NCBI RefSeq assembly: GCF_000146505.1
Contig: NC_017448.1
Span: forward strand, 3,210,001 to 3,242,000
Origin: Fibrobacter succinogenes subsp. succinogenes S85
GTDB lineage: Bacteria > Fibrobacterota > Fibrobacteria > Fibrobacterales > Fibrobacteraceae
DNA: 32,000 nucleotides
Direction of reading: 5' to 3'
Below the pieces are notes generated by a model. It saw only the letters and a program-made list of their open reading frames with translations, was not told the origin of the DNA and did not search any database. A program made the translations under genes and the position numbers. Of the stretch, positions 1-32,000 are shown one piece after another. Each line of letters starts with the position of its first letter. Within the stretch, counting starts at the first letter, position 1.

Positions 1-604
1 CTCCAAACGTCGTGACCTGAACGGTCTTGAAATTCTTGTCGCCAGCTTTGCTGGACTGGAAAAACTTGTTCAAAGAACTTGCGAGAGCTTCGCCTTTTTC
101 CTTTGAACGGCAAACTATAGTAAGCTCGTTTTTTTGTTCCACAAGTGTAAACGCAATCGACTGGGCGGCGCCACCGTTTCCGAGGAGTGCAATCTTCTTG
201 TTAGACGGACTTACGCCATTCTCTTCGAGATTTCGCACGCAACCATAAGGATCCGTCGTCGTTCCGCAGAGAGTCCCGCCGACAATGCCGTCCTTCCAGT
301 ACAGCGTGTTCACGCTGCCGGTGAACTTCGAAATTTCCGAAAGTTCATCTACTAGGCGGGCAGTTCCGTCTGCATTGAAGAATTCCGTCTTGTAGGGGAT
401 GGTGACGTTTGCACCATGGAACTTCATCGCCTTGAAGCCTTGAATCGCTTGGGCGAAATTTTCTGGTTCGGGTGCGTAGGGGAGATATGCCGCATTGATG
501 CCAAGGGCGTCAAAAAGGGCGTTGTGCATAGCGGGCGATTTGCTGTGAGCAACCGGATGCCCGAAAATGCAAAGAGTTTCCGTCTTTCCGTTTATGGAAG
601 CCAA
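1..604 (-). CDS. aroE: Shikimate 5-dehydrogenase, N-terminal ~200 aa; 3' end runs off the window
   Basis: Absent from the ORF track because it is open to the window edge. My reverse-strand translation is stop-free from 604 to 1. It reads ...TLCIFGHPVAHSKSPAMHNALFDALGINAAYLPY...FKAMKFHGANVTIPYK...GSVNTLYW...GTTTDPYG...KIALLGNGGAAQSIAF. These are the canonical AroE motifs (HSxSPxxHN, GxNVTxPxK, NT, TD-xG, GxGGA). Start placed at TTG 604; there is no in-frame ATG upstream of the conserved N-terminus, so the start is uncertain by a few codons. Confidence 0.8.
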   Translation of the reverse strand, partial: MASINGKTETLCIFGHPVAHSKSPAMHNALFDALGINAAYLPYAPEPENFAQAIQGFKAMKFHGANVTIPYKTEFFNADGTARLVDELSEISKFTGSVNTLYWKDGIVGGTLCGTTTDPYGCVRNLEENGVSPSNKKIALLGNGGAAQSIAFTLVEQKNELTIVCRSKEKGEALASSLNKFFQSSKAGDKNFKTVQVTTFG

Positions 605-706
605 AGTAACCTCGTATGTCCTTCCCACCTGTGGGGAAAAACTCTAAATAATACACTACAAAGATATATTATTCTAGATAAAAAATTATGCAATAAGAAA
701 TTAACA

Positions 707-745
707 GTGGTTAGTAGGCAGTAGGAAGTAGACGGTAGGAAGAGG
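707..745 (+). repeat. Degenerate tandem heptamer array (GTAGGNA-type, ~5 units)
   Basis: Read directly: GTGGTTA GTAGGCA GTAGGAA GTAGACG GTAGGAA GAGG. Lies in the divergent aroE/der spacer. Confidence 0.85.
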
Positions 746-762
746 CTTTCCCGCCGGAACCT

Positions 763-788
763 GTCATTCCCGCCTCCGAGCGGGAATC
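763..788. repeat. GTCAT-TCCCGC...GCGGGA-ATC hairpin repeat (family 3)
   Basis: GTCATTCCCGC-CTCCGA-GCGGGAATC: 8-bp stem ATTCCCGC/GCGGGAAT with a 6-nt loop. Related copies at 4227, 16961, 17011 and 20672. Confidence 0.9.
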
Positions 789-817
789 TCCTTCTTGTAT
801 AGTAACGATTTTGAAAG

Positions 818-849
818 CTCTCGTCTTTCGTCTGTAGCCGCATAGCGGC
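818..849 (-). repeat. ACGARAG word repeat plus mini-hairpin (family 4)
   Basis: The reverse complement of 818-838 is GCTACAGACGAAAGACGAGAG, 19/21 identical to 20622-20642. It is followed by the 5-bp/3-nt-loop hairpin GCCGC-ATA-GCGGC (837-849). Confidence 0.85.
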
Positions 850-898
850 GTTCTCTCCTCTAAACGCCCCCTAGACACAATTTCTATATTTGTGCTCG

Positions 899-2326
899 AT
901 GAAATTACCTATCGTTTGCATAATTGGACGTCCGAACGTCGGAAAGTCCTCCCTCTTCAACCGCATTCTTGGCCGCCGTGCCGCCGTGGTGAGCGACCGC
1001 GATGGTGTTACCCGCGACCGTCATTACCAGAATGCGATTTACAAGGGTCACGAATTTACAGTCGTCGATACGGGTGGATTCTTGCCCGATGATTCTATTG
1101 ACGTCTTGGCGGACAGCGTCCGCGCCCAGATTTTTAACGCCGTGAACGAAGCCGACCTCGTGCTCTTCATGGTCGATATCCGCGTGGGCATCACCAAGCT
1201 TGACCAGCAGTTTGCGCGCCTTATCCGCAAGCTTGACAAGAAGGTCATCCTCGTCGCGAACAAGAGCGAATTGCAGGGCGATCGTCAGGAAAGCTACGAA
1301 TTCCTCAAACTCGGCTTTGGTCAGCCGCGTACTGTTAGTGCCTTGACCGGCTACGCTTGCCTCTCGCTTTTGGACGAAGTGGTCTCCGTGCTCCCGACTC
1401 CGGTGCGTGGCGAACGCCGCGAAGAACGCCCGGTGCGTTTTGCCATTCTTGGCCGCCCGAACGCAGGCAAGAGTACGCTCCTCAACCGCCTGTTGAACGA
1501 AGACCGCGCTGTGGTCTCCGACATCCCGGGTACGACCCGCGACTCCATTGACTGTGACTTTGTCGTTGACGGACAAAAGTTTGTCGTTACCGATACCGCT
1601 GGCCTTCGCAAAAAGGCTCGCGTCGAAGACGAAGTGGAAGTCTTCAGCAACATGCGTACGCTCGAAAGCATCCGTCGTTCTGATTTGTCTGTGCTCGTCG
1701 TCGATTGCACGCGCGGCATGGAAATCCAGGACTACCGCATCATCACGGAAATCCGCAAGGCCGGTAAGGGCCTTGTCGTTGTGCTGAACAAGTGGGATAT
1801 CCTCCCGAACAAGAACGACAAGTCCTTCGATCACATGGTCAAGGAACTCCTCGAACGCGAACCGATGCTTGAATTTGTACCGATTCTCTCGATCAGTGCC
1901 AAGGAAGGCCAGCGCGTGGGCCGCGTGATTCAGGCTATCCAGACCGTCTATGCCAACTGCCGTCGTGTGCTTGGCCGTGACCGCGTTGCCGAAAGCTTTG
2001 CGAACTTCTTGCAAGAAAAGGCTCCTCCGAGCCACAACGGTCGTGTCGTCATGCTTACCCGCGCCTGCCAGATCATGGTGGAACCGCCGGTCATCGACAT
2101 CGAAACCCGCACGCCGGAACTTGTCGACGAATCGTACAAGCGCTACTTGCTCAAAAAGTTTTATGACGAATTCCAGTTGCAGGGCGCTCCGCTCCGCCTG
2201 AATTTCGATAGAAAGTTAACCCTCAGAAAGGATGAAGAACTTGAACAGTTTACTGAGTCTTCCAATAGCGTACTTGCTGGGGTCGATCCCCAGCGCCATA
2301 TGGATCGCAAAACTCGCGAAAGGTAA
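899..2326 (+). CDS. der: Ribosome-associated GTPase Der/EngA (two tandem G domains plus KH-like C-terminus)
   Basis: G1/G3/G4 motifs occur twice: GRPNVGKSS..DTGG..NKSE and GRPNAGKST..DTAG..NKWD. Conserved der-plsY-gpsA neighbourhood. The ORF track starts at TTG 890; I prefer ATG 899 (MKLPIVCIIGRPNVGKS). Confidence 0.95.
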   Translation: MKLPIVCIIGRPNVGKSSLFNRILGRRAAVVSDRDGVTRDRHYQNAIYKGHEFTVVDTGGFLPDDSIDVLADSVRAQIFNAVNEADLVLFMVDIRVGITKLDQQFARLIRKLDKKVILVANKSELQGDRQESYEFLKLGFGQPRTVSALTGYACLSLLDEVVSVLPTPVRGERREERPVRFAILGRPNAGKSTLLNRLLNEDRAVVSDIPGTTRDSIDCDFVVDGQKFVVTDTAGLRKKARVEDEVEVFSNMRTLESIRRSDLSVLVVDCTRGMEIQDYRIITEIRKAGKGLVVVLNKWDILPNKNDKSFDHMVKELLEREPMLEFVPILSISAKEGQRVGRVIQAIQTVYANCRRVLGRDRVAESFANFLQEKAPPSHNGRVVMLTRACQIMVEPPVIDIETRTPELVDESYKRYLLKKFYDEFQLQGAPLRLNFDRKLTLRKDEELEQFTESSNSVLAGVDPQRHMDRKTRER

Positions 2327-2900
2327 GGACTTTGATATTCGTGACTACGGCTCCAAGAATGCGGGCCTCACGAATACATTCCGCGTGCTCGGCTGGAAAC
2401 CTGCTCTCCCGGTCGTGTTCATGGACCTTTTGAAGGGCTTTTTTGGACCGTTTATCGCTCAAAAGATGTGCGAAGCTCAGGTCGCCGCTGGCGGTGCCGA
2501 TTACAGCGCATGGGTGCCGCTCGTCGCAGGCCTCCTCGTGATTCTTGGCCACAGCTTCACTTGCTTTGCCGGTTTCCGCGGTGGTAAGGGCGTGCTTGCG
2601 GCTCTCGGCGTGTTCCTCGCCATTTCCCCGCTCACAGTCCTTTGCGCATTTGCTCTCTGGATTATCCTCACGGTCACCACGAAATACGTCTCTGTCGGCA
2701 GCATTTTCGGGTGCGGACTTCTCGGCGCACTTTCCATCTTTGGCTATGTCTGCCCGGAATACTACTTCGAAAGCATCAACCTTGGCCAGATGATTCTCGC
2801 CGTGATTGTCGCTGTGTTCGTCATCGTGAAGCACAAGTCAAACATCAAGCGCCTCCTCAACGGCACCGAGAACGGCTTTGGCTCTAAGCGCAAAAAGTAA
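2232..2900 (+). CDS. plsY: Glycerol-3-phosphate acyltransferase PlsY
   Basis: AYLLGSIPSA near the N-terminus, GSKNAGLTN (GSGNxGATN-type motif), FRGGKGV, and a multi-pass hydrophobic profile. Overlaps the der 3' end by 95 nt in another frame. Confidence 0.9.
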   Translation: MKNLNSLLSLPIAYLLGSIPSAIWIAKLAKGKDFDIRDYGSKNAGLTNTFRVLGWKPALPVVFMDLLKGFFGPFIAQKMCEAQVAAGGADYSAWVPLVAGLLVILGHSFTCFAGFRGGKGVLAALGVFLAISPLTVLCAFALWIILTVTTKYVSVGSIFGCGLLGALSIFGYVCPEYYFESINLGQMILAVIVAVFVIVKHKSNIKRLLNGTENGFGSKRKK

Positions 2901-2911
2901 GTAGGATGTGG

Positions 2912-3083
2912 GCTATGGGCTCGCTTGCGATGCTCGCTTTGGGGTATGAGGCTCTTTTTATCGCTTTATACTAGGTCTATATTCTGTAAATTATATAGAT
3001 TATAGCGAAAAGGTCGCATTTAAAAGCCCAAAGCGTAGCGTGCTCACACCTCAAAGGGAGCCGTAGGCGACCGTGCTCATAGC
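2912..3083. repeat. Imperfect inverted pair of GCTATGGG/TTTGRGG elements (family 2) around an AT-rich centre
   Basis: Left arm 2912-2951: GCTATGGGCTCGCTTGCGATGCTCGCTTTGGGGTATGAGG. The reverse complement of the right arm (3026-3083) is GCTATGAGCACGGTCGCCTACGGCTCCCTTTGAGGTGTGAGCACGCTACGCTTTGGGC. Positions 3030-3046 (AAAGCGTAGCGTGCTCA) are identical to 27633-27649. Confidence 0.85.
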
Positions 3084-3104
3084 TTTTAATAAGGAAACGA
3101 AATC

Positions 3105-4136
3105 ATGAAAGTTACAGTTTTAGGTACCGGTGGCTGGGGCCTGACCCTCGGTCAAGTTGTTTACGAAAACAAGAACGAACTCACTTTTTGGACCAATTCC
3201 CAAGCAGAAGTAGACCTTCTCTCCACCGAACACCAGTACAAGGACAAGCTCCCTGGCGTTATTTTCCCGGCTGATTTTAAGTACACGACCGATATGCACG
3301 CTGCCCTTGAAGGCTGCGACATGGTCCTTATCGTTGTCCCGTCCCAGTTCATGGCTGGTGTTGCTGCAAATCTTGGCTCTTGGACCCCCGCAAAGGGCAA
3401 GGAACCGATTGTTGTCTGCGCCACGAAGGGCATTCTTGAAGGCACGGACCAGCTCATGAGCGAAGTCATCCTTGAAAAGGTCCCTTGGCTGACCGAAGAC
3501 AAGATGGTTGCCTTTAGTGGTCCGTCTCATGCTGAAGAAGTGAGCCGCCACGTGCTTACCGCCATTGTCGCTGCTTGCGTGAACGAAGACTCTGCAAAGG
3601 TTGTGCAGCAGGCAATGAGCTGCTCTTACCTTCGCGTCTATACCTCAACCGATATCGTTGGTGTGGAACTCTGTGGTTCCGTGAAGAACGTGATTGCTAT
3701 TGCTTCTGGTGTGCTCTATGGCCTTGAAGCGGGTGGCAAGTTCAAGATTGGTGACAATACCCGCGCCGCAATCCTTACGCGTGGCCAGGCTGAAATGTGC
3801 CGCTTGGGCAAGGCTCTCGGTGCTAAGCCCGAAACGTTTGCAGGCCTTGCCGGCATGGGTGACCTCATCGTGACGTGCCTTTCCCAGCACAGCCGTAACC
3901 GCTACGTGGGCGAACACATTGGTAAGGGTGAAACGCTCGACCAGGTGCTTGCTGGCATGAAGATGATTGCTGAAGGAGTGCCGACTTGCCGCAGCACGCG
4001 TGCTCTCGCCAAGAAGCTTGGCGTAGAAATGCCTATTGTCGAAGCTGTCTATCAGATGTTGTTCGAAAACCGCAAGGTCGAAGACGTGGTCAAGGAAATC
4101 TGGGGCCGCGAACTCAAGGCCGAAAACTGGGCTTAG
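3105..4136 (+). CDS. gpsA: NAD(P)H-dependent glycerol-3-phosphate dehydrogenase
   Basis: N-terminal Rossmann motif VLGTGGWG, then GPSHAEEV and KNVIAIASG. Shine-Dalgarno-like AAGGAAA lies upstream. Synteny with plsY. Confidence 0.95.
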   Translation: MKVTVLGTGGWGLTLGQVVYENKNELTFWTNSQAEVDLLSTEHQYKDKLPGVIFPADFKYTTDMHAALEGCDMVLIVVPSQFMAGVAANLGSWTPAKGKEPIVVCATKGILEGTDQLMSEVILEKVPWLTEDKMVAFSGPSHAEEVSRHVLTAIVAACVNEDSAKVVQQAMSCSYLRVYTSTDIVGVELCGSVKNVIAIASGVLYGLEAGGKFKIGDNTRAAILTRGQAEMCRLGKALGAKPETFAGLAGMGDLIVTCLSQHSRNRYVGEHIGKGETLDQVLAGMKMIAEGVPTCRSTRALAKKLGVEMPIVEAVYQMLFENRKVEDVVKEIWGRELKAENWA

Positions 4137-4191
4137 TTTAAATAAACTAACAAATACTCCGCCACGAGCGGAATTCACCTTTACATTGTCA

Positions 4192-4221
4192 CCCCGGCCA
4201 CCGTGCCGGGGTTGTCTTTTT
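4192..4221 (+). terminator. Intrinsic terminator after gpsA
   Basis: CCCCGGC-CACCGT-GCCGGGG (7-bp GC stem) followed by TTGTCTTTTT. Confidence 0.65.
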
Positions 4222-4226
4222 ATCCC

Positions 4227-4256
4227 GTCATCCTGAGGGCGAAAGCCCGAGGGATC
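4227..4256. repeat. Family 3 hairpin repeat variant
   Basis: GTCATCCTGAGGGC-GAAA-GCCCGAGGGATC: a stem with an internal mismatch pair and a GAAA loop. Shares the GTCAT...GGGATC frame of the other copies. Confidence 0.8.
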
Positions 4257-4550
4257 CATAATTTCTCGCCGAAAAAACAGAAAAACCATCAAAATCCTTC
4301 AAAATTTCAATTTGTAAACAAAAATTTACTTTTGAAAATTAAAATCAGATTTTGTTCTTTTGTCCGAAATCTCGAATTTTTAAAATTGCCGTTTTTGCTC
4401 AAATTTCGCTAAATATGTCAAAAAGTTTACAATTTTAGCACGTAATCTTTTTGTAAGAAGTTAGGCGTAAAAACGCAACTTTATTCCAAGTTGAAATATT
4501 TTTTTTGTAAGCAAAACTTAACTTTTGCGAAAAATTAATGTAAACTTTGT

Positions 4551-4571
4551 TTTGTGAAAGTTTTTCACAAA
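4551..4571. promoter_or_regulatory. Perfect 9-3-9 palindrome upstream of the FISUMP gene
   Basis: TTTGTGAAA-GTT-TTTCACAAA, 31 nt upstream of ATG 4602 and just 5' of the AAGGGAG Shine-Dalgarno. Either an operator or a 5'-UTR hairpin. Confidence 0.4.
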
Positions 4572-4601
4572 GATTGGAGAAAATCAACAAGGGAGCATAT
4601 T

Positions 4602-6590
4602 ATGCATTACACAAAGCTCAGTGTTGCGGGTTGTGCCGCACTCATGTTTGGTCTCATCGCTTGTTCCGGCGAAGACGGAAAAGACGGTGTTAACGGCGTC
4701 AATGGCCTTAATGGTGCCGATGGCGCAAGCTGCGAAGTCAAGTCCTTGAAGGACGAATCCGGCTACAAGGTGCTCTGCGGAGGGGATTCTGTTGGCGTCT
4801 TGTTAAATGGTAAGACTGGTGCAACGGGTAAGCAAGGTATTGCTGGTGCTACTGGTGCTAAGGGTGATACCGGTAAGACTGGCGCAAGCTGCGAAGTTAA
4901 AGAAAACAAAGACATTAATGGTTACGATGTGCTTTGCGGTGGCTCGAAAGTGGGTACGTTGAAGAATGGTACCAACGGAACAAATGGTGCCGATGGCGTT
5001 TCATGTTCTTTGTCTACCCCAGCTGACGATGGTAGCGTTACTGTTACCTGTCCAAATTCTTCTCCTGTTACAATTAAGCAGGGTAAGGATGGTACAAACT
5101 GCTCTGGCACAACCGTTACGAAAGATGGTCGAAAAGGTGTCGAGATCGCATGTGGTGGCTCTATCGTCGATACGCTATGGAATGGCTCCAATGGCTCTGA
5201 TGGCACATCGGGCTCTGCAGGTTGCATTAGCGCCGATGACGGAAACGGTATCGTTACTGTGACTTGTGGTGATGCTACACCGATTAAGATTACCAAGGCT
5301 GTGTGCGGTGCAGACGCCTTTGATCCAGATAAGAAGTTCTGCGTGCTTGGCAAGACTTATGACTTGTGCAAAGGCAAGGCTTACGTTGTGAACAGAGAAT
5401 TCTGTAACGATGGCGTTGTTGCTGAATTGTGTTCTGAATTCAAATTCAACAAAACAAAGACAACTGCTCAATTTGTTACTTATCGTGCAACGACCAAGGA
5501 TGAATTCTGCTGGAATGGTATCGTGACTCCGAAGTGCGGAGGCAAGGAATTCGACGAGAATGAGTACTGCGGCAAGGCTTACGATGGCGTAACAGACTCT
5601 ATCTATAAATACTGTGACAAACCCTCCAAACTTGAGGATATTTATGATGTCATCGGTCTGGCCTCGGTTGTTGCTGAACCGGAAGAAGGTGCAGAAGAAG
5701 GTGATGCCGTTGCCCCGAGTTCTTCTAGTCAGAGCTTCTTTGGAAACCTGATTGGAAAGCCGCTTACTCACTATAATGAAGAAAAGTTGGTTGAATTCTT
5801 TACAAAACTTGGTAACATTCAGAGTGGTGTAACCGAGTGTGGTATCGAAACTCCGGAAAAGTGCGGTAGCAAGGTCTATAACGCGAAAAAGCAGTTCTGC
5901 GATATTCGTGATGAACGTCTCTATAAGTTCGTGACCATTGATGGTCGCAGATGGATGGCTGAAAACCTTGCGTTTGAATACAAGCTGCCTCAAATTGACT
6001 CTTCTGAAGGTAGTGATCCGGCGCTTTGGTCTGTTGTTCAAGTTGGTGGTAAGGTCCAATATGAAAAGGATGCCTTCGAAAGCTTCGAAAAGAATGGAAC
6101 CCGTTACTATACTTGGAATGCTGCAATGGGCAATGGTGACGTGAGAAAGATTATGAGTGAAGACGCAATCGCTGCTCTTAAACTTAATCCTAAGGATGAA
6201 GTTGTTGGAGCCTGTCCGGATGGCTGGAGACTGCCGAATAGTGATGAACTCAACGCTCTCAGTCTTAAGGCCAATGCTGCAGAACACGGATTTGAGGATC
6301 TTGACGATGCAGAAGATGTAACGGTAAACTTCAATGTTGAATTCTTGGGATTCTATAATGTCAATACTAAGGATGTTGTTGATGCTAATGAAGCCGCATA
6401 CTTCTGGTCTGAAACTCCGGTTGAAGAAGATGAAAGACAGGCAGTTAACTTGCTCGTTACTGGAAAAGACCAAAGTGTTGTTAATACCTCTAACAAGGTG
6501 TTCGCATTCACCATCCGCTGCATTGAAAATCTTCCGAATGAAGATGAACCTGAAGGCGGCGAAGGCGGTGAAGGTGGCCTAGAACCTTAA
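4602..6590 (+). CDS. Lipoprotein with collagen-like G-X-Y/Cys modules and a C-terminal Fibrobacter major paralogous (FISUMP) domain
   Basis: Lipobox LIAC|SG. G-X-Y runs (GKDGVNGVNGLNGADG, GKTGATGKQGIAGATGAKGDTGKTG). Repeated SCEVK..GY.VLCGG..VG.L.NG modules. C-terminal FVTIDGRRWMAENL...YYTWNAA...CPDGWRLPNSDELNAL...YFWS matches my memory of the FISUMP signature. The ORF track starts at GTG 4554; ATG 4602 has a good Shine-Dalgarno and starts the signal peptide. Confidence 0.85.
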   Translation: MHYTKLSVAGCAALMFGLIACSGEDGKDGVNGVNGLNGADGASCEVKSLKDESGYKVLCGGDSVGVLLNGKTGATGKQGIAGATGAKGDTGKTGASCEVKENKDINGYDVLCGGSKVGTLKNGTNGTNGADGVSCSLSTPADDGSVTVTCPNSSPVTIKQGKDGTNCSGTTVTKDGRKGVEIACGGSIVDTLWNGSNGSDGTSGSAGCISADDGNGIVTVTCGDATPIKITKAVCGADAFDPDKKFCVLGKTYDLCKGKAYVVNREFCNDGVVAELCSEFKFNKTKTTAQFVTYRATTKDEFCWNGIVTPKCGGKEFDENEYCGKAYDGVTDSIYKYCDKPSKLEDIYDVIGLASVVAEPEEGAEEGDAVAPSSSSQSFFGNLIGKPLTHYNEEKLVEFFTKLGNIQSGVTECGIETPEKCGSKVYNAKKQFCDIRDERLYKFVTIDGRRWMAENLAFEYKLPQIDSSEGSDPALWSVVQVGGKVQYEKDAFESFEKNGTRYYTWNAAMGNGDVRKIMSEDAIAALKLNPKDEVVGACPDGWRLPNSDELNALSLKANAAEHGFEDLDDAEDVTVNFNVEFLGFYNVNTKDVVDANEAAYFWSETPVEEDERQAVNLLVTGKDQSVVNTSNKVFAFTIRCIENLPNEDEPEGGEGGEGGLEP

Positions 6591-6623
6591 CATTCACTAA
6601 TAACTCTCACATAATACAGCTCC

Positions 6624-6656
6624 AAGGCACCTGGCTCTCCACCAGGTGCCTTTTTC
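6624..6656 (+). terminator. Intrinsic terminator after the FISUMP gene
   Basis: AAGGCACCTGG-CTCTCCA-CCAGGTGCCTT with a 9-11 bp stem, followed by a T run (TTTTTCC). Confidence 0.75.
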
Positions 6657-6677
6657 CGTGTGTTGTCGTAAATGCTT

Positions 6678-6709
6678 GAAACAAAAGCGGCCCGCTTTCG
6701 CGAGCCGCT
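6678..6709 (-). terminator. Intrinsic terminator downstream of the GH30 gene
   Basis: Minus-strand reading: AGCGGCTCGC-GAAA-GCGGGCCGCT followed by TTTTGTTTC. The stem is 10 bp with one mismatch. Confidence 0.6.
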
Positions 6710-6802
6710 TTCTGCATTATAGTCAATTGCGTTTAGCTAATATAGACTGCCGAACGCGTCTAGCGAATTGCTATCTGCACATTCAGCTGACTAGATTTCT
6801 AC

Positions 6803-8947
6803 TTACTTCTTGAATACGCGCTGTGCGTTGTTCTTTGTCTTCAAGATGTAGGCGCCTTGGCGGATGCTCGGCTTGAGGGTACCGTTTTCGTTGAGCGCTT
6901 CGCTCTTGATGCCCTTCCACACGAGGTTTCCGTTCAAGTCGAAAATCATGGCTTGCGTCTTGCTGTCGTTGAAGGCAACTCTGCGGTTCATCTTGATGGA
7001 GCTGGAGCCTGTGCAGCCTGTGGCAACAATCTTTGCAATGTAGATGCCGGCAGATTCGCTGTTGAAGGTGAGTGCGGTAGAACCGTTTTCGCCTTCTTTC
7101 TTGAGAGAAACCTTGGTTTCGCTCCACTTGGAGCCGGCAGCGAGTTTGCCGTATTCGTAATCGACCCAGCTGCCGCCTGCAGCACCGCCCACGTTCACGT
7201 AAGCATCAGAAGTGCCCTGGCTGCGCATGGTGATGACGAGGTTAGAGCAAGAGGCGAGTGCCTTGGCGCCTTCTTCGCTGATGTTCAAGAGCTGGTTCTG
7301 GTAGCCGCAGGTTTCTTCGGACTGGTCGCAGCCGGCGAGCGGAACGCTTGCGTAGCCAGCGATGCCATCGATTGCCGTTGTGCCGTAGGTGACAGCGGAG
7401 AGCTTGTCATCCATGGCCTGCCAGGTCGTAACGTCGGTTGTTGCCGTGTAATCGACAATGACAACATCTGCTGTCGGAACGATAATCGGTTCGACGTAGC
7501 TGGAGTCGCTTGTTTCGTCCTTGCATGTTGCGACTGTGGAAGCGGCTGCGCCCTTCTTGTAAACGAGAGTCGTGATGGAACGTGCCGGGAGAACGGTACA
7601 TGCTGCAACAGAGATGTTCTTGCTCTTGAGGCCGTTTTCCTTGGACTGCACGGCGGTAACGAGGCCGTAGCCCGCGATGGCCGGGTTGTCGAGCTGGATG
7701 GCGGTGCTACCCGTATTGATAAGGATGGTCGAGATGGAATCGCCGTTTGCGCTGAGGAAGGCGACCGTCTTGAGGTTTGCGTCGTCAGTTGCGGTGGCAA
7801 TGACGCTTGCACCCGGATTCACGAACTTGGAATAGTGGCGCATGGCGTGGTATTCCGGGAAAATCTTGAAGCCGGCATCGTCACAGACGTACTTGCCACT
7901 GCCGTCGAGGTCCCAGCCTGCACCTGGGCAAACGCCGATCATCTGGGAGTGGTAACCCCAGAAAAGCTGCCAGGCAATGTAGCCGGAGAGGCGACCATCG
8001 GTAAAGCCGATCTGCATGATCTGGGCAAGGCCGAGCATGTCCTTTTCGCGCGGTTCATCAAGCATCGGGCAGAATTCCGTCATGATGATGGGCTTGTCGC
8101 CCTTGCCGTAAACGTCGGCGATGGCCTTCATCGGCTTGCGGAAGTTTTCCGGATCAAGGTAGTTGTTGCCGGAGTTGTCGTTTCCGTCACCGGCATGGTA
8201 AAGGTGGTAGGAATAGCCATCGAGCTTATTGGCGTCGAGTTCCTTGGCGTACTTTTCAAAGTTGCTGTAGCCAATACCGAGTGGTTCCGGGCCAATCAAC
8301 TTGGTTTGTCCCTTCACGGCGTCATAGACGGCGTTCAAGGCTTCCTTGTAACCGGCGATTTCGTTAGTTTCTGTTGGTTCGAAGAGTGTTTCTTCATAAT
8401 CGGCTTCCATGTCCGGTTCGTTCTGGAGAGAAACGTAGTCCGGAGAGATGCCTGCGGCCTTGTAGGCTTTGAGGCTCTTCTTCCACCAGTTGGCAAAATC
8501 ACTGTAGACGTATTTGCCATACGGGTCGCTGTTCGAGGTCTTGAGCGTGTTCTGGCTCTTGATCTTTTGTCCGTCCACTTTACCGTTCAAGTTGCCGCTC
8601 GGCTTGAGCTTTGCCGGAGCAGACCAGCTGGACATCTGGATTTTCATGTGGTCGCCGAGGCGGGTCTTGGCGGCCTTGACGATGTCAATGTCGTCCTGGA
8701 TTTTTGTGATATCTTCGTCCTGGTACCAGTTTCCCACGCGGAGCAGGGAAATGTTAAGGCCCGTGAATGCGGTATCGAAAAGGGCTTCTTGGTCTGCTGC
8801 GGGGAGGTTCTTGATCCAGCTCTGGTAGTAAACGCTTGCGCCACCGAAACCCGTAACTTTCTGGGCGGTGGAGGCGGGGTTTACCGTTACGCTTGCGGCA
8901 AGTGCGCTAGAGGCGAGCAAAGCCGTTAAAGACAAGTATTTTCTCAT
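6803..8947 (-). CDS. Secreted glycoside hydrolase family 30-like enzyme with extra C-terminal binding-type module and basic sorting-type tail
   Basis: Signal peptide MRKYLSLTALLASSALA. GFGGAS near the N-terminus, YVSLQNEPD (acid/base region) and IIMTEF (nucleophile region), as in GH30. A further ~150-aa module follows. The last ~60 aa (AMIFDLNGNLVWKG...RQGAYILKTKNNAQRVFKK) resemble a T9SS/Por-type C-terminal domain. Confidence 0.8.
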   Translation of the reverse strand: MRKYLSLTALLASSALAASVTVNPASTAQKVTGFGGASVYYQSWIKNLPAADQEALFDTAFTGLNISLLRVGNWYQDEDITKIQDDIDIVKAAKTRLGDHMKIQMSSWSAPAKLKPSGNLNGKVDGQKIKSQNTLKTSNSDPYGKYVYSDFANWWKKSLKAYKAAGISPDYVSLQNEPDMEADYEETLFEPTETNEIAGYKEALNAVYDAVKGQTKLIGPEPLGIGYSNFEKYAKELDANKLDGYSYHLYHAGDGNDNSGNNYLDPENFRKPMKAIADVYGKGDKPIIMTEFCPMLDEPREKDMLGLAQIMQIGFTDGRLSGYIAWQLFWGYHSQMIGVCPGAGWDLDGSGKYVCDDAGFKIFPEYHAMRHYSKFVNPGASVIATATDDANLKTVAFLSANGDSISTILINTGSTAIQLDNPAIAGYGLVTAVQSKENGLKSKNISVAACTVLPARSITTLVYKKGAAASTVATCKDETSDSSYVEPIIVPTADVVIVDYTATTDVTTWQAMDDKLSAVTYGTTAIDGIAGYASVPLAGCDQSEETCGYQNQLLNISEEGAKALASCSNLVITMRSQGTSDAYVNVGGAAGGSWVDYEYGKLAAGSKWSETKVSLKKEGENGSTALTFNSESAGIYIAKIVATGCTGSSSIKMNRRVAFNDSKTQAMIFDLNGNLVWKGIKSEALNENGTLKPSIRQGAYILKTKNNAQRVFKK

Positions 8948-8962
8948 TTTACACTCCTAAAT

Positions 8963-9003
8963 TACACCGGATATATCCCTACACCGGTTCGACCATACAC
9001 CGA
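8963..9003. promoter_or_regulatory. Three direct repeats TACACCG(G) at 17/16-nt spacing in the GH30 leader
   Basis: TACACCGG 8963-8970, TACACCGG 8980-8987, TACACCGA 8996-9003. They lie between the putative -10 and the GH30 start codon (8947). Confidence 0.45.
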
Positions 9004-9009
9004 GAGTTA

Positions 9010-9038
9010 AAGATACTAAAAGTAATAAGGAGTTTCAA
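9010..9038 (-). promoter_or_regulatory. Putative sigma70-like promoter of the GH30 gene
   Basis: Minus strand: TTGAAA (9038-9033), 17-nt spacer, TATCTT (9015-9010). Consensus use in this phylum is assumed, not known to me. Confidence 0.35.
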
Positions 9039-9044
9039 GAATTT

Positions 9045-9106
<62 letters not shown>

Positions 9107-9133
9107 ATCTCTCTTTTCTCTAAAAGAAAATAA

Positions 9134-9185
9134 CTAAGTTCTAAGAGCGGAGCGGACTAAGCTCTGCTAACTGCGCCACAGGCGC
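9134..9185. repeat. 52-nt family 1 element, copy 1 (abuts the stop codon of the 9185..10357 gene)
   Basis: CTAAGTTCTAAGAGCGGAGCGGACTAAGCTCTGCTAACTGCGCCACAGGCGC. About 85% identical to 22250-22301 and 28446-28497. Confidence 0.95.
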
Positions 9186-10357
9186 TAGTAAGCGCCTTCG
9201 CCCTTGAACACGACCTTGAACGTCTTGAGGATGAGCTTGATGTCTTCGCTGAGCTTTCCATCGCGACGGATGTAGTCGTTGTCCAGGCGCATCTGGCCTT
9301 CAAACGAGATGTTGCTACGGCCACTGACCTGCCAAATGCAGGTGAGGCCCGGAGTCACGGAAAGGCGCATGCGGTGCCAAGGTTCGTATTCTGCCACTTC
9401 GGACGGAATGGGCGGGCGCGGTCCGACAATGGACATTTCGCCCTTGAGAATGTTGATGAGCTGCGGCAGTTCGTCGAGGCTGAATTTGCGGAGGATGTGG
9501 CCGAACGGATAAATACGCGGGTCGTTCTTCATCTTGAACGTCTTTCCGCCCGTTTCGTTCTGGGCCATCAGTTCCTTTTTGCGTTCTTCTGCATCAACGT
9601 ACATACTGCGGAACTTGTACATCGTAAATAATGCGCCGTTCTTGCCGACTCGGGTCTGCTTGAAGATAATCGGTCCCTTCGGGTCGCTAATCTTGACGGC
9701 GAGGGCGCAGAACAAGAGGACAGGCGATAGAGCGATGAGCGCAACGGATGTGCAGGTAATATCAACCATTCTCTTGATGATGTGTCTAAAGCGAATCTTG
9801 TGCGGGTGTACCCAGATGTCTGAAAGGTTCAAACGGTTGAGCGTAAAGAAACTACCGTTTGTGCTGTTGAACTCCTTGAGCTTGTTGTCCATTTCAAGGT
9901 TGTCTTTTTCCTGGTACCCCGTGTAGAGGTAGGCCTGGAAAATAGGAGCTTTCGGCTTGTGGCGGAGTGCCTGGATGAGCCCTGCGTCGTTGAGCTTGTG
10001 GAGGATTTCCTTGCGGATACCTTCAAGCGTGCTCATATCGGAATTCAAAAGGATGATGCCAATACCGCTGTTGTCGGAGAGGTAGCCCAGTACGTCGATA
10101 AAGCGCAGATGTGAAAACATCGTAAGCACGCTAATCTTCCAAGTATTTTCAACAATCTTGGACGGACGGCCCCAGCCGAGCACATCGTACTGGTGCGAAT
10201 AAATCTTGATGAAAAGGAAAGGCTTGCGGGTGCGGTTCGCACGCAAAAACTCCTCGTTCAACCGCGCCTTGAACAGCCTGGCCGGGTAAACGATGTTTTT
10301 CAGTTTTTGTTCGTTAAGGATTGAACCGATAGTCGGATTTACTGCTTCCTGTTCCAT
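9185..10357 (-). CDS. Polyprenyl-phosphate sugar phosphotransferase (small PglC/WbaP-type catalytic domain) with an N-terminal degenerate GGDEF-like domain
   Basis: C-terminal ~200 aa: re-entrant helix, then PIIFKQTRVGKNGALFTMYKFRSM...KNDPRI...LRKFSLDELPQLINILKGEMSIVGPRP...PGLTCIWQV (Bac_transf motifs). N-terminal 190 aa carry the LFKARLNEEFLRANRTRKPF...RFIDVLGYLSDNSGIGIILLNSD pattern. Confidence 0.85.
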   Translation of the reverse strand: MEQEAVNPTIGSILNEQKLKNIVYPARLFKARLNEEFLRANRTRKPFLFIKIYSHQYDVLGWGRPSKIVENTWKISVLTMFSHLRFIDVLGYLSDNSGIGIILLNSDMSTLEGIRKEILHKLNDAGLIQALRHKPKAPIFQAYLYTGYQEKDNLEMDNKLKEFNSTNGSFFTLNRLNLSDIWVHPHKIRFRHIIKRMVDITCTSVALIALSPVLLFCALAVKISDPKGPIIFKQTRVGKNGALFTMYKFRSMYVDAEERKKELMAQNETGGKTFKMKNDPRIYPFGHILRKFSLDELPQLINILKGEMSIVGPRPPIPSEVAEYEPWHRMRLSVTPGLTCIWQVSGRSNISFEGQMRLDNDYIRRDGKLSEDIKLILKTFKVVFKGEGAY

Positions 10358-10474
10358 GCGCCTAAATATATAAAAAAGGGGATTGCTTTCAATTGGGGGT
10401 CTTTTTTTAGGTGTTGTAAATCAATGTTTGCAATACGAACTTTTTTTATTAGATTTTTCAATAGAAGGTAGAAA

Positions 10475-13243
10475 ATGATATTTAAGCTTTTAGGGGCGCT
10501 TTTTTTTGCTGCGTTATTTGCGGGCTGTCATTCGGATGGGGGGAGTTCACCAACCGAAGTTTTGCCATATTCGGGAATGCAAAGGCAAATGTTGCTCATT
10601 GAGGGGTCCAAGGATACCATTGCATTGGGTACAAATAAGAATGGTGCCAAAATAGACGAATCTCCGGAAATGAAGGTCTTGTTGGACTACGATTACTGGG
10701 TGGACCTCTATAAAGTGACTTGTGGTGAATTTAAGTCGGTCATTGATGAAACGATTGTCGAAAATCGCGTAGATTGTGGCCCGGATAGCTTGCCGGTAGT
10801 CAATGTGACTTTTTTTGATGCTGTACTCTTTGCTAATGAAAAAAGTAAAAATGAAGATTTGGATACCATCTATGAATATTCTAGCGCAGAATTTGATAAA
10901 GATGGACATTGCGTGAATCTTGCTGGTTTCTCGTTCCATCTTGATAGGAGCGGTTTTAGGCTTCCGACCGAAGCGGAATGGGTGAAGGTGGCTTCGCAAA
11001 AAGGTAAATGCTTGGATTGCTTTGAAAAAGAGAAGGAGTTTGTCAATGACTACAAAGGTGTTTTCAAAAATGAAGTTGTGACAAATTATGCGGGCGCGTC
11101 CAGTACAAATGATGCCGATGAACGTATTATCAAGGGTGGTAGCTCGTCGAACCTTTATTCAAGAGGGGGGACATATCCTGTAAGTCCATCGACTTATGAA
11201 GGCAATATTGGTTTTCGTCTAGCGATTGGCAGAGTTCCTGATGCTGTTTTTTTTGATCAGGGCGGAAAGAAGGTAAATTCCCCTGTCAGGGTGGTTTCTT
11301 CAGTGCTGAAACTGTGGGATTACACAAAAACTTCTAAAGTAAAGCTTGTCTTTAAAAACGAGGTTACAGGAAATCTCAATTACATTGATTATTACAATAA
11401 CAGTGAAATTGTTGAAATTAAAAAAACAGAGTCGGCTTATCATCCAGATATCTCACCGGATGGAAGCATGGTTGCTTATTGTACGGGGATCGAGGGGATT
11501 GATCGGAAGTCCCAGGTTTATGTCCGTAGTCTAGATAATAATGATTCCAAACCTGTAAAATTGGATGTGGAGAGCGCTGCAATTCCTCGCTGGAATGTTT
11601 TAGAAAGTGGCGATACCGTTATTACTTATGTGACGGGAACCGGCAACAATTCTAGCGAAAAGTCTTTCAAGAGCATGAGCACGTGGCAAGTCCCTTTTGC
11701 AAATGGAAAGTTCGGGAAGCCTACTAAGTTGTTTGATGGGGCGTACCATGGTGGAGTGAGTGTTGACAGTAAGCTTGCTGTTACGGGGTCAAAAATTCTC
11801 CGGGCTAGGGTCAACGGAAAAGAAACGGTCTGGTATAATGGGGAACAGGCTTGCAATGTGTCGCTTTCGAGAGATTTTAGCAAGCGTACGTCGTTTCTCG
11901 ATTTCCATAGTACAACGGGTGAAAAATTTGTTGGCAACAAGTACCGGGTACATGAAATCCTTTTTGTGGCGGACAGTGCCGGAAATCTTATTCAACATGT
12001 GAAAGCGCCTGACGGCTATACATTTGATCATCCTGAATGGGTGACCGGGCGAGTGAACGAGAATATTGTGGCGACTCTTGCAAATGCGGACGGGGCGCAT
12101 TCTAAAATTGTCCTAGTCCATTTGGCTGATAGCTCTATTACATATCTTGTCGAAGGCGATGAACTGTGGCATCCGAGTCTTTGGATTCGCGAAAGGATCG
12201 TGATTCCTTCTAGCTCTAGTGTTGCAAGCAGCTCAAGCAAGCCTGTCAGCAGTTCTTCTGTTTCGAGTTCCAGTTCTGAATCTAGCAGTTCTATGGGCTC
12301 GAGTTCCGACGGAAAATCTTCAAGTTCTAATGATAAACCGGTACAGTATTTTGAACTTGATGAAGATAGCGCAGGCTTTTACGTGAAAAACAATGAATTC
12401 CAGGAAGCGCACTGGAGTTATAAGATGGAACTTGTCTGGACCTATTGGGATTCGGCGGATGTTGTTATTTTGGGTTCGTCAAGGCCGCAACATGGTGTTA
12501 TTCCAGCCTTGTTTAGCGATCAGTTTTATGTTGTCAATCTTGCGAGTGCGCACGGGAGTATGCATTCTTCTTATTATATGGCAATGAATTACGTCTTGCC
12601 CCATTATAAAAAGCTGAAGTACATTATCATTGAAATCGCGCTTGATAGGCTATGGCTGACAAAACAGAATAGTTTCTTTTTTCTGAGAAGTCCTGATATC
12701 AAGGGGTATGTTTACGATGCCAATCACGATTTCTGGAAGTCGGGCATTCCCGAAGGTCTTAAGGAAATGACGCATGAAGTGCCGAAGGTCTCCTCGTATG
12801 CAGGCAACCTGACTGAACGGGGGGCGATGCCTTTGAATAGTTGTGGCAACTGGAGGTCGTCGGTTTATGCAGAACAGGATGTCGCGTGGCTTGATACGGG
12901 GCTTGTCCGACTTGAAGAAACTTTGGGTTACTTGACTGAAATTATAGAGCAGGCCAAAGAAAAGAATATTAAGGTGATTGGTTTAGAAATGCCGCTAAAT
13001 CCGAATTACAAGAACGTGAATGCTTACGGAAAGTATGGGCTACGCAATAGCGATGCTCCTAAAATACTTGAACGAATTGAGAATATGGTTGAAAAGTACA
13101 GCAATTTTATGTTCTTTGACCAGCACAAGATGGGTGAACACGATTATCTTAATGGTATGAATTACGATGATGACCACCTTTGCCGAGCAGGTGCCGAGAA
13201 AATAACCCACCGTCTGGATTCCCTGTTGAAAACATTAGACTGA
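10475..13243 (+). CDS. Large lipoprotein: FGE-sulfatase-like domain + PD40/TolB-like beta-propeller + Ser-rich linker + SGNH/DltD-like C-terminal domain
   Basis: Lipobox FAGC|HS. FGE-like: YWVDLYKVTCGEF...PVVNVTFFDAVLFANEKS...GFRLPTEAEWVKVAS...IKGGSS...GNIGFRLAIG. PD40-like: YHPDISPDGSMVAYCTG. Ser-rich linker at nt 12206-12334. C-terminus has VVILGSSRPQHG and YDDDHLCRAGAEKI (Ser and Asp-x-x-His blocks of SGNH/DltD-type enzymes). May belong to the Fibrobacter-specific ~900-aa paralogous family I recall from TIGRFAMs; unverified. Confidence 0.8.
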   Translation: MIFKLLGALFFAALFAGCHSDGGSSPTEVLPYSGMQRQMLLIEGSKDTIALGTNKNGAKIDESPEMKVLLDYDYWVDLYKVTCGEFKSVIDETIVENRVDCGPDSLPVVNVTFFDAVLFANEKSKNEDLDTIYEYSSAEFDKDGHCVNLAGFSFHLDRSGFRLPTEAEWVKVASQKGKCLDCFEKEKEFVNDYKGVFKNEVVTNYAGASSTNDADERIIKGGSSSNLYSRGGTYPVSPSTYEGNIGFRLAIGRVPDAVFFDQGGKKVNSPVRVVSSVLKLWDYTKTSKVKLVFKNEVTGNLNYIDYYNNSEIVEIKKTESAYHPDISPDGSMVAYCTGIEGIDRKSQVYVRSLDNNDSKPVKLDVESAAIPRWNVLESGDTVITYVTGTGNNSSEKSFKSMSTWQVPFANGKFGKPTKLFDGAYHGGVSVDSKLAVTGSKILRARVNGKETVWYNGEQACNVSLSRDFSKRTSFLDFHSTTGEKFVGNKYRVHEILFVADSAGNLIQHVKAPDGYTFDHPEWVTGRVNENIVATLANADGAHSKIVLVHLADSSITYLVEGDELWHPSLWIRERIVIPSSSSVASSSSKPVSSSSVSSSSSESSSSMGSSSDGKSSSSNDKPVQYFELDEDSAGFYVKNNEFQEAHWSYKMELVWTYWDSADVVILGSSRPQHGVIPALFSDQFYVVNLASAHGSMHSSYYMAMNYVLPHYKKLKYIIIEIALDRLWLTKQNSFFFLRSPDIKGYVYDANHDFWKSGIPEGLKEMTHEVPKVSSYAGNLTERGAMPLNSCGNWRSSVYAEQDVAWLDTGLVRLEETLGYLTEIIEQAKEKNIKVIGLEMPLNPNYKNVNAYGKYGLRNSDAPKILERIENMVEKYSNFMFFDQHKMGEHDYLNGMNYDDDHLCRAGAEKITHRLDSLLKTLD

Positions 13244-13288
13244 TTTTTTCTACATTATAGCGCGTAAAATTTAAAATGGAGACGCTAT

Positions 13289-14578
13289 ATGTTGCGTATT
13301 GGTTTAATTGGCACGGGTACCGTTGGTGGTGGTGTCATTCAGATTCTTGAACAGAAGATTGCCGAATATAAGGAAAAGCTGGGTGTCGAGCTGGAACTCT
13401 CCTGCATCTGCGCTAAGTCCGAAGAAGAAGTGGCTCCGTACAAGGCTAAGGGCTACAAGGTCTCGACCAATGCCGACGAAATGATTGCTGGCGACGATAT
13501 CGACGTGCTCGTGGAACTCGCCGGTGGCTACAACATGCCGCGCAAGTGGATCCTCGCTGCTCTCGAAAGCGGTAAGCATGTGGTGACGGCTAACAAGGCT
13601 CTCCTCGCCAAGTACGGTCACGAAATTTTCCCGCTCGCCGCAAAGAAGGGCCTGCATGTCTTGTTCGAAGCTGCTGTTGGCGGTGGCATTCCTATCATCC
13701 GCAGCGTCCAGGAAGGTTTCGTTGGCTCTACAGTCGAAAGCCTGAGCTGCATCATTAACGGTACTTGCAACTACATCTTGAGCCGCATGGCCGAAGAAGG
13801 TCTCGACTTCGACGTCGTCTTGAAGGACGCCCAGAAGCTCGGCTTTGCTGAAGCAGACCCGACTTTCGATATCGAAGGTATCGACTCCGCCCACAAGACC
13901 GCCCTCCTTGCTAGCCTTTGCAGTGGCAAGCGCGTGGACTTCGAAAAGATCCACGTCACCGGTATTTCCAAGATTACCGCTCAGGATATCGCATTTGCTA
14001 AGGAACTTGGCTGCTGCGTGAAGCTCCTCGGCATCTACCACCGCGACGGCGACCGCGTGGACGCCCGTGTCCATCCGTGCTTCGTCCCGAACACGAACTT
14101 GCTCTCTAACGTGAATGGCGTTATCAACGCTGTTTACCTCAAGTGCGACAACCTCGGCGAAACGGTTCAGACCGGTGCTGGTGCTGGCCGCCTCCCGACC
14201 GCATCTGCAGTCGTGGCTGATCTCGTGTCCCTCGCTCGTTCTACCGACCAGGGCAGCCGCAAGGCACTCCCGATGGGCTGGTTCAATGTCGAAAACTCTG
14301 CAACGCTCGTTCCTATCTCTGAAACTAGCGCCCGCTACTACCTCCGCTTCACGTCTCGTGACGCTTGCGGTGTGCTCGCCAAGATTACGAAGATCCTTGC
14401 AGACAACAACATCTCTATCGAAACGATTATCCAGAAGAACGTGAACGACCCGGGCAAGGTGTCCATCGTCGTCATTACGGAAAAGACTCTCGATAGCAAG
14501 CTCTCCAAGGCTGTCGATGCCGTGAACTCTCTCTCCGAAATCGTTGAGAAGAGCCAGGTTATCCGCTTCCTCGCTTAA
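13289..14578 (+). CDS. hom: Homoserine dehydrogenase with C-terminal ACT domain
   Basis: GLIGTGTVGGG Rossmann motif, VVTANKAL, FEAAVGGGIPII, ADPTFDIEG.DSAHK. The C-terminal regulatory domain resembles an ACT fold. Confidence 0.95.
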   Translation: MLRIGLIGTGTVGGGVIQILEQKIAEYKEKLGVELELSCICAKSEEEVAPYKAKGYKVSTNADEMIAGDDIDVLVELAGGYNMPRKWILAALESGKHVVTANKALLAKYGHEIFPLAAKKGLHVLFEAAVGGGIPIIRSVQEGFVGSTVESLSCIINGTCNYILSRMAEEGLDFDVVLKDAQKLGFAEADPTFDIEGIDSAHKTALLASLCSGKRVDFEKIHVTGISKITAQDIAFAKELGCCVKLLGIYHRDGDRVDARVHPCFVPNTNLLSNVNGVINAVYLKCDNLGETVQTGAGAGRLPTASAVVADLVSLARSTDQGSRKALPMGWFNVENSATLVPISETSARYYLRFTSRDACGVLAKITKILADNNISIETIIQKNVNDPGKVSIVVITEKTLDSKLSKAVDAVNSLSEIVEKSQVIRFLA

Positions 14579-14591
14579 TTAAAGGTTGTAT

Positions 14592-16043
14592 ATGATTCGC
14601 GCAACTACTATGGAACGAATTCTCTTAATCCTCTCGGATTTTGCCGCTTTGTCGATTTGTTTCGCCTTGGCGTTTTGGGTTCAGTTCCATAGTGGCCTTA
14701 TCGTAGACAAGTTCGACCCGACCAAGACGTTTGATAGCTATTGGCAGTACGGCCTTGTCTTGAATATCGGGTGGCTAACCTTGTTTGCCTTTGCCGGATT
14801 GTATCGTTCCTGGCTTTTGTTATCAAGAACACACCAGGTCTTGCGCGTTCTCCGTGCGGTTGTCATTGGTGTGGTCTTGGTGATTGTCTGTCTGTTCGGT
14901 GCCGAGTTCATGGGGAAGGTCTTTACGAACCAACCGCTCAATGAAGGCTATCTCTATGGTTCCCGGTTCCCGTGGATATTTATATATGGCGGACTTGCCA
15001 TTTTGCTTGTCGGCTTGTTCCGCATGTTTATCTATATCTTCTTGCGTGCTCTGCTCCGTAAGGGCTATGGAGCGAACAATATCCTTGTGCTTGGCGCTAC
15101 CGAAGCGGGTAAAAAGATTGCTCGTGATCTGGCGAAGACTCCGGCTCGTGGTCAGCGCGTTGTGGGCTTTGTCGATGAACGCTACCAGGTCTTGCCGAAA
15201 AAGTTTGCGAAGGTTCCGGTTCTCGGCAAGTATTCCGATTTGCCTGCTCTTGTCAAGAAGTACAAGGTTAGTGGCATTATCATCGCGCACGAAAGTACGT
15301 CTCCGCAAGAGATTATGCGCGTGCTCGTCTGGATTTGCGAACTCCCGCTCCATATTTACATTGTTCCTGAACTTTATAGCGTCGTGAATGGCCGCTTCAA
15401 GGCAAACCTTGTTTACGGTTTTGAATTGCAGGAACTTTTTGCGTTTACGATGCCGCCTTGGCAGGTTCGCGTCAAGCGCATTATCGATATTGCTTTTGGC
15501 TTGTTCCTCGGGCTTTTGTCGCTCCCGGTATGTTTGTTTGCCGCTATTGCGATTAAGCTCGATGACCATGGCCCCATTTTCTATTCGCAGGAACGCATTG
15601 GCCTTTATGGCAAGCCGTTTACAGTTTACAAGTTCCGCACGATGCGTACCGATGCCGAAAAGTTTGGAGCTCAGTGGGCGACCAAGAAGGACCCGCGCAT
15701 CACGCGAATAGGCCGTTTTTTGCGCAAGACCCGTATTGATGAACTTCCGCAGATTCTTTGTGTTTTGAAAGGCGATATGAGCATGGTGGGGCCGCGTCCG
15801 GAACGCGCCGTGTTTATTGGCAAACTCCGTGAACAGATCCCGTTCTACATCAGCCGCCTCAAGATGAAACCGGGCCTCACTGGCTGGGCTCAGGTTTGCC
15901 ACCACTACGATACGAGCATTGAAGATGTGCAGATCAAGCTCCAGTACGACATGTACTATTACGAGAATATGAGCTTGCTTTTGGATTTCCAGATTCTCGT
16001 ACGAACCGTTTATGTTGTGCTGACAGGCAAGGGTGCTCAATAG
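14592..16043 (+). CDS. Large (WbaP/CpsE-type) polyprenyl glycosylphosphotransferase
   Basis: Four to five N-terminal TM helices. Rossmann-like [14 protein letters not shown] segment. C-terminal Bac_transf domain ([24 protein letters not shown]...[23 protein letters not shown]...[10 protein letters not shown]...PGLTGWAQV). ATG 14592 is preceded by AAAGG; the ORF track's TTG 14586 is less likely. The start lies 13 nt after the hom stop. Confidence 0.9.
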
Positions 16044-16045
16044 CA

Positions 16046-16087
16046 ACTGCCTACTAATCACCAACCACTAACCACTAATTACTAATC
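16046..16087 (+). repeat. Tandem heptamer array filling the whole PGT-nadC spacer
   Basis: ACTGCCT ACTAATC ACCAACC ACTAACC ACTAATT ACTAATC, immediately followed by the nadC ATG. Confidence 0.9.
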
Positions 16088-16951
16088 ATGTACGGCGATA
16101 ATTCTACTCCAGTATTCCCAACCGAAGATGCTTTGACCATGATCCGCCTCGCATTGGCGGAAGACGTTCGCACGGGCGACGTGACCAGTGAATGGACCAT
16201 CCCCGCGGACCAGAAACAGCATGCCCGCCTCATCGCCAAAGAAGATGGCGTGCTCGCCGGCCTCCCGATTATTGAACTCGTGTTCCAGGAACTCAAGGCA
16301 AACGCCAAGGTGACGCTCCACAAGAATGATGGTGACGTCGTGAAGAAAGGCGACCTGATTGCCGAACTTGATGGCACGACTCATGAACTTTTGACGGGCG
16401 AACGTACGCTCTTGAACTTCATCCAGCAGCTCTCTGGTGTGGCAACGGTTGCTCACACGTTCCAGGAAGCCTTGAAGGGCGGTAAGACCAAGGTTCTCGA
16501 CACCCGCAAGACGATTCCGGGTTTCCGCACTTTGCAGAAGTACGCCGTTCGCGTCGGTGGTGGTTCCAATCACCGCATGGGCCTCTTTGATATGGTGCTC
16601 GTGAAGGACAATCACATTGCAGCTGCTGGTGGCGTGCTCGAAGCTCTCGAAGTCGTCAAGAAGAACAACAAGCAGGGCTTGATGGTTGAAATGGAAGTTG
16701 AAAATTTTGACCAGCTCCGCGCTCTCCTCAATAAGGGCGTTGACGTCATTATGCTCGACAACATGAGCAACGAAATGATGGCCGAAGCTTTGAAGATTAT
16801 CAAGGAAAGCGGCGACAAGTGCCTCGTGGAAGGTTCTGGCAACATGACGCTCGAACGTGCGAAGCAGATTGCAACGCTCGGTCTTGACTTCATCTCTGTC
16901 GGTGCTCTCACGCACAGCGTCAAAGCCCTTGACATCTCGATGAGAATTTAA
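16088..16951 (+). CDS. nadC: Nicotinate-nucleotide pyrophosphorylase (quinolinate phosphoribosyltransferase)
   Basis: LAEDVRTGDVTS, GERTLLNFIQQLSGVAT, DTRKTIPGFRTLQKYAVRVGGGSNHRMGLFDMVLVKDNH. A possible alternative start is Met18. Confidence 0.93.
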   Translation: MYGDNSTPVFPTEDALTMIRLALAEDVRTGDVTSEWTIPADQKQHARLIAKEDGVLAGLPIIELVFQELKANAKVTLHKNDGDVVKKGDLIAELDGTTHELLTGERTLLNFIQQLSGVATVAHTFQEALKGGKTKVLDTRKTIPGFRTLQKYAVRVGGGSNHRMGLFDMVLVKDNHIAAAGGVLEALEVVKKNNKQGLMVEMEVENFDQLRALLNKGVDVIMLDNMSNEMMAEALKIIKESGDKCLVEGSGNMTLERAKQIATLGLDFISVGALTHSVKALDISMRI

Positions 16952-16960
16952 TTTGAATTT

Positions 16961-17039
16961 GTCATGGCGGGATTGCCCCGCCATCTAGCTGTCATGCTTA
17001 CAGCAGAATTGTCATGCCCGCCACCGAGCGGGCATCTCC
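16961..17039. repeat. Cluster of three family 3 GTCAT units (two with strong hairpins)
   Basis: GTCATGGCGGG-ATTGC-CCCGCCATC (16961-16985), GTCATGCTTACAGCAG (16991-), GTCATGCCCGC-CACCGA-GCGGGCATCTCC (17011-17039). Confidence 0.9.
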
Positions 17040-17094
17040 TTTATTATTCTCCTTTACTATATTTCTTACATCTTGACGCTTTATGGGAGTTTTT

Positions 17095-18030
17095 ATGCGT
17101 TGTTTAGTTACTGGTGGTGCTGGATTCTTAGGAAGTCACCTTTGCGAAAGACTTTTGAATGACGGACACGAGGTCATTTGCCTGGACAATTACTTCACAG
17201 GCCGTATGGCTAACGTAGCCCACCTGCGTGACAACCGCAATTTTGAACTCATCCGTCACGATGTGACCGAACCGATTCTTTTGGAAGTGGACCGCATTTT
17301 CAACTTGGCATGCCCTGCAAGCCCGATTCATTACCAGTTCAATCCGGTAAAGACCATCAAGACGAGTGTCATGGGCGCCATCAACATGCTCGGCCTTGCA
17401 AAGCGCGTTAAAGCCCGCATCTTGCAGGCTTCTACAAGCGAAGTCTATGGCGACCCGGCAGTGCATCCGCAGACCGAAGACTACTGGGGAAATGTGAACC
17501 CCATCGGCATCCGCAGCTGCTATGACGAAGGCAAGCGCGTCGCTGAAACGCTCTTCATGGATTACCACCGCCAGAACAAGGTTGACATCCGCATTGTCCG
17601 CATTTTTAATACGTACGGCCCGCGCATGCTCCCGAACGACGGCCGCGTTGTTTCAAACTTCATCGTCCAGGCGCTCAATGGCGAAGACCTCACCATCTAC
17701 GGCGACGGCAGCCAGACCCGCAGCTTTTGCTACGTGGACGACCTCATTGAAGGCTTTGTCCGCATGATGAACCAGGATAAGATTATCGGACCGGTCAACA
17801 TCGGCAATCCTGGTGAATTCACGATGCTTGAACTTGCGAAGGAAGTGCTTGAACTCACGGGTTCCAAGAGCAAGATTGTCTACAAGCCGCTCCCGGGCGA
17901 TGACCCGAAGATGCGCCGTCCGGACATCACGCTTGCCAAGAGCGCTCTCAAGTGGGAACCGACAATCCCGCTTCGTCAGGGGCTTGAAAAGACTATCGTC
18001 TACTTTGATAACTTGCTCAAGTCAAAGTAA
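17095..18030 (+). CDS. uxs: UDP-glucuronate decarboxylase (UDP-xylose synthase), SDR family
   Basis: [55 protein letters not shown]...[15 protein letters not shown] 17095 sits 5 nt after GGGAG; the ORF-track start 17083 overlaps that Shine-Dalgarno. Confidence 0.93.
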
Positions 18031-18069
18031 CCATTTATCTTAAATATTTGTCGTTCATTCTCTACTTTA

Positions 18070-18101
18070 GGGGAGTCGTCAAGACTCCTCTTTAAATTTT
18101 T
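18070..18101 (+). terminator. Intrinsic terminator after uxs
   Basis: GGGGAGTC-GTCAA-GACTCCTC followed by TTTAAATTTTT. Confidence 0.7.
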
Positions 18102-18139
18102 CGATAAAGTTTTAGCTTTGACGAAAAAGAGAGGGTAAA

Positions 18140-19621
18140 ATGCTTCGCAAGTTGTTGTCATCGCTATTGTTTTTGTCTGTAGCCGCTTTGAGCGCTCCCT
18201 TATTTTCTGACCAAACTATTTCTGAAGATTCTATCAATGTCGCTTACACAGTAACGAATACGACGTTTGAAGACACGGTTGACATCAATGCTCTAGAAAA
18301 GCCCAAAGAAGTTTCTCCGCTTATCGTCTTAGGCGAAGTCTTTGGGTTCAATGGATTTATCTGGGCGTGGGACCGTTATGTTTTGGACAAAGGTTATGCG
18401 CGTACAGGGCCGAGTTACTGGAAACGCAATTTTAAGGAAGGCTGGGAATGGGACCACAATCATTGGGCGATTAACTTTTATGGGCATCCGTATCAGGGCG
18501 CGACTTATTACAACTTTGCTCGTGGCGCGGGCTATGGATTTTATGGAAGTCTGTTGTTTACTGCGCTTGGAAGCTACACGTGGGAAATGTTTGCCGAGAC
18601 AGAATACCCATCCATTAACGACTTGATTGCGACCTCAATTGGAGGCGCCGTCTATGGCGAAGTCCTCTACAGGCTTTCACGAAAACTTTATGGCGTTGAT
18701 GAATCTGCCTGGTACAATCAGGTCGGTGCATTTGGGATGGCGCATTCCGCTTACTTGCAAAGGAAAATGTTCGGTAACCGCGATGTCATTACGGGCAACA
18801 CTCCGATGGATCTGTCCATTTTCTTGGGTACAGGCTCTCATTTCGGAAACATCTATCGCTATGGTGGCCGCAATGAGGATGACTTGGATCAACGTTGGGA
18901 TGATAAACATGTCATGTACGGTGCTGAAATTGAATACGGCAAGCCGTTCCGGAAGGTCAAGCGTCCGTTTGATTATTTCACTTTACTCACTCGCGGTGAA
19001 GTCGGCCCAGATGGGACTCTTTTCCAACTTGATGTGACTGGCAAGCTCACGAATGCCGGTGTTCATGGGCGTGGACATTGGGTGGATTTTGCGACGTATC
19101 TCGACTATTGCACGTTCTATGGAGACTTCGCGACTGTCGGCACAATCTCTGTCGGTACGGGCATTGACTTTTCGCTTTGGCTTTTGCCTTCGTTACGTTT
19201 CCGCATGTACCACCAGATTTACTTCATCTTGCTTGGTACGACGGACATGGGCTACGATGACTTGATTCGTGAAGTGCATCCGGAATATGAATCGGATATG
19301 GACAATTACCAGTACAATATGGGTGCAAAGTATGTGTTGGGGATTGAAATCTCGATTGGGAAAAAGTTCCGCTTCAATAACAAGACGATTGTCGATGCGC
19401 TGCATACGATTCCAGGTTCGCTACCGCACTATGGCGCCGATGGCTGGGACATGTTGTTGATGAACTACACCTCGGCAGAATACGATTTGACGGATAAAAT
19501 TGCTATGGGCGGTCGTTTTGACACTTATGCTAAGGTTGCCGCTTACTCCTCCGAATTCTTTGAACCCATGAGCCGCGGCGTCTTTGCATACACCCTGTAC
19601 TTCAGCTATAAACTGTTCTAA
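18140..19621 (+). CDS. Secreted protein: N-terminal DUF3943-like region, C-terminal beta-barrel-like region ending in Phe
   Basis: Signal peptide LLFLSVAALSAP. WEWDHNHWAINFYGHPYQGATYYNFARGAGY...GSYTWEMFAETEYPSINDLIATSIGGAVYGE matches my recollection of DUF3943. The C-terminus has an alternating-hydrophobic pattern and a terminal ...YKLF, typical of outer-membrane barrels. Confidence 0.6.
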   Translation: MLRKLLSSLLFLSVAALSAPLFSDQTISEDSINVAYTVTNTTFEDTVDINALEKPKEVSPLIVLGEVFGFNGFIWAWDRYVLDKGYARTGPSYWKRNFKEGWEWDHNHWAINFYGHPYQGATYYNFARGAGYGFYGSLLFTALGSYTWEMFAETEYPSINDLIATSIGGAVYGEVLYRLSRKLYGVDESAWYNQVGAFGMAHSAYLQRKMFGNRDVITGNTPMDLSIFLGTGSHFGNIYRYGGRNEDDLDQRWDDKHVMYGAEIEYGKPFRKVKRPFDYFTLLTRGEVGPDGTLFQLDVTGKLTNAGVHGRGHWVDFATYLDYCTFYGDFATVGTISVGTGIDFSLWLLPSLRFRMYHQIYFILLGTTDMGYDDLIREVHPEYESDMDNYQYNMGAKYVLGIEISIGKKFRFNNKTIVDALHTIPGSLPHYGADGWDMLLMNYTSAEYDLTDKIAMGGRFDTYAKVAAYSSEFFEPMSRGVFAYTLYFSYKLF

Positions 19622-19633
19622 AAAAACTATAAC

Positions 19634-19653
19634 CTCTAGTCTTTCGTCTAAGG
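19634..19653 (-). repeat. Family 4 word repeat, short copy
   Basis: The reverse complement is CCTTAGACGAAAGACTAGAG; compare CAGACGAAAGACGAGAG at 818-838. Confidence 0.7.
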
Positions 19654-19693
19654 AATTGACGCGAGACCAACATTTTACTAAGATATCAATATA

Positions 19694-20593
19694 ATGAATG
19701 ACCTTCCTTTTCATAAGAATGCGAATATCCGCACTGCGGATTTTTCGATGCTGAATTTTTTGCGTCAAGCAAACGTGTTGCCCGATAAGATTGCAATGAT
19801 CACCAGCCTCAAGGAATTCGGGCTTGAAAATTATGTAAAAGTCCAGGCGGCGGTGCTCCTCTTGGTGAAACGCGGTTCCGTGGACGTTGAACTTGACCTT
19901 AAGACTTACCACCTTGAAGCGGGTGCCTTGTTCGTCGTGTTCCCGGAACAGGTGCTGCGAGCCAAGAAGGCTTCTGCCGATTTTGAACCGGTGTGCATTG
20001 CGTGCTCCAAGAACATGATCGATGAATTGATCATTCGTTTTGACGATAATACGCGGCTCATTTTGCGCTATCGTGAAAATCCTTTACAGCAGCTTGATAA
20101 AGTTAAGTTTGATCAACTGAATGCAAGCTTTGAATTCTTGAAGAAAAAGTTTGAAACGACGGAAACGAACGCTTGCCGTTTGCAGGTTCTCAAGAATCAT
20201 TTGATTGCGCTTTTGTATGAGTGCATTGGAATTGTAGACGAGCCTATTGCTACGGATGTGGTCAAAAGTCGTGGTCAGGTGCTATTTGCGCAGTTTATAG
20301 ACCTCGTTGTCGAACATCATCGCGAACAGCATTCCGTGAAGTTTTACGCCGATGAACTCGGCATCACGCCGAAGTACCTCTCTGCCGTTGCCGAAGAGCA
20401 GACCGGGAAGAATGCCAAGCGTTGGATTGACGAACATATTGCGCTTGATGCCAAGGTGCTGTTGCGCTCGTCTTCTAGAGACATCCAGAAGGTCTCCAAG
20501 ATTCTGAACTTCCCGGATGTTTCGTTCTTTGGAAAATTCTTCAAGCGCCTCGTCGGCGTTTCGCCCAAAGCCTACCGCAAAACGACGGATTGA
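19694..20593 (+). CDS. AraC-family transcriptional regulator
   Basis: C-terminal double HTH: HSVKFYADELGITPKYLSAVAEEQTGKNAKRWIDEHIALDAKVLL...IQKVSKILNFPDVSFFGKFFKRLVGVSPKAYRK. Confidence 0.9.
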   Translation: MNDLPFHKNANIRTADFSMLNFLRQANVLPDKIAMITSLKEFGLENYVKVQAAVLLLVKRGSVDVELDLKTYHLEAGALFVVFPEQVLRAKKASADFEPVCIACSKNMIDELIIRFDDNTRLILRYRENPLQQLDKVKFDQLNASFEFLKKKFETTETNACRLQVLKNHLIALLYECIGIVDEPIATDVVKSRGQVLFAQFIDLVVEHHREQHSVKFYADELGITPKYLSAVAEEQTGKNAKRWIDEHIALDAKVLLRSSSRDIQKVSKILNFPDVSFFGKFFKRLVGVSPKAYRKTTD

Positions 20594-20621
20594 TTTAGAT
20601 GAAAGAACGCTCGCTCTGCTC

Positions 20622-20644
20622 GCTACAGACGAGAGACGAAAGAG
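20622..20644 (+). repeat. Family 4 word repeat (ACGARAG heptads)
   Basis: GCTACAG ACGAGAG ACGAAAG AG. 19/21 identical to the reverse complement of 818-838. Confidence 0.85.
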
Positions 20645-20671
20645 TTTATTCTGTAAAATCAAAAATTTTAT

Positions 20672-20700
20672 TATTCCCGGCTCGCCCGGGAATTTCCTTT
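20672..20700. terminator. Hairpin between convergent genes (family 3 variant); probable terminator for the AraC gene
   Basis: ATTCCCGG-CTCGC-CCGGGAAT followed by TTCCTTTT on the plus strand. Confidence 0.5.
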
Positions 20701-20703
20701 TAA

Positions 20704-21390
20704 TTAAACCTTCATCGCATCGACTTGATTGACGATTGTGGTAACGGCTTCGATGTACTTGTTGATGTTTGACACAATCACGTTGTTGTCATTGGTCATA
20801 TTAGGGATGCGCACGCCCGGGAACATTTCGTAAACTTGTTCGTGACTCTCGGGGTAATTGCCTGTTGAAAGGTAATAGACACCGTAAAGCAAGGGGAGGA
20901 GTGTCGTTGCAGAACGCACGTAAATCCCGTGCGGATTACGGTCTTCCTTGAGGTAAAGAAATGCACGGCGCAAATGTACGAGCAGTCCACGCAGTTCGCG
21001 TTCGCATTCGATGCGCAGTTCCGCGAGGTTCGGGCTGAAATCTGCAAGCGGCGCTTCGCCGCACAGCGTCACGTTCTTGCTCTTGATGTGCAAGAATTCT
21101 AGCGGGAACACGTCCTGCGAAGACTTGATTTCAAAACGGCTGAACACGTGGTTGAACACGATATTTTCGTGCTTTGCTTTTGCTGTGAGCTTCTGCAAGG
21201 GGAGCATGTCTTCGACGGAGTTGGACTTTAAAATAAAGCTCACAGTCCACGGGGATTCCAGCGCAGAAAATCCTTCCATAAGGCAATCGCCATGAACGAA
21301 TGCTGAAATGAGATTGTCGCCGAGCGCTTCTTCAAAGAGCTTCGGCCATTCCGAATTCTGAAATTCTGCAACGCTTAAAATCTTTCTCAT
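20704..21390 (-). CDS. Hypothetical cytoplasmic protein, possibly a degenerate nucleotidyltransferase-fold protein
   Basis: 228 aa with no signal peptide. GAGG Shine-Dalgarno 8 nt upstream; the start lies 15 nt after the TPM gene stop. AFVHGDCLMEGF...SPWTVSFIL loosely resembles the G[SD]...[DE]xD strand pair of KNTase-like NTases, but the acidic pair is absent. Weak call. Confidence 0.5.
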   Translation of the reverse strand: MRKILSVAEFQNSEWPKLFEEALGDNLISAFVHGDCLMEGFSALESPWTVSFILKSNSVEDMLPLQKLTAKAKHENIVFNHVFSRFEIKSSQDVFPLEFLHIKSKNVTLCGEAPLADFSPNLAELRIECERELRGLLVHLRRAFLYLKEDRNPHGIYVRSATTLLPLLYGVYYLSTGNYPESHEQVYEMFPGVRIPNMTNDNNVIVSNINKYIEAVTTIVNQVDAMKV

Positions 21391-21405
21391 AAAGGAACCT
21401 CTAAA

Positions 21406-22203
21406 TTACCAGCTTCCGCCGGAGCCGCCACCGCCAAAGTGGCCTCCACCAAATCCACCGCCGAAACCGCCGCCAAAGCCGCCTCCTCCGCTCCCAAAGC
21501 CACCGCCAAAACCACCGCGGTGGTGGCCACGACTGCTGTTGCTGAGGGCGTTCCCAAGCAAGAACCAAAGGCATCCGTTTCCGCGACCGCCGCCATTCTT
21601 CGCGACGAGCAGGAACAGAATCACGAAAATAAGGAGAGAGAGTCCGTCCAACCAGTTATCATCTTCTTGCGGGAGCTGGTCAGTGTTGACCTCAAGAGTG
21701 ATTCCTTTTTCCTTGGCAACGACTTGTGCAATTTCCCAGGCAAGCTGCATCACGCCTTGGCCGTACTTTTCAACTCTGAAAGCCGGGACAATCGTCTTTT
21801 GCTGGAGTCGTTCCACGAGTACATCGGGCAAGTAACCTTCGGCACCATAGCCGACTTCAACACTGCGCTTATGCTGCTTCATCGCCGCAAAAATCAGGAC
21901 GCCTTCGTTCGATTTGCCACCAATGCCCCAGCTTTCGGCGATGTTCAATGCGTAATCTCTAAAGTCAGCAAAGCCGATGTCATGGATGAGTGCGACAGCA
22001 AGTCCAAAGCCCGCCTTCTTGTAAAGCTCTTCAGAAAGCGTGTTGATGAACTGCACCTCTTGTTTTGAAATCAAGCGGTCTTCATCGTACACGTAACTGT
22101 TCTGCGGGCGCTTGGGGAGCCCCGCCTTGTTCACTTTAAAACCTGCCGCAACCGGGATGGCGAGCAACAGAATGAACAGTATTGATAAAATTCTTTTTTG
22201 CAT
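21406..22203 (-). CDS. TPM-domain (YgcG-like) membrane protein with Gly-rich C-terminal tail
   Basis: Signal peptide. TPM-like core (VYDEDRLISKQEVQFINTLSEELYKKAGFGLAVALI...NEGVLIFAAMKQHKRSVEVGYGAEGYLPD). TM helix, then GGFGGGFGSGGGGFGGGFGGGFGGGHFGGGGSGGSW, the typical YgcG-type ending. Confidence 0.85.
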   Translation of the reverse strand: MQKRILSILFILLLAIPVAAGFKVNKAGLPKRPQNSYVYDEDRLISKQEVQFINTLSEELYKKAGFGLAVALIHDIGFADFRDYALNIAESWGIGGKSNEGVLIFAAMKQHKRSVEVGYGAEGYLPDVLVERLQQKTIVPAFRVEKYGQGVMQLAWEIAQVVAKEKGITLEVNTDQLPQEDDNWLDGLSLLIFVILFLLVAKNGGGRGNGCLWFLLGNALSNSSRGHHRGGFGGGFGSGGGGFGGGFGGGFGGGHFGGGGSGGSW

Positions 22204-22230
22204 AGAAAAAAGCCGCTTTGCCGCGGCTTC
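22204..22230 (-). terminator. Terminator-like hairpin plus T-tract ending 2 nt before the TPM gene ATG
   Basis: Minus strand: AAGCCGC-GGCAAA-GCGGCTT-TTTTCT-ATG. Confidence 0.5.
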
Positions 22231-22249
22231 GTAAAGATAATAAAGTTAT

Positions 22250-22301
22250 CTAAGTTCTAAGAGCGCAGCGGTCTAAGTTCTACCAACTGCGCCTCCGGCG
22301 C
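22250..22301. repeat. 52-nt family 1 element, copy 2 (ends next to the stop codon of 22302..23516)
   Basis: CTAAGTTCTAAGAGCGCAGCGGTCTAAGTTCTACCAACTGCGCCTCCGGCGC. Confidence 0.95.
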
Positions 22302-23516
22302 CTACTTGCAGAGCGGCAACAGCTGCTTCTGGAGAGGGCTAAAGTCCGTCTTCTTGATAGCGCTGATGGTTGCATCAACTTCATTCTTGCCGACACCTTT
22401 TGCCGTTGTGAAAAAGTTGACCTTGTCGCCCTTGATAGAGATGGTAAAGTCAAAAGACGAAATGAACCCGAGCCTGCCTCTAAAGGTGTTTTCAATTTCT
22501 ACGCTGAGCTCCGGTGCTGCAATTTCTTCATCGTCTGTAGCAAAGATGGATTTTTTAGAAAGAGCATTTTCAAGAGCGCTGCAAGCGTTTGCAATCATGT
22601 CGCAGTTTAGCTTGACTTCACAACGGGAAAGCTTCACGCGGTAAGGAACTTCAAGAGCGTTCTTCAAACCTGCTTTTTTTAAAATTTCAAGCGGGAAGTT
22701 CGGTTCCACGATAATCACGTATGGGCCTTTTTCGTAGTTCACGTTGCGTAACTTGAACGTAGCGATTCCATTCTTCTGCGTGCGTCGTTCCGAAAGCGTC
22801 TTGCTCTGGCGAGCGACAAGCGGGAAGCTTGGCACAGGGCCGATGGAGTCCTTGACAACGACATTCCAGGAAGGCATTTCGGCCTTGGTCAATTCAAAGT
22901 TCGGTTCTGTTGTCGTTGTAATCGTGATATTCGAAAGCCTTTCGATGAGCAACTTTTCAATTTCCGGAAGTCCGTGTTCCAAACGGTGGCTGTCGTTGAG
23001 CGGATAGATATCGGCGAGTTGGAGCAAGTAGAAATTGTATTCGTTGACCTTGTCTTCCGCCTTTTCCAAATCGTTAGCCGCATTGATATAAACGCGGGTA
23101 TCAATTGCCTTTCTGGATGACTTTTCAAGCTTTGCAATTTCTTGCTTTAAAGTCTTTAAACGGAATTGGAGGCTTGCCGTAAACTCGTCCATGTCGAGAG
23201 TTGCGGTAGCCTTGAAGCCTTTATCCACTTTTACAGGAGTCACCTTGACGCCTTTCAAGACGACGTTGCTCTTGACATTGCTCTTGGACCTGTACGTTTC
23301 ACCGAGGACGCTCTTGCCATCGTTGATGTCTTCGTACTTGGTCAGAGTTTGAGTGGCGCTAACTTGGGACTTGATCTGCTTTGCGACGCCTGCCATGGCT
23401 GTATTGTTCGCATCTTCTTGCGATACTGTGGAGGTGGCGGTGTAGGTGACGATTTTCCCTGCCATCGCCGGGATTACAGCAAGACACGCACAAAGGATAA
23501 GGCTTCTGATATTCAT
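22302..23516 (-). CDS. Secreted protein with LPP20-like N- and C-terminal segments, a coiled coil and a beta-rich middle
   Basis: Signal peptide ...AVIPAMA|GK. QEDANNTAMAGVAKQIKSQVSA and TTAKGVGKNEVDATISAIKK resemble the LPP20-type pattern. Heptad-like region LQFRLKTLKQEIAKLEKSS. The start lies 2 nt after the upstream gene's stop. Confidence 0.65.
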   Translation of the reverse strand: MNIRSLILCACLAVIPAMAGKIVTYTATSTVSQEDANNTAMAGVAKQIKSQVSATQTLTKYEDINDGKSVLGETYRSKSNVKSNVVLKGVKVTPVKVDKGFKATATLDMDEFTASLQFRLKTLKQEIAKLEKSSRKAIDTRVYINAANDLEKAEDKVNEYNFYLLQLADIYPLNDSHRLEHGLPEIEKLLIERLSNITITTTTEPNFELTKAEMPSWNVVVKDSIGPVPSFPLVARQSKTLSERRTQKNGIATFKLRNVNYEKGPYVIIVEPNFPLEILKKAGLKNALEVPYRVKLSRCEVKLNCDMIANACSALENALSKKSIFATDDEEIAAPELSVEIENTFRGRLGFISSFDFTISIKGDKVNFFTTAKGVGKNEVDATISAIKKTDFSPLQKQLLPLCK

Positions 23517-23518
23517 TA

Positions 23519-24586
23519 CTAGTTCAGCTCCATCAAAATCAACTTACGAGTGATGTTGTTTTTCTTGGTTTCTGCAATCGGTTTCAGGATCTGTCTAATC
23601 TTGGTGTAGACTTCCTGGGAATCCTTGTACTTCAAGGGGTTGGCGTAGATGACAAAGTCAAGTGTCTTGGCGGTCATCACGTTTACTTTCACAGAGCTAA
23701 AGTTGCTCTTGAGTCCCTTCATGATGGCATCGTGCAAGTCTTCGGTCTGGCTATCGGAGTATTCGCCCTTGATGTTCACGACGACCTTGTACTGAGTCCC
23801 CTTGGCGAAGTCCATCTTCCAGTAGCCGAGAATTTTCTGTTCAAGTCCGGGCATTGCCTTGCGGACTGCGGCACCGATGTTTGAATTGATGTTGATTTTG
23901 GAAGTATGGCCGTTGTTACGGACGACGGAGGTCTGCGAACCGAGGAGGCGTGCCGTCGATGTCTCGTAAGCGGAAACTTCAACAGAGACTTCGTCATTCG
24001 TCACTTCTGGGGTGTATTTGATATAGATGTCTGCATCGAGAGCAATTCCCGCGAGATAAGACAAATCATCTTCGGTGTTGGCGATGTCGCTCTGCATCTG
24101 GAGGATGCTGGTCAGTTCGGCCTGGCCGTTTACAGACTTGACCTCGTAATTCTTCTTGGTGAGATAGCTATTAATGGCTTCTGCCGTTGTGCGAGAGTAC
24201 GGGCTTTCGCTAGAGAGGTCTGGAACGCCGTCCTTGAGGGTCAAGTTGGGAGAGACCATGATAATCGGAGTCCCGACATCCTGGATGGCGCTTGCTGTGG
24301 CATAAGTTTCTGTAGTGGCTTCTGCTGCAGCGGCGGCTTTTTGACTTACAGCCTTCGTCGGAGCGCTTGCGTTAAATGCCGTAGGTGCCGTTGCGGTTGA
24401 TTTTACAGCAGAATTTGTGGTAGAGGCAAATCCGTCGAGTTCGTTATAGGCGCTTTCTGCTCTTTGGCGGGTGGCTGCGTTTTTTTGGCGTGCATCTGAA
24501 TCATTTTGTTTTACGGCGTGAGGCGCAGAACAGGCTGTTTCGGCCAGGAGGAGTGCTAAGCAGAGAGATGGAATCAAGTGTCTCAT
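23519..24586 (-). CDS. Secreted (possibly lipidated) protein with an Ala/Thr-rich linker and two alpha/beta-like domains
   Basis: Signal peptide with Cys20 (LLLAETAC|S, a non-canonical lipobox). Low-complexity aa 25-100. TPIIMVSPNL...AINSYL segment. No family recognised with confidence. Confidence 0.65.
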   Translation of the reverse strand: MRHLIPSLCLALLLAETACSAPHAVKQNDSDARQKNAATRQRAESAYNELDGFASTTNSAVKSTATAPTAFNASAPTKAVSQKAAAAAEATTETYATASAIQDVGTPIIMVSPNLTLKDGVPDLSSESPYSRTTAEAINSYLTKKNYEVKSVNGQAELTSILQMQSDIANTEDDLSYLAGIALDADIYIKYTPEVTNDEVSVEVSAYETSTARLLGSQTSVVRNNGHTSKININSNIGAAVRKAMPGLEQKILGYWKMDFAKGTQYKVVVNIKGEYSDSQTEDLHDAIMKGLKSNFSSVKVNVMTAKTLDFVIYANPLKYKDSQEVYTKIRQILKPIAETKKNNITRKLILMELN

Positions 24587-24619
24587 GTTACAAGTATCTC
24601 TTTAAAGGTTTCCTACATT

Positions 24620-24640
24620 TTGTATACAGATAATATACAA
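24620..24640. promoter_or_regulatory. 7-7-7 palindrome in the divergent AT-rich promoter region
   Basis: TTGTATA-CAGATAA-TATACAA, 34 nt upstream of the 23519..24586 start codon. Confidence 0.3.
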
Positions 24641-24837
24641 TGTTTTGTGTTCAGAAGTAAACAAATAATACGATTTGTAAAATACTTTTTTTAAGAGTTG
24701 CTATCAAAGCGAAATTTGGATATATATATCTATAAGACTACGTTTATTAAAAAGAATTGCTGGTAATGGAAAATTTATCAACAATTATGTAGTTTGGAGT
24801 GTGTTTTTGTAGGTCCTTCACATGAGTGAGGTTGAAT

Positions 24838-25476
24838 ATGAGCGAAAAATGGATCTGGTTGCCCGACTGGGCCTCAAATCTCGGGATTTGGGAAGACGAT
24901 CTGATGGACGTAGCTCCTTCAGCAAACCATAATTATGTGCAGTACAGCCAGTTGGCTGAGTATTTAGAAAAGCCGGAGGAAATTCCGGAGTTCAAGAAGG
25001 CCTCTACGGTGGTAGCCTGGGGACTTGGTGCGCTATCGCTGATGTGCTCAACGGCGGGTCCGCAAAAGGGACAAAAGTGGATCTTGCTTTCACCGTATGC
25101 AGATTTTTGCGATGAAATAGGCAACTGGACCGTTCCGAACCTGCACTTTATGGCTCACCAGCTTGAAACGACCACGGAACCTGCCCTCAAAGCTTTCATG
25201 GAGCTCTTTGAGGATGATTTTGGCGACTGGCAGGACGACTGGTTTGATGAAGCCAAGAAGTACGATGCCGAATCGCTTGCCAAAGGCTTGATGTACCTGG
25301 CATCGCACAAGGTGGAATCTGTAATCCCGAACAGCGAGAATATCCAGGTGCTTTATGGGCGACTGGATGCGACTGTTCAACCGGAATGGACGTTGAAGCT
25401 CAAGGAATTCTTGCCTAAAGCCGAATTCAAGGAACGCCCCAAAGCCGGCCACTGGCCACCGATGCTGTTGCTTTAA
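24838..25476 (+). CDS. BioH-like alpha/beta-hydrolase-fold protein lacking the nucleophile serine
   Basis: Block-by-block resemblance to E. coli BioH. WIWLPDWASNLGIW vs LVLLHGWGLNAEVW. VVAWGLGALS vs WLGWSLGGLV. LYGRLDATV vs LYGYLDGLV. KAGHWPPM vs KAAHAPFI. ATG 24838 is preferred over the ORF track's GTG 24826. Confidence 0.7.
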   Translation: MSEKWIWLPDWASNLGIWEDDLMDVAPSANHNYVQYSQLAEYLEKPEEIPEFKKASTVVAWGLGALSLMCSTAGPQKGQKWILLSPYADFCDEIGNWTVPNLHFMAHQLETTTEPALKAFMELFEDDFGDWQDDWFDEAKKYDAESLAKGLMYLASHKVESVIPNSENIQVLYGRLDATVQPEWTLKLKEFLPKAEFKERPKAGHWPPMLLL

Positions 25477-25479
25477 GAG

Positions 25480-25582
25480 GTGTGGGGGGATGGGCTCGGG
25501 GCTAAAGCTCCTTTGGGCTATGGGCTATAGCTCAAAAGCTCAGAGCGAAGCGACCTGAGAGTGCGAAGCACGACCCCATAGC
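25480..25582. repeat. Family 2 elements between convergent genes; the last 45 nt abut the lnt stop codon
   Basis: GATGGGCTCG-GGGCTAAAGCTCC-TTTGGGCTATGGGCTATAGC..., then 25538-25582, whose reverse complement is GCTATGGGGTCGTGCTTCGCACTCTCAGGTCGCTTCGCTCTGAGC. Confidence 0.9.
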
Positions 25583-27526
25583 TTAATCTAGCTTCTTGTA
25601 ATTAAACTTTTTGAGCTTTGCGACCGCAAATAGTGCGACAAGGTAAATCGCAAAGAACCAGAGCAGTGCGGTTTCGACAAATTCACCGACAGAAGTGTAG
25701 AAGGTGCTCCTCGTCTTGAGGGGCATTTTTCTTTGGATGACGCGCGTCTCAAAAATTCCGGTGTTCTGGTCGTAGTGTCCGTACTGGTCAATGAATGCCG
25801 ATACACCGCTGTTAGCAAGGCGTGCCACCGGATAACCGTATGTGACGGCCAAATGGCGCACGATGTTCAGGTGCTGGAATGGAGCGGTGCTGCGGCCGAA
25901 CCAGCCGTCGTTTGTAATGTTCACCATCAGGCGGGAGCCTGCACGAATTGCTTCTCGGATAAGGTCTCCGAAGATGGCGTCGTAGCAGATGTATGGCGTC
26001 CAGTTGTAAGGGCCGTAAACGGGCGTTTCCTTTCCGGGAACAAAGTCGCCTTCACCGAGGTCCACGTAATTCAAGATGGGAAACACGTCGTCAAAGGGAA
26101 TGCGCTCGCTAAAAGGAACGAGATGTTTCTTGATATAGCGTTGCGGAAAATCGGAATTGCCTGGAGTAAAGAGGAATGCTGCGTTGTAGATTTCAAACCG
26201 GCGCGGGTTGTTGATGTCGTCCGAGACGCGCTTGTAGTCAAGCGCACCCGTGAGAATGCTAGAGTTTCTCATGTCGGCCATCTGGTGCAAACGTCTTTGG
26301 ACTAAAGGCTGTCTGCGGATGTGGTCTGGGATGGCAGTTTCGGCGAGGAGGATCAGGTTGGTGCCTGGTTGAACGCTGTCCAAAGCCATGTTGAATGTCT
26401 TTGTGATAATGGAATCAAAACGGGCTTTGCTCCACTTGGCGCCTTGGGCAATGCTTGGTTGTACCATCGCGATGGATGGATTTTCAGGTGCGCTTGCGTT
26501 GTAGTACGGAGCGGCTTCTGGTGATGAAAGCACGCAAGAGCCGTGAATCAAAAGTGTCATGAAAATCACGAACGGAACAGCAAAGAGTGCGAGCTTCTTG
26601 CGGCCTTTCTGCAAGAATGCGTAAGCGACAACTTGGTTCGAGGTGACGATCAGGATTGTGTAGCCGAAAACGCCAATGATGGAAAGCGCTTGGATCAGTT
26701 CAAGGTGATTGCCGAATGTGTAACCGAGGTGGTTCCACGGGAAAGCAAAATCACCGTGCGTGCGGAACATTTCGATTGATGCAAAGAAAACGGGGAAGAG
26801 TACGAGTAAGTACGCTTTGCCTTTAATCTTTAAATTCTTTGCGGTAGAGTAAGCAAATGCGGCGAGGACGTTGAACAAGCTTAAGTAGGCGATGAGGAGA
26901 ATGAGCCCAAGGAAGATAAGTCCCGAAGGTGCTGTCTCGACATTCATCACATTGCGGATCCAATAGTAATTGATGGTGTTGTAGACCATGCTCGCCCAGA
27001 ACGTCGCAAAGACGGCGGTCTCGCGATTGTACTTGTTGAGCATGATGAACCACGGCACAAGTAAAACGAGAGTGGCAGGGCCAAGAGGCAACGGCGGGAA
27101 TGCAAATGCGAGAAATCCCCAGGAAATTACTGCTAAGGCGATTGCGATGCGTGCTTCTTTTTGCTTAAATAGCTTGACGTTCCAGCGGATGAACAATGCA
27201 AACCAGTAAAGCGTCATCGGGATGAACGTTGTGACAATCTGGAAAAGCCCGGCATGGCTGCGTGTAAGGTAATCCAACGCAAGGAACGCAAAGACGATAA
27301 TGCCGTATGTGTTCATGAACCGTGCAAACGGACGGCGTGCGTTCTTGAAGAACAAAAATGGGATGGCAGCAGCGATGGGCAAAAGCTGTGGGCGTTGCAG
27401 GTAAAGCCCAGGCGTATCAGGACGCAACAGGAACAGTACAAATTCAATCGCCACTAGAACCGAAACGTAAACCTTGTACGCTCGCGGAAGAGTCTTCAGT
27501 TTATTTAAAATTTGATTAGAAGTCAT
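25583..27526 (-). CDS. lnt: Apolipoprotein N-acyltransferase with ~125-aa N-terminal membrane extension
   Basis: Multi-TM N-terminal half. The C-terminal CN-hydrolase domain has LILLAETAIP (Glu), YIKKHLVPFSERIP (Lys) and PYICYDAIF (Cys). 647 aa versus ~510 aa for E. coli Lnt. Confidence 0.88.
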   Translation of the reverse strand: MTSNQILNKLKTLPRAYKVYVSVLVAIEFVLFLLRPDTPGLYLQRPQLLPIAAAIPFLFFKNARRPFARFMNTYGIIVFAFLALDYLTRSHAGLFQIVTTFIPMTLYWFALFIRWNVKLFKQKEARIAIALAVISWGFLAFAFPPLPLGPATLVLLVPWFIMLNKYNRETAVFATFWASMVYNTINYYWIRNVMNVETAPSGLIFLGLILLIAYLSLFNVLAAFAYSTAKNLKIKGKAYLLVLFPVFFASIEMFRTHGDFAFPWNHLGYTFGNHLELIQALSIIGVFGYTILIVTSNQVVAYAFLQKGRKKLALFAVPFVIFMTLLIHGSCVLSSPEAAPYYNASAPENPSIAMVQPSIAQGAKWSKARFDSIITKTFNMALDSVQPGTNLILLAETAIPDHIRRQPLVQRRLHQMADMRNSSILTGALDYKRVSDDINNPRRFEIYNAAFLFTPGNSDFPQRYIKKHLVPFSERIPFDDVFPILNYVDLGEGDFVPGKETPVYGPYNWTPYICYDAIFGDLIREAIRAGSRLMVNITNDGWFGRSTAPFQHLNIVRHLAVTYGYPVARLANSGVSAFIDQYGHYDQNTGIFETRVIQRKMPLKTRSTFYTSVGEFVETALLWFFAIYLVALFAVAKLKKFNYKKLD

Positions 27527-27531
27527 TTTTA

Positions 27532-27679
27532 GCTATGGGGTCGGCGCGTTGCGCCTTTGGGGTCGCTTCGCTTTGAGGTTGTCTGGTATGGGATTGTGAG
27601 GTTGAGTGCTTTTTAGAATTTGCTCATAGCCGAAAGCGTAGCGTGCTCAGAGAGCGAAGCTCGACCTCATGCCCGAATC
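27532..27679. repeat. Family 2 composite filling the rsmI-lnt spacer
   Basis: 27532-27578: GCTATGGGGTCGGCGCGTTGCGCCTTTGGGGTCGCTTCGCTTTGAGG. Then GGTATGGGATTGTGAGGTTGAGTGC / TTTTTAGAATTT / an inverted arm containing AAAGCGTAGCGTGCTCA (27633-27649). Confidence 0.9.
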
Positions 27680-28363
27680 TCACAGTCCGCTTTTATCTTG
27701 GGGATTGAACACGAGTACGAATTCGCCTTTAGGCGGGTGCGATTTGAAGTGCGCGGAAATTTCCGTCGGCGTTCCGATGAGGTGTTCCTCGAACTTCTTG
27801 GTGAGCTCGCGCATTAACGCAATCTTGATATCGCCAAAGACAAGCTTGATTTCTTCAACGAACTTGTCGATGTTGTGCGGGCTCGCGTAGAAAATCTGCG
27901 TCGCTTCTTCGTCTTTCAATTTCTCGAGCAAGTGGATGCGCTGGGCGCTCTTCTTGGGAGAGAAATACTGGAACGTAAAGTGGTCGGTCGGCATGCCGCA
28001 AGAGACGAGTGCAGTAATCATCGCGCACGGACCCGGGATGGCGCGGACATCAATGCCTTCGCGGACGCATTCTCGCACAAGGTTGAATGCTGGGTCTGCA
28101 ACGCCGGGCGTTCCCGCATCGCTGACGAGAGCGATGTCGCCGGTGTTCTTCAAAAAGTCAACGTACTTGGGTGTGACCTTTTCTTTGTTGAAGTCATGGT
28201 AGGCTTCCATGGGCGTCGTGATGCCGTAATTGTCAAAGAGAATTCTCGAATGGCGGGTGTCTTCGGCAAGGACGAGGGGAACTTCCTTAAGAATGCGCAC
28301 AGCGCGGTAGGTGATATCTTCCATGTTCCCGATGGGAGTCGCTACGATGTATAAAGTATGCAT
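27680..28363 (-). CDS. rsmI: 16S rRNA (cytidine1402-2'-O)-methyltransferase
   Basis: LYIVATPIGNMEDITYRAVRILKEVPLVLAEDTRHS...ALVSDAGTPGVADPAF...IPGPCA, all canonical RsmI motifs. Confidence 0.93.
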   Translation of the reverse strand: MHTLYIVATPIGNMEDITYRAVRILKEVPLVLAEDTRHSRILFDNYGITTPMEAYHDFNKEKVTPKYVDFLKNTGDIALVSDAGTPGVADPAFNLVRECVREGIDVRAIPGPCAMITALVSCGMPTDHFTFQYFSPKKSAQRIHLLEKLKDEEATQIFYASPHNIDKFVEEIKLVFGDIKIALMRELTKKFEEHLIGTPTEISAHFKSHPPKGEFVLVFNPQDKSGL

Positions 28364-28384
28364 ATTGCTCTATAAAATAGTAAA

Positions 28385-28419
28385 TAGAACTTAGAGCTTA
28401 GAACTTAGAGCTTAGAACT
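28385..28419 (+). repeat. Tandem heptamer array alternating TAGAACT/TAGAGCT (5 units)
   Basis: TAGAACT TAGAGCT TAGAACT TAGAGCT TAGAACT, 22 nt upstream of the rsmI ATG. Confidence 0.95.
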
Positions 28420-28445
28420 TTGCTTTTTCCTCTAAGTTCTGCCAA

Positions 28446-28497
28446 CTAAGTTCTAAGAGCGAAGCGGGCTAAGTTCAGCCAACTGCGGCGAAGCCGC
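28446..28497. repeat. 52-nt family 1 element, copy 3 (overlaps the stop codon of 28497..29063 by 1 nt)
   Basis: CTAAGTTCTAAGAGCGAAGCGGGCTAAGTTCAGCCAACTGCGGCGAAGCCGC. Preceded by an extra CTCTAAGTTCTGCCAA partial unit at 28430-28445. Confidence 0.95.
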
Positions 28498-29063
28498 TAA
28501 TAATCACTCACGCTGTTCAAATCTGTGAGTCTGTTCCCGTTGAGTTCAAATGCCAAGCGCTGCACTAGCTTGCGGTGCATTTCATTGGACGCCTTGTTCA
28601 CGAGGTCTGTGCGGAGTCGCCCGTATAAAATGGCGTTAATGTCTTGCTGCTCAATGAATTCCACATGGCGTACGAGCGTTCCGTTGCAAAAGATGCGTGC
28701 CGATAGTTCGTATGTCCAGGATTCATTGACGGGGAGGATGGGCCACAGCGGAATGAGGACTCCAATGTTCCAGGCGGAGTTCGGTTCGTTCTGATGGACT
28801 GTCGCCTTGATGGTTGCCTCTCCACGGCAGGATTCTCGTGAAAACTCTTTTTCACTTGCAGCTTTGGTGTAGGCCCGGAGCAAATCTTGCGAGAGTTCTA
28901 GCGAATCGCCCCCATATATAAAGGGAATGTTCCCGAAGAAACTGTAATTTTCTTCAGTTAGCGGGATCCCTTCGAGGTCGCCTTGCGTGAGATTCATGGA
29001 GCACCCGGAGAGAATGGCTGCAAAAGCGATAGCTAGACATGAAAATTTGACGATGGAGCGCAT
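28497..29063 (-). CDS. Small lipoprotein of unknown function
   Basis: Canonical lipobox ILSGC|S. 188 aa. No recognisable family. Confidence 0.65.
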   Translation of the reverse strand: MRSIVKFSCLAIAFAAILSGCSMNLTQGDLEGIPLTEENYSFFGNIPFIYGGDSLELSQDLLRAYTKAASEKEFSRESCRGEATIKATVHQNEPNSAWNIGVLIPLWPILPVNESWTYELSARIFCNGTLVRHVEFIEQQDINAILYGRLRTDLVNKASNEMHRKLVQRLAFELNGNRLTDLNSVSDY

Positions 29064-29115
29064 ATCTCAAAGATATAAAAAAACGAACGGCTCTGATTTT
29101 ATTTAGATTGTGTCT

Positions 29116-29835
29116 ATGGAATTGCCTGCTTATTTTATTAGTGATGCTCATTTGGGAATCGACCCGCCGGGAGCTGTCCCTGGTAGGGAACAGAAATTGA
29201 TCCAGCTTTTATCATCTTGGAAGGGCAAGGCGAGCCATGTCGTCATTGTTGGCGACCTTTTTGAATTTTGGTACGAATACAATTATTATGTGGCTTCTGC
29301 GCATTTTGAATTGTATCGTGCTTTTGCTGAACTTGTGGAATCTGGAGTCGAAGTCCATCTTTTGCAGGGGAATCACGACTTTGCGTACGAGGATTTTTTC
29401 CCGAAGCATCTGGGCGTGGCGGTCCATAAATCGCTGATTCTGGAAATTCAGGGAAAGCGTTTGTTCTTCACGCATGGTGATGGCGTGCCGAAATCCGATC
29501 GCGGCTACCGCTTTATGCGGCGTGTTTTGGATTTTCCTCTGAACCGGTTCCTTTTCAAGCAAATCCACCCGGATTGGGGAATGGGGCTAGCCCGCTTTGT
29601 CGGGCGTAATAGTCGTAAATACGGAGAAACCCGTACGCTTAAGCTTGAGGAGTATATTGAATGGGGTGATCGCATGCTGAAAAAGGAAAAATGCGATTAC
29701 TGCATCCACGGACACCACCATATATCGGGCATCTGGAACACGCCAAACGGCATTGTGGCATCCCCAGGCGAGTTTATAAAAAAGCCCGCCATCCTCTGCT
29801 TGGAGAATGGCGGACTGAAATTGGTTTCAATTTAG
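29116..29835 (+). CDS. lpxH: UDP-2,3-diacylglucosamine diphosphatase (LpxH-type metallophosphoesterase)
   Basis: FISDAHLG, VIVGDLFEFWYEY, LLQGNHDF, FFTHGDG, CIHGHHH. This is the calcineurin-like motif order of LpxH. ATG 29116; GTG 29110 is also possible. Confidence 0.8.
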   Translation: MELPAYFISDAHLGIDPPGAVPGREQKLIQLLSSWKGKASHVVIVGDLFEFWYEYNYYVASAHFELYRAFAELVESGVEVHLLQGNHDFAYEDFFPKHLGVAVHKSLILEIQGKRLFFTHGDGVPKSDRGYRFMRRVLDFPLNRFLFKQIHPDWGMGLARFVGRNSRKYGETRTLKLEEYIEWGDRMLKKEKCDYCIHGHHHISGIWNTPNGIVASPGEFIKKPAILCLENGGLKLVSI

Positions 29836-29844
29836 CGGAGCTTG

Positions 29845-30276
29845 TTATTCGCCGGTTTCGCTAGCGCGACCTTCTGTGGACTGAACCATCTTCTTGCTGG
29901 AGTTTTCACCCCAGAGCTTTGCGACGAGGTCTATGCTTGCAAATTCCTGCCAATACTCTTCAACCCAGCACCAGTGGTGGACTTCGCCTTTTTCATCGGT
30001 GATTGTCCAGTTCTTGTGTACCGAGAAGGTCATTTTCTGAGCCTGCGGGGTATAGTAAGGATCGGACGATTGTTCCGGTTCAATGGTGATTGTCCAAGTC
30101 CTGTCTGCGGTGCGCTTGTAGATAGCCACGTTAAACGCCACAAGCAGGACTAAGGTGATGATGCTCCACTTGAAGTTCTTCTTCGTCAGCAGGTATATTA
30201 AAAGCAGGACTAATAATATAGTGAGTGCTGCGAAGTTGTAATGGGTCGGATAAAATACTTTGAAGACTTCAATCAT
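29845..30276 (-). CDS. Small membrane protein (2 TM helices plus ~85-aa soluble domain), unknown function
   Basis: Two hydrophobic helices (AALTILLVLLLIYLL, IITLVLLVAFNVAIY). GAGGTA Shine-Dalgarno. Starts 28 nt downstream of the 30305..31042 gene, so probably co-transcribed. Confidence 0.6.
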   Translation of the reverse strand: MIEVFKVFYPTHYNFAALTILLVLLLIYLLTKKNFKWSIITLVLLVAFNVAIYKRTADRTWTITIEPEQSSDPYYTPQAQKMTFSVHKNWTITDEKGEVHHWCWVEEYWQEFASIDLVAKLWGENSSKKMVQSTEGRASETGE

Positions 30277-30304
30277 TTTATCGTACCTCTAGAACTTTGG
30301 GAGA

Positions 30305-31042
30305 TTACTTCTTCTTTGCAGCCTTCTGCTGAGCAACGAGAGCAGCGACGCTGAACGTGAGGACGTTCTTGTCGACCTGGCTTTCAGTACGGAAGCTCTT
30401 GAGCGGAAGTGCGATGCCGTGAGAAGAAAGCGTACCCATGAAGGAAGCATTGGCGTGGCTAGCAATGGTACGGACGTTGATGAAGCCCTTGTTCTTGCTG
30501 AAAGTGAGCTTGAAGGTCTTCTTGGCTGCATTGTATTCTGCAACCATCGTCTTGTTTTCCTTGGTATTCAAAGCATTCTTGGTGTTGTGGTCAAAAATGA
30601 TGGTACCACGGGTGTCAATGGAGAGCATGGTCTTGTTGCCCACTGCGTTACGGCAGGCGAGAGTCGTCCATTCGCCCTTCTTCTTTGCGCCCTTGGCGGT
30701 GAAGACATACTTGTTGCCTTCCTTGACGAGAGTGTAAGCACCGGTTGCAACCTGGAGACCGATGGCATTGAAAGCGCCCTTGAAATAAAGGAACTTGGAC
30801 TTGGAACCGACAATACCGTTGATGAAACGGAAAGAAGTGGACTTCGGGGTCTTAATCGGCGTGATAGCCACGCGCTTGCCAACCGGGTCGACTTCGACAT
30901 CTACATAAGGACCAACATCAACGGTACGACCATCTTCGGTCTTTGTCTGAGTGGCGAGCTTGTCGAGCTTGAGAGCCTTGACTGCTTCTTCCGGGAATCT
31001 GATGAAACCACGGACGTCCATTTTAACAATTACGTTTTCCAT
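30305..31042 (-). CDS. Lys-rich cytoplasmic protein made of two homologous ~120-aa halves; AbrB/MraZ-like motif at the start of each half
   Basis: The halves align as follows. VKMDVRGFIRFPEEAVKAL / LSIDTRGTIIFDHNTKNAL. VEVDPVGKRVAITPIK / VAEYNAAKKTFKLTFSK. FKGAFNAIGLQV / FMGTLSSHGIAL. AAGAGGTG Shine-Dalgarno and a consensus-like promoter lie upstream. Confidence 0.7.
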   Translation of the reverse strand: MENVIVKMDVRGFIRFPEEAVKALKLDKLATQTKTEDGRTVDVGPYVDVEVDPVGKRVAITPIKTPKSTSFRFINGIVGSKSKFLYFKGAFNAIGLQVATGAYTLVKEGNKYVFTAKGAKKKGEWTTLACRNAVGNKTMLSIDTRGTIIFDHNTKNALNTKENKTMVAEYNAAKKTFKLTFSKNKGFINVRTIASHANASFMGTLSSHGIALPLKSFRTESQVDKNVLTFSVAALVAQQKAAKKK

Positions 31043-31083
31043 TTACACCTCTTTTGTTTTTTTGTTTGTTTTTGATTGACGAT

Positions 31084-31112
31084 AAAATAAAAACTTTATT
31101 CCCAAATGTCAA
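31084..31112 (-). promoter_or_regulatory. Putative strong sigma70-like promoter for 30305..31042
   Basis: Minus strand: TTGACA (31112-31107), 17-nt spacer, TATTTT (31089-31084). An A-rich ~45-nt leader follows, ending in AAGAGGTG-N4-ATG. Confidence 0.4.
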
Positions 31113-31235
31113 AGATTTTCACGAAAAAAGCATGAGTAAAGGATAAAAATAGTTTTTTCGTAACCAATAACATTTGTTGTATAAAAAATAATAATAAAAA
31201 TGTAAAATGTTGCAACAAATGAAAACTTTTTTTCT

Positions 31236-31991
31236 TTATTTGCGGTTGATCACGCCCAAAATTGCTTCAGATAGGGGCTTTGAGCCTCGCTTTGATAAAT
31301 TAATGCCTTCAAAATCTTGTATGATTTTGTGATTTCTGTCACTAAAACGGGCCCTGTCTGATAGAATCTCTATGTTATTTGAGGTGGAAATGTCCTTTTT
31401 TTCGATCTTTACGTCTGCACGAACAAGAAATTTTGGGTAAAGGAGACGGTATTTGTCGGAAATGGCGTCGGCGATACTCCAGACAGGATCAATCAAAAGT
31501 ATAATATTCTCCTTTTTGACCATTTTTGTCGCTAAAATGGCGCCTGTTCCGCGACCTGCAACGACTTTCGGGGCTTTGCCGTTTATCTGTGAAGCACATT
31601 CGTAAATCATCTGGGCGTCGGATTCGAACGTTTCCTGTGACGGTGTTCCCTTGTTTTCACCGCTGCCACGGTAGTTGAATGTCGCGGCGGCGTAGCCGGG
31701 GAGGCTGTCGAGTTCGGCGAGGAACTGGGCGGCGTCTTCGTCAGCATCGGGGTAGTAAAGGATGACGTTATTCTGTTCGTTTCCGACAACGAAACCTTCA
31801 AGCTTGGTGCCGTCATCGAGGGTACAGTTGATGGCTCTTGCCTTATTTGTAATGGCTTCGCGGGCTTCGTTGTGCGTGATTGCACGGGGGAATGCGTTAC
31901 GGCGTTCGGTTAAGGCGAGGTAAAATACCATGCTGATATATATAAGGATGATGATTCCCGCGTAACGTAAAATTCGGCTCAGTGTTCCCAA
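31236..31991 (-). CDS. Membrane-anchored alpha/beta-hydrolase-fold protein with Gly in place of the nucleophile Ser
   Basis: N-terminal TM helix. VILYYPDADEDAA...FNYRGSGENKGTPSQE...VVAGRGTGAILA follows the HGN...YRGYGxSxG...GxSxGG layout of BAAT/DLH-like hydrolases. The frame stays open to the window end, so the TTG 31991 start is provisional. Confidence 0.6.
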   Translation of the reverse strand: MGTLSRILRYAGIIILIYISMVFYLALTERRNAFPRAITHNEAREAITNKARAINCTLDDGTKLEGFVVGNEQNNVILYYPDADEDAAQFLAELDSLPGYAAATFNYRGSGENKGTPSQETFESDAQMIYECASQINGKAPKVVAGRGTGAILATKMVKKENIILLIDPVWSIADAISDKYRLLYPKFLVRADVKIEKKDISTSNNIEILSDRARFSDRNHKIIQDFEGINLSKRGSKPLSEAILGVINRK

Positions 31992-32000
31992 GGCAAGTTC

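Follow-up and report, generated by a model that had tools for sequence, protein, structure and literature searches.

The window analysed here is a stretch of 32,000 nucleotides of Fibrobacter succinogenes subsp. succinogenes S85 that contains three copies of a 52-nt sequence, at positions 9134-9185, 22250-22301 and 28446-28497. A sequence-only reading had reported these strings with roughly 85% identity; we confirmed them exactly, and their pairwise matches of 45/52, 43/52 and 43/52 correspond to 83–87%. As that reading had also stated, each copy adjoins the TAG stop codon of a minus-strand ORF (9185..10357, 22302..23516 and 28497..29063, respectively), the stop being overlapped by 1 nt in copies 1 and 3 and only touched by copy 2. 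The gene upstream of copy 1 was correctly recognized as a PGT: its product matches the Bac_transf phosphoglycosyl transferase family in Pfam. The proteins upstream of copies 2 and 3 have no Pfam match, so that their labels 'LPP20-like' and 'small lipoprotein' stay putative. On the plus strand of the window there are exactly three occurrences of the leading 16 nt, CTAAGTTCTAAGAGCG; chance would give 0.15 matches even with three mismatches permitted. ARAGORN found no tRNA or tmRNA in the window.

The 52 nt are composed of two modules, a 39-nt core, AGTTGGCAGAACTTAGNCCGCTNCGCTCTTAGAACTTAG, and a GC hairpin of 13 nt (3-nt loop), which is optional. On the plus strand the hairpins read GCGCC-ACA-GGCGC, GCGCC-TCC-GGCGC and GCGGC-GAA-GCCGC, just as had been described. 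What had escaped the sequence-only reading are the heptamer arrays that come after copies 1 and 3, TTAGAAC repeated nine times at 9044-9106 and TAGAACT/TAGAGCT units at 28385-28420. Both arrays are inverse complements of CTTAGAACTTAG, the end of the element itself, and array and end together form a long hairpin. The features of the three copies, with sequences given in the sense of the element, are as follows.

9173..9185, minus strand: GC hairpin of copy 1, an optional module with a 3-nt loop; GCGCC-TGT-GGCGC, its first G being the G of the TAG stop 9185-9187 of ORF 9185..10357
9134..9172, minus strand: conserved 39-nt core of copy 1; AGTTAGCAGAGCTTAGTCCGCTCCGCTCTTAGAACTTAG
9107..9133, minus strand: spacer or loop of copy 1; TTATTTTCTTTTAGAGAAAAGAGAGAT, which recurs elsewhere, e.g. 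in loci L001, L008, L010, L044, L058 and L073
9044..9106, minus strand: inverted heptamer array of copy 1; (TTAGAAC)9 on the plus strand, (GTTCTAA)9 in sense, pairing with the core end CTTAGAACTTAG
22289..22301, minus strand: GC hairpin of copy 2; GCGCC-GGA-GGCGC, immediately 3' of TAG 22302-22304
22250..22288, minus strand: 39-nt core of copy 2, without an inverted array; followed by 19 nt and then by a terminator-like hairpin with a T-run at 22230-22209(-)
28485..28497, minus strand: GC hairpin of copy 3; GCGGC-TTC-GCCGC, overlapping by 1 nt the TAG 28497-28499 of ORF 28497..29063
28446..28484, minus strand: 39-nt core of copy 3
28432..28445, minus strand: extra 'A module' of copy 3; TTGGCAGAACTTAG, repeated 3' of the core
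28385..28431, minus strand: spacer (28421-28431) and inverted array (28385-28420, units TAGAACT/TAGAGCT) of copy 3; forms a hairpin with the core end at –45 kcal/mol

The composites of core and array fold at –45 kcal/mol each, well below shuffled sequences (z = –3.3 for copy 1 and z = –3.9 for copy 3). The 52-nt unit by itself folds no better than shuffles (z from –0.6 to –1.1), so the idea of a structured 52-mer shrinks to the 13-nt hairpin. The number of array units at copy 1 differs in the orthologous locus L073. It had been argued that the element is not a textbook terminator, and this stands: a T-run is absent 3' of all three copies in the mRNA sense, a terminator scan calls none of them, and no U-tract was seen either after the hairpin or after the array. 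The sole terminator-like site nearby is the one at 22230-22209(-), 19 nt downstream of copy 2.

Our scan for the family used CTTAGNCCGCTNCGCTCTTAG on a set with one genome per prokaryotic species and gave 74 loci. Fibrobacter accounts for 70 of these, spread over at least 12 species-level genomes; the numbers carry the ascertainment caveat of an exact 19-base pattern. The highest count was 30 copies in a single MAG. When all copies of the core are aligned, conservation spans 39 nt and collapses 5' of AGTTGG. A degenerate version of the core would be CTNAGAGCGNAGCGNNCTNAG; the two N positions of AGTTGGCAGAACTTAGNCCGCTNCGCTCTTAGAACTTAG are free, while neighbours that are not fixed by the search pattern are 85–100% conserved, which leaves 37 near-invariant positions. 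This near-invariance could alternatively reflect a host function. A core profile run with nhmmer on all collected loci added only two further independent diverged copies, so there is no large hidden population of decayed copies in the sample. No viral contig matched the core pattern. Composites with the same core were found in two 36%-GC contigs from 'archaeon' MAGs and core-like sequences in Bacteroidota MAGs; these occurrences could represent horizontal spread or mis-binning. Literature searches on Fibrobacter repeats and sRNAs and on the heptamer words turned up nothing relevant and no description of the repeat family.

Most cores are followed by a spacer, in many copies the same one (TTATTTTCTTTTAGAG...), and by an inverted (GTTCTAA)n array of variable length that pairs with the core end. 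On the C-rich strand the full composite reads: stop codon (usually TAG), optional GC hairpin, TTGGCAGAACTTAG, NCCGCTNCGCTCTTAG, AACTTAG, spacer, (GTTCTAA)n. All modules have TAG as their last three bases. Modularity is also evident from extra A modules, from array lengths that are unequal between orthologs, from the recurring common spacer and from a tandem duplication at L034, where two cores are joined at ...AACTTAG|TTGG.... The A module resembles a tRNA D-arm, so that a tRNA-derived origin is conceivable. A pairing between GCGCAG and CTNCGC inside the element was considered and rejected, as it is perfect only if N = G and N does not track the presence of the hairpin.

Every core copy is intergenic under a simple longest-ORF gene model. 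After orthologous loci had been collapsed by blastn, 45 independent loci remained, and in the orientation of the element their flanks are tandem-sense in 14, tandem-antisense in 13, convergent in 10 and divergent in 5. The upstream gene is co-oriented with the core in 24 loci versus 19 (p = 0.54), i.e. the core shows no orientation preference to genes. It had been proposed that the element is the first 52 nt of the 3' UTR; as a general rule this is not supported, since the conserved unit is 39 nt long, the hairpin is present in 19 of 79 copies (about a quarter) and the core occurs in either orientation. The sequence-only reading had itself made orientation relative to stop codons a test of its proposal, and the neutrality of the core towards genes removes a strand-specific RNA role of the core.

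The placement of the copies is nevertheless not random. Where the upstream gene is co-oriented, its stop lies 2–37 nt before the search pattern, that is at or inside the first bases of the element, and the stop codon is often the TAG of TAGTTGGCAGAA. Arrays also run into the TAG of convergent genes, and some spacers are made wholly of the element (e.g. 60 nt in L033). Other copies lie 3–40 nt upstream of start codons. Stops with family modules directly 3' are TAG in 77% of cases versus 39% for other stops (p = 6e–9). The exact adjacency could partly be a product of selection, if short operon spacers tolerate insertion only right after the stop.

The rule that the element lies in sense at a stop survives for one subfamily. 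Of 11 independent loci bearing the GC hairpin, 10 have a co-oriented upstream gene, versus 14 of 32 without the hairpin (Fisher p = 0.012), and in nine of those 10 co-oriented loci stop and hairpin are in contact (offset –1 to +3 nt). Compensatory change in the stem, claimed from the three window copies, is borne out as well: among 15 distinct hairpin copies, four of the five pairs are altered on both sides, the pairing percentage itself being inflated because the rows were preselected for at least 4/5 pairs. An unbiased example is provided by the orthologs L004 and L054, where GCCGC-TTC-GCGGC and GCGGC-GTT-GCCGC differ by one flipped pair. An identical hairpin, GCGCC-GGA-GGCGC, is found at three unrelated loci (copy 2, L012/L056 and L058). 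The sense orientation and the compensatory changes of this subfamily point to some selection at the level of RNA or translation, and the stop-adjacent hairpin variant may be the part of the family most likely to be under it.

It appears that orientation follows the replication strand rather than the genes. In 60 of 71 loci the sense strand of the element is C-rich, and the same holds for 39 of 45 ortholog groups (binomial p = 5e–7), the G-rich strand thus carrying GAGCGNAGCGG; the polarity is broken in six of the 45. By Lobry's rule, the G-rich strand would have the leading-strand sequence, i.e. it would be the lagging-strand template, and the GC-skew polarity is presumed to reflect the direction of replication. 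Locus skew is ∼0.095 in absolute terms, compared with a fitted coding-strand effect of 0.018, and only 54% of coding bases are on the G-rich strand, so the skew is not due to gene orientation. Nor is the core its source, as its G count equals its C count. Once the cores are masked, the strongest strand skew among 7- and 8-mers belongs to array units (TTAGAAC 187 versus 37, CTTAGAAC 150 versus 18), which makes the entire composite polar. At the four non-Fibrobacter loci the signs of GC skew are mixed. In the window, the plus strand is G- and T-rich almost throughout and carries GAGCGNAGCGG of all three copies; their common minus-strand orientation most likely reflects replication polarity and not the genes.

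Comparison of relatives shows rapid turnover at these sites. For copy 2 we used 48 metagenome orthologs of the upstream gene, and the stretch from its stop to the conserved terminator-like hairpin proved to be a hot spot of change. Hairpin and core stand in the same arrangement in 10 of the orthologs, and the hairpin is found there only where the core is found, so the two can travel together as a single 52-nt unit with TAG at either side. In L075, whose flanking protein is 98% identical, the element is absent and 60 unrelated nt follow a TAA stop; other orthologs have different heptamer arrays, a partial TAGTTGGCACAACTT or other repeats. At the copy 3 locus the spacer is just 5–29 nt long in distant Fibrobacter species and 62–498 nt in close relatives, where four different repeat types each start directly after the same TAG; the final ∼20 nt before the downstream ATG are conserved. 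Neither the copy 2 locus nor the copy 3 locus shows a visible target-site duplication, and no clean filled/empty pair with exact boundaries was seen among their orthologs. The variable spacers give the impression of replacement and not of simple insertion.

In summary, the family is multi-copy, strictly intergenic, located at stop codons or supplying them, polymorphic in presence, neutral to gene direction and oriented by GC skew. On balance we favour the view that the 52-nt element is one combination of modules in a family of high-copy, modular, hairpin-forming intergenic repeats of the F. succinogenes clade, i.e. non-autonomous mobile DNA resembling REP/BIME, BOX or IS200/IS605-derived elements. 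Such a repeat would gain new sites beside a TAG, by copying or insertion, while the DNA is single-stranded at the replication fork, and a putative enzyme acting in trans would mobilise it. Extragenic location, modularity, variable copy number, presence/absence, hairpins, the TAG junction, the lack of target duplication and the fork orientation all fit spread through single-stranded intermediates. A mechanism of the single-strand or HUH type is nonetheless proposed only tentatively, as the search for an enzyme was negative: when E. coli RayT was compared by phmmer with every ORF in ∼0.87 Mb of locus sequence, there was no match at E < 0.5, a weak negative given the small sample, and a search for an autonomous parent, as inverted A modules within 4 kb, returned only L007, which flanks ordinary genes and no transposase. 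Effects on mRNA would probably be secondary; plausible ones are those of a GC hairpin at the stop, of a long stem-loop between cistrons or within the 3' UTR, and of TAG in all three frames. We would go further only with considerable reserve, as it is rather doubtful that these repeats form a new class of replication-coupled, single-strand-mobilised hairpin elements that insert at TAG stops. Members of such a class would regenerate TAG at module boundaries, supply or replace stops, grow by 7 nt and be oriented by the fork, and their candidate enzyme would be new to repeat families.

Mobile DNA is not the only way to read these data. The hairpin subfamily in particular could suggest a dedicated 3'-UTR RNA element, in which hairpin and heptamer stem-loop act as a stabiliser or RNase barrier, as a U-tract-independent terminator or as a brake on translation termination. 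REPs stabilise upstream mRNA, and Liang, Rudd and Deutscher reportedly found in 2015 that REPs within ∼15 nt of a stop reduce upstream expression via ribosome stalling and tmRNA. The subfamily's sense orientation and contact with the stop, the compensatory stem changes (including those between L004 and L054) and the folding of the composites far beyond shuffles all agree with such a role, and the stem-loop would form in both orientations because its arms are inverse heptamers. However, the core is antisense about as often as it is sense and occurs upstream of starts as well, its orientation following GC skew instead, and the 52-nt unit alone does not fold above shuffles. A U-tract is absent, while canonical terminators exist in the same genome, one of them after copy 2. 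Presence varies among relatives whose flanking protein is 98% identical, the preselection of covariation rows weakens the argument from pairing, and Rfam, searched with the whole window, gave no match at gathering scores nor even at E ≤ 1. We consider this explanation unlikely for the family.

The strand polarity could also be expected of a polar DNA signal used by the host in replication, repair or segregation, as a site that binds a protein or forms a structure (KOPS-like, Chi-like, primosome-assembly-like or binding arrays made of CTNAG heptamers). Known polar signals are short and present inside genes too; the Fibrobacter element is at least 39 nt long and strictly intergenic, its presence differs between close strains, and it is missing at the corresponding spacers of other Fibrobacter species, among them the distant species in L131–L134. 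Apart from the agreement with GC skew at 39 of 45 loci, a host signal is suggested by the 37 near-invariant positions beside two free ones and by the same core in distant phyla. Moreover, GCGNAGC on the G-rich strand has the free position N2 at its centre and matches the 'mini-hairpin DNA' motif GCGNAGC (N = any base), which is reported to be extraordinarily stable (PMC13037366). In the window the density of this motif in intergenic sequence is 5.7 times that in coding sequence, but outside the core it has no significant polarity (40 versus 27, p = 0.14); the mini-hairpin reading is no more than a lead, and overall a host signal seems quite improbable to us. A Chi-like role of core words was tried separately and rejected: with cores masked, AGCGG (584 versus 656, z = –5.8) and GAAGCGG (69 versus 50, z = 0.4) are not skewed. 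In integrons, whose cassette genes lie in one orientation, each attC site is an imperfect inverted repeat beginning at the stop of a cassette gene, and recombination acts on its folded single strand. The Fibrobacter element shares with these cassette recombination sites its start at or over the stop, an inverted-repeat architecture of variable length and strand specificity. It is hardly conceivable, though, that the element is an attC site: the flanks are housekeeping genes (Lnt, an RsmI-like methylase, the phosphoglycosyl transferase) in conserved synteny and mixed orientations, the RYYYAAC / GTTRRRY core sites are not matched by its termini and no integrase gene is nearby.

The repeats matter in several respects. 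They make up an apparently undescribed family in the Fibrobacterota, for which our literature searches turned up none, and they offer a clean computational case of an intergenic repeat apparently directed by replication and not by transcription, the signature expected of single-strand DNA mobilisation. A direction set by replication could lead to the mobilising enzyme. Since the repeats touch or provide stops, fill whole spacers and differ between close strains, 3'-end formation, operon polarity and translation termination are likely to be affected, and this in a host that is a major rumen cellulose degrader. The repeats can be used as markers for strain typing. They also call for care in annotation, as 'conserved 3'-UTR motifs' in Fibrobacter genomes may be mobile DNA. 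If the reading as a new class is true, the existence of closely similar copies in MAGs labelled 'archaeon' and Bacteroidota would mean that the repeats have crossed between phyla.

Among known systems, the REP/BIME elements of Enterobacteria and Pseudomonas, which RAYT (TnpA_REP) Y1 transposases mobilise, share with the family a high copy number, an extragenic location at gene 3' ends or between cistrons and either orientation to transcription (here 74 loci, all intergenic, 24 versus 19), as well as a mosaic build from few modules, a copy number variable per locus and a presence variable between strains. To our knowledge, strong GC-skew polarity is not a defining feature of REPs. The hairpin of REPs is preceded by a 5' GTAG and is bound as single-stranded DNA by RAYT (PMC3333891); in the hairpin subfamily of Fibrobacter an NTAG likewise stands before the hairpin, many copies having G/C/T-TAG and then the GC hairpin. 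The differences lie in the sequence plan. A REP is an imperfect palindrome of 30–40 nt (or 20–40 nt) with a mismatch and a 5' GTAG/GGAG, whereas the 39-nt core is not palindromic and the hairpin, a perfect 5-bp stem with a 3-nt loop, covers 13 nt in 19 of 79 copies. Also unlike REPs, the Fibrobacter repeat is laid out on a 7-nt period of units ending in TAG with long tandem arrays. REP genomes hold a cognate RAYT gene flanked by REPs (a REPtron); in the ∼0.87 Mb searched here, a small sample, no RAYT was found. The suggestion of a REP- or MITE-like element is supported in that this is an interspersed repeat at stop codons. A classical MITE has terminal inverted repeats, a target-site duplication and a related autonomous IS; here the arms are inverted heptamers, and neither a duplication nor, among the loci searched, an autonomous IS was found.

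Derivatives of IS200/IS605 have hairpin ends and not terminal inverted repeats, make no target-site duplication and insert beside a short fixed word. The family may resemble them: no duplication is visible at the copy 2 and copy 3 loci, and the left junction in Fibrobacter is TAG, directly after which every repeat type begins. Transposition of IS200/IS605 and of REP/BIME-RAYT systems prefers the lagging-strand template (PMC3333891). An orientation tied to the fork is likewise indicated here by the agreement of 39/45 loci with GC skew (p = 5e–7), if the skew marks the direction of replication. On the other hand, no TnpA/TnpB gene or full-length parent was seen, and heptamer arrays are not a feature of IS200/IS605.

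BOX elements of Streptococcus pneumoniae have the structure boxA-(boxB)n-boxC, and ERIC, Correia/NEMIS and RUP are loosely comparable. BOX elements are modular intergenic repeats with a variable number of internal units and stable predicted stem-loops, are cotranscribed with their neighbours and have no known transposase, traits that the Fibrobacter family would share; its sequence, 7-nt unit, stop-codon adjacency and replication polarity set it apart. Rho-independent terminators have in common with it a GC-rich stem-loop downstream of a stop. They differ from the Fibrobacter hairpin, which has only a 5-bp stem, is without a U-tract and is uncalled by the scan, canonical terminators being separate in the same spacers. 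The TAACTGA heptamer repeats, known from Beggiatoaceae, Cyanobacteria and Bacteroidetes, mostly form direct arrays a short way 5' of starts (PMC4679880). These repeats, together with the cyanobacterial STRR, are similar in their tandem 7-nt units with stop codons, exclusively intergenic location and variable copy number, and in a patchy phylogenetic spread that suggests horizontal transfer without a known mechanism (PMC4679880). The likeness holds for the arrays and not for the core: TTAGAAC occurs nine times and TAGAACT/TAGAGCT five times in the window, and many arrays are present in the collected loci. The conserved 39-nt core, the inverted arrangement and the skew polarity, none of them reported for TAACTGA repeats, distinguish the Fibrobacter family, which is an interspersed intergenic mosaic repeat made unusual by its 7-nt TAG-ending plan, its stop-codon junctions and its strong replication-strand polarity.

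Among 545 long ORFs from all Fibrobacter loci, TAG accounts for 43% of stop codons, the same share as TAA (loci, numbered with L, come from the genome scan with the core pattern or are orthologous to the sites of element copies 2 and 3). This is high for bacteria, where TAG is usually the rarest stop codon, and it arises in part because the repeats supply or adjoin stops.

The spacer at 16044-16081, 38 nt long, consists wholly of ACTAATC/ACCAACC-type heptamers and separates the convergent ORFs 14586..16043(+) and 16082..16984(-), with the TAG stops of both at its edges; the spacer lacks the 39-nt core and seems to be a further member of the heptamer-repeat superfamily. At 713-746 an array of AGTAGGC/AGTAGGA heptamers begins at the stop of ORF 416..724(+), and units of this type are also present ahead of cores in L022, L023 and L055.

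Other repeat families share the intergenic space. One of them, found in the window at 2901-3104, 25477-25582 and 27527-27679, has GGGCTAT, CTCAGAG and CTGAGAG units around the mini-hairpin motifs GAGCGAAGCG, GTGCGAAGCAC and AGCGTAGCG, and the arrangement CTCAGAGCGAAGCGACCTGAGAG has its parallel in CTAAGAGCGNAGCGGNCTAAG within the studied core. Another recurring module, GTCATYCYNGAG...GGRAWCCAGT, is present at 4137-4553 of the window (around GTCATCCTGAGGGCGAAAGCCCGAGGGATCCA), at L007:620-680 and in L009, L055, L124, L125 and L129; in L125 it takes the post-TAG site that copy 3 holds in the window. A further repeat of ∼60–70 nt, GGTTCGACAGGCTCA...CTTGCCGAA, lies downstream of the core or of a stop codon in L031, L039, L067 and L097. 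It adjoins the studied family at several loci, and in L097 it occupies the copy 2 hot spot, the stretch between the stop codon and a terminator-like hairpin that differing repeats fill among orthologs. This hairpin, canonical in form, and its T-run (together 22204-22230, AAGCCGCGGCAAAGCGGCTTTTTT) are conserved in orthologs L075-L113, and in nearly all of them only 2-3 nt separate the end of the pair from the ATG with which the next gene, coding for a TPM domain, begins. Such a position is odd for a terminator; the hairpin could be a regulatory one, or the actual start of the TPM-domain gene could lie further downstream.

The copy 1 array is closely followed by a sigma-70-like promoter match on the minus strand (9010-9038, TTGAAA-17-TATCTT), which precedes the GH30-like gene 6803..8947(-). 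In L003, L042 and L068 a promoter of the TTGACA-N17-TATATT type stands right after the element, ahead of genuine tRNA genes ∼100 nt downstream of it. Since these matches follow the element directly, the promoters lie outside the repeat.

The core, with AGAACTT-type heptamer flanks, was also found outside Fibrobacter:

L053:6900-7120, 'archaeon' MAG, 36% GC
L065:1900-2060, 'archaeon' MAG, 36% GC
L024:265-330, Bacteroidota MAG
L035:860-920, Bacteroidota MAG

Two heptamer arms in L053 enclose a C-rich insert of ∼85 nt, which has CCCCGCTYCCCCTGTTTCC in common with L065; the same contig encodes a seryl-tRNA synthetase-like ORF. Either horizontal transfer or mis-binning could account for the core in these MAGs.

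ARAGORN called no tRNA in the window. The A module, one part of the element's modular build, reads CAGTTGG(C/T)AGA(A/G)C (for example 22277-22290, sense GCGCAGTTGGTAGAAC) and agrees with the D-arm consensus of tRNAs, CAGTTGGTAGAGC, in 12 of 13 positions, a likeness that holds for all A modules. Judged from this sequence resemblance, a tRNA-derived origin of the module is possible.

Follow-up and report, generated by a model that had tools for sequence, protein, structure and literature searches.

Undecaprenyl phosphate is scarce, and phosphoglycosyl transferases (PGTs) commit it to a glycan pathway; degenerate GGDEF receptors such as PelD and BcsE control polysaccharide synthases. The regulation of PGTs is an acknowledged gap (PMC10942596, PMC12802240). 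The accessory DUF domain of WbaP is regulatory, senses UMP and mediates dimerisation (PMC10942596). In Myxococcus xanthus, EpsW~P activates EpsZ, which represents post-translational control of an initiating PGT (PMC12802240). Concerning PelD, R402 is 'absolutely required' for the binding of c-di-GMP, beside R367 and D370 (PMC8461298). Fibrobacter succinogenes has GGDEF proteins and makes c-di-GMP, 2.5-fold more on cellulose; a c-di-GMP effector was not identified in that study (PMC6851124).

We analysed a window of 32,000 nucleotides from F. succinogenes subsp. succinogenes S85 (NC_017448.1:3210001-3242000), in which positions are counted from the first letter. The gene under study encodes a PGT preceded by an additional domain, and its main parts are the following:

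9185..10357, minus strand: whole gene, a fusion of a GGDEF-like domain and a monotopic PGT, 390 aa (ORF list; stop codon included).
9788..10357, minus strand: N-terminal soluble domain, aa 1-190, very probably a catalytically dead, diverged GGDEF fold (AF2, Foldseek, profile against PDB, hhalign).
9203..9775, minus strand: monotopic PGT catalytic core, Bac_transf, aa 195-385 (Pfam E 8.2e-64; NCBIfam EPS_sugtrans and EpsZ, E ~1e-82).
9680..9769, minus strand: re-entrant membrane helix, aa 197-226, with a Ser211-Pro212 kink and a basic stretch before it (hydropathy scan and conservation).
9470-9475, minus strand: Asp295-Glu296 dyad within the PGT core (read in the sequence).

The original prediction placed the first ~190 aa before a complete catalytic domain of the PglC/WbaP type, and this holds: the Pfam family PF02397 (Bac_transf) matches with 214.9 bits against a cutoff of 27, and aa 195-385 cover the full profile (positions 1-179 of 179). 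The monotopic PGT motifs S211-P212, D295-E296 and G312-P-R-P-P316 (the GPRPP motif) are invariant in 53 sequences. NCBIfam groups the C-terminal half with the polyprenyl glycosylphosphotransferases of the EPS/WbaP/WcaJ type, with scores under every equivalog cutoff. The protein is not a large monotopic PGT of the WbaP/WcaJ type, as it has no PF13727 match and one hydrophobic segment, not a bundle of four transmembrane helices. That segment, aa 197-226, is the sole one found in the hydropathy scan of the 390-aa protein, so aa 1-190 should be soluble. In the established topology of the monotopic PGT superfamily both flanks of the re-entrant helix are cytoplasmic, which places aa 1-190 in the cytoplasm together with the catalytic domain. 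A genuine large PGT lies in the window, 4 kb from the fused gene. The reading of aa 1-190 as the accessory domain of a large PGT without its transmembrane helices was ruled out by BLASTP against the N-region (CoA_binding_3) of that protein (E 0.86).

The fused ortholog is carried by 52 Fibrobacter or Fibrobacteraceae species, and its length is constant at 390 aa. The N-domain is 96-98% identical to that of F. succinogenes MAGs. The dN/dS is ~0.08 for the N-domain and ~0.06 for the PGT core, values which are approximate as dS is saturated, and the fused N-domain is under strong purifying constraint. On the minus strand nt 10064-10105 translate to RFIDVLGYLSDNSG, and aa 28-52 read LFKARLNEEFLRANRTRKPFLFIKI, with KIYSHQY at aa 51-57; all strings quoted in the original prediction, including RFID, SDNSG and KIYSHQY, agree with the translation.

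Pfam and NCBIfam gave no match to aa 1-190, nor a relevant match for 19 members of its family, and phmmer of the same residues against the PDB sequences gave no match. An HMM search of aa 1-190 against PF00990 (GGDEF) had been suggested together with the original prediction, and it too returned no match. The family consensus reaches 12.8-13.1 bits, under the gathering score of 23.8, and its Pfam match to GGDEF (E 0.1) stands beside equally weak unrelated families and is no evidence by itself. The domain family is thus one that current Pfam and NCBIfam models miss.

A HMMER search, which covered 1.84 billion representative sequences, found close full-length orthologs and ~20 very distant proteins (21-38% identity), mostly of ~150 aa. 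Alignment A2 comprises 19 diverse sequences of the family, in which Y24, R32, E36, R39, F47, W73, D88, G91 and G98 are invariant or near-invariant; alignment A3 is deeper but narrower (127 sequences). When the A2 profile was compared with all PDB sequences, the best matches were GGDEF proteins, headed by DgcR (6zxm, E 7e-4) and followed in order by 6zxb, 7e6g (SiaD), 6zxc, a weak TIR-domain match and 5euh (GcbC). The entries 6zxb and 6zxc are I-site mutants and score ~8 bits below the wild-type 6zxm. The A3 profile found no match in the PDB; only the diverse A2 profile succeeded. Alignment A6 consists of four genuine GGDEF domains from Fibrobacter loci, two of which contain RKYDVFARYGGEEF, and a DgcR fragment. 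Compared with A6 by hhalign, A2 gave an E of 2.8e-5, with a probability of only 74%, over 100 columns and in the same register as the DgcR alignment.

The AF2 model of aa 1-190, based on the 127-sequence alignment, has a pLDDT of 81.9 and a pTM of 0.81. Its elements follow the order H26-43, E47-53, H67-81, E89-92, E98-104, H108-124, E140-145, H150-165 and E171-175; this alpha-beta-alpha-beta-beta-alpha-beta-alpha-beta order matches GGDEF domains. With this model, the top 50 Foldseek matches in the PDB are exclusively GGDEF domains (E down to 3.6e-5, probability ~1), with modest TM-scores of 0.36-0.55, an rmsd of 6.5-9 A and 9-18% identity. PleD structures with (p)ppGpp (9g85 and 9g86) are among them. 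The comparison of a predicted structure with GGDEF domains, also suggested originally, thus agrees with the profile and hhalign results, and the prediction of a degenerate GGDEF-like domain fused to a complete PGT is upheld. We regard it as very probable that aa 1-190 form a real but extremely diverged GGDEF-fold domain. The AF2 model of the full-length protein is weaker (pLDDT 61.7, pTM 0.46), below what domain-domain contacts need, because the PGT half of its alignment held close orthologs only.

The residues of the N-domain which correspond to functional sites of GGDEF domains are:

10241..10264, minus strand: ridge R32...E36...R39 on helix alpha1, invariant in the family alignments A2, A3 and A5 and in the 53 fused sequences.
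10094..10105, minus strand: RFID, aa 85-88, counterpart of the I-site RxxD (aligned to DgcR, PleD and Fibrobacter diguanylate cyclases).
10064..10078, minus strand: SDNSG, aa 94-98, beta2-beta3 hairpin in the place of GG(D/E)EF, variable except for D95 and G98.
10007..10015, minus strand: R115-K116-E117 on helix alpha3, E117 being at the position of the third I-site arginine (three alignments).

Concerning the active site, GG(D/E)EF is replaced by the hairpin SDNSG, which varies among orthologs, and the metal-binding aspartates of beta1 (DxDxFK) by KIYSHQY, as had been read originally; the LxNRR segment of GGDEF domains is replaced as well. With all three elements replaced, the GGDEF active site is lost and no cyclase activity is expected. 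The original prediction also held that the five-residue spacing after RxxD is kept. This is right give or take one residue, as both HMMER and hhalign open a single-residue insertion in the hairpin, by which GGEEF comes to align with DNSGI and not with SDNSG.

A bare RxxD proves nothing, because the 390-aa protein has a second one, RMVD, at aa 196. RFID aligns with RKSD of DgcR and with the RKYD of RKYD...GGEEF in the Fibrobacter cyclases, and also with RAID in what we take to be the PleD sequence. Its register, which agrees in three independent alignments, exceeds chance. Position 85 is arginine in 47 of 53 sequences (52 orthologs and the window) and lysine in the other six, and D88 is invariant in all 53. 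The arginine which completes the I-site on helix alpha3, found in TRILDRVR of DgcR and AERFR of the Fibrobacter cyclases, aligns with Glu117; that of PleD, if LRIAERIR is the sequence as we assume, does the same. We take PleD R390 to be the equivalent of PelD R402 and the third primary I-site residue. Every fused ortholog has Glu or Asp at this position, and R115, K116 and E117 are invariant across the 53 sequences (52 species and the window). On helix alpha1, R39 presumably corresponds to R313 of the PleD secondary I-site, by a hand count on the PleD sequence as we assume it and not from any alignment.

The fused domains were also compared with stand-alone members of the same family, using redundancy-reduced sets of 19 fused and 18 stand-alone sequences:

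Position 85: fused, R in 15 and K in 4; stand-alone, R in 16.
Position 88: fused, D in 19; stand-alone, D in 17.
Position 113, equivalent to PleD R386: fused, S, N, A, T or G; stand-alone, R in 9.
Position 117: fused, E in 18 and D in 1; stand-alone, R in 13.

More distant homologs of the fused type show SIID or SEID or lack the motif altogether, with Ser or Pro at position 85; a Fibrobacterales bacterium of the termite gut is the source of one of them. Of the original reading, the placement of RFID on the I-site RxxD stood; the I-site as a whole is not preserved, the alpha3 arginine having become Glu117 and position 85 not being arginine throughout. Judged by these residues, the primary c-di-GMP I-site of the fused domain would be only half intact, and canonical c-di-GMP binding by it is doubtful.

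This bears on the model put forward originally, in which RxxD of the fused N-domain would be the binding site of c-di-GMP, or of another cyclic dinucleotide, and the domain would switch the PGT directly. The position and conservation of R85 and D88 are in its favour, as are the invariant R39 at the presumed counterpart of PleD R313, the presence of c-di-GMP in Fibrobacter and the invariant R115 and K116, which lie beside position 117 and might substitute for the missing arginine. Against it count the acidic residue in all fused orthologs where PelD R402, and presumably PleD R390, is essential, the absence of the R386-equivalent arginine at position 113, and the changes at position 85 to Lys in six species and to Ser or Pro in the distant homologs. 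Direct gating of the fused PGT by a cyclic dinucleotide is possible, and it is not the most likely reading; as an account of this protein we hold it to be rather unlikely.

A family profile search returned 562 homologs, nearly all of them annotated as a 'hypothetical protein' of ~150 aa or a 'sugar transferase' of 390 aa from Fibrobacter, and the domain family appears to be restricted to Fibrobacterota. The stand-alone members (~150 aa) keep RGSD and Arg117, and with the A2 profile the family RGSD aligns on the I-site RKSD of DgcR. By its residues, the complete canonical I-site belongs to the stand-alone clade and not to the fusion. We give even chances to the stand-alone paralog being an I-site c-di-GMP receptor, for which it is a credible candidate, and c-di-GMP sensing seems likelier in it than in the PGT fusion.

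Based on the look-ups of stand-alone genes, seven of eight overlap a GT4 glycosyltransferase gene or precede it by 2-8 nt. In the seven contigs long enough for an upstream view, the stand-alone gene is divergent from a DUF4954 hexapeptide-repeat gene. The pairing with GT4 is also found in flagellated relatives outside the genus Fibrobacter (~25% identity), and one lineage has the stand-alone gene without the GT4 gene. Among the loci retrieved, none contains fused and stand-alone genes together. The fusion to a PGT in one branch and the translational coupling to GT4 in the other argue that the job of the family is tied to glycosyltransferases.

The conserved neighbours of the fused gene are housekeeping in nature: homoserine dehydrogenase, a canonical large PGT, nadC and a GH30-like protein. 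No polysaccharide cluster surrounds the fused gene in the window or in the related loci, and no c-di-GMP riboswitch or other Rfam element was found in the window. A gene of 922 aa with an FGE-sulfatase domain lies between the fused gene and hom and is present in only two other genomes. A neighbouring ORF has a Fib_succ_major domain. Canonical RxxD-GGEEF cyclases are encoded in Fibrobacter loci.

Taken together, aa 1-190 are a cytoplasmic, catalytically dead domain, very probably derived from GGDEF, which is fused to a small monotopic PGT. In this Fibrobacterota family, which pairs with glycan-building enzymes, one branch is fused to the PGT and the other stands alone, translationally coupled to GT4. 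We propose that the domain may serve as a regulatory or assembly module; it would most likely pair with another copy of itself or with a different GGDEF-like domain, and control over the first membrane-committed step would be exerted in this way. Canonical I-site sensing of c-di-GMP would fall mainly to the stand-alone paralog, in which RxxD is kept along with both arginines, that of alpha3 and that of alpha1. The site of the fused copy is remodelled, with R/K85, D88 and R39 kept and Glu117 in the place of the essential arginine; because of this replacement the fused copy would either lack canonical c-di-GMP binding or give a secondary site only. For the fused domain we favour a role in dimerisation or in the binding of a partner; R85, D88, R115, K116 and E117 may form a remodelled pocket in it. 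As a whole, a regulatory or partner module of glycan enzymes, derived from GGDEF and with sensing mainly in the stand-alone paralog, is the best explanation, and we lean towards it with some reserve. Against it count the scores below the Pfam threshold, the A3 profile without a PDB match, the modest TM-scores and hhalign probability, and the housekeeping surroundings of the fused gene.

An alternative would be a ligand-independent, fossil GGDEF fold kept only to dimerise or scaffold the small PGT, a role that the DUF beta-hairpin has in WbaP, and free of signalling input. The eroded I-site and the lost A-site fit this reading, WbaP and EpsZ need dimerisation for activity, and GGDEF domains are natural dimerisers. 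It leaves unexplained, however, why the charged, surface-type residues R32, E36, R39, D88, R115, K116 and E117 are so strictly conserved and why the sister clade has a complete I-site, and we consider it unlikely. A further reading joins the two paralogs in one c-di-GMP switch: an intercalated c-di-GMP dimer, bound on RGSD and Arg117 of the stand-alone protein, would cross-link to R39 of the fused domain and so recruit GT4 to the PGT. We put this forward as an improbable scheme. If it were true, assembly of a surface glycan would pass through its first two steps only at high c-di-GMP, for example on cellulose. The switch would then also give Fibrobacterota their first identified c-di-GMP effector and, within the literature searched, be the first case of a second messenger controlling a phosphoglycosyl transferase directly.

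It has also to be considered that the remodelled pocket senses another nucleotide or metabolite, such as UMP or a UDP-sugar in a feedback, or (p)ppGpp. The UMP-sensing accessory domain of WbaP, the (p)ppGpp-bound PleD structures 9g85 and 9g86 among the Foldseek matches and the R115-K116-E117 triad, whose invariance is specific to the fused clade and suggests a new site, point in that direction; but positive evidence is absent and the GTP-binding residues of the A-site are all lost, which makes such a ligand very unlikely. Finally, that aa 1-190 are an unrelated alpha/beta domain with coincidental GGDEF-like motifs might be argued from the missing Pfam and NCBIfam matches, the modest TM-scores and the failure of the A3 profile in the PDB, but it is hardly credible given that three independent methods converge on GGDEF alone with one register, that the order of secondary structure fits and that the neighbouring large PGT has a CoA_binding_3 domain to which aa 1-190 show no similarity.

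The regulatory or partner module, with sensing mainly in the stand-alone paralog, is the reading we retain. In the searchable literature no paper was found that connects a phosphoglycosyl or priming transferase with GGDEF, the I-site or c-di-GMP, in line with the original remark that no characterised PGT is known to be regulated in this way; the architecture is also unannotated, and the PGT-fusion lists of O'Toole et al. 2021 may hold it. The analysis defines a new PGT architecture along with the domain family that Pfam and NCBIfam models miss. It also supplies two candidate c-di-GMP effectors, namely the PGT fusion and the GT4-coupled stand-alone protein with a full I-site. The presence of Arg or Glu at position 117 is a natural experiment which makes the question directly testable.

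Among the known systems, PelD of Pseudomonas aeruginosa is similar in that its GGDEF fold is catalytically dead, bears RxxD and serves a glycan-synthesis enzyme, and its pairing with PelF (GT4) is mirrored by the operon of the stand-alone Fibrobacter paralog and GT4. Unlike the fused Fibrobacter domain, PelD contains a GAF domain besides four transmembrane helices and has retained R402, where the fused domain has Glu; it also acts in a pathway of the synthase-dependent type and has no PGT attached, and its likeness to the Fibrobacter domain rests on fold, residues and context, not on direct sequence comparison. PleD, WspR, DgcR (6zxm) and GcbC (5euh) form the group of the best profile and structural matches, with the same order of elements and the same position of RxxD. 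In contrast to these active cyclases, GG(D/E)EF, the metal-binding acidic residues of beta1 and LxNRR are all replaced in the Fibrobacter domain.

On the side of the transferases, PglC, a small PGT, has the same core, with the Ser-Pro re-entrant helix and the Asp-Glu dyad. In the large PGTs (WbaP, CpsE and EpsZ; PF13727) the same catalytic core is likewise preceded by a non-catalytic domain in the cytoplasm, but their accessory domain is of a different fold, and the Fibrobacter fusion is without the four-helix transmembrane bundle. Bi-PGT fusions combine the core with one fused soluble domain as well; their partners are enzymatic, whereas here the fold is non-catalytic and of a signalling type. 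The EpsW~P-EpsZ pair resembles what is proposed for Fibrobacter, in that a small signalling domain controls the initiating PGT. EpsW is, however, a separate receiver-domain protein activated by phosphorylation and not a fused GGDEF-like domain. By analogy with these systems, and without one defining I-site residue, the fused domain would resemble both the degenerate-GGDEF receptors (PelD and BcsE) and the accessory regulatory domains of PGTs.

Besides the fused PGT (the 390-aa protein in which the degenerate GGDEF-like domain precedes the PGT core), the window encodes a second initiating transferase 4 kb away, a canonical large PGT with CoA_binding_3 and Bac_transf domains (TIGR03025, 473 bits). 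The fused PGT is divergently adjacent to the pair formed by the homoserine dehydrogenase gene (hom) and the large PGT in 43-45 of the 52 Fibrobacter genomes containing its ortholog. The two initiating transferases are retained together beside homoserine dehydrogenase. In the window, the gene of a 922-aa predicted lipoprotein is an insertion separating the fused PGT from hom; its product carries an FGE-sulfatase-like domain at the N-terminus, together with a long linker rich in Ser (including SSSSVASSSSKPVSSSSVSSSSSESSSS...), and a homolog is found at the same position in only 2/52 other genomes. The features of the window are:

10365-10392, -, sigma-70-like promoter match (TTGAAA, 16 nt spacer, TATATT)
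14586-16043, +, canonical large PGT
10475-13243, +, 922-aa predicted lipoprotein
6803-8947, -, 714-aa secreted GH30-like protein
6857-8929, +, 690-aa ORF antisense to the GH30-like gene

The promoter match of the fused PGT scored 10/12 against a consensus that may not hold for Fibrobacter, and ends just 8 nt upstream of the ATG, so that a near-leaderless mRNA would follow. No Rfam elements were found across the whole window. The 690-aa ORF spans nearly the full GH30-like gene, and other genes are likewise shadowed by long antisense ORFs (e.g. 14823-16064 and 16082-16984); these ORFs have no Pfam match and look like compositional artefacts.

Concerning the relatives, the following loci are given in their own coordinates:

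L046 11755-13554, L051 11951-13726, L045 2119-3231, L050 2139-3266: canonical GGEEF diguanylate cyclases
L001 8001-9747 and L056-L065 (e.g. L065 6001-7675): stand-alone paralog of the N-domain with GT4
L066 214-1668 and 6001-6438: locus with the stand-alone paralog near a hom/large-PGT pair, one flagellated relative

In 4/52 Fibrobacter genomes, the fused PGT has such a cyclase gene within 3-6 kb, showing that these genomes encode canonical cyclases, and two of the four cyclases contain an RKYD+5+GGEEF I-site; their closeness is probably coincidental.

The stand-alone paralog (~150 aa) contains the full I-site signature RGSD...R. Its gene either overlaps that of a GT4 glycosyltransferase or sits 2-8 nt upstream of it, and its divergent neighbour encodes a 620-aa DUF4954 hexapeptide-repeat protein. 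This order is kept from the Fibrobacter genus out to flagellated relatives; the window contains none of its three genes. In the flagellated relative represented by L066, the GT4 partner is absent beside the paralog, and 4.3 kb separates the paralog from a hom and large-PGT pair like the one next to the fused PGT in the genus Fibrobacter. This placement may hint at the site where the fusion arose.
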